Origin: Vicugna vicugna
Taxonomy: Eukaryota
Length of the DNA: 64,000 bases
Assembly: GCA_013265495.1 (NCBI GenBank)
Contig: MU057991.1
Location: forward strand, 1-64,000
Direction of reading: 5' to 3'
Part shown: positions 1-64,000 of the stretch, in pieces
Numbering within the stretch: the stretch's first letter is position 1
Layout of the letters: each line of letters starts with the position of its first letter
The notes under the pieces: model-generated
The model's database searches: none
What the model was told of the DNA's origin: nothing
The model's input: the letters and a program-made list of their open reading frames with translations, nothing else
Program-made: the position numbers and the translations under genes

Positions 1-1466
1 CCTAGTCTTTTGAGGAATCTCCACACTGTTTTCCATAATGGCTGCTGTGTGAGTTTACATTTATTTCTCTGGGGGAAAGTTTAAAGTGGGCATCTGAAAA
101 AAACGCAGAAGGATTTGCCTGTGTGTGTTAGACTGTGTTACCGGTTGGGTTACCAGGAGGAAACCCATTCAACTGATGTAAACTTTGAGGACGTGTATTC
201 CTTCCTCTGGTAAGAAGTCCCGCGTGGTTGGGGCCCCCTCAGGGTCAGTTCACGCGGCGGCTCTGTGCTGTCCTCGGGGCCTTTCTGCTTTGTCATTCGG
301 CCGCGACTTGGGGCTGCTTCTGTCCTTGTGGTCGCGTCGTGGGTGGGGGTAGTTGGTTCTGTGCGAGATGCAGATAAGCCAGCTTCCCACGCGTCTGTTA
401 AGACATCGATGTGTTTGTTCTGTTCCGGCCGAGCGGTGCTGCTTGGCTCCCCCAGCCCCAGGTTTCCCCGGTGAGAAACACATTTTGGACGAGGATGGTG
501 TTAGATGGGTCCTTAGGGATCAGCATTGTGGAATCAAAAATCAGCCCAGTGATTCAGGTGTAAACACACACAGAGACCTTCTTGCTGAGATGTGGGGTTT
601 TGTAACTGTTTTTTTTGAAACATCTTACACTGGAGTATTTTTCAGACTCTCCAACATTCTTTACTTTTTCTGACTTAAAAGATGATGGGGGTGATGCGGT
701 AGCTGGCACTTCCTGCGTGTTTATTCTGTGCCAAACACTATCCAAATAAAAAAATTTGGGTCTTTCGAATTTTCTTTTCTTTTTTCCGAGTTTACTGAGA
801 TCTAGTGGACAAGTTAAAATTTTACGTACATTTAAGGTGTATAATGTGATGGTCTGATATATATGTACATTGTGAAGTGATTGACACAGCCAAGCTAATT
901 AACATCCCCGCATACAGTTACCTTTTGTACGTGTGTACTGAGAACAAGTGTCTTGGCAAATTAATGGTTTTATTAATTGCAGTCACCATGCTGTGCTTTA
1001 GATCTCCAGAACTTACTCCTCCTACATAACTGAACTCTTTTTTTTTACCATTTTTTATTGATTTATATAACTGAACTCTTGTACCCTTTAACCAACACCT
1101 CCCCATTTCCCCATCCACTCAGCTCTTTGGCAGACATCATTCTACCCTCTTTACGAGTTTGACTTTTTTAGATTCCATGTATACGTAAGATTGTGTAGTT
1201 TTTGTCTTTGTGAATCTGCCCTATTTCATTGAACGTAATGTCCTCCAGGGTCATCTGTGTTGTCCAGTGGCAGAATATGCTTTTTTATGGCTGAGTAATA
1301 TTCCACTATAAATATAATATTATATATTTTAAATAAATATATTTATGTTTATATATAAATAATGACTTGTATTTAAACACATGTTTATTTATGTAACTTT
1401 TATTTAAATAAGTAAATATAGTGTGTGTGTATATATATATATATGTATATACATCACATTTTCTTT

Positions 1467-1606
1467 TTTTTTATAATTTTTTTTTTGCGTTGGGGGGAGG
1501 TAATTAGGTTTATTTATTTATTTTCAGAGGAGGTACCGGGGATTGAACCCAGGACCTCACGCCTGCTAGGCAGGTGCTCTCCCACTTGAGCTGTACCCGC
1601 CCCCAC
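1467..1606 (-). mobile_element. tRNA-Ala-derived SINE (camelid Vic-1-like)
   Basis: Reverse complement shows a ggggcgggtacagctcaagtggg...gaggtcctgggttcaatcccc head with A/B boxes and an A-rich tail. TSD tacatcac(a/g)ttttcttt at 1450-1466 and 1607-1623. Confidence 0.9.
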
Positions 1607-2707
1607 TACATCACGTTTTCTTTATCCATTCATCCACTGACAGACACTTACATTGTTTTGTGATCTTAACTATTATGGAAAATGCTACAGTGAACATGAG
1701 GCTTCAGATATCTCTTCAAGATAGTGATTTTATTTCCTCTGGATTTGTACCCCGAAATGGGACCGTTGGACCTTGTGTTTGCTCTGTTCTTCATTTGTTG
1801 AGGAATCTCCACACTGTTTTCCATAGCGGCTGCACCAATTTACATTTCCCACTGATGGTTCCCTTTGCTCCACGTCCTTGCCGACCCTTGTTCTCGTGTG
1901 TTTCTGGTGATGCCCATTCTGACAGGTATGAGGTGATAACCTCATCGTGGTTTCAATTTACATTTCCCTGATAATTCGTGATGCTGGGTACCTTTCCCTG
2001 TGCCTGTTGGCCATTGTATGCCTTCTTCGGGAAAATGTGTATTCAGGTACTTTGCCAAATTTTTATTGTTGTTTTTGTTGTTGAATGGTTTAAGTTCCTT
2101 GTCTATTTTACATGTGAACCCCTTGCCAGATGTACGGTTTACAAATATGTCCTACCACTTTGTAGGCTGCCTTTTCCCCTTGTTGACTGTTCCCTTTGCT
2201 GTGCAGACGTCATTTAGTTAGATGTGGTCACACCTGTTAATTTGTGCTTTTGTTGCCTGTGTGTTTGGTGTCATATTAAAAAAATAATAATATGGGTAAG
2301 ACCTATGTTAAGGAGCTTTCCCCCTATGTTTTCTTTGGGAGTTTTATAGTTTTAGCTCTTAAAATTTAAGGCTTTAAACTTGGAATGCTTTGATCTGTTT
2401 GGAATTTTTTTTGTGAACTAACACGTGATCTATGTTGCAGGATGTTCTGTATGCACTTGAGAAGTATGTATGTTCTTCTACTGTTGGTGGAAAGTTCTGG
2501 ATATGTCCTTTAGGTCCATTTGTTGTGCAGTGTACTATGGCTGCTTCCTTCCTGACATTCTCCCTGGGTGATTGATCCATTTGAAAGTGGGATCTTGAAC
2601 TCTCCTAGTATTACTGTACTGCTGTCTATAATTCCTTTCAGACCTGTCAATATTTACTTTATATATTTAGATACTTTGATGTTGGGTGAATATTTATAAC
2701 TGTCTTG

Positions 2708-2911
2708 GCTTCCTGTTGAATTGACTTTTTATCATTATATAATGACCTTCTTGGTCTCTTTTGACAGTTTTGACTTAAGGTCAAGTTTGTCTGATATAAG
2801 AACAATGAATAGCTTCCTGTTGAATTGACCTTTTATCATTATATAATGACCTTTTTGGTCTCTTTTGACAGTTTTGACTTAAGGTCAATTTTGTCTGATA
2901 TAAGAACAATG
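2708..2911. repeat. Local tandem duplication, ~100-bp unit x2 (period 104) inside the L1 remnant
   Basis: gcttcctgttgaattgac...ctgatataagaacaatg occurs at 2708-2807 and 2812-2911 with few differences. Confidence 0.9.
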
Positions 2912-3500
2912 GAGCCTTGAACATTTTGGTGGATAGGGTGCCAACTGCCCACGCAGTTAAAAATCCACATGTAACTTTACAGTGAGCTCTCTGTATTCGT
3001 GATTCCACATCCATGAATTCAACCGTGGCTCGTGTAGTCCTTATTTAGTATGTATGTATTGAAAACAATACCAGTAAAAAAAAAAAAAGGGAGAAAGAAA
3101 AAAAAATGCCAAATGAACTTAAATATGAAATAGAAACAGACGAATAGACACAGAACACAAACTTGTGGTTGCCAGGGGGGAAGGGATGGGAAGGGACAGA
3201 CTGGGATTTCACAATTTGTAGATGCTGAGAGGCACATGCAGAACAGATAAACAAGATTATACTTTATAGCACAGGGAAGTATATACAAGATCTTGTGGCA
3301 GCTCACAGCGAAAAAGAATGTGACAATGAATATATGTATGTTCACGTATAACTGAAAACTTGTGCTCTACACTGGGATTTGACACAACATTGTAAACTGA
3401 CTAGAACTCAATAAAAAAAATTTTTCAAAAAGAAAGAAATGAAAGCAACACCAGTGTAGTATGTAAGTGGACTCGTGAAGTTCAAGCCTGTGTTGTTAAG
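2912..3500. mobile_element. Tigger2-like (TcMar) non-autonomous DNA transposon, split by an L1 insertion
   Basis: Left part gagccttgaacattt...gcagttaaaaatccacatgtaacttt and right part taagtggactcgtgaagttcaagcctgtgttgtt resemble the two Tigger2/MER8-type ends. Family name from memory. Confidence 0.6.
3076..3440 (+). mobile_element. 5'-truncated young L1 3' end
   Basis: Same 3'UTR as the other young copies (gcacagggaagtatatacaagatcttgtgg...ctcaataaaaaaaa). TSD gaaa(a/g)caa(t/c)accagt at 3061-3075 and 3441-3455. Confidence 0.85.
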
Positions 3501-5689
3501 CTTATAGACACCACATTCTCTTTTGGTTGCTGTTTGCATGGAATATCTTTTTCCATCTCTTTGAGCCTCTGTGTGCTTTTGAAGCTCGAGTCTCTCATGT
3601 GCAGCATACAGCTGGATCTTCTTTTTCCATTCATTCAGCCACTCTTTTTTTTTGATTGAAGAATTTAATCTAAATTTAAATTATTAATTATTAACAGGTA
3701 AGAACTTGCTCTTGCAATTTTGTTTATTATTTTCTGACTTTTTTTTTTATAGTTTCTTTGCTCCTTTCCTGCCTGCTTGCTTTCTTGCTTTGGGATTCGA
3801 TCATTTTTTGCAGTATTTCCTTTGAGTCAGTTCTCTTAAGCTTTCGTTCCTATGCTGTAGGCCTTAGCTTGGTGATTACCATGAGGTTTATATAAAACAG
3901 CTTACAGTTCTAACAGTCTAATTTAAGCCAGTCGCTTACCGTCAGCCGCACACAAGAAGTCCCCACAGCACATTGTATGCTATGGATGTCAAACTTCTTT
4001 TTGTATTTGTCTGTCCACTAACAAATCATCGCGGCCATAGCTGTTTGTAATATTTTGTGTCTAACTCGCATACTCGAGTTGAAAGTAATTTTCCCATCAG
4101 CCCTGCTGTATTAGAGTATTTTGAATTTGATTATGTGTCTACTGGTGAGTTTGATGCTTCCATCATGTCTTCGTGTTCCTCAATCAATAGCCTCCTTTCA
4201 TTTCAACTGGAAGAATTCCCTTTCGCATGTCTCGGAAGACAGGTCTAGTGGTGATGAGTCAGTCCCTCAGGTTTTGTTTATCTGAGAAAGTCTTTATCTC
4301 GTCATCATTTCGGCAAGAGCAGCTTTGCTGCGTGTAGAATTCTTCATTGGTCATCTTTTTCTCTCATCACTTTGAATATATCTTTGAATTATCCCAGTAT
4401 CTCCTGGCTTGTAAGTTTTATACACTCATAGAAATCCACTTACAGCCTTATAGGGGTTCCTCTAACTATAAATCTTTTTTCTCTCGCTGCTTTTAAAACT
4501 TCCGCCTTGCATTTGACTGTGGATAATTTAATTAACGAACTCCCTGCCCTTTTCTCTCTTCCCTCCTTCTCAGAGTCCCGTGGTACATCTTTTGGTTTGC
4601 TTGATGGCGTCTCATACGTCCCATAGGCTTTTTTTCACTCTTCCTCATTTTTGCCTTTTCACTCTCCCTGGATAATTTCAGATGACCCGTCTTTGAGTTC
4701 ATAGATTCTTCCTTCTGCTTGATCGCAGAGCGTTGAATGAATCTACTGGATTTTTCATTTTGTTCATTGTGTTCCTCAGCTCCAGCGTTTCTGTTTGCAT
4801 CTTGTGTGTGTGTGTGTGTGTGTGTGTGTGATTTCTTTTGGTTGGAATTCTCATCTCATTCACGTAGCATTATCCTGATTTTGTTGGATTACGTGTCTGT
4901 GTTCTCTTGCAGTTTGCAGAGCTCCCTTAAGACAATTATTTTGAGTTCGTCGTAGGGCGGAGTCATTGATTTCCAGTTCTTTGTGGTTGGTTTCTGTGGT
5001 GGCTCATGGTTGCCTGACTCATTGTGGTCCACGAAGCCTGGCATTGCTGTCTGTGCATTTGAAGGGGCAAACCCCTCCTCCTGTCTTAACAGGCTGATTT
5101 TAGGGGGAACCAAGACTGGTGGCGTTGCCTTTGCACCTGAATTTGAGCCGGGCTAGAGCCTGGTCACTCGGCTGCTATCAGGTCTACAGTTGTGTCCACC
5201 GTGGGCAGGCCCGTTACTGTCTGTCCCCTGGGCGACGGGGCTGCCTCCAAGCCTGTGGTTGGGCAGGGCTGCAGCCTGGTCACAGTGCCACTTCAGGGTC
5301 TGTGTTGGAGGTCCTGTTACCAGGGACGTGGGCACGAGGGGCCCCCCTGGCCCCTTGGCAGCTTGGCTCTGTGCAGGACCACGGCCAGGCTGGGCCAGAG
5401 CCAAGTCCACGGGGGACAGAGCTGCGTTGGGCCTGTAGCCAGGGCTGCCGTCAGCCAGCCTGCCTTCTCCAGGTCTTGATCTCGGGCTTCACTAGGGTTT
5501 TGCAGCTTCCTGCCTGAATCGAAAAGCTCCCACGAAGATACTGTTGCCTGTGGATGGATGCCAGTTTGTTCTTGGGGTGGGGGGCATGAGCTGGGGACCT
5601 CTTACTCTACATCACGCGGATATCCTGCCAAACACTGCTTTAGACACGTGGCGTTTCATCTCTAGCGCCCTTCTCTGAGCGTAGTGCTG

Positions 5690-5820
5690 TGTTGTGTCCA
5701 TTTTGCAGATGAACCAACTGAGGCACAGGAGATGGAGAAGCTTGCCCCAGACTTTCCAGCTAGAGCCAGGATGCTAACCTCATCAGACTGATTTCAGAGT
5801 CTGTGTCCTTAAATACTGTG
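5690..5820. mobile_element. MIR fragment
   Basis: ccattttgcagatgaaccaactgaggcacag...cttgcccca is the MIR core motif. Confidence 0.6.
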
Positions 5821-7132
5821 GTCCCCCTGCCCCAAATGTATATATTTATATAATAATAATAATAATATTTTCTTCTCTGGGGGTCTTGCCTGGCCTGGCC
5901 TGGAAGGAGGTCCTGCTGGATGGTTCACATTTAGGGCTTTCTGGTTCTTAAGAGTCTGAGAAACTCAGCCGTGTTACCCTAAGTGGTGCGACTTTATTGT
6001 AAATAGGATGTGGAAATGAGGAAGATGGGGAGTCCGGCTCATGGAATCCAGAAACGGATAAACCAGCTTAAGTTCAGGAAGGCAGCTCAGGAACTAGTGT
6101 GCCCCACTGGGTTGTCTCTGTGGCCTCTGTGTCACATCTTCTGCGGGGCAGCCCTGCCAGCGCCCCCCTCCCCCAGACCCCCACGTCACCAGCTCGGCTG
6201 CGCAGGTGGCAGGCAAGGCGGTGGCCTTCTGCCTCGTAACTGTGAGCGCATGGTGCCTGCACAGGCGGGGTGGGAGGCCCTGGGCAGACGTCCCCACTGG
6301 GCCATCGCCAAGCACGAGCTATTAGGAGAATCTGTTGGCAAACATCTTATAATACGTGTAAAAGAAAACAAGTGGGTGTTGGTTCGTAGACAGTTTGGCC
6401 TTATTTGTTAATTTATATTTGTGGACTCTGTTTTACTTGCACTCACTGAAGGAATTCTAGTGCAAGCCGTCTTTAAATCAGTAGGATTATAGTCCTTGAA
6501 AGGCCTCTCTAAGTAGAAATTATGTGAGTGAAATTTGGTCTCTTTTTAAAATTCATCATAAAGCATCATGCTCGCAGCCAAAGGCATACAGCTCCTGTGA
6601 AAGAAACTGGCCGCCGCTGTGCTTAATAAGGGGGCCTGGGGCCGGGGAGTAGGAGGGGAGCCCGGGGCTAAAGAGCTTTTGACAGGGGGACACTTAGGGA
6701 CAAGGCCACCCAGGACAACGCGCCAAACCACAATGTGCTGCGTGCCTTACCTGTGTCCCCACGGTAACCCTGTCACACGGTCACTCCGCTGTGGCTGAGA
6801 AGTTAGGTGATTTGTTACAGGTCACACGTGCAGTAAAAGGAGATGGGGGTTTTCTGTTTAGTTTTGACATGTGCGGAAACTGAGGCACTGAAGCTTGAAG
6901 ACTGTTGCAAGTCGGCATCCGTGAAGCCCCGTTATGCTTCGTGGGCTGGTGTCTGATGGGGGAGGGGGAGGGAGCAGCCGTGTGCCTGGTGGGGTGTGTG
7001 CCGACACGGGTCCCCGCCTTCCGTTCTGGCCCATGGTTTGCCGCTTTCTTTCAACTACTTCTCTGAAGTCTGCAGGCAGGCTGATAATTGAAAAAAAAAT
7101 TTTTTTAAAGACCTTTAAAAAGTGTATTTCTC

Positions 7133-7665
7133 CAATAGCCAAGATTTGGAAGCAACCTAAGTGTCCATCAACAGAGGACTGGATAAAGAAGCTGTGGTGT
7201 ATTTATACAATGGAATATTATTCAGCCATAAAAAAGAATACAATCACAACATTTGCAGCAACATGGATGGACCTGGAGAATGTCACTCTAAGTGAAGTAA
7301 GCCAGAAAGAGAAAGAAAAATACCATATGAGATCGCGTATATATGGAATCTAAAGAAAGAAAAAAAGAAGACACTAATGAACTCATCTACGAAACAGAAA
7401 CAGACTTGCAGACATAGTAAACAATCTTATGGTTACCCCAGGGGAAAAGGGGGTGGGAAGGGATAAATTGGGAGTTCAAGATTTGCAAATATTAACTGTT
7501 ATACATAAAAATAGGTAAACAACAAGTTTCTTCAGCACGGGAAACTATATTCAATATCTTGTAACCTTTAGCGAAAAAGAATATAAAAACAAATATACGT
7601 ATGTATGTGTATGACTGAAACGTGAAAGTTGACACATTGTAACTGACTATACTTCAGCTTAAAAT
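7133..7665 (+). mobile_element. L1 3' end (ORF2 C-terminus + 3'UTR)
   Basis: ORF 6934..7353 ends in IAKIWKQPKCPSTEDWIKKLWCIYTMEYYSAIKK...WMDLENVTLSEVSQ, the typical L1 ORF2 C-terminus, followed by the shared 3'UTR. Confidence 0.9.
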
Positions 7666-9435
7666 ACATGTATATATATTTCTCTGTGAAACTTGTTCCC
7701 GATGGGTTTGTCTTTGGCTTCCAAGCATGTTTTACTGTAGTGGTTTAGCGTGGAAACAGCACGTGTTGGTGAAGGTGACATCGCCTGCTCCTTCCCGCCT
7801 GCTCCTTCCCTTCCCGGCGCACGGCAGAGTTTCCCGGCCCCGTGGTTCTTCCTCCTGCGCCCCCTTCCCGCACCTCTCACGTACACCTTGGCTGCTGACG
7901 TCCTCCAGGCTTGGTTGAGGACCTCTTCCTCTTCTGATTCTCTGAACGATCCTGAGGGATCTCAGCCTCCTCTAAATCTTCCATCACGGTACTTATGCTG
8001 TCTCCCAAATCTATGCTTCTAGCCTGAGTTCCCTGCTGAGTGCCGGCCCCTGGGGATCCAGTGATGTAATAGGAATCTCTCAGGTCCTGTATCCGAAAGA
8101 GAGCCCATCCGTGGATTTTTATCTCAGTCGGCGGGCCCTGCCACGCACCCGGCACGCTGCCCCGGAGACCTGGACCATTCCAGCCCCACCCTCCGTGCGG
8201 TCTCTGCCGTCCCCAGTCCTGCGACTCGCCCTCCTCCCAGGTCCCAGAACTCACCTCTCTCAGGCCTCCATCTGGCTTGCCTGCCGCAGTCCAGGCCCTT
8301 CTCCCTGTGGAGGACCCTCCTCCTTCTGCCTGTATGATCGTTTGAAACCCTAATCCAGCCTGTCACTTCCTTACTGGCAATCCACAAGTGGCCCTGAAAT
8401 TCCGCCCCACCTTAGCTTAGTTGATGGCTCCCGTTGGCACCTGTCCATTCCTTAGGGAGTGCGTGGTGGTGTGGCCGTGCTGCCCCTTGGCTGTCTGGCT
8501 CCACGCCCTTGCCCGAACCAGCTGCTCTGTCCAGGAGTGAGGGAGCAGACATCACACATTTTTAAGTGTGTTTTATCGTAGGAGAATTAACTGATCATTG
8601 TACAAGTTTCAGAGCCTGTCTCGTCAGCAGTAAGCAGGTGAGGAAGGGAGGGCCTGTGAGTGGCAAGTTCTCTCTGCCTCTCCTCTTTGTCGGGGATCAC
8701 AGCCCCGGATAAGCTTTCACAATTTGGAAATCACAAAGGGTGGGAGGGAAAGAGATCCAAGATTGCAAATTTGGAACAGGGTACATTGCTAAGCTGCAAC
8801 CAGGACGTGCAGTCTTTCTCAGTGGCACCCACTGATTTGTGCAGTGCGCCACCCGTGAGACTGAACAGGGCAGACCTGGGAGCCGTCCTGTTGTGAGGAC
8901 GGAAATGATGGCTGACTGTGATGCCACAGGAGGAGAGTGAGTGAACGTGTGTGTGCACGCATACATGTGTATACGGGGTGTGTGTTGAGGATGGAGGAGA
9001 GGGAACACAGTGGAATCAAAAGTAGGGGGGCCTTCTTACATGGTGATGCGTGACAAGTAGGCATGGTGTGTGGGGGGTGGGGCTGGGGTTGAAGACACGG
9101 AATGGGGGCACCCGGCAGGCTTGAGGGCCATATTTACTTCTGACCCCCAGTTTGTCTTATTGGTTTTGGTAAAGGAAATATTTAAAGAAAAACCAAAATA
9201 TTTTGGCCTAGGTTTATAATCAAAATTTTATTCGTCTTGCAGCAAATGAATTGGCACATGCAGCCAAACCTAGTAACTTTGTCTCAGGGTCTGTGTTGTA
9301 GGTAAACAGCCCATTTCCCCAGGCTCATCTTTCCCTCCCTTTGAAAGCGGGCCTCTTAACAAAGATTGTTCACTGATGCGGATTCCATCAGCCTGCCCTG
9401 ACTCCTCGTCATACGCGGTGCAGGAGGAGAAATAA

Positions 9436-9646
9436 CAGGATAACTTGGGAATCTGAGATTTGCAGATACTAACTACTACATATAAAATAGATCAACAAGT
9501 TTCTACTGTACAGCACGGGGAACTATATTCAATGAAAAAAGTATGAAAAGAATTATATGTATGTTCATGTATGACTGAAGCACTGTGCTGTGCACCAGAA
9601 ATGGACACAGCATTGTAAACTGACTGTACTTCAATAAAAAAATAAA
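9436..9646 (+). mobile_element. L1 3'UTR fragment followed by (CA)n
   Basis: gagatttgcagatactaactac...gactgaagcactgtgctgtgcaccagaa...caataaaaaa, shared with the other young L1 ends. Confidence 0.8.
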
Positions 9647-9811
9647 GTATATGTTTTACACACACACACACACACACACAGAATATATCCCCGTTAAATT
9701 CTGTGAGGGGGTGGAACTAAGTAGGGGCATTAAAAACTTCCCCCCCAAAAAAAGTAAAATGAAAAAGAAACTTTCCCCCAAACCTCTCCTTTTTGCAAAA
9801 AAAAAATTCTT

Positions 9812-10447
9812 TTTAACATTTTTATTATTGAGTTATAGTTATTTTTCAATGTTGTGTCAAATTCCAGTGTAGAGCACAATTTTTCAGTCATACATGAACA
9901 TGCATATATTCATTGTCACATTTTTTCTCTGTGAGCTACCACAAGATCTTGTATATATTTTCCTGTGCTATGCAGTATAATCTTGTTTATCTAGTCTACA
10001 TTTTGAAATCCCAGTCTGTCCCTTCCCACCCCTGACCCCCATGGCAACCACAAGTTTATCTTCTATGTCTATGAGTCTGTTTCTGTCCTATATTTATTTT
10101 TTGGGGGTTTTTTTTTAGATTCCGCGTATGAGCGACCGCATATGGTATTTTTCTTTCTCTTTCTGGCTGACTTCACTTAGAAGACATTCACCAGGGACAT
10201 CTGTGTTGCTGCAAATGGCGTTATGTTGTCATTTTTAGTGGCTGAGTAGTATTCCATTGTATAAATATACCGCATCTTCTTTATCCAGTCATCTGTGGAT
10301 GGACATTCAGGCTGTCTCCATGTCTTGGCTGTTGTAAATAGGGCTGCTATGAACATTGGGGTTCAGGTGTCATCCTGAAGTAGGGTTCCTTCTGGATATA
10401 TGCCCAGGAGTGGGATTCCTGGGTCATATGGTAAGTCTATTCCTAGT
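9812..10447 (-). mobile_element. 5'-truncated young L1 3' end
   Basis: Reverse complement of the shared 3'UTR and ORF2 tail. Flanked by a caaaaaaaaaa(aa)ttctt TSD at ~9796-9811 and ~10448-10465. Confidence 0.88.
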
Positions 10448-11239
10448 CAAAAAAAAAAAATTCTTGAATCCAAAATTTAAAAATAGCCGACACAATAGAT
10501 GAATTATGGTTCCTTTCTAGCAATGCTTCCTGGCAGTGTTAACGTGCACTGGCAACAAGGTTATGAGATGTAATTAACTCCTGGGCCTACACAGTCACTC
10601 CCTGAATGTTTCCAAGCTTAATACATTTTAGAAAGAGTGACAGTTGTAATTATGTTGTCAAGCATTTGTCGTTTTCTGCTGTAGCAACACCGCTGAAACC
10701 CAGACAGAGAGCTCCACCCGGACTTTGAAGGGTGCAAGGCATGGGTGTTGGTTGCACGTCTTTCCCAAAGTGTGTAAATGTTTATGAGCAGTGTGTAGAC
10801 AGCCCCGCGTAGACTTTTTCCTTTGGGTTCAAGGGTCCAGTCTGGGCGATCCTGTGTCTTGTCCCCCCAGTGTACTGTCACCTTTCTGACTTCAGCACAG
10901 GTGGCTCTCGGAGAGGTCCCCTGCTCCCCCGGCCGCCTTGTCACTTTCTTCCATGAGTGAGTTCCCCGTCAGCGACCTGGGAGATCAGACTCCTGCCTTA
11001 GGAGCGAGGTCGGGCTGCACGACCTGAGGTCTAACCCCCAGTTTTTGGAGGTGACGTAAATGGGGTAGGAAAAAGGGCAGCTTTGGAGCCAGGCAGACCT
11101 GAGTTTTAAGCCGGTTCCAGCCTTTCATTTTGGGGGTCATGTCACTTAGCTTTCCTGGACTTTATTTGTGACACCAGGGTCCCCAACCCGGCTCCCAGCG
11201 CTGGGCCTCCACCTCTCCATCCTTTGTTACCTGTTTAAT

Positions 11240-11325
11240 GGGGAGGGTACAGCTCAGTGACAGAGTGCATGCATGAGGTCCTGGGTTCAATCCCCAGTAC
11301 TGCTGTTAAAAATAAATAAATATAC
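11240..11325 (+). mobile_element. tRNA-Ala-derived SINE (Vic-1-like), internally shortened
   Basis: ggggagggtacagctcagtgacagagtgcatgcatgaggtcctgggttcaatcccc followed by an aaataaataaa tail. Confidence 0.85.
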
Positions 11326-13691
11326 CTCATTTTTTTAGAAAGCAAACACCCACTTTTGCCTTGTCTTCCTGCTTCAGCTTCCAGTCCCCCCCAGCCCCAA
11401 TTCGGTGCGTTTCTGTTTGCCCCCCTGCTGTACCAGAGAAGGAACTTGCCCCCTCCCCACTCAGGGTTGCTCGTAGGAAGAAGGAAAAAGATGTACCTTC
11501 TGTGATTTTCTGCACTTAGACTTCTCCTTGGATGGGAAGATTGACCTTTGAGATACGCTTCCGGAAGTTCTCAGAATCCGATTTGGCACTGAGCGCGCTG
11601 TGTGCTGTTTCAGCCCAGGAGGAAATCTGTGGGGAATTTGCCAACCAAGCAGGAATGTTCTGTGTTTTCACAGAAGAACCCAACCCCATTGCTTCTGCTG
11701 GGGCTGCTGCCTCCTCTGGGAACGCCCTCTCTCCCTGGCTTTCTGTTCTCATGTCAAACACGGCCCCCTCCAGAAAGCCTGCCCTGATCTCTCAAGCCAA
11801 AAGGAATCTCCGACTTCCAAACTTCATAGTTAAACCATTGCGATATTTATTACGAAAATAAAACGAATGCATTCTAATCATGGAGTAATTTTAAAGCAGA
11901 GAAATATGCAGAGGAACAAAACCATGCCCCTCCTAATTCACCAAGACAGGAGCCATTAACCTCGAATGACGTCTCCTTGCAGCTTTTGTTTTCTGCATTA
12001 TTCATACAGTGGTCACAGCATGCGTAAATTTTCGCATTCTTCTGTCATGAGCACTTGCATTCCATTAAAAATGAGCCCATAAACATGGCAGTGGCTCTGT
12101 AATATTTCGAGGTGGTTTTTGATGGAGTGAGTCATCCATTCTCCAGATGCTGGACATTCAGCTTGTTCCCCATTTTCCTAGGTTTTAAGGATCCTAAGAT
12201 CAGCCTCTTTGTGCATTTGGGATTTTTATTTTATTGCATTTTACTTGTTTTGGATTTTTTTTAAGGTAGATTTCTAAAAATGGAATAACCAGACAGACCA
12301 GAGCTGATTGACGGATTTAAGGGCATCTGCTATGTCTTACCAGCTTGACTTTCAGAAAGTTAATTTTTTTTTAAATCAAGTTTATTCTCCCTCCGGCGGC
12401 ATGTATGATTTCTGGGTCAAACGCTATGTTTGCTCATTTGGACAGAAGTAAGTTTTCCCCCCGTTACGAGACACAGAGGTTTAAAACACCAGCGCGTGCG
12501 TGCGGACACTGAAGGTGTCTTTCAGAGGCGGGCTGACCGTCCGCCCTGCGCCCAGGCTGTCGTGGCAGGTAGACTGGCCTGTTGGCTGATGTTGTTACCC
12601 CTTTGGTTCTGATGGCCGTGTTATGCAAGGTGAGGAATCTGGATTCCGCCTGGGGTCCTTGGACCAATGCTGTGCCCTCTCCCCAGCACGGGTGTTGTCT
12701 GGCGGCCCCCCTCGTTGTGCCCGACTGTTCTGGCCCCCGGACCCCCGGCACCTGGGCTCCGGGGGGCACCCTGGGGAGCGGCCCGGTCTTGATGTGGGCG
12801 ACCCAGGGGCTGCTCTCCTGGACAAGGCTCTCAGTCCCTGCAGTCACCCTGGTGGGAGTGGGTGGAAATGAGCCTTTTCCTGATTTGGGAGTCCCATTTT
12901 TTTTCTTTAGAAAGGATGAGAGTGCAGGCTTTTAAATACACAGATTTTTTTTTATATATATATATAAAGGGGATTTATTTTAGAATATTTCCACGCTCTC
13001 TCGTCTGGGAAGAGGGCAAAGTATTCTCCGTAGAGTTGGGTGTCTGTTCAGAACGTAGTTTTGGGGGCAAGGAAGTACCTCCTTTTGTTCGGTGCTCAGG
13101 GTAAGTGTCCAGTGCTCGGAGTGTCAGCCAGGGTAGCCCTGCCCCTCCGGGTCACCCTGGGGAAGGCGGTGGAGATGGGCAGGCTGTTTCCAAGGGTGGG
13201 AAAGAGGGGGAGAGCTCTGAGAACCCAGAGCCTGGTTCGGCCCCAGTTGCAAAAATGGTACCTGAGGGTCCCTTCCTTCCTCAGCCTTTGTCCAGACAAG
13301 TCACAGACTTGGGCCGAAACCGAGCCATGAGCCGCATGCATCCATCACCAAGTCTCCTGTCCCACGGGGTGTGCATGTCTGACCTGGGGTCACTTGCCCT
13401 AAGGGATGGGCGAATGGTGAAGGGCCCGGGGCCCTCCTGCCCCGTGACTGTCTATCTGAGCGGGCCTTTGCTCTAAGAGCCGGAGTGTGTTCAGTGCTTG
13501 GTAATGGTTTGTGATGAACTCGTCCTGGGTCCCTCATGAAACCTTTAGGTAATCTGGGGTCCATTTGGAGCACCAGGTCCCCAGCTGCCTGGACTGTCCA
13601 TTATCCGCTAGCAAACCTCTCAGAATTGTGTTCTCTTTGCTAGGCCGGACCCCCACGTGATCCTCGTCCAGTGCCTACGCCCCCCAACTTC

Positions 13692-13935
13692 CCTGTCTCC
13701 AGGTGGCCGGTCCCCCCCGGGTCCTATGTCTCCAGGTGGCCGGCCCCCCCGGGCCCTGCATCTCCAGGTGGCTGCCCTCCTAGTCCCCCCAGGTGTCTCC
13801 AGGTGCCCCTCCCCCGGCCCTGCGTCTCCAGGTGGCTGGTCCCCCCCGTGTCCTATGTCTCCAGGTGGCTGGTCCCCCCCCAGGCCCTGTGTCTCCAGGT
13901 GGCTGGTCCCCCCCGGGCCCTGCGTCTCCAGGTCA
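13692..13935. repeat. GC-rich minisatellite, ~33-bp unit (ctgYRtctccaggtggctggtcccccccgggcc), about 8 cores
   Basis: tctccaggt recurs at ~13696, 13729, 13761, 13796, 13825, 13858, 13892 and 13925. Four more cores lie at 14402-14510. Confidence 0.92.
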
Positions 13936-14970
13936 CCAGCCCCCACTGTGGTTGCGCTAGGCTGGTCGTAGACGTGAATGGTGACGAAATAAGATCTCCT
14001 GCTCCCCCCTTAGGAGTGTGGATTTTGCTGGTCATTGGGAGATGCTGGTTTTTCATTATCCTGAAGTGCCTGTTGCAGGTCCCATGATATTTGCCTCATG
14101 TCTCATGGACCCCCAGCTTTGTCGCATCCTGAGTGATGGGAAAGAAGTGGTGTGACCTTGCCTCATCGTGTGAAGGGCGTGTTGGGACCGGGGTGGGAGG
14201 GACAGGGTAGGTACCACTCGTGGTCTAGGCGATCGTGGACAGGCCTTTGGGCTCTTCAGAAAAGTTGGAAATCTAGGTTTCTCTGGAGAGTTTCCTTATC
14301 TTAACAGTGCTGTGGGCCAAGCAGAATAAACATGTCCACTGGTGGCCTTTGAAGCTGACCCTTCTCAAGTCACCTGCCAGCAAGGGTTGAGTGAACCTGT
14401 GTCTCCAGGTGGCTGGTCCCCCCCGGGCCCTGCGTCTCCAGGTGGCTGGTCCCCCCCAGGCCCTGCATCTCCAGGTGGCTGGTTCCCCCCGGGCCCTGCG
14501 TCTCCAGGTCGCCAGCCCCCGCTGTGGCTGCGCTAGGCTGGTCGTAGACGTGAATGGTGACGAAATAAGATCTCCTGCTCCCCCCTTAGGAGTGTGGATT
14601 TTGCTGGTCATTGGGAGATGCTGGTTTTTCATTATCCTGAAGTGCCTGTTGCAGGTCCCATGATATTTGCCTCATGTCTCATGGACCCCCAGCTTTGTCG
14701 CATCCTGAGTGATGGGAAAGAAGTGGTGTGACCTTGCCTCATCGTGTGAAGGGCGTGTTGGGACCGGGGTGGGAGGGACAGGGTAGGTACCACTCGTGGT
14801 CTAGGCGATCGTGGACAGGCCTTTGGGCTCTTCAGAAAAGTTGGAAATCTAGGTTTCTCTGGAGAGTTTCCTTATCTTAACAGTGCTGTGGGCCAAGCAG
14901 AATAAACATGTCCACTGGTGGCCTTTGAAGCTGACCCTTCTCAAGTCACCTGCCAGCAAGGGTTGAGTGA
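13819..14970. repeat. 576-bp head-to-tail tandem duplication (13819-14394 / 14395-14970)
   Basis: cgctaggctggtcgtagacg starts at 13955 and 14531, and caagggttgagtga ends at 14394 and 14970. The unique ~440-bp part looks identical by eye. Confidence 0.95.
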
Positions 14971-16170
14971 TTGCTACATGTAGGTCTGTGTGTTCAGAGG
15001 CGTCTGTCAAAGGTGTTTTCTTGCTTTTATTTATTTACTTTTTTTCGAGTTTACATGATTCTGTAACTCCCAAGGAGCTGGCTATCATGTACAGAGACTT
15101 CAGTTTAAATTATTGACCCCTATACTTACATGTTGAAGAGCAGGACTTCACTGTAAAATTAGCCAAAATGTCCTGCCACCGTCTTCCAAGTGGCAGCACA
15201 GAAAGAGCGTCCGAGGGCACCTGGCTGCCCCTCCTCCTCTTCCCGCCTCGTGGGGGTGGGGGTGTCCTGCTGGGGGGGTTCTGTCTGAAAAACCTGGAGT
15301 CTTTTTTGACTTTCTCCCCAGCCCCAGAGTTGGGACAGGGTGTGACCTGGGTGTCATGATACCCGACCCACCACTGCTGCCTGGAGCTGTCCGGGGGCTG
15401 CTCAGATCCAGGGCGGAGGGGTGACGAATGGCCTCAGCTCCTGCCACGCTGGGCTCCCGGCACACAGCGTGGGCCGGGAGGGCTGACTGTCCCCTCTCTT
15501 CTGGGCTCCGGGGCTGCTGGCTCAGTCATGTGCAGACCGAGGCTTCCCCTCACCCTCCAGGTGCAGGCTGTGGGCCTCACAGCCAGTCTCTGAGGGGCAT
15601 GCACCCCGGGGCCACCGTCCCCACCCCGCACCCCCGCCTCTGCTCAGGGTGTTTCACCGCCGGGAGCCTTCATTCAGGTGTTACTCTTGTTTCTTTGTTT
15701 TGGGCACGATATATCTGTATATTTTTTAATCAGCTTTTTAACTTTGGAAGAGTTTGAGATTTATAGGAAAGTGTCAAAGCTAATACAGACTTCCTGCATA
15801 CCTCTGAGCCACTTTCCACTGATCTAACGTCTGACTTCACCACACTGTATTTGCTAAAAAAAAAAAACAAACCCAAAACCAACGCAACCTACATTGGTAA
15901 TGTTACCATTAATGAAACTTCTGGCTTTTATTTCTGTTCCCCGGCTTTCCTACTTGGGTCTCTCTGTGTCCCATGCTGAAGTGAGGCCAAGTCCAGCTTT
16001 GCCCAAACTTCCCGCCTTGCCCTTTTCTTTGTGTGTCCCCTTTGTGTAACCATTCTCAACTTGGTGGAGTTCCTGGCAGTAACTACATGTTCATCGTGGG
16101 CTAAATTTTAAATACAAGAGCCGTAAGCCCTGCCCGGTGATGCATCTGTCCGTTTAGAAGGTGTACACCT

Positions 16171-16307
16171 CGGGGGAGGGGAAGGCTCAGTGGCAGAGCG
16201 CATGCTTAACACGCACAAGGCCCTGGGTTCCACCCCCAGTCCCTCCATCAAAATAAAAAATAAATAAACCTAATTACCCCCCCAAAAAACAGCAAACAAA
16301 CAAGCAA
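16171..16307 (+). mobile_element. tRNA-Ala-derived SINE (Vic-1-like)
   Basis: tRNA-like head and A-rich tail. Perfect 16-bp TSD tagaaggtgtacacct at 16155-16170 and 16308-16323. Confidence 0.93.
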
Positions 16308-16860
16308 TAGAAGGTGTACACCTTGCACTAATGTGGCTGGGAGCATCTCAGGGAACTTCGAGGCTGACTAGGAACCAGGGTACCACCCGAGCTCCGTCGG
16401 ATGCATAACCAGGGTGGCCCGCAAGCTGGGACTCCAGCGGCAGTGCTGTCTGTTTTATTTTTCCAGTCACACCAGGGTGTAATCATACATGTGTATTCAG
16501 TTACGCAGGCCAGGCCAGAAATGGGGAGCAGGAGAGGAGACAGCTTCGACTGTGCCCTGGCCGTGCCGGGGCTGGTGGGACACCGGGGGGAGGCCCCGGG
16601 ACAGGACGGGAGCGCCTTCACCTCGCAGCACCAGGGTCCTCACCTCATCTCCCCAGGGACCTTGTTGGATAGAAACGGTGTTCATTTCAGCTTGTTACTG
16701 ACTATAAATGACGTATGTTGTATGTTGCTGGTGGATTTTTTTTGCTGTGTTGTATTTTTAAAAAAGGAACATATGCCTGTCAGTTGAGAAGTTTAATAGT
16801 GCCAGAGCTTCAAACTAAAAATGATGCAGGAAAAACAGATGTGGGGCCTGAGGAGGGCCG

Positions 16861-17110
16861 TGTTCCAGGTCCCTGTTGAGTCCCCAGAACGCACCCCGCC
16901 AAGTGTGGGTCCTTGGCTTCGTGCAGGAAAGAATTCAAGTGTGAGCCACAGTTGAGTAAAGGTAGATTTATTTAGAGAGAGACACACTGCATAGAGCGTA
17001 GGCTGTCTCAGAAGGCGAGAGAAAGGCCACGAGGTGTGCGGGCTGGGTGCTCAGGTTGGAGCCAAAGCAGGTGCACACTCCATAGACAGAGTGGGGGCCG
17101 CCTCCTTTAT
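16861..17110 (-). mobile_element. ERV1-type LTR fragment
   Basis: gggtccttggcttcgtgcaggaaagaattcaag...ggtagatttatttag reads as a reversed R/U5 region with AATAAA on the minus strand. Family not determined. Confidence 0.55.
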
Positions 17111-20100
17111 GTCCTTTGATGTCATAGTCACGTCCAGTTTCGCCACATCCCTGTCGACACTTGTGATTGTCTGTCTTTTATGCTGTGGTCAACTGAGGGA
17201 GTGTAAGGTGGTGTCTCGCTGTGGTTTTGGACTTGCGTCTCCTCAATGATCAGTGAAACGGAGCATCTGATTCTGTGCTTATTGGCCATCCTTGGAGAAA
17301 TGTCTATTCAAATGATGGCCGATTTTAAAAAGAAGAGTTTTATTGAGATATAACCCACATACACGCAGCTCACCCATTTAAAGTGTAGAATTCAGCAGTT
17401 TTTACATTCACATGGTTGTGCCAGTCAGTTTTAGATCCTTGCCGTGACCCCAAAAAGGAACCCTGTGGCCGTTTTTAACGGCTTGTCCTTTTATCGTTGA
17501 GTTTGCAGACGTCTGTATACAGGTCCCTCGTCAGCTGCAGGACTTGGCACATCTTTGCCCCATTCTGTGGGTTAGCCTTTCACTTTCTTCATGGTATTAT
17601 TTGCAGCATAGCAGTTTCAAATGTTCATGTGGTCCAGTTATGTTTTTTTCTTTCGGTGCATCCGCTTTGGGCATTTTTTTTCCTTGTGTGTTTAATTGAC
17701 GTTTATTTCTGCAGCATCCTCAGGCCCTTTTTGAGATCTAAGTCAGATATAAAAATAAACAAGACAAAGCTGTGTGACAGGGTGATGGCACTGCCCCCAT
17801 CCAGGCGCATCCCAGCAGGGACATCTGTCGTGAGTTTTCTCTGAGCACTTGTCTTCAGCCAGGCTTCTCTGAGTCCTTTCTCTTCAACCTCTGCTTCAGG
17901 TGCAGTTGGGCCGGGCGGCTGCTGACCGCCCAGCGTGGTGGCCAGACCTCGTCTGCGCTTCCCTGCTGCTGGCAGGTGGACCGCTCAGGCCAGTCACAAA
18001 GATGGGGGGCAGTTCGTTGATTCAGGAGCTAAAAAGAAACCGGTTGGCCAGCCAGGGAACGTAGCCAATGTGCGTACCATTGCTTCTGTGCAAAAAAAAA
18101 AAGGGGTCCTAAATTCAAAAATCATCAGTTTAGAAATAGACTTTTGAAATGCGGTCCAAGTGGGGCTGTACCTGCGTTCATTCATGGCTGCTCTTTTCCA
18201 CAGCTGTTCCATCACACACAGGGAGGGCTGTGCGTACGTGCAGTTTTAATGTGCTGTGTGTGTTTTATGTCCCAGAAAGACGCTCATCCGTGTGTCCCGC
18301 TGCTGTCCAGCTCCTGAGCCTGCCCACGGGCATCGCTGCGCCAGGATCGGCTGGAAGGCGGTGTGCCCCGCAGACCCCCAGTCTACCGGGGGGAGGGGGG
18401 ACACGGGCTCTGCCCAAGGCTGGTCTCCGCAGGCTGTGGCCCTTGCTTGTGAAGGGCTGTTATCCACGTGAATGAGTCAGAGCCTTTTTCCCTCTTCCTT
18501 TCAGACTCCCGTTTGGCCGCTTCACGGCTCATTAGTTTTATTTTAAGGACGGGCAGAGAGAGATGAATTGGAGGAAACTGAACTCAGCCTGGAGCTTTTT
18601 ATAAAAAGGGATGGATACCAACAGACACTGCATTCTTAAATTACCTGGGGATTTCATCTATGTTGCCCTTGTCCCGTATCTTCATAGAGAATTGATTTGA
18701 TTTTTTTTAAATGCACATATATGGTGTAAACAAAAAAGGGTATGAAACAGAACATAAGAGTCTCAGCCTCCCCTCCCATCTCCCCACGTCTAGACTCTCT
18801 GCAGGGGGAGAGAGTTTAATTTCTCTGTTAAACTTCTTTTGCAGCCCTCTGAATTTTTTTTTTAATTATGTGCCAGATACTTTGTTAAAAGTACGCAGAT
18901 GGGGTCGTATGTTACACAGCGTTCTTCTGCATCTCTTGTCTTCTTTTTTTTTGTAAGAGAGATTTCTTGGAGCTATTTGCATGTTGGCATGCAACGCACT
19001 GAGCGCATCCTCCTTGGAACTGCAGGGTGTTCCCTGACGTGAATGAGTGCAGCTCTCTTAAATCGCTTCTGATGGGCATTTAGGTGCTTTCTGGCGTCTG
19101 GCTGTTAGCAGCGCCCCATGAAACCCTTGGGCAGGTGTCTGTCTTACGCTCTTTTGTGCGTTTGCATTGAGGGGTTATTCTGCCTGTCTTTAAACCGTCG
19201 GAGGCCGTCGTGGTCTATAGTGATTCTCTCTGTGGACTCACGAGGCTTTGGGTTGTAGGCGGATTTGCTGTGGAAGGTTTGGGTGCAGCCCATACTCGGA
19301 TTTTTGTTTTTGAGAAGATGCCTGAGCGATTAAGTTAGAAAAGGTCCCAAATAAAAGGTCTGTGTCGGGGTGTTGAACTTACACTTGGCGTCTTTGTAAT
19401 GCTTTGGAGGCTGGAAGGACTTTAGCCAAATCCTTGCCTGGACTGGAGACGGGCTTGGGGGAGCAGCTTGGTGAGAGAACACAGCCCCAGGCAGGGCACG
19501 GTGCAGACAGCCCCTGGGCAGAATGGGCGGGGGGCACCTGCCCTTTCTGGGAAAGTCTACAGGACTAGACTTTGCAACGTTTCCTGATCAAGAAGCACTT
19601 CCCCAGCGAGATGGACACACGATCTGCAGAGTGGATCAGCAGTCAAGTTCTCTGCCACGTCGTCAGCTGGTGAAGGGAGGTGTCCTGCAGCGCAGGGTGT
19701 GGGGTTGGGGCTTGTGTGGCCGAGCCAGGCTGCAGTGGGACACGTGGCTCTGGCCGTGCGAGCGTCCCTGCTCCGACCTGCAGCTTCCCACGCGGGGCCT
19801 GCGAGCTCCTTGTTGGCTTGTGGGGGAGAGCTGGCCAGGGAGACGATGGCCGGGAAAGGGGACAGTCTCAGCTTCACGCTTTTACACTTACTAGCTCACA
19901 GAATCTTCGTGATACCCTCAGGGAGGTGGACTTTATCACCTGCACGCAGTGGAGGTGTCACTGGGGATCTCAGTGGTCCACCCGGAACGGGTTTCATTCG
20001 ATGGCAGGTGACTGCGGGCCGACCTCTGACTACACTCCTTTGCTCTGTGTCCTTCCTGGCACCCAGGACGGTGCGGAGCTGGACGCGGGGCATTCTCACT

Positions 20101-23100
20101 CGCTCAGGTGGTTGGGTGAGCGATGGCTGAGTTTGCTGAAACCTGGCCCGGAGTTTGGGCATCTGTTCTCCGAAAGAAGAGGCGTTGGAGGCGACCTTCC
20201 CGGAAACTCCGACGTGAATGACTCATACGCCTCCGCTTGTGTGAAGGGCGGCCTGATCGCTGCTGCCTGCCGCGCTAGGGGCGCGCGCTGGCGTTCCCGC
20301 AGTGTCAGCATCCCCAGGAGCGCCGTGTGAGCCAGAGGGCCAGCTGCCTCACCTGGCAGGGGCCGGGGGGCGGTGCACGGTGCTAAGCGTGTTCTCTTTT
20401 CCGATCGGCCTTTCATGAGCCCTCTGGGGGCTCGGGACACCCGTGGGGAGACCAGCCTGGCTGTGAGGGAGCAGCCTCTGTCCACACGGTCCTGCTCGCT
20501 CCCCTAGGGAGTGCTGACAGCCCGTCCCAGTTCAGGGGATTGGCTGTCAGGTTGAAAGCTCTTTGATTTACCGCAGGCATTCAGCCTGCTGTCAGAAGAT
20601 GGCCTGTCCCTTCCCGCTTCCCCCTCCAAACTCCTCAGACATGACTTTAATCCAGTCGTGTGCCACTCTCCTGCCTCCTTCCCCTCGGCTCCGCTGGGGT
20701 CCGGTCCATCTTTGCTTCCCGCAGCAGCCGAGCTCTCCATCCTCGCTGTGCTGAGCCTTGCCTCTGTCTTAATTGGAACGTGAGCGGGGCGGGTGTCCAA
20801 ACTGCAGTGTGTTAAGCCGAGTCAAATTAAAACGTTTGAGCAGGCAGAGGAGGAAGGGGATATGCAAGCATTTCCACAAGAGCGTTTCCTGAGCCCCTGC
20901 CCGGGGCTGGACCCCGGAGGTAAGAGGGCGGACGAGGCAGGACCCTCAACTTCAGAGGCTCCCGGTCTGCGGGAGGAAGCCAGACAGCACGAGTGGGTGG
21001 GCAGGGTGGCAAAGAGGGGGCATTTGAGACCCCCTCCCACCAGCTGCAGAGTGGGGGCCGCACGCTGTCCTCCTGACACGGGACAGTCCCTCCCTGATGA
21101 CCCCGTGGGACAGCGCGCCCCACGCTCAGCGTGGGCTCAGCAACCTGCCCCTTCACGCTATATTTTTAGGAGCAAATAAGAAGATCACACAAATGAAAAC
21201 CCTTGTGCTGTATGAAAATGCTGGAGTGCTGAAGATTTTAGTAAAAATTTAATCAGAGCCCCAAGGGGAAAACTGACATCTCATTTTTAGGAAAACTCAG
21301 GAAGTTTTCATCTGGGGACACCGAGCCTGGCCACACACAGTGTTAGCTCCAGGGAAGGGCATTCCCGGAGGAGATAAAGATCTAGACGGGTCATCAGGGA
21401 TGTGCTGTCTAGACGCAGGTGGGGGCAGGTGGCCGTGGGGGGGCAGGGGCGGGACGCCTGCTGGGCTGGGGGGCACAGCCGCGCTGGGGCTCTGCTCTCC
21501 TGCCTCCACGGGTCTCCACCTGCCTCCTCTTCCTTGTCTTTTCACCCCCCTCCTTTGCCACCAGCAAGTCCACGCACGCCCACCATTCGCCTCCCGCCCC
21601 AGAGAAGGCTTGACGCCCAGGAGGGTGGAGATGGGGACGCAGGACACGGCGACAGCCATCGGAAACGCTAGCTGACAGAGCCGGGAGACGGAGCTGTACG
21701 CACTTTGCTGAGACTCGCCCAGAAACAGGGAGCATTGCCCGGAAAGTGCGGCCGCCCTCCTCCCTTGGGTGTCTCCGGGTACCCGCCACGCCACCCCGGC
21801 CCGCATCCTCAGCAGGAGGAAAGGGAAGGAGGGAAAGCTTAGGAGGGTCGGGGCACCCGAGACAGAGCATCGAGAGGGTGATGTGCCCAGGAGAGCAGCG
21901 GAGTGTAGCTGCTGCCAGGGGTGGGCAGGCGGGTCCTTCAGACCACGTGCCGCCGGCTGTGTCGGGGCACAGTTCCTTTCTAACTCACGCATTATGCACC
22001 CTGTGCATGCAAGGGCCAAGTGTGCGTCCCGCTCATGTGTCCCTGGCGTCCTGCTTAGGAAAGCGAGGGCAGCGAGCAGGGATCAGCACCAAGCACTGTG
22101 TTCCCTGGAAGCGTGGGGTGGGGGGTCCAGGACGGCGCTGGGGAAAGGGGGGTCGGGTCAGCGGGGTCCTCCCCGGCAGATCAGATTGAGGAGGAACCCC
22201 GAGTTTCAGCTGGGACCTGCAGGAGGGGCGGCAGGTGCCGGGGGTGCACGTGGCGGTGCCCTGGTGAGTGGGACGACCTCATGGGATTTGGGGGACCCAG
22301 CAGGGGCCACGCCGCCTCGAACTCGGGGGGGCTACCACTTGTTCAGCCTTTGGTCGTGTTTCGTCAAATCTCAGCTCTTCTCCATCCCCTATGCTCCCGA
22401 TGGTTAAAATCCAGACCTTTCATCACTGCGTGTCCTCACTCAGTCCAGCACACTTTCCCTCCAAAATGTAAGTCAAAGAGGGGAGGCTGGTGCGCAGCCC
22501 AGGTTAGGGGACCCTCCTCTGCCCTTTTCGGCATTTTGCTACCAAAGCCGCTGTCTTTGCTAACCTTTGTAGGCATTTCTGTCCACAGAAGTTGAGAAGT
22601 GACTAATTTCTCCCTAGCCTGGTGGTTAAGTGTGTCTGTTAATCCCTTCTCGGGGCTCTGTGTGCTGTGGTTGGAAACAACGGATTTTTTTTCGTCCTAT
22701 TCTCACTCACTGCCTTTGAGGTCATGAAAGCAGCATCTCCCGCCTTCTTGCCCCCCGCCAGGTTGCCGGGCTCACCTGAGGGCCTTTGCACGTCGGAACT
22801 CCTGCGCTGTGTGCTCCTGAATGAGTGATGTTTTGTGGCATTTAGAAAATTTGCCATGGAACCCCTCTTGGCCGCGGCCCATGCATGCGTTCATTTCGTG
22901 TTGTTCTGTGCCCCAGAGTTCCACCTCTGAGTATTTTTCGCAACGAAGAACTTTCTCCTGAGAGCCAGAGGGACTGGCCTGTGGTTTGCCACCCAGCCAT
23001 TCTGGGCGCCTTTGTTTTTGTTTTGCTCTTAGAGAGGTAGGAAGTGATAGTTCAGATGGCCGAACAACCCATAAAAGGTTGCTCGCGGGATAGAGGTGCG

Positions 23101-23199
23101 CTAGTCTGTGTGGTTTTGGTAGAGCAGGCAGACAGCTAGACATGAGCAGAGAAAGGGGGACGCAGGCCACATGGCGGGAACTGGGCAGAAAGGAGGGGC

Positions 23200-23280
23200 N
23201 NNNNNNNNNNNNNNNNNNNNNNNNNNNNNNNNNNNNNNNNNNNNNNNNNNNNNNNNNNNNNNNNNNNNNNNNNNNNNNNN
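23200..23280. other. Assembly gap (81 N)
   Basis: Run of n characters. Confidence 1.
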
Positions 23281-24069
23281 GATGAGGGGTATTTTGGGGT
23301 GAAGAGCAACCTGGAGACCAACAAAGAAAGATGGAAAAAGGCAGGAATCTCCAGTGAGTGTCTGAATGTAACCTTTTGCTCATTATGCCCTCATTTCAAT
23401 AAAATTAGCCTGCAGATCAGAATTCCCCATCATGCACCGATGCTGGGACACTTCTGACCCAGAGTAAATAAGGACAAAAATCCGTCCTCCCCTCGGGAAG
23501 GTGGGGCTGGGGTGATAATCAGGGAACAGGACCCCAAACCCTTCCCTCCCCAGTGAATATTCTGCCCGTTCGTTTTTACACCCTGTGTAACTAACTTGCC
23601 AAAGAAACTCGGGGCAGCTGCTCACCTGAGTCTGCCCGCTCCCCCCGTGAGAGTGTGCCGTCCATCCTTTGGTAAATTTTCACTTTGCTTTTTTTAAGCA
23701 CTATGTCTTGTCTCTAAATTATTTTGGGGACAGGGCAAGAACCTGGAACACCGGGTACATCCACGGGCAGCAGTTTCAGTTGGCATTTTTGGTTTCTTCT
23801 AGCAGTAAAGTGATGCCTAAAATAAATCTCATTCTGGCTCCCTGTGAGAGGTGTGGCAGACATTCCAGAGAACGAGACTGTGAATTATTGTCACACGGGA
23901 AGCTGCAGCGTCCGGGCACTGGCAGAGAAAACACACAGGCAGAAGCTGGCAGACCTCACTCGAGCCCAGCTTTCTGCCTGCTTCTTGAGTTCACTTGGCC
24001 CAGTTAAGTCACCTCTCCACACTCCATAAATGGAGTGAGCTATCCCACCCACCCCCCAACCCAAGGGGC

Positions 24070-24610
24070 GATGATTTAATCATGCCGGTGGAGCGAAGCC
24101 ACCGTAAACCCTAAAGGACAGGGTGCAGAGAGCTCCTGGGGTGTTGAGCCCGTGGAGATGCGGGGAGAGTGGTGCGCCCGGACAGCGCGGTGGCTCTGTG
24201 CTCCCCACACCTTGCCCTGGGCGTCTTCCACCTGGCTGCTCCTGGGTTACATCCTTTTATAATAAGTCAGTGATCTCATGAGTGAAATGTTCCCAGAGTT
24301 CTGCGAGCCTCTCTTGCAAATTAATGGAATCCAGGGAGGGGCTTGTGGGAACCGCCAGTGTGTAGCTGGTCGCTCAGAAGCACCGGTGACAACCCGGACG
24401 TGTGCCTGGCATCTGAGTGGGGACTGGGGCAGTCTTGTGGGACTGAGCCCTGCCCTGTGGGACCCGGTGCCGTCTCCACGGAGACAGTGTCAGATTGAGC
24501 TGAACGGCAGGGACACCCAGTTGGTGCTGGAGGGTTGCCTGGTGGCGGGGAAAGCACACACATGGGGTGTCAGACGCGTTGTGGGTGTGGCAACGTGTGA
24601 GAGTGACAGA
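24070..24610 (+). mobile_element. MER21-like ERVL LTR remnant
   Basis: aaaggacagggtgcagagagctcc...ccccacaccttgccctg...gagttctgcgagcctctcttgcaaattaatgga...cttgtgggactgagccct resembles the recalled MER21 consensus. Confidence 0.65.
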
Positions 24611-26629
24611 GAAGCAGTTGTCCAGCACGGCGGCGTCCACATTAAACTCCACGCTGAGCTAGAACTTGGATGACACGACGGCCTCGTAAATAATGTTTCA
24701 CGTTGATAATTATGTTTCACAAATAGCATGGTTTTCAGAGTGCTTGTGTTCAGTTGAGCACGAACTGAGTTTTGAACGTTTCAGGGGTCCTGTCTTTTGC
24801 ACCAGCTTCCCATTCTGTGCCTTGTCGCCACAACAGCTTTGTTCTGATTATTGTCAGAGGAATTTAAGACTCAAGAGAGAAATATTTGTAAAGTAACCCC
24901 GAAGAGGCCACGCTGTCCAAAAATAACGTTGTAAGTTTAGGCTTATGTGGTCCCATTCCTTTTCCTATGAATATGTCTTTATTTTTCCGTTGTTAAAATG
25001 AAATGTGTGTAAGGTGTTTTAAAGTGAGTGCATTAAATGGATGTTTTCCATGATGTTAAACTTTTTATAAATATGGTTTTAACTGCTGACCATACGAGTG
25101 TTTGTTTCATTAATCCTTTCTAACCCTTTCACTAGCTTTGCTAATCGCTTACTTTTTATTTACCTCCTGAGTTGAATAATGTTCGCTTTTGCTAACCATT
25201 TATATTGCCTTCATTTAAATATCTCTTTATACCCACTCTCTATTCTTTATTGGACTATAAATCATGTGCTTTTTAGAGCCAAATTGAATAGAAATTTTGG
25301 AACAAAATGTTACGAGTTCCATACAGAAAATGTGAAGACTGATTGCCAAAATGGACAGTGGGAAAAAGTTATCTCCGGTACCACCGGAAAGATAATTTAT
25401 TGTCAATATTTTGGTGTTTATTTTTCCACAGTATTTTCTCTCTCCTGTGATTTATAACAGAAATATACTACGCCAGGTACACTATTTTATGGGCTTTATC
25501 TTTCTTTGCAAAATTTTCCCATAATTGTATGTTTCTCTACAACCTGACAGCGTATGCCTACCATCATGTCTTTTGGATGTATTATAAATTTGGTAGCCAA
25601 ACCCATATTCTGAAAATTCTGGTTATTGCCAGTTTTTATTAATACTCTTTTTCACAATCGTTAATATTATTTCCTCGGGACCAATGTTAATAACCGTGTT
25701 TAAGTTACGTACATTTTTAAAGGTTTTTTTTTTTACATATATTGAAAAATTGTCCCCCTGAGACATTCCATTTATATTCCCATCTGTGTTATGTGATATG
25801 TCTTTTTCTTCACGGCCTCATCAGCCGTAGATACTAATTTTTTCTTTTAAAAAAATTTTTTGGTGGATAAATCCATACCATTGTAATTTATATTGATTTG
25901 ATTACTAATGAACTACATCTTTTCAAATAGATTTATTGACCTTCTCTGTTTTTTCTTTGAAAAATGCTCATTTCTGTGACTTTTATTCTTCTCCTTTTGG
26001 GATTTTTATCTTTTTCTTATTGAATTATATAAGCTCTTTATTGTTTAAGGGTATTAATCTTATTCTACTTGAATACTTTGCTCTGTTGTTTTAATTTCGA
26101 TGACCTCACTGAATGATGGAATTGGAGGAGATCTGCCTTCTACCGTTCTTTTGTTGAAAACTAAAACGGGTAAAGCAAAGAAGCTTTTTTAAAAGTAATT
26201 TATAAGAGTTCACAGAATTTTTCCAAGGATATGCAGGTAGAACTAAGTATGTCTTGCAGTCAGCATGTCCCTAGAGTCTTCAAGATATTCGTAGATGGTG
26301 CCCCATCTCTGTTGGCTGTTTGCTGGCAGTACATGAATTCCTGGTGTGATTCCTTCTATAAGGCACGGGAGTCGCTTTTATTTTTGTTCCTCTGAGTTCC
26401 TCCCCTTTTTTTCCTTTAGTCAGTGATGCTTGTGAGAAACCTCATACTCTTATTTCTTTAAGAAAAAAAGAATCAAGGCTCCTGAAAAGAAAAATGTCCA
26501 TAAGCCAAAAGATTAAGTAATGAGCACTTAGGGAATTGATTTAAATTCTGATACAGGAAGCATTATCATTCCTTTTATTATTTGAAATTCAGAGACCTCG
26601 AGATAATTAACTGTCCCTCCGTCCGTAGC

Positions 26630-27060
26630 TTCTTTTCTTTTACTGAAATATATAGTCAGTTTATAATGTTGTGTGAGTTTCTGGTGCACAGCGTATTGTT
26701 TCAGTCACACATGTATGCACATATGTTCCTTTTCATATTCTTTTTCATTGTACATCACTACAAGGTATTGAATATAGTTCCCTGTGCTGCACAGTAAGAT
26801 CTTTCTGTTTATCTACTTTACATATAGTAGTTGGTGTCTGCAAATCTCGAACTCCCAGTTTACCCCTTCCCACGCCCTTCCCCCCGCTGGTAACCATAAG
26901 TTTGTTTCCTACGTCTGCGAGTCTGCTTCTGTTTCTCAAAGAAGTTCATTTGTGCCTTTTATGCAGATTCCACGTACAAGTGATACGACATTTTCCTTTC
27001 TCTTTCTGGCTTCCTTCACCTAGAATGACAATCTCCAGGGCCATCCATGTTGCTGCGAAA
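26630..27060 (-). mobile_element. L1 3' end
   Basis: Reverse complement of the shared L1 3'UTR (tagtcagtttataatgttgtg...gccatccatgttgctgc). Confidence 0.85.
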
Positions 27061-28409
27061 ACCAGTTCTTGATCGCACACCAGCAAGGCCTTCTGCCTCT
27101 GTCCCTGGTCCTGAGCACCAGGCCTGCCCGCACCCCCCAGGCTCCTTTTGTTCAGACTTTGGGAGCGTGAACGCCCGCCCTAACTGGGCCAAGCTGAACG
27201 CCGCCGGTGTTGAGTTCAGCTTCTGTCGAGTGTGCCAGCAGCACCGCGTCGCAGCACAGGACAGTGAGCATCGTCGGGTTCTTCCTCTCGGGGGACACCC
27301 CCCCATTTTGCAGCACGTTGTGGCTTACGGGCCCAGGACAGACTGGCCAAAGCTGTTACCACGAAAACAAGGATCCTTGCTTTCCAAGTGCCTGGGGCAT
27401 TCGTTCTGTTGGTGAAGCCCTTGTTTGCCAGTTTGTTATTTACCTAAAGACCCCGCCTCAACCCCCTACTGAGCAGGAGGAGAAGGGATGGAATTTAGGT
27501 CAAATCCTCAGAGTTTTGAGTCTTTTGGACCTTCCTGCTGACTTCCCTGTGCCCAGAGCCACAGACGGCTGCAGTTCTAAGCTGACCAGTGTTGTGGGAC
27601 AGCGTGTCTTTGAACTTGGAATAGAAAAAGGATCTATTATTTTATCGAACAGTGGCTCTGGTTCTTCCTGTATTCAGGAGAGATAAATGCAGAATCATTT
27701 ATGTCAGTATGAGGATTACCATTTGGAATTAGCAGGGATGTGTTCTTTGGGGCCTTATTTAGATCTTGGCTAAGTACGGATAACTATATTTAGGAAGGGC
27801 TGAACTGCGTTTATAAATATCCTAGTCCCTGAGTAACGGGTGGCCAGGATTCTTCGCTGAGTGCAGACATCTTGTAAGCCTTTCCCAGTTCAAATCTGAG
27901 ATTCCCTCACTCGGATTGCTCCTGACGTTAGACGGGTTTGCACAATCCCACATGTTCTGCTCTGTAGATCGTTTATAAATTATATGTCGCTACTCTTTAC
28001 GATCCCTTCAGGACCTAGATGGCTGTGTCATTATTACTTCCATTAGACCCGGGGGGGAGCGTTGCATCATGAGCTCGTTGGAGGCCTGCCGTTTGCCCGG
28101 AACGTGGTGGAGCACGCTGGCCGATAAGGATGCCCAGACAGTAACAGAAAGCAGCTGCCCTGACCTCACCCAACAGAAGTGCTTTCTGCTTCAGTAGATG
28201 GTCAGTTCTCGCGAAGCCTTGACAGGCTCTTGGCAGAGTGGGTGGAGCTACTTTTAGCAGTTGCCATAAAACCCTGAAATTGATTTTTTTCTTAGTTTAT
28301 TTACTTCTCAAATTCTTTTTCTCCTCCCACATTTTAAGGCTGTTTATTTACATCAATTTTACCTTAATTATCAGGTTTATTGACAGTTGTTCATAATATT
28401 TCCTAATTA

Positions 28410-29061
28410 TCTTTTTTATTGAGTTATAGTCAGTTTATAATGTTGTGTCAATTTCTGATGCACAGCACGGTGCTTCAGTCACACATGAACATACATTTAT
28501 TCATTTTCATAGTCTTTTTCACCGTGAGCCACCACAAGATCTTGTATATATTTCCCTGTGCTCTACAGCATAAACTTGTTTATCTATTTTATATATGCCT
28601 GTCAGTATCTACAAATCTCGAACTCCCAGTCTGTCCCTTCCCACCCCCCTCCCCCCTGGCAATCACAAGTTTGTATTCTACGTCTATGAGTGTCTCTATC
28701 TTGTATTTATGTTCATTTGTCTTCTGTTTTGTTTTTTGTTGTTGTTGTTAGAGTTTTTTTTTTTAATTCCACATATGAGCGATCTCATGTGGTATTTTTC
28801 TTTCTCTTTCTGGCTTACTTCACTTAGAATGCCATTCTCCAGGGACATCCATGTTGCTGCCAATGGCATTATTTTATTATTTTTTATGGCTGTGTAGTAT
28901 TCCATTGTATAAATGGACCACAACTTCTTCATCCAGTCATCTGTCAGTGGACATTTAGGTTGGTCCCATGTCTTGGCTGTTGTAAACTGCTGCTGTGAAC
29001 ACTGGGGTGCACGTGTCTTTTTGAAGTAGGGTTCCTTCTGGGTATATGCCCAGGAGTGGGT
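28410..29061 (-). mobile_element. L1 3' end
   Basis: ORF 28696..29127 contains TTAKTWDQPKCPLTDDWMKKLWSIYTMEYYTAIK, followed by the shared 3'UTR. Confidence 0.9.
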
Positions 29062-32000
29062 CAAATTCTTTTTGGAGAAGACCTTACTCTTTTTAGGGAG
29101 ATTTTTGGAAAACGGGAAAGCACACAAATGTAAGGTATTACTTATTTAGAACCTTCGTTCTCAAGAGGTTTGGAAGCATTGCTCCGTCACAGTAAAACGA
29201 GCCTTGGAAGTCCCTTGTCCCAGAGAATTAAGAAAAGTTGCTTCAGGACACACAGTTCGGGGTGGAGCTGGTAAATGGCTGTGGGATTCAGTGAACTATA
29301 CACCAGTCTAGCCAGGCATTTTGATATATTCAATCTCAGTCACTTCATAAAGCTGTCTTCTAATCCTGGTTTTTAGAAATAAGGAAGCTGAGATCCGAGC
29401 TAACTGGCCACGTGGCCAGCAGTGGCAGTCAGGGTGGGAACGTGGTCCTCTCGGCTTCCATTCATTCCCCCTCGATGCGGAGAAGCCATCCGGCCCCTCG
29501 ATGCGCCGCAGCCTGGCTGGGGCCTTCTTTCTGCTGTTCCCCGTGCTGCCGTCTGCCCGCTCACGGCGTCACCTCCGACAGCCCGCCAGAGTTGGGGGCT
29601 ACTCTGGAAAGCCCCCTCACTCATCCCTTACAAACTCCCATTTTGACCGCCTCTGCAGAGCCCCAGCTGCCTGCCTCCGCCCCGAATCCTGGTGTTTATG
29701 CCGGGTTTGGAAATGGGCTTGGGTGGGCGGATGGTGGCTGTGCTGGTGGACTTTTCCCCCTGGCCCAGCCTGGCTCTCCATCCTGGCTGGTTTCCCGCAG
29801 GAATCTCCCCCAGCACTTCCCGCCCCGTGGAACCTAATCTCCGTTTATCCCACAAGGCGTCCGGGATGCTGTGCAGGCTGTCCATGACACCTGGTGCCCA
29901 GTGTCGTGCGTCTATTGAAGGAGAGCCTCAACAGCGAGAAGCATCAGGACCTCTCGGTCCTCATCCAGTGTTTTCCAGCTGGTGAATGAGACACGACGTG
30001 TGTTCTTTACATTATCCGTTCTTTACATTAACGATACATCTATCCGTGAAATAGATGTGTCGTTACAGCATTGACATTCCTCACAAGGAAGCTGTTGTAA
30101 AAGTCCAGCGACCAAAAAAAAAAAAAAATTGAAGGAGTTGCCTGGATATTAGCAACTTTCAAAGGACTTAACCCAATTTCAGGAACAATAAAAAGAAACT
30201 ATATTTTAGCCCTAGGTAGCTCCGTTTAAAAGGGATTTTTTCTCTTCTGTTTCAGGAAATATTCATAGCCATATTTTTTTTTTCTTAAGAGAATTTTTTT
30301 TATAAAGGAGCAAACTGGGTTAATGTTTTAAAAATAGGTCTTATTTGAGTGGATCAGTGAAAAATGGCAAAAGGTTATTGGCCAGTAACTGAGCAAGAGT
30401 AACCAGCAAGGCCCAGTGGAGTTGCCGGGAAGAGGTCTGGGGGGGTCTGGGCAAGAGTGGGTGGGAATAGGGTGCTGGGCGTCTGCGCCGGGCGGGGCAC
30501 CGAGGGGAGAGGGTGTCCCCCGTACCGATCTCGTGCGAGCATTAACCCCAGCTCCCTCATGTGCTTGCTCTTGGCAAAGTGGTGGCCTGTGTAGAAGCTC
30601 CCTGCTGGTCCTTAGGAAATGTCTTCAGGCTGGGAAGAGTGGATTTAAAAAAAAAAGGGGGGGGGCAAGCAGTTCATTACTTTTTGCACAACCCTTCCTG
30701 CAATTTCTTTTTTGCAAAGAATTAATCAAATGTACAATTTCCCTTTTCCATAAAAACTAATGTGCTACATGCATCGCTCGGCATGGTACTTCCTCGCTTA
30801 GCGCTGCCTCTTGCAAATCACTTCATCCTGGTTCTGAGAAGCCTCAGTCCTCTCGGTGGCCTGGTCCTCCACTGTATGGACTCACCGTCCCCCGCCTAGC
30901 CAGCCTGCTGTGAGCGGGCATTCAACGTCCTTCCCGGAATTTGGCTGTTAGAAGTAATGCCACGATAAATAACCTTGTGCGTGGGGCGTCCCATGATTAT
31001 GGAGAGATCACCAGAGATGGAGGAGAAACGCAACACTCGCTTGGCAGGCGTTGCTAAGTGTCCTTCCCAGCAGCCACGAACGGGAGTGTCTGGGAGCCGT
31101 GCCGTCTCACCGCTCAGGTTTTCACACCAGCTGCTGTAGCTCTGTGCTCCGCTCGGCCCTGTGACACACGCGTGTGTACGTCCCCACGCCCCCGCCCGCC
31201 GGCAGCTGAGTGCGGAAGATGCGCGGGCTGGGATGGATGCTGCCTGCCGCCCGCCCCCAGCCTCTCACCTGCCTACGGGGGAGCTGGGAGCAGGTGCCAC
31301 CCCTCGGTCCGTTCGCTTCTGCCGTCCTGCAGTCATCGGACGGCGGGGGGCAGTGGGCCGGGGGCAAAGGAGGTCCCTCGGGCAACTCTGGGCAGCCACA
31401 CCGTAAACAAATGTGAATCTGAGTGAGACACCCTTTGGGGGCCCCAGTTTTTTGTCTATAAATTGGCCTTCCTCATATTCATATACCAAGAAAAAAATCC
31501 TAAAAGGTTTAATGGTTCTAGTTCTGTTGTTTCAAGAGTTAGGAGATGAGGTGCAGGGGGCCAGGAACGTGGTGGTTCCGAAGACGGAGCCTGCAGAGGG
31601 CCTTCCCACAGCAGGGCCTGTGTCCTGACCCCCCACCCCTGCACTGAGCTGCCCTGGGAGGGGCCGGGGCAGCGGGAAGGGACGGCTTCAGCCTCTGGCC
31701 CTGGTGTCCCCAGCTTCGGGCTGGCACTCTTCCTTCACTGTGTCTGGAACTTGAGTGTCAGATTCTGAGACCGTGTGTCTGTCCCCAGCGGTGATGGAGA
31801 ATATAAAGAGGAGACATTTGAAATGCTCCCCCTGGTTTCTCAGTTGTGTCACCAAAGACTCCAGTGAAATGAATTGCCATTTCGGGCAGAGACCTGAAAT
31901 TGCGCTTCCTTCCAAAATAAATTGACTTCTTCAGCCGTCTGAACTTCATTGCTTGAACTGGACAACAGCTAACCCAGTCTAAATTAAACTCACTTTCCAT

Positions 32001-32711
32001 GAATAAAGCTGGGTCACTTCAGGCTGCCTAAATGTGCTTCTGAGTGTCGTAAAGCATATTTTTTAAAAAAAATTCAGTACTTCAAGCTCTTTCCATAACC
32101 CAGCTGATTTAGCCGGCAGAACATGTAACGTTCGAACCCACCTCTCCCTTAGATTCGGGGTCTGTTTCTGAACTTCCGCACGCACCTGTCGGGCAGGCCG
32201 AGGCAGCAGCCATCCCACACCCCGCGGGGGTCGGAGCCAGCAGGACAGTTCGTCCCTGCCTCGCCCAAAGAAAGCTTTGTTTTCACTGCTCCTTTTCCTG
32301 CTGGCAGCTTTGTGCTGTCGTATTTTGAAGGTGGGATTTACGCTTGGGGCCAGTGAGCTGGATCGTGGAGGTAGGAGGGTGTGTATTTTATTTTTAAATG
32401 ATGGCATGAGTGGAGTGATTTTAGAAGAACCTTGCTGGGCCAAGTCAGGGCACTTCCACTGGGAGCCCTTGGTGCACAGACGCATCTGCTCGGGGTGGGA
32501 GGTGCAGCGCCCCCCCCCCCCCCCCCCGCTCTGCCCCGCCCTCCGGGAATTTCCACATCAATTTCCTCGGAAGCACAGGGGAGGCTCCTGTGGTCCCTCC
32601 TTGTCCCCCACTTCCGTCTTCCTCGTCCCTGGGAGTGAGTGATGACCGATGCTGACTTCCAGAGTCCAGCAGACACAGGTGCCCACTCAGGGGTCGATGG
32701 CTTTTGGAACA

Positions 32712-32911
32712 CAGTGCGCCCTCCGAACAACATGGGTTTGAAACTGCGTGGGTCGCCTTACACGTGAATTTTTAAAACCAGTAAACACGACAGCCCTGAG
32801 GAACCGACCTGTGGAACCGGGAAGGGGGTGGGGGGCTAAGTTCTATGTGAACTGTCAACTCTGCAGAGGGCGGGCGCCCGGGAACCCCCTGCATCGTTCA
32901 GGGCTCGACTG
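32712..32911. mobile_element. Tigger2-like MITE
   Basis: Imperfect terminal inverted repeats cagtgcgccctccgaacaacatggg ... catcgttcagggctcgactg followed by TA. Confidence 0.65.
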
Positions 32912-33323
32912 TATCCTGAAATATACAGATCTAGAATTGTTCAGTTTCAGATGTCTTTCAAAAACAAAAGTGGGGGAAGCCTTTGTAATTCTGTATTTCT
33001 AACGTCCTTTAGGTACTTGAAGTAACACACCATGTGAATTTTAAGAAAGAATTGTCTAATTTTCATTTGTAATGAATTGTTCACGCCCTTGAATTTAGAG
33101 ACGTGAAAGGCTAGAAAAATTTTAGGGAAATAGACGTTCTCTTCCCTTTTAAAACATCTGAAGGAATGAAAAGTCATGTTGGGGGTGGGTCTCTGTAGTT
33201 CCTTGACGTCCCCCCCCCCAGCCCCTGCTTCTCACACTTTAAGCTTCCTTGTTTCTTTCCGTGAGGTCTTTTCCCCAATATGCAAGCAACTTTCCACTGA
33301 CAAATCTTTTCTTTTATTTCCAG

Positions 33324-33382
33324 TGTACAGAGGCCAAAAAGCACTGCTGGTATTTCGAAGGACTTTATCCAACATATTATAT
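33324..33382 (+). CDS. VOPP1: VOPP1 coding exon 2 (59 nt; CTEAKKHCWYFEGLYPTYY-I), end of signal peptide and start of Cys-rich luminal domain
   Basis: Acceptor tcttttcttttatttccag| at 33323 and donor |gtaagt at 33383. Translation matches the recalled human/mouse VOPP1 peptide. Phase 0 start, phase 2 end. Confidence 0.96.
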
Positions 33383-34074
33383 GTAAGTATTTGTGCTTGT
33401 CTGTGAGCCCGATTCTGCAGGTCACAGCCCAGCCTTGGGAGGCCCCCGGCCCTGCTCTCACCGGCCCCTGCCCTCCAGTGAGCAGGCCACCTCCCTGAGG
33501 ACGCCCCGCCCGCTCAGACCAGCCGCTGTGGGGACAGCGTTAAATGCTGGGCGCTCTGTTCTCTGGTTCGTGTCAACTCGCACGGGATTGGTCACAAAGG
33601 GCAAGACGCCTGAGCCAGGCCAGGGTTATGTTGGTTTATGCCACTCTTCCCAGGCAGACGGCGCACCGTAGCAGAAGTAGAATTTTGAATTTCTTGTGCA
33701 GGACAGGACAACGTACTTGGCTCGGCTGCTGTGACTGTGTGCATGTGAGAGAGAGAGATGACGGTGACCTCTGGGCCCCCCGGCCCCTCCCCAGACAGGG
33801 GCACACCTGCTGTGTTAGCCACTCTCTCTGCTGACCCACCTGCCTGGGTGGCCAGATTACCTTTCTAGATTATCAATCATTATTTTTGACTGTGTTTTGA
33901 AAGTCCCTAAGTTTTGAGTGGAACGCACCAAACCAGCTTTTCCCAAAAACTCTTTGTACTGAATGTTGCGAAACATGAGAAATTTCAGTAACGCGTATAC
34001 CGAATGCGTCTTACAGCAGAAACATTCCATTTTCTGGTATAAAGGGAGATTGGACAGGAAATACTATACATTTA

Positions 34075-34205
34075 CTATTTTTTTTTTTTGGCAGGCGGGA
34101 GGTCATTAGGTTTTATTATTTAGTTTTAGAGGAGATGCTGGGGATGGGACCCAGGACCTCGTGCCTGCTAAGCACGTGCTCTGCCTCTTGAGCCGTACCC
34201 TCCCC
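34075..34205 (-). mobile_element. tRNA-Ala-derived SINE (Vic-1-like)
   Basis: Reverse tRNA-like head ending gagccgtaccctcccc, with a poly-T tail. Approximate TSD ggaaa(t/c)a(c/t)tatacat. Confidence 0.88.
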
Positions 34206-35149
34206 TGGGAAACATTATACATGATGATCGCAAAGAGGGTTATTTTTCAATTGGCCAAGATGTGCATTTTCCGTCTCTGTCATTCTTAGGGAGTTTCTCA
34301 CCTCGAAGGGACCAGAGTAGGTGGGACGGTGGCCTGGCTGTGCAGGGGGATGGAGTGCACGGAGATGGGCAGCTTTCCCGCCTTGGTTTCATGCCGACAA
34401 GCAGGGGTCCTTCATGCCCCACGTGATGGGGGTCCTGGCAGATGTCCTCTGTGGCTGCAAAAAGACAGAAGTCCACTTGGACAGCAAAGCAGACGCATAA
34501 GGGCTTTGGTTCTCCTTGCGGAGCTGTCACGCTGAAGAGAAATGGCTGTGGGAATAAGAGGGACGTAAAAGATTTGGTTCCTGAGTGGGTCAGCCACGTC
34601 TTCCTGTGCGTTCTGCCTCAAAAAGGCATCTTTCTCAGACGGTTTGGTAGATCAGCTGGTAAACCGTTTCCTGGTTTGTCAGAGGTCATTGCTCGTTTGT
34701 TCCTTTGTCCGTTTCTTTCTTCACTACATGTTTTGAAAGTGTTTCTGCTTTGACAGAAAAGTACCAAGCCAGGCCCCGTGCTTGTCACTTGGACCTGCTG
34801 CTTTGGTGGGTGCCTGTCACCTCTCTGCTGATAGTGAGGGGAAGGGTCCTAAAACTTAAAAAATAAAGCCACTCGACCCGTTTTTAGAGTACTGAAGTGT
34901 AAAAATGATAGCAGGGAGCATTTATTGGGCCCTTAATGTAGGCTGGGCATTGTTTTATGCCCCTTTCATGAATTCGTGTCATTTAATCCCGCAGCCACTT
35001 GCAAACCCCAACCCTACACACCAGTCTTCTTGAATCCATCCCTGATCTGTCGTTCCTCTGCTGTCTGTCCCCACAGCCTTCACCTGGATCCGCACCTCTG
35101 TTAACGCTCACCTGAAGCATGGCATAAGCGTTCTTACCCCCACCCCAGT

Positions 35150-37110
35150 TCTACTGACATATAACCGGCCTGCAACATTGTCTAAGTTTACAGGTGCGCA
35201 GTGCAGTGATGGGATGCGCTTACCTGCTGCAAAGCGATCACCGCCGTAGCCTTAGCTAACACCTGCATCGCGTCCCACAATTACCTTTATGGGTAATTAT
35301 TACCCATAATTCTGTGATGAGGACTTTGAGATCTACTCTTTTAGTAACTTTCAAGTTACTTTCAAGTATATAATAAAGTATTGTTAACGACAACCACCAT
35401 GCTGTGCGTTAGATGCCCGGAACTTACTTGTAACTGGAAGTTTGTGCCCTTTGACACATATCTCCTCATTACCCCCGCTTCCGCCCCAGCCCCCTGGTAA
35501 CCAGCCTTCTACTCTCTTTTTTCTACAAGTTCTGCTTTTCTAGATTCCACATGTAAGTGAGATCATGCAGTATCTACCTTTTTCTGTATGCCTTAGCATG
35601 ATCGCCTCAAGGTCCATCCATGTTGTTGCAAATGGCGGGGTTTCCCGCTTCCTCAGCACTGAATCGTATTCCATCGTGTGCACAGGTGCCACGTGTTCTT
35701 TACCCATTCACCCACTGATGCAGGCTGCCTTGGCTACTGTGGATAGTTGCTGCAGTGAGCCCAGGATTGCAGCTGTCTCCTCAAGATCTTTTTTCCATTT
35801 CCTTTGCATGTATTCCCGGAAGTGGCATTCGCAGTTCTATTTTTAAGTTTTTGAGGAACCTCTGTGCTGCTCTCCATGGTGGCTGTACCGCTTTGCCTTC
35901 CCACCAGCAGTGCACTGACTTCACACTTCTCCCACGCCAACACTTATCTTGTCTTCTTTTCTATTGAGTTATAGTCAGTTTACCATGTTGTGTCAATTTC
36001 TGGTGCACAGCACAGTGCTTCAGCCATACGTGAATATTCACATATTCATTTTCATATTTTTCACCTTGAATATATTTCCCTGTGCTGTACAGTATTAACT
36101 CGTTTGTCTGTTTTATGTGCACCAGTCAGTATCTGCAAATCTCGAACTCCCAGTCTATCCCTTCCCATCCCACTCCCCGCTGGGAACCACAAGTCTGTAT
36201 TCTGTGCCTGTGTTACCTTGTCTTTTTCACGATAGCCATCAGACCGATGTGAGGTGATACCTCTGTGTGATTTTGGTTTGCATTTTCCTAATGATTTGCG
36301 ATGTTAAGCACATTTTCATACACCTGTTCGCCATCTGTGTGTCTTCTTTGGAAAATGAACTGTTCAGCTCCTCTGCCTTTTAAAAAATTGGATTATTTGC
36401 TTTTTTCTGTATGAGTTCCTTCTATATTTTCTATATGAGTTCCTTCTAACCCCTTATCTGTTATGTGGTTTGCAAGTATTTTCTTCCAGTAGTTCATTTT
36501 GCTGAGTGTTTCTTTTGCTGAACAGGAGCTTTTTAGTTTGAAGCTTTCTGGTCCTTTTTTGCTTTTTGTGTTTTTGTTGTTTGTGCTTTCGGTGTCGTGT
36601 CCAAAAAGTCATTGCCAAGGCCGGTGTTGAGGCGCTTCTCCCTGCATGTTCTTCTGGTTTTGTGGTGTTAGGTCTTACATTTAAGTCTTCGATCCGTTTC
36701 AGGCTAATCTTTGTGAGTGGTGTGAGGTAGGGGTTCCGTTTCATTTTTCTGCATGTGTTTCTCCAGTTTTCCCAGCACCGTTTGTTAAAGACACTATTCT
36801 TTCCCCATCGGGTGCTTTTGGCTCCCTCGTTAACTGTTAGTTGACTGTTTATGTGAGGGTTTATTTCTGGCCTTTTTATTCTTTTCCATTGGTCAGCGTG
36901 TGCATATGTGTGCCAGTACCGAACTGTTTGTATTACTGAACTTGGTCGTATCGTCTGATTTCAGGGAGCTTGATTCCTAGTTCTTCCTTCTCATGATCGC
37001 TTTGGATATTTGGGGTCTTTTGTGATTCCATACAAATTTTAGGATTGTTTTTTTTCTGTCTCTGAAAAATGCCATTGGAATTTTGGTAGGATTTCCATGG
37101 AGTCTGGAGG
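35150..37110 (-). mobile_element. Older L1 (3'UTR + ORF2 3' part) with a younger L1 3' end nested at ~35960-36210
   Basis: ORF 36454..36744 has PYLTPLTKISLKRIEDLNVRPNTTK (L1 ORF2). The young 3'UTR (attgagttatagtcagttt...) interrupts it at ~35960. Confidence 0.85.
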
Positions 37111-37807
37111 TGACTTTCTGGTGGCCCTCCTTTCTTTCTCTTCTCTCATTAAGTTCTCACTTCTTCATAAATTACTGAAAATTCTGTGTCGCTTCCCTAC
37201 TTAAAAATATCAGGAACAAAGTTCAGATTCTTACCCACCTTTAGAAACAGTAGGTCCCCATGATACTTGTCTGGCTTTATCACGTCGGGCACATGGTGGG
37301 CATCCCTGAATGTTGGGTGGATTTGCATGGCTGCTCGTCCATTCCCCACCTTTGGCTCTGCTGTTCGTCTCTGGCATTTCCTGGTTCTCTGCCTGGCAGG
37401 CTCCTTGGTGACAGGGAAACCTTCCTTCAGAATCAGTTCCTCCTTCCCTGTTGGCTCTGATACAGCATCCTGGAAAGTCTCCACACAGTACGGTGTGTCA
37501 GTTGAGTGCTTCTGGTATGGGGCCCATAATGTGTGCATTTATTTGGCTCCAGTGTGTAGCACTGTACACGGCACAGCATGTAGCTTGACCCTTGATGCTT
37601 GTCTTCATGTCTGCGCAGCTGGTGTACTACAAGCTTCTTTCTCCCTGTTTCCATTTCCTGGATTCTGGCCCCTTGCCCTTAATCATAGATTTGCAAGTGT
37701 TTCAGAGTCCAGAGGATTAAGGTCTAAATATTTGCTCTGATACTTTTGTGTAAAACTGAGGTGAAATTCTCATAACAAAATTAACCATTCTAAAGTGAAC
37801 GGTGCAG

Positions 37808-38376
37808 GGTAAAGAAGTTGTGGTGTATTTCTACAGTGGAATACTACTCAGCCATAAAAAATGATAAAATAATGCCATTTGCAGCAATTTGCAGCAAATG
37901 GCCCTGGAGAATGTCATTCTAAGTGAAGTCAGCCAGAAAGAGAAAGAAAAATACCGTATGAGGTCACTCATATGTGGAATCAAAAAAAAAAGAAAAAAGA
38001 AAAAAACCAAATGAACTTATATATAAAACAGAAACAGACTCACAGACGTAGAATACAGACTTGTGGTTGCCAGAGGGGAGGAGGCGGTGGGAAGGGATGG
38101 ACTGGGAGTTCGAGATTTGTGGATACTGACCGATGTATATAGACTAGATAAGCAAGTTTATACTGTAGAGCACAGGGAAATATATTCAAGATCTTGTAGT
38201 AACTCACGGTGAAAAAGTATATGAAAATGAACATACATATGTTCAGGTATGACTGAAGCATTGTGCTGTGCACCAGAAATTGACACCACATTGTAAACTG
38301 ACTATACCTCAATTTAAAAAAATAATAAATTATATTGGAATTCTTAGAACACAAAAATAATGAATCAGTGAGTAAA
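37808..38376 (+). mobile_element. 5'-truncated young L1 3' end with extended tail
   Basis: ORF2 tail plus shared 3'UTR. TSD taaagtgaac(g/a)gtgcag at 37791-37807 and 38377-38393. Confidence 0.9.
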
Positions 38377-39529
38377 TAAAGTGAACAGTGCAGTGCCCCA
38401 TAGTTTAGTCATTGTGTTGTGAAGTCACTGACTTTGTCCAGTTCCAGGCATTTCCATCGCTGCTCTGTCATTTCCCAGCCCTGTGACCTTCTCAGCTGGC
38501 TTCGCATGAAATGTGAACACAAATGTTGACCTCCTGGCTTGCAGGGCCTGTGCGTGGTCAGCGCGGAAATTGTATGCAAATATGTGCCCACCCAAGGCCA
38601 GCTGGCATCTCTGTGGCGCGTGCGCACAAGACGGGTTCTCACCCAGACTGGCCCTGCCACTTCCCTGCAGGCCTGAGGGACATCGGTGCCCTGACACACC
38701 CCCCGGGGCTCAGTGTGGTGCCACGGAGAGGAGCCGCTTTTGGGCGTCCACCCCTGTTATCCAAGGGGAAGGAGGAAAGGTGACTTAGGTACATTCTACT
38801 CTGCCCAAGCTTACATTGCTCAAGGATTGATTTGCTGCAGGTTGGACGGCTTTTGGACGATCACAACCTTGAGCCTGTGTGTTGGTCCCCGAATCCAACC
38901 CCATCGTGGTTTCTGTGGGCGTGGCACCGATGTGGTGCAGATAAAGGAGACTGTCACCTGGTCCAAGCTCGCTTGCTGGGGGCCTGGGCATCCAGGGCCC
39001 CACCAGGGCTGGTGCCACGTGGTCCACACGGTGTGTCAGACACATGTTCGGATGCGGGATGCTTCCTGCTCAGGCACAGAGATATTGCCTCTTCTCCGTT
39101 CAGTCCACATTTGCATGTTGAGTGTCTGGCACGTGCTGATTGTGATGATTCAGTGGCGCCTGTGCCGCGGGGGCTGTGGCATAATAGTGTGTGACGGACC
39201 AGTTCATTTTTTGAAGCACCTTCTAACATTATTTCAGAAACCATGGGTTATAACATCTCATTTAAAAACTGTATTCCACCTCTCATTTCTTCTGGGTTAA
39301 GTGCTTTATGCTTTTTCTCTTAAATACATAATTCTTTCAGGATATGATGACTCAAGATGGTATTTTTATTCTATTATAGGGTTTTTCCCTCTGCAGAAAA
39401 TACGTTACAAATGGCATCTCTGTTTTATGCTGATCATTTGCCCTGGAGCACACTGGGGAGAGAACGTCTAGGTTACACACTTGTTTTAGAGATTTTACTC
39501 TTACGTTTGAAATCTAATTTCATTTGTCT

Positions 39530-39984
39530 TGCGGTGGGAAGCCCCATGAAAAGACCAGCAGGACCCCCAGGCAGGGCCACTGCTTTGCCACCCATGCCAT
39601 CATGTTCCCTAGCCCTGCGGTATTATCTTGCTTTTGTGCTTCTGTAAAAGGGCTGGCTTCTAGGAAAGCGAAACGTACCCCTAAGAGTCTATTGATTCCC
39701 AAAGCTCACTCCTGATTGGTTCATTTCTAACACCTCATTTGCATAAAGCTCACTCCTGATTGGTTCATTTGTTACACCTACTCTGCATAGGATGTTGCAG
39801 AATCTTGACTAGTACCCTATAAAATCCTGTGTAAACCCACAGACGGGGTCCAGAGCTTGGAGTGGTAACTCCTCTGGGCCCGCTGGCGTAATAAACCCGA
39901 GTTCTCCAACCCCCCCAGTGTCCCTCGATCTCTTGCCCGGATCCAGGTTGCTGTCACCCTGAGCTGTCACCCTTTGCTGTAACA
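39530..39984 (+). mobile_element. Solo ERV LTR (family copy A; 2 x 44-bp CCAAT/octamer units)
   Basis: TG...CA ends, TATAAAA at 39818-39824 and AATAAA at 39890-39895. Colinear with the LTRs at 53570-53988 and 61977-62705. No clear TSD. Confidence 0.85.
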
Positions 39985-42900
39985 GCACCGCCAGAAATCC
40001 CCCTGCGCCTTCTGCTTCTCTTCTCTCTCTGCCTGTTCCTGAATTTCATTCTAGCGTTGCGGTTACCAAGCTGATAAGGCTAATTTGTTTTTTAAGATAA
40101 TTAGGTTTCTGCTGTAGCTCTGTGGACATTTTGACTCTGGCCTGATTGAGTTATTTATCCAAATTCTCTCTCTCTCTCTCTCTCTCTGCCCTCTCCCTTT
40201 GTTGAGGTTTTTGATTTCTTTAATTTGTCATTTTACCAGTGCTGAACTGGAAGACTGCATGTGTATAAATGTACAAACAAAATATATTCTCCTTACTTTT
40301 GAATGAAAATTCCCTTGGGAAGCTGAGCGGAGAAGCAACACGTTATTCAAACCTCTCCCCTGTTGTTTATTCTTTCTACCTACCCTGCGCTTGACCACCT
40401 TTCTTTCCTGTCTCCAGGCTGTCCTTTCAAAGGCTTTTAATTAAAATGTGCCTTCCTTGTACTTCGGTTCTGGGCTCACAAGACGTCTCCTTGTAGCAAC
40501 AGTGTGATTTAAAAATCGCAGTGGCCACGTGGCCTCGCCAGGCCCCTTCCTGTGCTTTTCCTTCATTCCTGTCTTGAGTTCTGAGAGGGCTTGCCCATTC
40601 AGCCCCTGCCTGCGGTGGGCAGGCGAGGTGAGAGATGGGGGTGGTCTGCCGGGGAGCGGGTGCCCGCCAGCCTCGCAGGGCTGCACGGATCAGGGGAGGC
40701 AGATGTCTTTCCTCCCATTTGTTCAGAGTCCAGGGAGCACTGCACACCGTGGGGGGCTGTCAGAGAAGGGTCTCGATGCAGCATCACATCCGGGGGCACT
40801 TGGATGTCCTGTAGCTGCTGGAAACCCTCGTCCGGTGGCTGGAGCGCTGATGGGTCCCGTGCTCCGTGCGGCACCTGGGTGGTTCTGGCTCACCTGCGCT
40901 CACCAGCAGATCCCTTGGCCTCTTGGTTCTCTTGGTACAAGGGAGCCATGGGAGCAGCAACTCCCACGAGTGTAGATACAGCCCTGCATGACTGTAATGT
41001 CTGTGTCATCAGTAATGGTTGCCATTTCCTTGTGGCTGGGAGAGGGTCCGTGGCTCTGTGTGCAGAGAGGACCAGGTGGGACCTCTGCCTTTAGGGGTGG
41101 GGATGCTGCCCTACAGAGGTCGGGGCGCTGGCCGAGCTGCTCTCGCTGTGGGGTGGGCTCTGGATGGCTCCGAGGGGCCCTTCGCAGCTTGTATCCAGTA
41201 TCCAGAGGTGCCTGGGCGGGCACCACCACGGCCAGAATCGACCCGGTGTGGGCAGTGGGGGCCTCTCAGATCAGGGGCACTGTTCCTGCCGTCTGCGAGA
41301 GATGCCGTGTCTGCTGAGATTTACAGCCCGAGGTCACCCACCCACAGCTGCCGTCCACACGCGCCCACGAGAGCAGAGGTGGGAGACCGCCTGGGAGGCA
41401 GAATCGGGGGAAGGTGGTGGGTGTCGAGTCTGTGCTGGGCACGTGGACTTGCGTGAGTCTCCAAGTGTGGGGGACCCGGGGCCTCAGGGCCTTTGGGGAA
41501 GCTGACGGCGGTGGGAGGCCCTCACGCCCGGGCCCTCCCTCCAGCCGTCCCCGGGAGCCACCCATGTTTCCAGGTCTTCCTCAGAGCAGAGAACGGCCCT
41601 GAGCTTTCCCAGGCTAGCTGAGGCGGGGCCGCCCGCTGGGTCAAGCAAGTGGCGAGGGAATTAATGAGTACAAAGGCTAAGAATCGCTGGCATTCTTGAG
41701 CGCTGACTGTGTGCAGTGGGCTTCCCTGTGCTCTTTAGTAATGGCTCGCCGTGGTGGCCCCCTGCAGGCTTGGAGAAAGAGAGTGACTCACTGCCATTCT
41801 TTGATGATGGGGCTTGTTTCAGGGACCTGATGTCGAGAGAACCTTCTCGAGTCCTGCTCTGCCGTCAGATTGCTGTGTGACCCTGGGTAAATCTCCTAAC
41901 CTCTCTGGGCCCCAGTGTCTTGGGCTCGATCATCTCCAAGGTCGCATCCTGCTTATTCTATGGCAGCCCCTGGCTGGCTGCGCCGCGTCATTTAGAGCCT
42001 GGAGAACAAAAAGATGAAAAACCAGAGCAGGCTTGTGTGTTGAACCAGAGGCGAGGGTGCAGATGTGAGATGGATTTTCGCGTGTTAAGGGTCCAACCTG
42101 CTTGCCAAGTACAGAGTAACCCCCTAATATTTCCTCTCTAAGCAGTGAGTCATCCTTCTTCTGCGGGTTCTTGGTACAGACACAGCAGTGAGGAGAGGAT
42201 GCTAGCCACACAGTCGGGTTGTGGACTGGGTCTAGGAGCCTGGGACCACTCGCTGTTCCGGATTTTGAGGTTCCTAAGATGTCTCATGGAGCTTTGTGAC
42301 AGTCAGGTGCCTGGAGGTTTATTCCAACAGTGACTTTTTCCGTCTGATTTTAAACAAGCCAGAGAAAGCTGGTGATTTAAATGTGTGTGTTTCCTGTTTT
42401 GTATGAACAGAGATGGATCTGGTAATTCCTTCCAGAAAATTCAGGGCATGTTAGAAATTGATTCGATCTGCTTAGCTGGACACCAGTGATTTAAAAACTT
42501 GACCCAGGGGCCCTCGGTAGAGCTGGCAGGTGCGAAGGGACCCAGAGGGGGTCTTTGATTTACCTTTATTCTTTTAGAATACGAAGGAAACCTTGAGACC
42601 ATTCCTACCTTGTTTTACAAGTGAAATAACTCCACCTGGGCCCGTGGTGTCTTCAGGAAGACACTCAGTCACCCCTCTGGCCACCACGTGGATGGAACAG
42701 AGCTGCAGGGCATTTGGGTTCTGGGTGGCGCGCTTGCTCGCTCCTGTTAGCTTTTCCTTTAGATCTAACTACCGCCGGAGGAGAGAATGTGGGGAACCTC
42801 TCCGAATCAGTGCGGCTGAGACTTGGACTCATTCCACAACTGCCCGGCTCAGAGGGCAGAAGGAACTGGGTTACTCCCATCCCCCCGGTGTGTTGTCTCG

Positions 42901-43066
42901 CCGGGTGCATATCTCTGCTGTGGATCATTAATGCTGTGACTAGGCGCAGTGTTTGCAGGGGTCAGGTCAAGATCCCAGACACGGCCCCCACCCGCCTGCT
43001 GGAGGCGGAGGGGCCAAGGTTGGTCCAGGGGGCCTGCGACCGGCAGGAGGCTCTTTGGTGACCTGG

Positions 43067-43126
43067 GGCCGGATGGAGAGCACCCTCCGTGCCGGCCAGA
43101 TGGAGAGCACCCTCCATGCCGGCCAG
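43067..43126. repeat. 27-bp tandem duplication (ggccRgatggagagcaccctccRtgcc) x2.2
   Basis: Units at 43067-43093 and 43094-43120. Confidence 0.85.
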
Positions 43127-43334
43127 CAGACCCCATGCGCCCAGCTCCCCCCAGCAGCTTGGGAAGCCTGAGGTGTAAGCAAGGTGGACAAGGTGGGGGG
43201 CAGTGGGGCAGGGCAGGGGGCGTCCTCCACGGTTGGCGGTGGAGCAGCTGAGCACAACCTTTGGTGGCAGGCCGGGGAGGAGAGGTGTCTAGTCTGGGGA
43301 CAGATGGTCTAAAGAACTTTCCTTCTCCCTCATT

Positions 43335-43978
43335 CCTTTTTTTTACATTTTTTTTTTGTTGAGTTATAGTCAGTTTACAATGTTGTATCAATTTCCAGTT
43401 TAGAGCACAATTTTTCAGTCATACACAAACATACATATATTCATTGTCACATTCTTTTTCGCCGTGAGCTGCCACAAGATCTTGTATATATTTCCCTGTG
43501 CTGTACAGGATAATCTTGTTTATCTATTCTATATATACCTGTCAGTGTCTACCAATCTCGAAGTTCCAGTCTATCCCTTCCCACCTCTCTCCCCCCTGGC
43601 AACCACAAGTTTGTATTCTGTGTCTATGAGTCTGTTTCTGTTTTGTATTTATGTTCTTTTTCTTGTTTTTTTGGTTTAGATTCCACATATGAGTGATCGC
43701 ATATGGTATTTTTCTTTCTCTTTCTGGCTTACTTCAGTTAGAATGACATTCTCCAGGAGCATCCGTGTTGCTGCAAATGGCGTTGTGTTGACTTTTTATG
43801 GCTGAGTAGTATTCCATTGCATAAATGTACCACATCTTCTTTATCCAGTCATCTGTCGATGGACATTTAGGCTGTTTCCATGTCTTGGCTGTTGTAAATA
43901 GTGCTGCTGTGAACACTGGGGTGCAGGTGCCTTTTTGAAGTAGGGGTCCTCCTGGATACAAACCCAGGGGTGGGATTC
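43335..43978 (-). mobile_element. L1 3' end
   Basis: ORF 43734..43961 has [44 protein letters not shown], followed by the shared 3'UTR. Confidence 0.9.
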
Positions 43979-44100
43979 TGATCTTTTATTCTTGCTGCAC
44001 TTCTTACTGAAGACTCCTGATACAAGCTGGGGGCATTTTCGTGTCCTTAGAACAGGGAGGAAGATGTCACAGTGATTCTTCCTTTCAGATGTCGAGACCC

Positions 44101-44430
44101 CGCTGTGGTCTGAATATTTGGGTGCCCCCAAATTCACATGCTGACTCCTACCCCAAAGGTGATGGTATTCGAAATTGCTTAAGTCATGCGGGTGGACCTT
44201 CTCACACGGGATTAATGCTCTTGGGAAAGCGCCTCCAGAGAGCTCCCTTGCCCCTCCGCCGCGGGAGGGCCCACGAGGAGGCTGTTCCCCCAGAAGCGGC
44301 CTCGCCGAAACATGACCGTGAGCTTGATCTTGGACTCCCCAGCTCCCAAACTGTGAGAAATAAATGTGTGTTGTTTGCAAGCCACCCAGTCAGGGGAGTT
44401 CTGTTTCAGCAGCCTGAACAGACTGAGACA
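44101..44430 (+). mobile_element. MaLR solo LTR (MLT1A-like)
   Basis: Starts gctgtggtctgaatatttgggtgcccccaaattcacatg, has gatcttggactcccagctcccaaactgtgagaaataaa, and ends gcagcctgaacagactgagaca. Confidence 0.8.
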
Positions 44431-47400
44431 ACCTCTGAAATGTCATGTTTCTATATATATTCTGTAACTTGGTTTTTTTTTCCCATCAAGTGCGTATTAT
44501 AAATATTCTTCTAAATCAGCATCCACAGCATCCCCATTGTAACTCCCAGTGACCCAGCAGTCCCCAGGGAGGCACTGCGATTCATCTACATGTTTCCTTA
44601 CAATCATCATGCATTCAGGTAGCGCCACCTCTGTGTCTACTGTTGAAGGTCCACACTCCCTAATCTGTTGTTCTACAATGCCAAGCAGTGCTCATCAACA
44701 AATTTTTTTTTAAAATAATTCCCTTGGTAGGGAGATTGGACTTGAACACCACGGGGCTATTTTTATCTCATTAAAATTCCACTTAGTATGATGTGTTAAA
44801 AGATGAACGGAGGCATGTTCGATTTTTTAAGAGTTCGTTTGAGCAAAAAGCATCCATTCAAGATTGACAGCACCATCCGGTGGCGGGGGTGGGGGTGGGA
44901 GGGGGTGACGAGGACCCTTCTGCCGACCGACCGGAGCTGGGGGCGGGGTGTTTACAGGGATGCAGACAAGGAAGCGATCTGACTGGCTTAAGCGGCTGCC
45001 TGATTTGGAAAACCGAGTTGGCTGCAGGTCATTGGTTTCCTTCCTCACCTCGAGGCATTTACAGGAATCCACTCTGGGCTGGGTTTCAGTTCCCTTACGA
45101 GGCATCGAGCCCCTTGGAGCCACGTCAGGCTAACGCAGCCTCCTGGTTTGTGCATTTCAGGGCAGGTTCGGCTGGCAGCGATGTGTCCCACGTGGTGTTA
45201 CTTATCTCACAATTCATGAACCCAGACCATTCTGGGTCTCTACAAATCTGACCCCAGTAGTTTGGGGGAAGGATCCCGGTGTGCCCCAGGACTGAACTAA
45301 ACATGTCGTAGAACTTACTTTGTCACGAGATGAATTTGCAGAAACAGAATTGCCGGCGCAAAGGTCATGCTAATTTTATATTCGAATAAATGCTGTTGGT
45401 TCCCCAAAGGTTGTCCAGATACAATCAGCCATCAGGGCGTCATGGCAGCTGCTTCCGACCACCCTCACCAGCGCTGGGTGTCATGCTGTCATCAGGGGAC
45501 AGTTTGCACCCTGAGTTCTAGGTCACGTGCACGGTCACCGTAGGGAGTGTCTGCAGCAAATCACTCCTGCTGAAGGCGAAACACTTAACGGTGTGCCGGG
45601 AGCCATGGTGAGCACCCGGGCTGTGCATGAAGGGATGGGCGAGTGTTGCTCTTAAGCTCACGGTCTGGCAGAGGACAGATGCCTTTAACAATGAACGAAA
45701 ATATTGTGCATGGTCAGGGCTGCAGAAATGGGGACCCAGCCAGGGGAGGATCGTGTCCCGGAGGGGGTGGTGTTGGGAAAGACCCCACAGAGCTGAACTC
45801 TGAAGGGCGAGGAGCAGGCTCAGAGGCGCCAGTGAGGTACGGAGGTGCTTGCACATTTGGGGAAGTACAAGGCTTCAACTGGGGCTGCCTTGGAGGTGGC
45901 AGGGGATGAGGTGGGGGGAGGCTGAGGCTCACTTAGAAGGGTCTTGAATGGCCCTCTGAGGAGCTGAGGCTCCCTTGTGCACAAGGCAGGGGAGCAGCCT
46001 GGCCCGTCAGAAGGCTGCCTGGACAGTGATGGGCTGGGGTCGAGCCTGGAGCTGAGGAAGTTGCTTTGCAGGGGGCACAGCGTGGAGGGTCTGACTCTTT
46101 CAGTGCAGATGGGGCCAAGAAGCAAGGTTCTGGACTCAGGCGTATCTCCCAGAAGAATGGATGCAGGGTGGAGGGAGCCATTAAAGCAGAGCTCTCTGGT
46201 TGGACAGACCATGAGAGAACCCACGAAGAGGGCGGGTTCAGGGAGGGGTTTAGCAGAAGAGGGAGGGCAGGACATTGAGTCTGACATTCCAAGAACATTC
46301 CAGAACATCCAAGCAGTGAGAGCTTTGCTTTTGGAGCTCAGGAGGGTGCAGGTCGACGAGGTCTAAGCATGCACGTGATAGTTACCAAGTCAACTGAAAG
46401 TCGAGCTGAGAAAGTCAGCCACGTGTCCACCCGAATCCACCTTTCTAGACTTTTGAGCGAATGGGCACTTGAACGTCTGCTTGCCAGGGCTCATGGCCAA
46501 GTTCATGGTTCCATGTGTACTTGCCACGCTTGTGTTATTTCGGTGAAATGAGATTTATTATCGGATTTCAGTTCTACAGGGTCATAGAAGGACTTCTGTT
46601 TTACCATTTCCCGTAGGACCTCCCTGGCCAGAATTTATCTTTTAATCGGAGACTTGGTCAGCCCCAAAGTCTAGAAGGAAAAGATCCTTGTTTTCCAGAA
46701 TAGAGTTGACTAGAACTGATATTCAGTGATCAGCAATTTACCCGAAGGAGAAAAGTGGAGAAACCCTTAGAAACACGAGGGTGGAGCTTCAGGCTCCGAA
46801 GCCAGCAGAGGTCGGCAATTGTGCGAAAGTCCGTCTTACCTCGTCCCCCCACCTCCGCTCTGGGTGCAGCTGGCTTGGAGGCAGCAGCTGATCAGAGGTT
46901 AAAACGGCAAGGAAATGAGCCCTTTCTAACCTATGTGGTCTTTTAATTTTAAGGCTTACAATAAGCATTTGTAATGCCTTCTCCCTGGAAGACGCGGAGG
47001 TAAAATTTTCCCAGGCAAACCCCACGTGCCACCGATAAGGACAACCAGTTTCAATTTGATCAAGTTTGAGGATTTTTTTGGTAAAAGACGTGTCTCTGGA
47101 GGAATGCCTCGCAGGGGGTCTGTCCCCGCCACCCTCCAAGTCTCGAGGTCAGGTCTCGTCAGAGCCCCTGCGGTCCCCTCTTCAGAGCCCAGAGATGTGT
47201 GGCTTTGCCACGAGACGATGAAAGGTCGTCAGAATATAACCATCTGTCTTCCCAGACCCAGGGCACATCCCCGCCTGTCAGGGAAGTCAGATCAGACCAG
47301 GAAGGGAAAGATTCTGACGGGAGAATCGCCGGCTAAAGTGGCAGAAAGAACGAACCACCAGTTCACCCTCAGGTCTGTGAAGTTTTTGACTCGACGGCCA

Positions 47401-49299
47401 GGCACGTATGAGGGCTGAAACCTGTGACTGGAGGGGTGAAAGTTCTTTTGACAGAAGAGTGGAAACTTACCAGAGTATGTCCGTTACTCATTTGTGATGA
47501 CGGCACCGTGGGTTTGTATGTGTCCAAACTCAGCAACTTTGTACGTCTGGACTATGTACAGTTCTTTGTGTATCAATTTTACTTCAGTACAACTGTTTTT
47601 TTTTAAAACTGATCAGAAACCCCAGAACCCCGCCCCTTCCCCTGCGATGGGTCCCAGGAGAGGAGTGACAGACAAGAGCGTGCCACCCGCAGGGCGCTGG
47701 CTCTCAGCCTGGCTGTGCCCTAGACTCGCCTGAGGAGTGACTTCCAACCAGCAGGCACGGGCGGATCTTAACTCCCATGCCAGTAACTGGGATGGGAGGC
47801 GGTGTTGAGCAGCCACTGCTTTCACAGTGACCATCTGAAGCTGCAGGGCTCCTCCTGGGCCGCCTCCTTTCCTGTTGATGGAAAGGGTCCTGCAGGGGAG
47901 GGCTTACGGCTGCTTCATTCAAATAGAGGACTTCCCCATCTTTCCCATGGCAGCTGGAGCTCCGGTTGCCATGTTCTGCCGTAATAAGGCTAAAAATAAA
48001 CAGATACTTTAAATGGAATTGAGAAGCTTGTTATCAGGAAAGTGGAGTTGGTGGTGAGTAATAGATAGTGTGGGAAAGAGATGGCTCTGACTCATTGATG
48101 TCTTTCAGGGAATTAACGGGAACCCTGAAGCGTCATGGGGACCGCAGACGGCCTGGTTTGGGAGGGAGCCGAGGCTGGAATGCCCAGGCCATCATGTGCT
48201 AAGGAAGCAAGCAGTCGCCCAGGCTGAGCTTTCAACAGGGCTCTTGCGAAAGATGAGAAGTGAGTGGTCCCCCAGGGCAGCGGCGCAGGCACCTCCGCGA
48301 ATCACCCAGAAGGAATTGTTAAACGGGTTGTTGCCATTCGGGCTTGCCTGCTAACGTCCTGTGAGGTTGGGCGCGGTTTCCCAGTGGGACCACAAGGCTG
48401 GGAGATCTGCGACCCGGCTTGTGCCTGAGCTGCGTGGAGGACCTTTAACAGCATCTCAGTCCGTGTCTGATAAGATAGGGAATTCCAGGCTAAACAAACA
48501 GGCCGGCTAGGCCGACTCGTGACTGGCCAACAGCTGGACCCGCACAAGTAGAATCAATGAGAAAGCAGCACGGAAGGAAGGTCTTCAATGGGATTCGCCG
48601 TCGGCTCCGTCATCAGTATGTTTTCAGGTTGTACGGAGAGAAGGTCTTACATCTAATCTTTTTTCCTTTTCCGTTTCCTTTCCTTCCTTCCCTCCCTCCC
48701 TTTCATCCTCCGTCTTTTAAAAATGAACACGCAAGTCACATACCGTAACGTTCAGTCGTGCTGTGTTTGTGCCCAGGCCGTGGGCTGATCGGGTTGGCTG
48801 ACACGTAGGACAGCTGAGCAGACACCTCGTGGGGGCCTGGGCCACGTGCCCGGGTTGGGATCCAGGAAATGCCCAATGCACCCAGCCCCTCCTCCCTCCC
48901 CGCCTGCACCGCCGGCTGCGTCCCCTCTGACAGTCCACGCAGCTCAGCCAGGACTCCGTTCTTGGGGTAGCCTCCTCTCTCTTTCTCTTCCATTGATCTT
49001 CTTCCTCCAGACACCCTGTGGGAATGTGGGGAGACCTCGGAGTCTGGCTTACGGCTTCAGGGTGTGAAAGAGTCCACTTTGTGTCCCGACCCAAGCCTCA
49101 TCCTCCTCCACCTGGCCTTGCCGTGGGGCGGCTGGACACTGCCACGCTGCCATCTGCCGTGGGGTCACTGCAGACGGGTGTGCTCGGCACTGCTGGATCC
49201 CAACAAAGCTTGACTCCCATCCTTCATTTTAAGCGGCAGAAAATGACAAGGAGTAGTGAACGCCTGGAGTGGCACAGTGAGGCTGCAGAAGCTCCGGAC

Positions 49300-49510
49300 T
49301 GGCTGGCGTAATGGGCCAGATTTCATGCATTTAATTTTTACTGTGGATAACTGTAGGATGCTATATTTAGGTCCCGAAGCCCTGCTGTACCGGCGCAGGA
49401 TGGGAAGACAGAATTTACTGCGAGAGCCTGGCAAGTTGGCGTTGACAGAGAGTTCGCTATGACTCAGCTGTCTATGGTTGCTGACGATGTTAGCACCGTG
49501 TGAGGCTGCA
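49300..49510 (+). mobile_element. Ancient CR1/L3 LINE fragment
   Basis: tttttactgtggataactgtaggatgctatatttagg...caggatggg...gttgacagagagttcgctatgactcagctgt resembles the recalled L3 ORF2 3' region. Confidence 0.45.
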
Positions 49511-49995
49511 GGCAGAGAGCGGAGGCATCCTTCCTGATGATGGGGAGCCAGGGTGGGACCCAAACGGGGCGTGCTTTTCCTGGAGAAGAGAGACCGGGAA
49601 ACCATGAGAACCACCCCCTCCAGGTGTTGAAGGGCTGGCTCGTGCTGTAACGGCCCCGTGAGGCGGGAATGGCATGGGGCGGGGGGAGCAGACGTGGACT
49701 GTGCGCGAGGAAGGATGCCCGTGGCCGTGGAAGGTGTGGGCGGCCCCAGGCGGGGAGGGACGTGGCCGTGGTGGCTTCCTCCATACGGGTGAGAAGGGGT
49801 AGAACCCGTCAGGCCCTTACGGGGAGACCTGCCAAGGGCATTCTGTGGGCCCGGGGTCCAGCCAACCTCTGCTCCATCCTTCGGAGTTTTCACCTCCCCT
49901 TTGGGGTTTTCTCTCATCTTGTGGGGCTGTGTTTAGTTTAGGAGCCCACTTTCTCACAGGTTAATTGCAAGTCTCAGATAACGGTGCACAGATAA

Positions 49996-50072
49996 AAGCA
50001 CACGGCAGATGCTTGAAGAAGGTTTCCTGAGTTAGCATCAGGAAGCCTTCTTCAAGCATCTGCCGTGTGCTT
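49996..50072 (+). other. 35-bp inverted repeat / hairpin (candidate pri-miRNA-like stem-loop)
   Basis: Arm aagcacacggcagatgcttgaagaaggtttcctga, loop gttagca, arm tcaggaagccttcttcaagcatctgccgtgtgctt. 34 Watson-Crick pairs plus 1 U.G wobble. The structure is certain; the function is not. Confidence 0.9.
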
Positions 50073-50146
50073 CGCCCTGCAGGAAAATGCATGTGACAAT
50101 AAAAGCTCTGTAAGAAGCAGGTCCAGGTGTCAGGACCCACGTGGTC

Positions 50147-50280
50147 GGGGAGGAAGGTGTAGCTCAGGGGTAGAGCATGTGCTTAGCAGGCACGAGGTCC
50201 TGAGTTCAATCCCCGGTACCTCCACTAAAAATAATAAATAAATCAAACTACGCCCCCCCAAAAAATAAAACTTAAAAAAT
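50147..50280 (+). mobile_element. tRNA-Ala-derived SINE (Vic-1-like)
   Basis: ggtgtagctcaggggtagagcatgtgcttagcaggcacgaggtcctgagttcaatcccc followed by an A-rich tail. Confidence 0.9.
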
Positions 50281-50694
50281 TCCATACAGTATATAATTGA
50301 GAAGATCAGACCTGCTGTCAAACTAAGAAACTTCGGACTACACAGGGGGAAAAATGTCCCGGCAGCTACTTAGAAGAGAGAATGCTCTGCTGACAGCTAG
50401 CCCAGCAGGTTGGGGGAGGATTGGCCCGTGCGTGAAGCGGGGTTGATGGAATTTCCTTAAAACCCTCAAGCTTTCCTGTTTCAGCCATGCTCTGTTCTTT
50501 ACCACCAAAAATGCTTCATCCGCCACGAACTCCATCCTCCGCCCTGAAGACTTGACTCATATTTTAGGTGCTTTGCTAGATGCCGAGATAATTTTTCATG
50601 AATCAGTTTAAATATAAATTACCATTTTACATCACATGACAAAAAAATCTACTTACCAACATTTTGCCATTTTTCTTTTTTTTTTTGGTATATA

Positions 50695-51740
50695 TATGTA
50701 TTTATTGAGGTATAGGCAATTTACAATGTTGTGTCAATTTCTGGTGCACAGCACAGTGCCTCAGTCATACATGAATACACATACGTTCATTTTCATATTC
50801 TTTTTCACCATAAGTTACTACAAGATATTGAATATAGTTCCCTGTGCTGTGCAGCAGAAACGTGCTGTTTATCCATTTTATATACATTAGTATCTGCAAA
50901 TCTCAGACTCCCAATTTATCCCTTCCTGCCCCATCCACCCCGTGGTAACCATAAGTTTGTTTTCTATGTCTGTGAGTCTGTTTCTGTTTTGTAAATAAGT
51001 TCATTTGTCTTTTTTTTTAGATTCCACATAGGAGTGATATCATTTGGTATTTTTCTTTCTCTTTCTGGCTTATTTCACTTAGAATGACAATCTCCAGGGA
51101 CATCCATGTTGCTGCAAATGGCATTGTTTCATTCTTGTTTATGGCTGAGTAGTATTCCATTGTATAAATATACCACAGCTTCTTTATCCGGTCATCTGTT
51201 GATGGACATTTAGTCTGTTTCCATGTCTTGGCTGTTGTAAATGGTGCAGGTGTCTCTTTGAATTAAGGTTCCCTCCAGGTATATGCCTAGGAGTAGGATT
51301 GCTGGATCATAGGGTGAGTCTATTTTTAGTTTTTTGAGGCATCTCCAGACTATTTTCCATAATGGCTGAACCAAACTGCATTCCCACCAGCAGTGTAGGA
51401 GGGTTCCCTTTTCTCCACAGCCTCTCCAGCATTTGTCATTCATGAACTGTTGAATGATGGCCATTCTGACTGGTGTGAGGTGACACCTCATTGTAGTTTT
51501 GACTTGCGTTTCTCTGATAATCAGCGATATTAAGCATTTCTTCATGTGCCTATTGACCATTCATGTGTCTTCACTGGAGAAATACTTGTTTAGGTCTTCT
51601 GCCCATTTTTGATTGGGTTGCTTGTTCTGTCACTATTAAGCTGTATGAGCTGTTTACATATATTCTGGAAAGTAAGCCCTTGTCAGTCTCAGCTTTTGCA
51701 AACATTTTCTCCCATTCCACAGGTTGTCTTTTTGTTTTCC
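50695..51740 (-). mobile_element. L1 3' portion (ORF2 cysteine-rich domain + 3'UTR)
   Basis: ORF 51210..51560 has [27 protein letters not shown]...[12 protein letters not shown], the L1 ORF2 CCHC region. Confidence 0.92.
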
Positions 51741-53569
51741 TTTGCAAAAGGCCATTTTTCTTTAATAGAAAGGCTTTGTCCGTTTATTAATGTCGGACCC
51801 TCCCTGACCTGATACGCTGTCTTTCTCTGTGCTTTAGATTTGTCTGACTCAGAGGCTAAGAATAAATGCATCTGGTGGTCAGACCACATCTCCCCTCCTG
51901 GACAGTGCTAAGCATGTCATGTGCTTACTCCTTAGGCTCCTGAAACTCCCTAAGGGACCTCTTGTCATCTGTGCCTTTAACCCCTGCTACGATGAATTTC
52001 TAACTCGTAACAGATACACTCCCAGACATGACCGTCCCCAGAACCACATCACCTGTCATTTCCTTGGGGGAGAACCCGCACACCCTGACTTTACCCCTGT
52101 GATGTTCTTCCTTACAAATTCACACCTGCTCAGACCATCCCATCCTCTGATCTTACCAGAAATTTGTGTTTGGATCCCGGAATACAGTGGCGAATACCTG
52201 GTTAACAGGGAGCAGTTCCAGGGGCCCCGTTCTGCTAGTGCACATGCTCTGTTCACCCTTCCGAAGCCGCTGTGTGTGTTTCAGAGCCCTAGACCTCTAG
52301 TTGGATGTGCTGGGAGTCGGTTTAGTTAAAATCAACGTCAGTTGCAGCCTGACATCTGGCGCACAGAGCAGCGTGAAGAGGAAGATTGCTTCCTGCTGTC
52401 TCCACCCGGACTCGTCCCGCCCGCAGCACAGCGAGGGTCGTGGGCTCAGTCAGGCTTCCGCTGGCCTTTGGGACATCAGAGCCACTTCAGGGCTTGAGCA
52501 CTGGGGCCGGGGACCTGGTGTGTCCCATGGTGAGTTATTTATTCGCTAGACTACCCACTCACATTGGCTGCTTTTGCTTCAGCTCGGTGTTCACACTTAA
52601 CTCTCTTTTTATAGTTGCTGCTGTTAGGAATGTCAGCAGGCGGTGCTCTTAGGGCCCCAGTTTGCCAGCAGGTTCATGGGGAGAAAGCAGCAGAGAGAAA
52701 GCGGGTGACGGTGACACCCCCACAGGTTGGAGCCAGGCTCCTTCAAGTGGCTGGCTCTCCCCAGCGTCCACGCCGGGAGCCGGGCCAGGACCACAGGTGA
52801 CACAGATGACCACAGTGCTGGGGGCGAACGCGTCTGCAGCTAAACGAAAGAGCATAAAAGGCAGTCTATTTTGAGGGGAAGAAAAGTACATAATCTGTTG
52901 ACAATGCATATTTCTGCTGGCCTTACAAATTTCGATCCCAAAAAGTGAGACAGAGTTGGGGTGCTTCAGTGTTGAATCTTGTCAACAGAGGCATTTGAAT
53001 GAGGAACTCACAGTCAGTACACTTCTAGCGTTTGCTCTCAGGCTGAGGTGTGTGTATAATTTGAGACAGGAGGCGCTAAGGATGTTTAAAAGCTCGTAGT
53101 GATTCTGGTCTCATGTGCTTCCTCTAACATGAGAATAGGATGCTGGGGGGCTTCCTTGTAAATGCGACACTGAAAGGGAGGCATTTAAATTTAAGCACAT
53201 TGAGCTCTTGAAAGACGACCCACTCACTAAATGTTATCCCCACCTGCTTTCCTCTTCTGTGCTAAGATCCCAGTTGCCGGACTGGGATGGACTCCAGGAA
53301 CCCTTCAGCCCCGCTGTGCCCGAGCCAGGAAGCTCTGGGTGTAGTCGGGGTCGGGGCTAACCCTCCAGGAAACATCGCGGTGACAAAAGGCGTAGGACAA
53401 TGGGAGAGAAGCTGAGCTGACTGTGAGGATCGCAGTCTCGTTTCTCCTAAGCTGCAGGTGTCTGCCATCTGTGTTCTCCGTCCTCTGCAGCCGCCTCCTG
53501 CCCTCATTCACAGGCTGTTCATAGGAGGTATATGAGCAGGGGCACTCCCACCGGAGAGGGTCTTCAAGA

Positions 53570-53988
53570 TGTGACAGCAACCTGAATCCTGTAGAGAGAC
53601 CAGGTGACACTCGGAGGGTTGGAGAACTCAGGTTTATCACGCTGGCGGGCCCAGAGGAGTTAACACTCCAAGCTCTGGACCCCGTCTGTAGGTTTGCACA
53701 AGCTTTTATAGGGTTTTAGGTTTTGATTGAGTTTGTACCATATGCAAATGAGGGGTGAGAAATTGAGCAATCAGGAGCGAGCTTTGGGGACCCAGTGGAA
53801 TTTTAGGGGTAAATGCAAATGAGGTGTTAGAAATGGACCAATCAGGAGCGAGCTTTTGGGAACCCATGGAATCTTAGGGGTAAGTTTCGTTTTCCTGGAA
53901 GCAAGCCGTTTTTCAGAAGCGCAAAAGCAGGAAGGCAGTGGCCCTGCCTAGGAGGTCTTGCTGGCCCCTTTGTGGCTTTTCCCCTTCA
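53570..53988 (-). mobile_element. Solo ERV LTR (family copy B, antisense; 71-bp duplication with ATGCAAAT + CCAAT-like box)
   Basis: Reverse complement is colinear with copies A and C (ggagaactcaggtttatcacgctggcgggcccagaggagttaacactccaagctctggaccccgtctgt). Octamers at 53742 and 53813. Confidence 0.85.
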
Positions 53989-54380
53989 GGGAGAGCTGTA
54001 CCTTCTAGAATTTGATTGTTGCAGGACATTTAGCAGAATTAGGAGCAAAGATGCAGTAGGTCATTGGACCCAGTGTCACCCAGACAGAAATCACGGGGGC
54101 CAGAAAGAACCCTTAGCTCAGCACTGTTGACAGCAAGAAGTGCCCTGCTAGCTAGTCAGGGGACTGGGACCTGCAGCTGCCCGGAACCCGCCAGGAGGAC
54201 GAAGCCCATGCAGGCACAACAGAAACTTGAGCCTGTCCGCGTCTGACCCAGGGCTTCCACAGCGCTAGCTTTGGAGGAATGTGTTTATCTGTGTGGCTGC
54301 ATGTGTGACCCAAACCTAAGTTCCACAAAACACGAGTTATGTTTGGTGCCCTCTGATTTGTTAAAAGTGATCTTTAAAGT

Positions 54381-54565
54381 GGGGGAGGATGTAGCTCAAG
54401 TGTTAGAGCGCATGCTTAGCATGCATGAGGTCCTGGGTTCCATCCCCAGTGCCTCCTCTAAAAAATAAATAAACTTAAATTACCTATCCGCTCCCCCCGC
54501 CAAAATAAAATAATTAAATAGAATAAAAAATAAAGCTAATTTGTAAAAAAAAAAAAAGTATGAAA
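54381..54565 (+). mobile_element. tRNA-Ala-derived SINE (Vic-1-like)
   Basis: ggatgtagctcaagtgttagagcgcatgcttagcatgcatgaggtcctgggttccatcccc is close to tRNA-Ala(AGC). Long A-rich tail and approximate TSD aaaagtg(a/g)tcttta. Confidence 0.9.
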
Positions 54566-55482
54566 AAAGTGGTCTTTACCTTTGTAAAATGCCTGTCACA
54601 GCCCAGTAACTTGATGTCACAACCCAGTAGTGGGTCACGATGGTTGAAAACTCTCTTCTGTCGTGTCATATTGTGGGAAATTTGATCTTTCTTTCCAAAT
54701 CAACGCCATGCTTTTAGCCAGTGTCGCATCTTAATGGCTTTCTGTCTTTATGATATTTTCTAAATATCATAGCGAGTTCTTGACATGCAGTGTGGCAGGT
54801 GGCTGGGGAGATTTGCAGTTCCAGCTTAAACCAAGGACCCCTTCGGGCGTTGTTAGAGCGGTTGCCGAATTTCTCTCTGTGGCTGTATCGTTTGCCCAAG
54901 GGCTGTCTGGTTCCTTCACATCGCCTGTTCCCACAGTCCTGCCGAATCTCCATCTTTCCTCCTGCTTCCTCTGGGCGTGGTCTGCCCTCTGGGAAACTGT
55001 GAACGTCACCTTCCCTTCTACACCTCCCCAACCTCTTTCACTCTCTTACACATCCCTCCACATCCCTGCTTCTCCTGGTCCCTCCCGGTTGGTGCATTCG
55101 CATGAACGAAAAGGTTGTGGAATCTTACACCGTCACTGTTCACGAACACAGTCACAGCGCACCATCGCCGTGATGGCTTTTGTAAGAAGCGGGGACAAGG
55201 AGGAATAGGAGAGTTAAGTGGGATCGGAGAAGGCGGCCCTTTGGTGATGAAAAACGCAGTGTTGCCGAAGACGCAGGGTCTCCGCCAAGTGCCTCCCTGA
55301 GATGTTGGCCAGCTCCACCCTTGGCTTCAGCGGACGGTGACCTGGGCTGGGTGGAGGTGTGGCATCCCTCGTGCCCTGGTTCCTGAGCTGCTTTCAGACA
55401 TGGGAGTGACGGTAATTACGTCGTGTGACCTGGCATCCAGGTTGTTAAGCTGTGCCCAAAGCCTGTAAGCGGTGTTCTTATT

Positions 55483-55980
55483 TGTATTAAAATCCTATTG
55501 CTGAGTGATGAACCACACAGGTTATCAGATTTAAATCTCGTATATTTATGATCTTTGAAATCCTGTGGGTCACGAACCGGGCAGAGCATTGATGGGTCCC
55601 TTTGCTCCTGGTGTCGCAAAGCTGAAACCACGAGGCTGGCGGGGGCGTGCCCTCTTTGGGGCTCGGGGTCCTCTTGGACACTCATCCAGGTTGCTGGCAG
55701 GATTCATTGCCTCGCGGTTGCAGGACTGACGCCCCAGTCTCCTTGCTGGCAGGCTGTGGTTTGCACCCACTCTCGGAGACCACCCTGAGTCCCCGCCACG
55801 CGGCTCCCTGCAGCCGCTTCCTCAGAGCCAGCAGTCTTGCACGATGGTTCACCTTGGGTCCATGGGGGTGGCCGTCTCACCCTGTTCGCGGGACCCTCCA
55901 CACTCCAGGGGAGGAGGTCACACAGGCCATCTCCTCTAGGAGGGCGAGAGTCTTGAGGCCCTCTTTGAGTTCTGCCTTCC
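55483..55980 (-). mobile_element. MaLR (MLT1-type) LTR remnant
   Basis: ctcatccaggttgctggcaggattcattgcctcgcggttgcaggactga and the flanking sequence resemble reversed MLT1 consensus. Confidence 0.55.
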
Positions 55981-56424
55981 ATAAGGTCACATTTGTCATG
56001 AGTCTGGCGCGGTTGCTAAGGACTTTTTGCAAATTCATGATCGGAAGCAGTCCCATCTCTTTTTTGTGTACAATTAATTGTCTGAACTCCACGTTCGCTA
56101 AAACTGAGACGTCCTTTGTCTCCCTCGAATGCAGCCCCCGCTCCGTCCACGCACACGTGCACGCACACACCAAGGGGTCGCTGTGGGGGATGTTGTGTGC
56201 GCGGTGCTGGCAGGTGGTACCCTGGGCCCCCGACCCAGTTCCTGTTTTTCTTGCTTATTGTTTGTCTCCCTCTTCTAGAAAGAAGGCACCTCTGTGGCAG
56301 GGACGTCTGTCAGGGTGTTCTTTGCTCCACCCCCGGGACCCAGCACAGGCCAAGTCCCTAGTAGCCTCAGTGGCTTTTTGTTGGATGCATAGGTTATGAG
56401 AGCCCATAGCATTTTCTTAAAAAA

Positions 56425-56551
56425 ATTTTTTGGGGGGAGGGGAGGCAATTAGGTTTATTTATTTACTTATGTTTAGAGCAGCTGCTGGGGATTGAACCCA
56501 GGACCTTATGCATGCTAAGCACATGCTCTACCCCTGAGCTACACCCTCCCC
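56425..56551 (-). mobile_element. tRNA-Ala-derived SINE (Vic-1-like)
   Basis: Reverse tRNA-like head (gggattgaacccaggacct...gagctacaccctcccc). TSD ccatagcatttt on both sides. Confidence 0.9.
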
Positions 56552-57570
56552 CGTCTCCATAGCATTTTTAAGCACACATTTCGGCGCTCTGCCAGCTGTT
56601 GGTGGGTTAAAGCAAGTTAACCAGGTTAGCTTATGTCACAGCTTATAGGAGCATCTCATTAGAATCGGCAGTTTCTAACCAGTTCGTGGACTCTAGGGAG
56701 AGTGGGCTGAAATGTCCCATCATGTGGAGAACGGGGGGTGTGTGCGTGCGCGTGATGGTGGTGGTTCACTGGTGGGGGGACCCTCTCAGCTCAGTTTGTC
56801 CTTGAAATGACAGAGGACTCAGCAGGGAGTGGGTGCTGGGGGTTTAAGGAGCTGGAAAGCTAGCAGGACCTAGATCTCAATTCCATGATCGTATAGTATT
56901 ATTGAAAACCTGCCTCCCCCTGCCCCCAGCCCGGTCCACTGCCACCTGAACTGAAATTGTTTTAGTGGCAGTATGTCTGTAGAAACCAAAGCGCAGGGCC
57001 TTTCCCGGGGACTGAGCAGAGGCCTGTCCTTGGGCTGGGCAGGGGGTGCTTTCTAGGGCCCTTCTCGGGGCTCCTCTGGGGGAGATGGACACCGGACACC
57101 ACAAGCGCCAGCATCGCGGGGCTGGGAGGCGTGGCAGCCGGTCCTCATCATCACTCCCTATCAGACTTCAAGCAGGCCCTGAGGGGATCCTGCCCGCCCA
57201 CCCCTTCTGCTGATGGGGAAACTGAGGCTCCCAGAGGGCGGTTCGCTTGCCAGAAGTCCCGCGGCTGGGCTGAGCCCCTCTGGCTGCGGGCGGGCAGGTT
57301 CCACGCCGGTCCTCGGGCCTCCGGCCACGGTGCGTCCGCAGAGGGAAACGCTGTGATCGGCCCAGGGGATGTGCAGCGGTCACGGTGCTTTGAAGGACAC
57401 CGGCCCTGGCCCTCTCAGCGCCTTCCCTTTGGGCCACCACAGCTCTGCTGGTGCCACCAGACGCAGCAGTGGCAGCTGTGTCCTTCGCGCTGAAGCCCGC
57501 CGGGGCCTGCTGGCCGGCCTGGCCCTTGCCTCCGCGGGACGCTGACCAGCCTGTGCCCTCTCTCCCACAG

Positions 57571-57648
57571 ATGTCGCCCCTTCGAGGACTGCTGTGGCTC
57601 CCGGTGCTGCGTGCGGGCGCTCTCCATCCAGAGGCTCTGGTACTTCTG
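57571..57648 (+). CDS. VOPP1: VOPP1 coding exon 3 (78 nt; I-CRPFEDCCGSRCCVRALSIQRLWYF-W)
   Basis: Acceptor ccctctctcccacag| and donor |gtaggt. Phase 2-2, so it joins exon 2 (AT+A=Ile) and exon 4 (TG+G=Trp) in frame. Carries the CC...CC motif of the VOPP1/WBP1 family. Confidence 0.96.
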
Positions 57649-60600
57649 GTAGGTGGTGGCTCTCCCTGCTCCCGGGTGCTCCCCACCCCCAGGGGCCCTG
57701 CCCGGGCAGCTTGTCACGGCCGCAGTGACATCACCCCCACCCCAAGGGCGCGGTCAAGGACGCAGGGACGTCCGGGCTGGCTTCACAGAGTGTGCCTGTG
57801 CTTGGGGAGAAAAGTTCTTCTTTTGGAAACTGGGCTGGACAACAGCCTGGTCCTTCAGTGGCTCTGACCCCAACTCTTAAAGAATCAGAGAATCAGCACA
57901 TCTTGCATGAGGTTTCTGCCGTCTGGAAATCTTCCTTATGCACCTTGTGCCGGCTAAGTCCCGAGACAGACGGCCTGCCTCCCTGTCCATCCTCCGGCTC
58001 TGCTGAGGGAGGCTGGGAGAGCTGTCTGGAGTCTATGAAATTGTACCTTGGGAGGGAACGAGCGAGCCAACCTGACAGAGTGTCCCAGAGGCTGGGCGCA
58101 GGGCTTCTGTTAACGAGAGGGACCCCCCCGTGGCTTGCCATCCTCAAAGGATGCCCGTTTGGAGGTTGGTCTGAGGAGTTCTGACTCTGCAGATAAGAGA
58201 GAGGCTTCAGATGGTAGAGATGGCAGAGCGTGTGCGGGAAGGGGTTTGCCTAAAGCCGAAAAGAGCCTTTCCCGTGCCCGCCAGCCTCTCCTCTGCGCCA
58301 CCGCGGGGGCCAGTCATCCAGGCAGACCCCACGCAGGGGCAGGACCCCGCTTCGTGACTTTCAGATTCGGCCGCTGCTGACTTCTCATGACCCCCAGGCC
58401 TTTCCCCTCTGACAGCTCTTCTGGTGTTTGACTAGGGGAGCCGGCAGGAGGTGGGGGCTCCACGTGCCACGTTGTCCTTCCCAGGAGAGCCTCCGTTCGT
58501 GCTCACCGTCACCACCGCCCTGATGGGACATGGGTCACGGGGGGCCCTGAGCGGTGGCAGGCTGGCGCCGGCTCTTCCCACCTCCCGGTGCTCAGGGCAT
58601 CGAGCTCTGTAACAGGAGGGTTTTTTTAGCCCAAGATCTCTGTGTACGTGTCGAGGTGGAGGTGACTGGTCCCAAAGCGGGGGGGAGGTGGCATTTCAGA
58701 GCTTTGCCTGGCTTCACACGCGCTTCCCCTTGGACCTTGTGGTTGAAGCAGGCAGGACTGTCTGGGGCGTGAGTCCCGGAAGGGTTCAGCCGGGTTGGTC
58801 CGAAGCACCGGCTGAATGATGATAAAGTTGTGGAAATGCTCCTAAAAATGAAAAAAAAAAAAAGTCACAACTAGGTATTATGTGATGAGGAAGAAGGGAA
58901 AGTGGAGCATCCTGGCCGCTCCTGCAGCCTCCGTCGGCCCTCCCAGGCAGCCCTGCCTGAGCCAGCAGCCCCCCGAGCTGCTGGCCGGCGTCACTTGCCG
59001 GGGCCGGGGCGCCTCGGCGGCTCAGGGGGACCCCCACACACGGAGGCGGCTGGTGAGCGCCGTCTAGGGAGGGCGGGTCGCAAGGGGTTGGACTGCCAGG
59101 TGCCGGAGGCCTGGCCGAGTTCTTAGAGCTGAGATTGTGCTGCCAGCTTCTACCCCGGGGACACAGCCAGAGAACACCTTGCTTTGTGAGTCCGAGGTGG
59201 CCCAGCTGAAGTCAGAGGATGCGTGGTCTCCGCTCCACGCTCAAGTGGCTCCTTGTCTCAGTAAACACCAGGTGTCCGGTGCACGCCGGGGCCCCGGGGC
59301 CTCGGGGCAGTCGGGCTCCTGGAGGAGACAGGTGTCTCAACAGATAATGACACCCAGAGGCTTTGAAACCAGCGCTCTGGAAACTGCTGCCCAGGACCTC
59401 AGAGTTGAGCGCTGCTGACCTCGTGCTGGGGCAGGCAGGGAGGGACTGAGGAATCCAGATTCCTTCTGATCCTAGAAAAGGCGCCAACATCCTGTCTTCA
59501 TCCCAGGAAAGCGCCCCCGCCCTGCTCAGCAGTGAAGCAGAGAGGAACCATCCTGCAGCTCACGGCGCTTCCAAGAGATGCTTTCGGCCCCCTTCCCTCC
59601 CTCCCTGACGCCCTGCGTCCTCGCTTTCCTTGTCACCAGAAGCCCGTTCCCTTGTCACCTCTCAGTTTGTCTCTTAAAATAAAGTTGGTCTCCAACTACT
59701 GTTTCAATCAGGGGTGACTCTGGCGATGACCGCCTCCCGCGCCAGGAGCTGGCCTCCTGCGCGTGACGTTGTCTCGTCTGCTTGCACCGACTTGCTCTCT
59801 GGCCGTCCAAGGCGGGAGGTGCACATGGCTTTAATTTTCCTAGGGAAAAATGTATATTCGATTTGATAGTGTGACCAACGTTTTGGCTTATCGCACGGAA
59901 AAGACCAAGACCTCATCCGGCTCCTGCATGTCCAGTGCAGGGAGCCTGGTCTTCTGTTGCTGAGAAAGTAGACCTTTATGTCATTCGCCTCCCTGTGCTT
60001 TGCGCTCCTGCGCTCGGATGCGCGTCGTTGGACCAGGGTTGGATGTAAGATTTTCAGGGAGTCCAAATGAAGCCGTTCCCTTTGTGATTCCAGCGTCTAC
60101 CCTGCTTTGCCAGCCCCCCACACGGCCTGGATTCCTCCAGCTCCCCAGGACTGCACGCCTGGCCCCCTCCCCATCTGCCGCCCACAGTGGTCCCCTGTGG
60201 GTCCCTCGCCCACCCAGCTCTTCCTACGGGAGCACCCGCACGTGTCTTTCCACCCAGAAAGCTCCCCTTCCCTGCCCTCCAACGTGTCTCTTTTTTTTTT
60301 CCCCCATCCTCAGCTGTTTCCAAAGCTCAGCTGTTGCTTTGAAGGAAAGGAAGCTTTTCTGATCTTCCTCATTCTGACATGTACCCTTGTTTAAACCTCT
60401 TATTACCCTGAACAGTACCTTGACGTGATGGAAATGGTCAGTTGTGTGTTATATGTGTTTTACTGCACACACACACACACCTGTGTTGCATCCTTGATTT
60501 TCCTAGAACTACCCGAGTTGTAAATAAATACTTTTGTTAGTTTGTTGTCTCCGGCCCCCCTCCCCTAACAGAACGCAAGTTCAGTGACAGGACCTCACCT

Positions 60601-61300
60601 GTCTTACCCCCTGTAATGCACGCATTGGCGCTGGGAGCGTGGCAGGTGCATAAAGTCGCTTGTTGAATGAATGTGAATGAAAAGATCAGAAAGCCAGTTT
60701 CAGCCCTTTCTTGAATCATTTCCTGTCTGGTGCCTCTGATCTTGGCTCCCGCTCACCGTCCCAAGGTTGTCTGGTAAATGCCGACTGACTAACTGTGGGA
60801 CTTAATACTTCACGTCATGTGAATGCTCCCAAGGGCTTCACTCTCTGCTCTTTTCTTAAATTTCATTTGTGCGTGGACAGGTGCCTTTGACCATGACGTG
60901 GCTGGCTCTGCTGTGTGCTCATCCTCCACAAAAGTGCGTGCGTGCGTGTGCATGTGTGTGACGTTCTGGAAGGTTCCAAGAGCCTCGTCATCATGTCAGT
61001 TTAGAGATGGGCAAGTTTCTTAGTGAAGTCTGTGTGGGACAGACAGCTTGGCCCTTCTCTGGATGAATGACTCCCCCTGTTTCTAGAAAAGCAAGTATAG
61101 GCAAATGTGAGGCGGGAAGAAGTCATTCATTCATTCATTCATTCATTCTTCACTGAAAGCCAGTGATGTGACAGTCACTAAGAATCCTTAGGTGAGTTGG
61201 ACAAAGGTCCGGTCCTTAAGGCAGTCAGGTCTGCATCAATTAGACCTTAGGGTCACAGTAGAAGGTACCCCCTTACGTAGAACTTAAGAATTTTAAATCC

Positions 61301-61482
61301 GTTTTTTTTTTAATTGAGATCTAGTCAGTTTACAATGTTGTGTCAATTGTGGAGCACAGCACAGTGCTTCAGTCACACATGAACATTCATACATTCATTT
61401 TCAGATTCTTTTTCACCACAAATTACTACAAGGTATTGAATATCGTTTCCTGTGCTGTGCAGTATAATCCTGTTTATCTATT
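61301..61482 (-). mobile_element. Short L1 3'UTR fragment
   Basis: tagtcagtttacaatgttgtgtcaatt...cctgtgctgtgcagtataatcctgtttatcta, shared with the other L1 ends. Confidence 0.82.
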
Positions 61483-61976
61483 AAATCAGCTTTTTTATTG
61501 ATCGGGAGTGTTTAGTCCTGTGGTTCCTCTGTAATTAAGACGTGCCCTAGAAAGGACGCCTTTTACGTTTTCTTTGTGGGTGGCCGTATGACAACGGGGA
61601 GACGACTGCTGGAACGGAGCGCACGCTTACTCTCCTTGCGGTGCAGAAAACGGGGGGCAGCAGACAGCAAGGAGCAGCCCAGTGTTCAAACAGGACTGAG
61701 AAGGGACCTCCTGTTTTGACTAAGGTGGAGGCGAGGTCAGAGCCACGGACAGGAAAGTCATTGCACCAAGCCTCTGAAGCCAGGAGCCATTGGGATGTGC
61801 TTGAGACAGAAAGCGCACTTTAGAGAGCGTCTCGGTGGGGGTGGCGTGGTCCGGGGGCACCCAGAGCTGGGCAGGCCATGGGACACCTCCACCGGGAACT
61901 GTCCCCGGGGAGAGGGGCCAGGACAGGGCTTTGGGACCTGCCTCTCTAGCCTCGGCCTGAGCTCGGCATGTGCTCT

Positions 61977-62705
61977 TGAGGTGGGACGCCCCAGGAAAAG
62001 ACTGGCAGGACCCCCAGGCAGGGCCACTACTTTCCTGCCAGCACCATCCGGTTCCCTAGCCCGGCGGCATTATCTCGCTTCTGCGCTTCTGTAAAACAGC
62101 TTGCTTCTAGAAAGCAGAACTCACCCCTAAGATCCTGTTGGTTCCCGAAGCTCACTCCTGATTGGTCCACTTCTAACACCTCAGTTGCATAAAGCTCACT
62201 CCTGATTGGCCCACTTCTAACACTTCATTTGCATGAAGCTCACTCCTGATTGGCCCACTTCTAACACCTCATTTGCATAAAGCTCACTCCTGATTGGTCC
62301 ACTTCTAACACCTCAGTTGCATAAAGCTCACTCCTGATTGGTCCACTTCTAACACCTTGTTTGCATAAAGCTCACTCCTGATTGGTCCACTTCTAACACC
62401 TCATTTGCATAAAGCTCACTCCTGATTGGCCCACTTCTAACACCTCATTTGCATAAAGCTCACTCCTGATTGGTCCACTTCTAACACCTCATTTGCATAC
62501 GGTGTTGCCAAATGTTGCAAAGTCTTGACTGGCAGCCCATAAAAGCCTGTGTAAACGTACAGACGGGGTCCAGGGCTCGGAGTGTTAACTCCTCTGGGCC
62601 CGCCGGCGTGATAAACCTGAGTTCTCCAACCCCCTGAGTGCTGCTTGGTCTCTCGCCCGGATCCAGGCTGCTGTCACCACTGAGCTGTCACTCTGAGCTG
62701 TAACA
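61977..62705 (+). mobile_element. Solo ERV LTR (family copy C) ending 26 nt upstream of VOPP1 exon 4
   Basis: TG...CA ends. Probable 6-bp TSD tgctct (61971-61976) / cgctct (62706-62711), differing by one CpG-type transition. Colinear with copies A and B. CATAAAA at 62538 and GATAAA at 62610. Confidence 0.88.
62148..62499 (+). repeat. 8 x 44-bp tandem array in LTR U3 (aagctcactcctgattggYccacttctaacacctcatttgcata)
   Basis: Units start at 62148, 62192, 62236, 62280, 62324, 62368, 62412 and 62456. All 8 contain ATTGG (inverted CCAAT) and 5 contain a perfect octamer ATTTGCAT. Confidence 0.97.
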
Positions 62706-62731
62706 CGCTCTGCTGTGCCATTTCGTCCCAG

Positions 62732-62868
62732 GTTCCTGCTCATGATGGGCGTGCTCTTCTGCTGCGGAGCCGGCTTCTTCATCCGGAGACGCATGTACCC
62801 GCCGCCGCTGATCGAGGAGCCCGCGTTCAACGTGTCCTACACCAGGCAGCCCCCGAGCTCCACTCCAG
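62732..62868 (+). CDS. VOPP1: VOPP1 coding exon 4 (137 nt; W-FLLMMGVLFCCGAGFFIRRRMYPPPLIEEPAFNVSYTRQPPSSTP-G), transmembrane helix and start of cytosolic tail
   Basis: Lies in ORF 62715..63080. Acceptor tttcgtcccag| at 62731 and donor |gtcagc at 62869. Hydrophobic TM segment followed by RRR stop-transfer. Peptide matches recalled VOPP1. Confidence 0.96.
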
Positions 62869-64000
62869 GTCAGCCGCGCCCCAGTCCTTGTCTCTCCTCC
62901 CTGCGCTTTCCGCGTCCTTCTGCAAGCCTTTGGAAAGGGCACTGCCACCGAACATGCTCAGAGGGAAAAAAGAATCAGGCCGCCTGTGTTCACTTAAGTT
63001 CTGGTGGTCAGCCCTCCTGTGCGTTTGTGTCGGTAAAAAATGCACCATCTGTTGTGCTGTGTGTCTGTCACCTCATGTAATCGCCTGATTAGCGGTGCGT
63101 CTTTTATGCAGTTCATAGATGCACGTTATTTGCATTTTCCTTCAAGATTATTTCATGTATATATTATTATGTAGAAACAGTTAAGTGCTTGCCTTTCTTA
63201 ATGCTTCTGGACAAAATATTAATTACGTTTCTAAGTGGTGAAATGACACTTAGATATTCTGTCCTGGCTGACCGTTCGCTTTCTTTTGTTTTGCTTTTTA
63301 TTCATTCATTCATTCATTCAGTGTTCATTGTGCTTTGACTGGTATTCTGAGTACTTACAAATAGCGCTGCTACAGACATTTCTGTACAAGTTCCCTGTTC
63401 AGGGAACATTTCCTAAAGTGGTGCCCCAGGGTCAGAAAGAATTTGTGGTTTCTTAATTCGTGTAAAACACTGCTTTAACTACCTAAAACTCCAAGGTACT
63501 GTGGTGGGTAAATTCGAGTCTCCCTTGGGATGCAGCCCGGTTCCCTAGCTTGACAGTTTTCCCTTTGGGGCCTGAGGGGTGCCAGGGGCTCTAGGGGGCT
63601 GGGGGGAGCCCCCTCTGATGTTCAGGGTTGTTACCATCATTTCAGAAGGTGGGAGGAAATGTTTGGAGGAGATGGATAACTTCATGGCATCTATGTGATG
63701 ATGGCTTCATGGTGTATATTTAATCTCTAAACTCATTAACTTTCAGACATTAAATTTCTTCACCTTTTTGTATGTCCGTCACACCTCAGAAAAATTATTT
63801 TCAAAGGAAAAAGAAAGAAGCAGACGACTGAGGGTGGGAAGAGCTCTCTCCTGCTCTTCAGACACAGAGGTGCGGAGATGGACCTTTGCTGACCTGTCTC
63901 TTAACAGTTTTCTTCTGCCAAATAAATTCTCCCCGGGTTTTTTTTTTTTTAAGAAGCATCTTTATTATTTTTTAAAACGTTGCTCAAAAATCTGAATGTG

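Follow-up and report, generated by a model that had tools for sequence, protein, structure and literature searches.

The question raised by this locus is from where the branch point of exon 4 of VOPP1 is supplied in the vicugna, a long terminal repeat (LTR) of endogenous retrovirus (ERV) type being found directly upstream of that exon. The sequence analysed, referred to here as the window, is a stretch of 64,000 nucleotides of Vicugna vicugna (positions 1 to 64,000 of contig MU057991.1, assembly GCA_013265495.1), within which three exons of VOPP1 are found (33324–33382, 57571–57648, and 62732–62868). The last of these, which on the basis of the protein we take to be exon 4, encodes a peptide identical at 46 of 46 residues to VOPP1 of Vicugna pacos (XP_072811644.1), with the protein of Camelus ferus differing from it by one residue. 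Exons 3 and 4 are joined in frame in the alpaca RefSeq model XP_072811644.1, and it is on this protein model that the presumed use of the acceptor in carriers of the LTR is based. The two exons are:

57571..57648, forward strand: VOPP1 exon 3, the last 2 bases of which form Trp64 with the first base of exon 4
62732..62868, forward strand: VOPP1 exon 4, 137 nt, residues 64–110

VOPP1 models of 146 residues in which exon 3 is absent and exon 2 is joined to exon 4 occur in many mammals (P0024, P0025, P0040, P0043, P0047, P0058, P0059, P0088, and P0091), so the exon 4 acceptor can pair with two donors. VOPP1 is also named among the genes of alpaca chromosome 36, in a section on the candidate region of the minute chromosome syndrome (PMC6598621).

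The initial annotation had the LTR ending at 62705, 26 nt before exon 4, and these coordinates were confirmed. The elements at the acceptor are:

61957..61961, forward strand: displaced branch-like CTGAG, with its A at 61960, now 772 nt from the exon
61971..61976, forward strand: left copy of a putative 6-bp target-site duplication, matching 62706–62711 at 5/6 positions
61977..62705, forward strand (sense to VOPP1): solo ERV-type LTR of 729 nt with TG...CA ends and two related copies in the window
62706..62731, forward strand: retained 26 nt of host sequence, comprising the right duplication copy, a weak pyrimidine tract, and the acceptor AG (62730–62731)

The LTR starts with TGAGG and ends with GTAACA, both ends being common to the copy at 39530–39984. 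Host sequence lies on both sides with no internal retroviral region; as the left flank matches outgroup intron sequence (see below) and the right flank is the acceptor, the element is a solo LTR, presumably formed by recombination. The putative target-site duplication is imperfect and ambiguous, with a match of 5/6 when taken as a 6-bp repeat or 3/4 as a 4-bp repeat, and the mismatch in the 6-bp version fits CpG decay. A start of the LTR 6–8 nt further to the left, where the flanks of the two copies look alike, was rejected, as no duplication results.

A branch-like ctgA had been described at -37 of the rebuilt empty site; the motif itself stood up, but its position is -37 only under a 6-bp duplication and -39 under a 4-bp one. 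This CTGAG is the only UnA within 60 nt of the acceptor of the rebuilt site. On the present allele, the 60 nt that precede the acceptor AG hold adenosines at -12, -27, -29, -30, -36, -42, -49, -53, and -56, all of which are LTR-derived except that at -12 (62720), the single internal A of the retained 26 nt, which lies outside any UnA. Of mapped human branchpoints, 90% lie 19–37 nt upstream and 78% are A in one report (PMC4315302), with 92% being A and 83% located at 21–34 nt in another (PMC2367711). An LTR is inserted at this position, and no normal branch adenosine other than those of the LTR is present; with its only A at -12, the retained host segment leaves a normal branch A to be LTR-derived. 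Since every A from -18 to -40 is now LTR sequence, the dependence of exon 4 on the LTR that had been suggested is likely, and the branch point of exon 4 itself is likely to be LTR-derived.

That a real insertion parted the old upstream intron from the acceptor was supported by comparison with other mammals. As a stand-in for the empty allele, database proteins were used whose gene caller had read through the intron. There were 136 proteins with the exon 4 start, with 44 rows having no exon 3 in front or no anchor. From these data 12 non-camelid proteins were chosen by eye, and their upstream parts were back-translated and aligned to the whole window on both strands. The left flank of the LTR was the best window match for three of the 12, while the remaining nine had no match to the flank. 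The region concerned is:

61760..61970, forward strand: host intron 3 sequence formerly adjoining the acceptor, best window match for P0017, P0038, and P0021

Scores against this flank were 32.0 for P0017 (next best 24.2), 37.7 for P0038 (next best 23.2), and 43.5 for P0021 (next best 25.7). From the end of the flank match to the exon the distances in the three species are 35, 91, and 155 nt, the corresponding distances being 62, 120, and 118 nt for the empty model and roughly 800–855 nt for the present allele. When alignments were anchored at the end, the same three proteins scored 28.2, 34.7, and 31.5 on the empty model and 8.4, 4.2, and 3.1 on the LTR allele, with random controls (15 per protein) reaching a maximum of 9.0. 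This later anchored alignment had a longer input and a cheaper gap extension than the first version; a shorter anchored test (last 45 residues, two proteins) gave 3.4 and 4.6, values inside the nulls and not significant. End-anchored outgroup scores were alike under the 6-bp and 4-bp duplication models and did not separate them. P0017 and P0038 have their last 21 residues in common, with an exon peptide equal to that of the named pig protein, and for this shared sequence were counted as one lineage, so that the insertion is supported by two outgroup lineages at the resolution of proteins. A strong match of P0013 at 57684 was set aside as read-through after exon 3. No camelid read-through protein across the insertion site was present among 6, 106, and 0 database matches, and a metagenome scan with the exon peptide returned one unrelated marine locus among 592 stretches. 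A search of sequencing runs gave 24 rows, 20 of them with some of 62706–62900 and 8 with at least half of 17 words, shares that carry no information on junctions.

Two branch candidates within the end of the LTR had been put forward, and both were recovered at the expected positions:

62693..62697, forward strand: LTR CTGAG, branch candidate with A at 62696 (-36), 11–13% of the score
62700..62704, forward strand: LTR terminal GTAAC, best branch candidate with A at 62703 (-29), 42–52% of the score

The absence of any AG between 62703 and the acceptor AG, as had been noted, also held, the last upstream AG being at -36/-35. The score was computed at every position from -45 to -11 with published base frequencies, and is a home-made product of four positions with a step distance prior rather than a trained predictor. 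As a control it picks CTGAC at the acceptors of exon 2 (78%) and exon 3 (93%). At exon 4 the top shares were 52% for 62703, 13% for 62696, and 11% for 62690, with 95% of the score inside the LTR, or 86% with a higher rate of non-A branchpoints, which make up 22% of mapped human sites in PMC4315302. A UnA core at 18–40 nt from the acceptor without an intervening AG is present at both 62703 and 62696. The full yUnAy is absent from all three motifs, that is from the two in the LTR and from the displaced CTGAG, in contrast to the CTGAC of the exon 2 and exon 3 acceptors, with GTAAC having no pyrimidine at -3 and CTGAG none at +1; a purine is found at each of these positions in 21–25% of mapped sites (PMC2367711). 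Folding of the 3′ end of the LTR was no better than that of shuffles (z 1.1). The displaced A at 61960 was rejected as a site still serving the acceptor, being 772 nt away with many AGs between. The AG of CTGAG at 62693–62697 is itself a possible cryptic acceptor which would add 34 nt. An AG within about 8 nt of a branch site is reported not to be used (PMC5378181). We infer that 62703 is the more probable of the LTR adenosines to act as branch point and that normal splicing continues.

From this evidence the following history is proposed. In a camelid ancestor, an ERV would have inserted itself in sense 26 nt before exon 4 of VOPP1, and reduction of this ERV to a solo LTR would have followed. 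The insertion would have moved all upstream adenosines about 735 nt away. The acceptor AG of exon 4 would be unchanged, with U2 branching instead on an A in the last bases of the LTR, for the most part at 62703 and to a minor extent at 62696. That the new site fits would be a matter of luck filtered by selection, as the site before insertion held only weak candidates and most incoming sequence would do as well. Taken as a whole, this account, which is derived from sequence comparison, is one that we hold with moderate confidence.

It had been claimed that the insertion was tolerated through mimicry of the displaced site by the LTR end, and this claim was not supported. The empty site scores only a third of the present allele (9.3 vs. 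30.7), and the best candidate, at -29, is the ordinary terminus of the LTR family and not the motif resembling the displaced CTGAG. Among 12314 random pieces, 77% equaled or beat the score of the empty site and 26% were equal to the present LTR allele by total score. A UnA at -40 to -27 arose by chance in 57% of 8829 window 30-mers set before the retained 26 nt, with yUnA in 39% and TRAY in 17% of the same set. Swapping in the end of the copy at 39530–39984 gave a score of 29.1 vs. 30.7, and the LTR in reversed (antisense) orientation would supply CTCAC at -27 with a score of 71.5. The fit of the branch site is most likely luck rather than mimicry, a wording that overstates a fit for which chance can account.

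The outgroup sequences also bear on what the acceptor used before the insertion. In five of the seven outgroup read-throughs the last codons are compatible with a yUnAy at -18 to -21, as deduced from codons whose third positions are not fixed by the protein. Over its last 46 nt, P0017 could accommodate a yUnAy nowhere else, and for P0065 (titi monkey) and P0029 the A at -19 is certain. The region aligns to the camelid duplication, neither copy of which has an A. When aligned to P0017 and P0038 the displaced CTGAG lies opposite a gap, and in the three outgroup alignments it is gapped or not required, a further point against the claim of mimicry. Branching in other mammals may thus occur at -18/-19, positions at which the camelid lacks an A. 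The simplest history would be one in which the near branch A of camelids was lost first, weak upstream sites were then used, and the LTR site came to be as good or better; with the acceptor already weak before the insertion, the LTR may have improved it. In its strong form, in which a camelid ancestor lost the -18/-19 A and the TAAC core of the LTR repaired a weak acceptor on which the gene now depends, this history appears rather unlikely. The last CA of this terminus (...TAACA) is needed by the integrase. If such repair were general, sense LTRs surviving 15–35 nt upstream of old coding exons would be enriched for T-R-A-C-A ends, and these would form a class of exaptation in which the branch point alone is exchanged. 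A human branchpoint of this VOPP1 intron was not found in seven of the eight supplement files of PMC4315302 (by gene name and coordinate prefix), nor in 11 of the 27 files of PMC5378181.

A strict form of mimicry, by which the LTR CTGAG (A at 62696) takes over by reproducing the displaced CTGAG in both sequence and position, is in our view improbable. The displaced flank and the LTR end do have the 7-mer CTGAGCT in common, one base out of register, for which the chance is 0.23% (144 of 61700 window 16-mers). This coincidence was chosen after the fact, and among 16-mers already having CTGA at that place the sharing rises to 5% (88 of 1680). This 7-mer lies within a U5 repeat of 13 bp and is found also in the copy at 39530–39984 one unit upstream; the last unit of that copy has no equivalent of A 62696, which may be special to the focal copy or its subfamily. 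Both the G at +1 and the position at -36 are unfavourable to CTGAG, as is its share of the score when set against that of 62703.

The LTR can also be viewed as a regulatory element with relatives in the window, the relevant features being:

39530..39984, forward strand: second LTR copy (copy 2), in VOPP1 intron 2, with no target-site duplication seen
53571..53961 (approximate), reverse strand (antisense): third, more diverged LTR copy, with similarity to the focal LTR
62148..62499, forward strand: U3 array of 8 units of 44 bp, units differing by 0–5 bases
62538..62543, forward strand: TATA-like CATAAA, with TATAAA at 39818 in the second copy
62610..62615, forward strand: GATAAA at the poly(A) signal position, with AATAAA at 39890 in the second copy

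The two further copies are 81–87% identical to the focal LTR in well-aligning parts outside the array, copy 2 having identities of 82 and 86% outside the array and two array units to the eight of the focal LTR. Each unit of the focal array carries what we take to be a reverse CCAAT box, and five units also carry what is presumably an octamer, ATTTGCAT. Lying immediately before exon 4, the LTR with this array is a candidate promoter, and between the TATA-like box at 62538 and exon 4 there is no ATG before Met67. GATAAA is common to the focal LTR and the antisense copy, with AATAAA in copy 2, and the weak signal may characterise a subfamily rather than have arisen after insertion. Copy 2, which lies in the sense orientation and keeps both TATAAA and AATAAA, could start or end transcripts. 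At the start of the focal LTR an AG is followed directly by GT (61977–61986), 20 nt downstream of A 61960 of the displaced motif, and this is a possible cryptic or recursive-type splice site. Pattern scans for further copies of the LTR gave no viral matches and three bacterial ones, the latter being taken as chance.

Elsewhere in the window there are at least eight copies, on both strands, of one repeat family about 60–89% alike (3175–61499; for example at 9807, 26624, 28398, 35943, 43338, 50684, and 61319), which we take to resemble L1 3′ ends. Also found are a 104-bp tandem duplication with 97% identity (2708–2911) and a 33-bp GC-rich minisatellite in two blocks (13694–14750), the blocks lying within a duplication of at least 300 bp (13875 and 14451) that is 98% identical. 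A run of 81 non-ACGT letters at 23200–23280 represents an assembly gap.

That the LTR disturbs VOPP1, by partial skipping of exon 4, use of AG 62697 or of AG 61980 at its 5′ end, or an LTR-started transcript reading into exon 4, with VOPP1 translated from Met67, is as improbable as strict mimicry. LTRs lying in sense close to acceptors are typical of mutagenic insertions (PMC3088655), and Alus 25–34 bp upstream of exons raise skipping (PMC6326789). The eight CCAAT and five octamer motifs of U3, with the TATA-like box and the lack of an ATG before the exon, would suit an LTR-started transcript, and proteins starting at this Met are in the database for other mammals (P0081, P0107). UnA sites at -49 and -56 lie 14–21 nt before AG 62697 and would suit its use. 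Against such a disturbance are the intact exon, with all 46 residues equal to the alpaca model, its length of 137 nt, the skipping of which would cause a frameshift, and the weakness of the poly(A) signal, GATAAA.

It is quite improbable that the branch nucleotide has always been in the retained 26 nt, either as C/U at -18 to -26 or as the A at -12, and that the insertion was neutral. Non-A branchpoints do make up 8–22% of mapped sites (PMC2367711, PMC4315302), and the outgroup yUnAy at -18 to -21 falls in the region of the retained duplication copy. However, neither camelid copy has an A there, nearby A sites outcompete non-A sites (PMC4315302), and the retained segment holds 5–14% of the score. 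A rare or private LTR allele, or an LTR misplaced in the assembly, with no fixed dependence in either case, is very improbable indeed: the LTR is known here from one genome, its array units are nearly identical, and a burst of LTR elements is dated to 1–4 Mya in the alpaca lineage (PMC8605555), but the one mismatch in the flanking duplication and the 14–18% divergence from the nearest relative in the window fit a real insertion that is not brand-new.

We return to the preferred reading, that of an LTR-end branch A fitting by luck. If confirmed, it would be a clean natural case in which an old coding exon has exchanged a single core splicing signal for retroviral sequence while keeping the host acceptor, would show how insertions persist in that part of introns where they are most depleted, and would offer a ready minigene for branch-point choice. 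Its scope is one gene and one lineage, with a motif fit that lies within chance. The open-access full text searched gave no report of a transposable element (TE) taking over the branch point alone in an old coding exon, and nothing on the VOPP1 insertion. TE-supplied branch points of new TE exons are already known, and VOPP1 would be a good example and not a new mechanism.

TEs are depleted near exons, LTRs over 1–5 kb and most strongly in the sense orientation and near acceptors, and the same source counts 101 solo LTRs that lie in sense no more than 200 bp from a human exon, survivors being uncommon but existing (PMC3088655). Solo LTRs lying in introns in the sense orientation and acting by way of poly(A) or splice signals have been described (PMC1794541); the VOPP1 element is likewise a solo LTR placed in sense within an intron of a coding gene and differs in that its poly(A) signal position reads GATAAA, a feature that may partly account for its survival. 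Closest in geometry are the polymorphic Alus 25–34 bp upstream of exons of BPIFC and SLC2A9, which like the VOPP1 LTR lie less than 40 nt from the acceptor and displace the branch region. Those Alus raise skipping, an effect that in SLC2A9 is independent of sequence (PMC6326789), whereas exon 4 of VOPP1 looks intact. Closest in mechanism are the inverted Alu exons, for which 154 mapped branchpoints are supplied by the transposon (PMC4315302), the F8 pseudoexon of LTR78/AluJ and the GPR143 pseudoexon in which L1MD3 forms part of the branch sequence (PMC7951965), and the MIR/AluSp exon of BLOC1S2 with its TE-supplied branch sequence (PMC6822395). In all of these, as would be the case in VOPP1, a transposon gives the branch sequence to a spliceosomal acceptor. 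They are however new, alternative, or disease exons with the acceptor mostly inside the TE, whereas in VOPP1 the exon is an old coding one, the AG and pyrimidine tract are those of the host, and only the branch sequence would come from the TE.

Follow-up and report, generated by a model that had tools for sequence, protein, structure and literature searches.

One of the closest described systems to the one reported here is mouse Cdk2ap1-deltaN, in which a species-specific LTR promoter (MT2B2) gives rise to an N-terminally truncated isoform that other mammals make from other promoters (10.1101/2021.03.24.436683). In the layout of its U3 region, the camelid LTR described below resembles primate LTR12/ERV9, which carries ~41-44-nt tandem repeats with CCAAT/NF-Y sites and a non-canonical TATA ~30 nt before the start, and whose solo LTRs are used as intronic promoter or enhancer (PMC11853044). 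It also resembles PERV, where the number of 39-bp repeat boxes in U3 varies between family copies (as it does between the camelid LTRs, ~2 versus 8) and can raise activity, though not always (PMC4036542). The open reading frame (ORF) of the proposed camelid transcript is that of C9JIM1_HUMAN and other 105-aa records that start at Met68. A literature search returned, among the matches listed, no published LTR-driven or camelid VOPP1 isoform and no account of the LTR studied here (the focal LTR).

A solo LTR in VOPP1 intron 3

We analyzed one 64-kb stretch of DNA, referred to here as the window, which contains three coding exons of VOPP1:

33324..33382, + strand: VOPP1 coding exon 2, the end of the signal peptide and the start of the Cys-rich luminal part (located from its motifs and splice contexts and by a tblastn search with the alpaca protein, P0002)
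57571..57648, + strand: VOPP1 coding exon 3, Cys-rich part and first third of the membrane helix
62732..62868, + strand: VOPP1 coding exon 4, with Met68/Met69 at 62742/62745

The exon-4 translation is identical to residues 65-110 of alpaca VOPP1 at 46/46 positions (P0002, XP_072811644.1) and 98% identical to Camelus ferus VOPP1, so we take the window to hold, on its + strand, the VOPP1 gene of a South American camelid. The alpaca record XP_072811644.1 gives a protein of 172 aa and bears no isoform number; exons 2-4 have GT-AG ends and a reading frame that matches it. Exons 1 and 5 were absent from the 64-kb window when it was searched by tblastn with the alpaca protein. VOPP1 is located on alpaca chromosome 36, described as a chromosome of interest for female infertility (PMC6598621); nothing ties the VOPP1-adjacent LTR to that trait. 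Upstream of exon 2 the window also contains a 98% near-identical tandem duplication (13875-14750, 576-bp spacing) that includes a 33-bp GC-rich minisatellite (13694-13944, 14396-14509), and positions 23200-23280 are an assembly gap of 81 N.

The focal LTR lies in intron 3, and two related copies lie in intron 2:

61971..61976, + strand: 5' target-site copy, a 5/6 match to 62706-62711 with the mismatch at a CpG and the 5-bp core identical
61977..62705, + strand: solo LTR, 729 bp, TG...CA, sense to VOPP1
62706..62731, + strand: 3' target-site copy, host pyrimidine tract and acceptor AG, 26 nt
39530..39984 (ends approximate), + strand: sister LTR copy A, intron 2, sense, with two U3 units, TATAAAA and AATAAA
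53570..53982 (ends approximate), - strand: sister LTR copy B, intron 2, antisense, with TATAAAA and GATAAA

The focal LTR begins with TG at 61977 and ends with CA at 62704-62705, a 3' end shared with sister A and separated from VOPP1 exon 4 by 26 nt. Host sequence lies on both sides of it, with no neighbouring internal retroviral region, and the upstream flank matches intron 3 of other mammals. By every membership test run (termini, duplication, word order, interspersed copies) the element is a solo ERV LTR. Its sense orientation is given by the + strand order of U3 array, TATA-like box, poly(A) word and CA end, with which the sisters, bearing canonical words, are colinear. The sisters were detected by blastn within the window and are two further members of the family; outside the array, the focal LTR is 84-85% identical to sister A and 87% identical to sister B. 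A target-site duplication was sought for sister A and none was found. Judged by motifs, sister A, sense in intron 2, is a better candidate than the focal LTR, both as an internal promoter and as a site where transcripts might be polyadenylated prematurely.

The 5-6-bp length of the duplication points to a class II ERV and the CCAAT array to class I. The ERV data taken from PMC8605555 are class counts. No metagenome contig matched the R-region pattern of the LTR, and no viral contig matched its array pattern; hits of the array pattern to seven metagenome loci were dismissed as chance (matches of only 18-26 bp, with the 33-bp extras at E 0.52). The LTR is absent from the animal that yielded the VOPP1 read-through record P0038, in which the read-through meets exon 4 ~90 nt past the matched flank, versus 855 nt in the window; the insertion is thus lineage-restricted.

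Promoter-like words and candidate splicing signals of the LTR

The following elements bear on whether the LTR could act as a promoter or interfere with splicing:

62148..62499, + strand: U3 array of 8 x 44 bp, with an inverted CCAAT in 8/8 units and the perfect octamer ATTTGCAT in 5/8
62538..62544, + strand: TATA-position word CATAAAA
62565..62572, + strand: expected start site at the U3/R border, placed solely by its distance from the TATA word
62610..62615, + strand: poly(A)-position word GATAAA
62693..62704, + strand: branch-point-like words in U5, CTGAG (A at -35) and GTAAC (A at -28)

The LTR and its 8-unit array are far beyond chance expectation. The units differ by 4.5% in mean pairwise comparison, and three pairs are identical (1=4, 3=7, 6=8), which indicates that the array is young or was recently duplicated. 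The sister LTRs have ~2 units with 1-2 CCAAT boxes and 1-2 octamers, compared with 8 and 5 in the focal LTR; the expanded CCAAT/octamer array and the exon-adjacent sense position distinguish the focal copy from its sisters. The octamer is bound by Oct1, Oct2 and Oct4, and on this ground B cells, germ cells and the embryo are our guess for where the LTR might be active. The segment 62500-62870, consisting of the 3' part of the LTR and exon 4, is CpG-rich (GC 0.60, observed/expected 0.72, where the window has 0.49 and the complete LTR 0.36), and exon 4 may account for much of this.

An array of this type could act as an enhancer rather than a promoter, on the main VOPP1 promoter, on a start region at 61680-61941 (see below) or on a neighbouring gene, with no new protein made. 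Multimerised NF-Y sites are enhancers in LTR12/ERV9 (PMC11853044) and PERV (PMC4036542), and the array lies 200-470 nt from the region matching predicted alternative 5' exons of pig and pangolin. The identical unit pairs, however, are compatible with array growth by neutral duplication; we consider an enhancer role rather improbable.

The first-pass annotation had reported a sense LTR with CATAAAA at 62538 and a non-canonical GATAAA at 62610, no ATG from the TATA-like box to exon 4, and an in-frame Met-Met at 62742/62745 whose second codon has a strong Kozak context. All of these were recovered. CATAAAA and GATAAA each occur once in 61900-63000, where AATAAA, ATTAAA and TATAAA are all missing. 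No ATG is present between 62512 and 62742; the first in-frame ATG (62742) has C at -3, the second (62745) has A at -3 with G at +4, the third comes at 62793, and the frame upstream is closed by an in-frame TGA at 62694.

Although present, the features cited as promoter clues turn out to be family traits or weaknesses. Both sisters are without ATG from TATA to 3' end, and an ATG-free leader is in any case unremarkable: when the bases of the 197-nt leader were shuffled 5000 times, 12% of the products lacked an ATG. A weak poly(A) word is likewise a family trait, shared with sister B (AATAAA in sister A). Of the three copies, the focal LTR has the TATA word furthest from the canonical form: it has kept 8 CCAAT boxes and 5 octamers, yet reads CATAAAA where both sisters read TATAAAA. 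CATAAAA is functional in the beta-globin promoter, and the non-canonical word is therefore compatible with LTR activity.

Among 24 public runs listed, the share of words from 62500-63400 was 0.07-0.14 in 14 RNA or RNA-like contig rows and 0.69-0.74 in the six best-matching rows; four raw-read rows had no index. Exon 4 alone is expected to give ~0.12 and a transcript from the start site to the exon end ~0.31, so that none of the rows has the look of an LTR-exon contig. Because the shares are small, we do not count them as evidence in either direction.

On these features, the LTR may have been exapted as a tissue-specific promoter. NF-Y and Oct factors on the array would switch it on in B cells, the germ line or the early embryo. 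Transcription would run past the poly(A) word, which is weak and lies ~40 nt from the cap, and the Met68/69 protein, with its WW-binding tail, would be produced in meaningful amounts; such a promoter, unlike the protein, would be specific to camelids. Consistent with this are the array content, the TATA-position word, the ATG-free leader, the good Kozak context of Met69 and the precedents of Cdk2ap1-deltaN (10.1101/2021.03.24.436683) and LTR12 arrays (PMC11853044). A full-length LTR in such a position is also rare among fixed elements, with only 101 human sense solo LTRs <200 bp from an exon (PMC3088655). The TATA word, weakest of the three copies, argues the other way, as do points concerning the product taken up below, and we judge exaptation of this kind unlikely, though it is the alternative to which we give most weight.

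The position of the LTR also bears on splicing, since it separates upstream intron 3 from the pyrimidine tract and adjoins the acceptor at 26 nt. Without the LTR and one target copy, a branch-like CTGAG of the host (A at 61960) would stand at -36 from the acceptor. The insertion pushed this word 735 nt away, and the LTR's own CTGAG, at -35, lies at about the matching place. The CTGAG and GTAAC calls follow the branch-point consensus. No AG occurs between 62697 and the acceptor, and the 15 GT sites from the TATA word to the acceptor match the donor consensus at no more than 4/9 positions.

LTRs are depleted within 2 kb of exons, and those fixed near exons have fewer and weaker splice sites; among exon-near polymorphic mouse elements, chimeric ESTs were recorded at 19/44, the chimeric forms being mostly minor, and mutagenic mouse insertions show an over-representation of sense LTRs near acceptors, in the data drawn from PMC3088655. 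That excess, together with the displaced host branch-like word, would fit a mildly disruptive insertion that slows intron-3 splicing or ends transcripts at the poly(A) word, leaving less full-length VOPP1 and producing exon-4-skipped or truncated RNAs. The poly(A) word is non-canonical, however, replacement branch-like words are present and a full-length alpaca protein is annotated, and we hold disruption to be very improbable.

The Met68 reading frame and predicted, possibly older, alternative 5' exons

The Met-Met motif is present in 154/160 VOPP1 proteins collected, 13 of which start there. The 105-aa form starting at Met68 is annotated in human and other simians (C9JIM1, n=13), chimpanzee, orangutan, gibbon, beaver, jaguar and Przewalski's horse. 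In alpaca VOPP1 the first Met after residue 1 is Met68, and hence any transcript without exon 1 would be annotated as the Met68 form; the 105-aa records demonstrate the generality of the ORF, not the existence of a stable protein. The proposal that the LTR represents a lineage-specific rewiring of VOPP1 therefore fails for the product, whose identical 105-aa ORF is annotated in other mammals, and survives at most for the promoter; as judged from these sequences, the product is not a lineage-specific isoform. A Met68 start was found in 0/7 camelid-type records (taken from the 120 best of 265 hits, with 15 of the 104 alpaca-cluster members listed), which also counts against an exapted promoter. 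Oocytes and embryos are seldom covered by annotation.

Upstream of the LTR lies a segment with a possible history of internal starts:

61680..61941, + strand: host intron-3 stretch whose counterparts encode the N-termini of pig X3/X4 and pangolin X2 (predicted alternative 5' exons)

In tblastn searches, four proteins matched 61680-61941, at E 6e-6 (P0132), 4e-7 (P0090), 9e-6 (P0038) and 0.004 (P0022). Isoform X3 of pig aligned at 61680-61724, isoform X2 of pangolin at 61801-61941 and the P0038 read-through at 61761-61877; pig X4 gave a weaker alignment at 61725-61757 (E 0.004), and the camelid sequence has GTG at the position of the pig X4 Met. A donor-like word at 61753 (GA for GT) was rejected as a dead pig X4 donor because its phase is incompatible with the pig protein. 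Intron 3 was matched by 7/38 VOPP1 N-terminal pieces other than exon 3 (E <=0.05), three of them within 300 nt upstream of the LTR, and the flank alone by 3/21 hand-picked pieces at E <=1e-3. Each of 20 random intronic stretches gave 0 or 1 such match (one in 4/20), a control that is partly dependent, the pieces having been chosen after the first N-terminal search. Elsewhere in intron 3, at 59836-59957 (+), an N-terminal piece of a horse VOPP1 model matches (P0159, E 1.5e-4).

The pig and pangolin models with alternative 5' exons in this stretch suggest that internal starts feeding exon 4 may predate the LTR. Their location immediately upstream of it adds to the case for an exapted promoter, less so in that both gene models are computational predictions, compared here at the protein level.

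Translation from Met68 would leave 105 residues and remove residues 1-67, signal peptide included. The first-pass annotation had described this product as lacking the signal peptide, the Cys-rich domain and part of the TM helix. In our measurements 7/10 cysteines are lost, and the short form retains residues 68-81 (14/22) of the uncharged helix at residues 60-81, with the best 19-residue hydropathy falling from 2.24 in the full-length protein to 0.92. With no signal peptide and an incomplete helix, the short form does not qualify as a single-pass membrane VOPP1, and the truncated helix weighs against the exaptation reading. That annotation correctly placed the PPxY motifs beyond the window; they lie in exon 5 (PMC6169085). 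The alpaca tail keeps PPSY (Y157) and PPPY (Y165); at residues 116-119 alpaca P0002 has LPYY where human has PPYY119, the other two PPxY motifs being retained.

PPPY165 binds the WW1 domain of WWOX, and full-length VOPP1 retains WWOX at lysosomes, according to the results taken from PMC6169085. With only 14/22 helix residues and no signal peptide, the short form probably does not reach lysosomes as full-length VOPP1 does; missing from there, it could act as a decoy or simply be degraded.

These elements can be combined into a scenario of promoter turnover for a conserved short isoform. The LTR would have landed between an old Laurasiatherian start region (61680-61941) and exon 4, its array would have grown to eight units, and it would later have become the dominant Met68 promoter in germ line, embryo or B cells. 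The short form, without signal peptide and most of the helix, would bind WWOX through PPPY165 outside lysosomes and oppose or re-route full-length VOPP1. We regard the whole of this scenario as a long shot.

Possible activity of the LTR and comparison with known systems

The explanation that we prefer, and think probable, is that the intron tolerates the LTR, which splicing removes and which gives rise to minor transcripts at most. A solo ERV LTR of the camelid lineage would have entered intron 3 in sense orientation, between the branch-point region and the pyrimidine tract, and been tolerated there; normal splicing would remove intron 3 and full-length VOPP1 would be produced. The LTR appears harmless in view of its U5 branch-point-like words (-35 versus -36 in the host), the lack of a strong donor and the weak poly(A) word. 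It is promoter-competent on paper (NF-Y/Oct array, TATA-like word) and in most cells is likely to be weak or silenced; were it to fire in germ cells, embryo or B cells, the result would be an unspliced transcript of minor abundance, with the Met68 form as its first ORF.

Several results argue for tolerance. Exons and splice sites show no damage and agree fully with alpaca XP_072811644.1, and none of the seven camelid-type records (within the best 120 of 265 hits) starts at Met68. The focal LTR alone of the three copies has a non-canonical TATA word, while its ATG-free leader and GATAAA are common to the sisters. The host CTGAG at -36 is matched by CTGAG at -35 and GTAAC at -28 in the LTR, with no AG downstream, and the hydropathy of the short form drops. 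The splice-site paucity of fixed exon-near LTRs and the minor rank of chimeric forms in mouse, as given in PMC3088655, point the same way.

Other observations pull against tolerance. Annotation of oocytes and embryos is sparse, and the camelid protein sample covers the 120 best of 265 hits. The array far exceeds those of the sisters in CCAAT boxes and octamers, and repeat number can increase LTR strength (PMC4036542). Real TE-derived starts are enriched in full-length LTRs that bear a TATA word (53% versus 27% for ERV1), and such a start supplies at least 10% of output in about half of the genes that have one, in the figures drawn from PMC12963367. The chimeric ESTs at 19/44 exon-near polymorphic mouse elements (PMC3088655) belong on this side as well. 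In our judgement a detectable LTR start in some tissue is quite conceivable, if somewhat short of what we expect; a meaningful contribution of the LTR as a promoter is unlikely, and a functional short protein is decidedly improbable. The sequence observation of the first-pass annotation is thus confirmed and its interpretation partly supported: on sequence grounds, the anatomy allows the proposed transcript, since the LTR has the shape of a promoter, R/U5 contains no strong donor, and the in-frame Met68/69 is not preceded by another ATG.

The comparison with described systems sets the scale of the case. The Met68-start records of the C9JIM1 type belong to lineages other than camelids and are database annotation. 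PERV is class I and replication-competent (PMC4036542), whereas the camelid element is a solo LTR with a 5-6-bp duplication. In LTR12/ERV9 the partner motif is GATA/MZF1 (PMC11853044), in the camelid LTR an octamer, and the likeness is one of architecture. For Cdk2ap1-deltaN the transcript, protein and phenotype are demonstrated, whereas the VOPP1 case is known from sequence and its leader would be unspliced (10.1101/2021.03.24.436683). If inactive, the LTR is a clean example of a sense element surviving 26 nt from an acceptor via its own branch-point-like words, a small event of a known kind. If active, it would be a natural experiment on the need for a membrane anchor in the control of the tumour suppressor WWOX by VOPP1, and would be a second case like Cdk2ap1-deltaN, in which one short isoform is reached through different promoters in different mammals.
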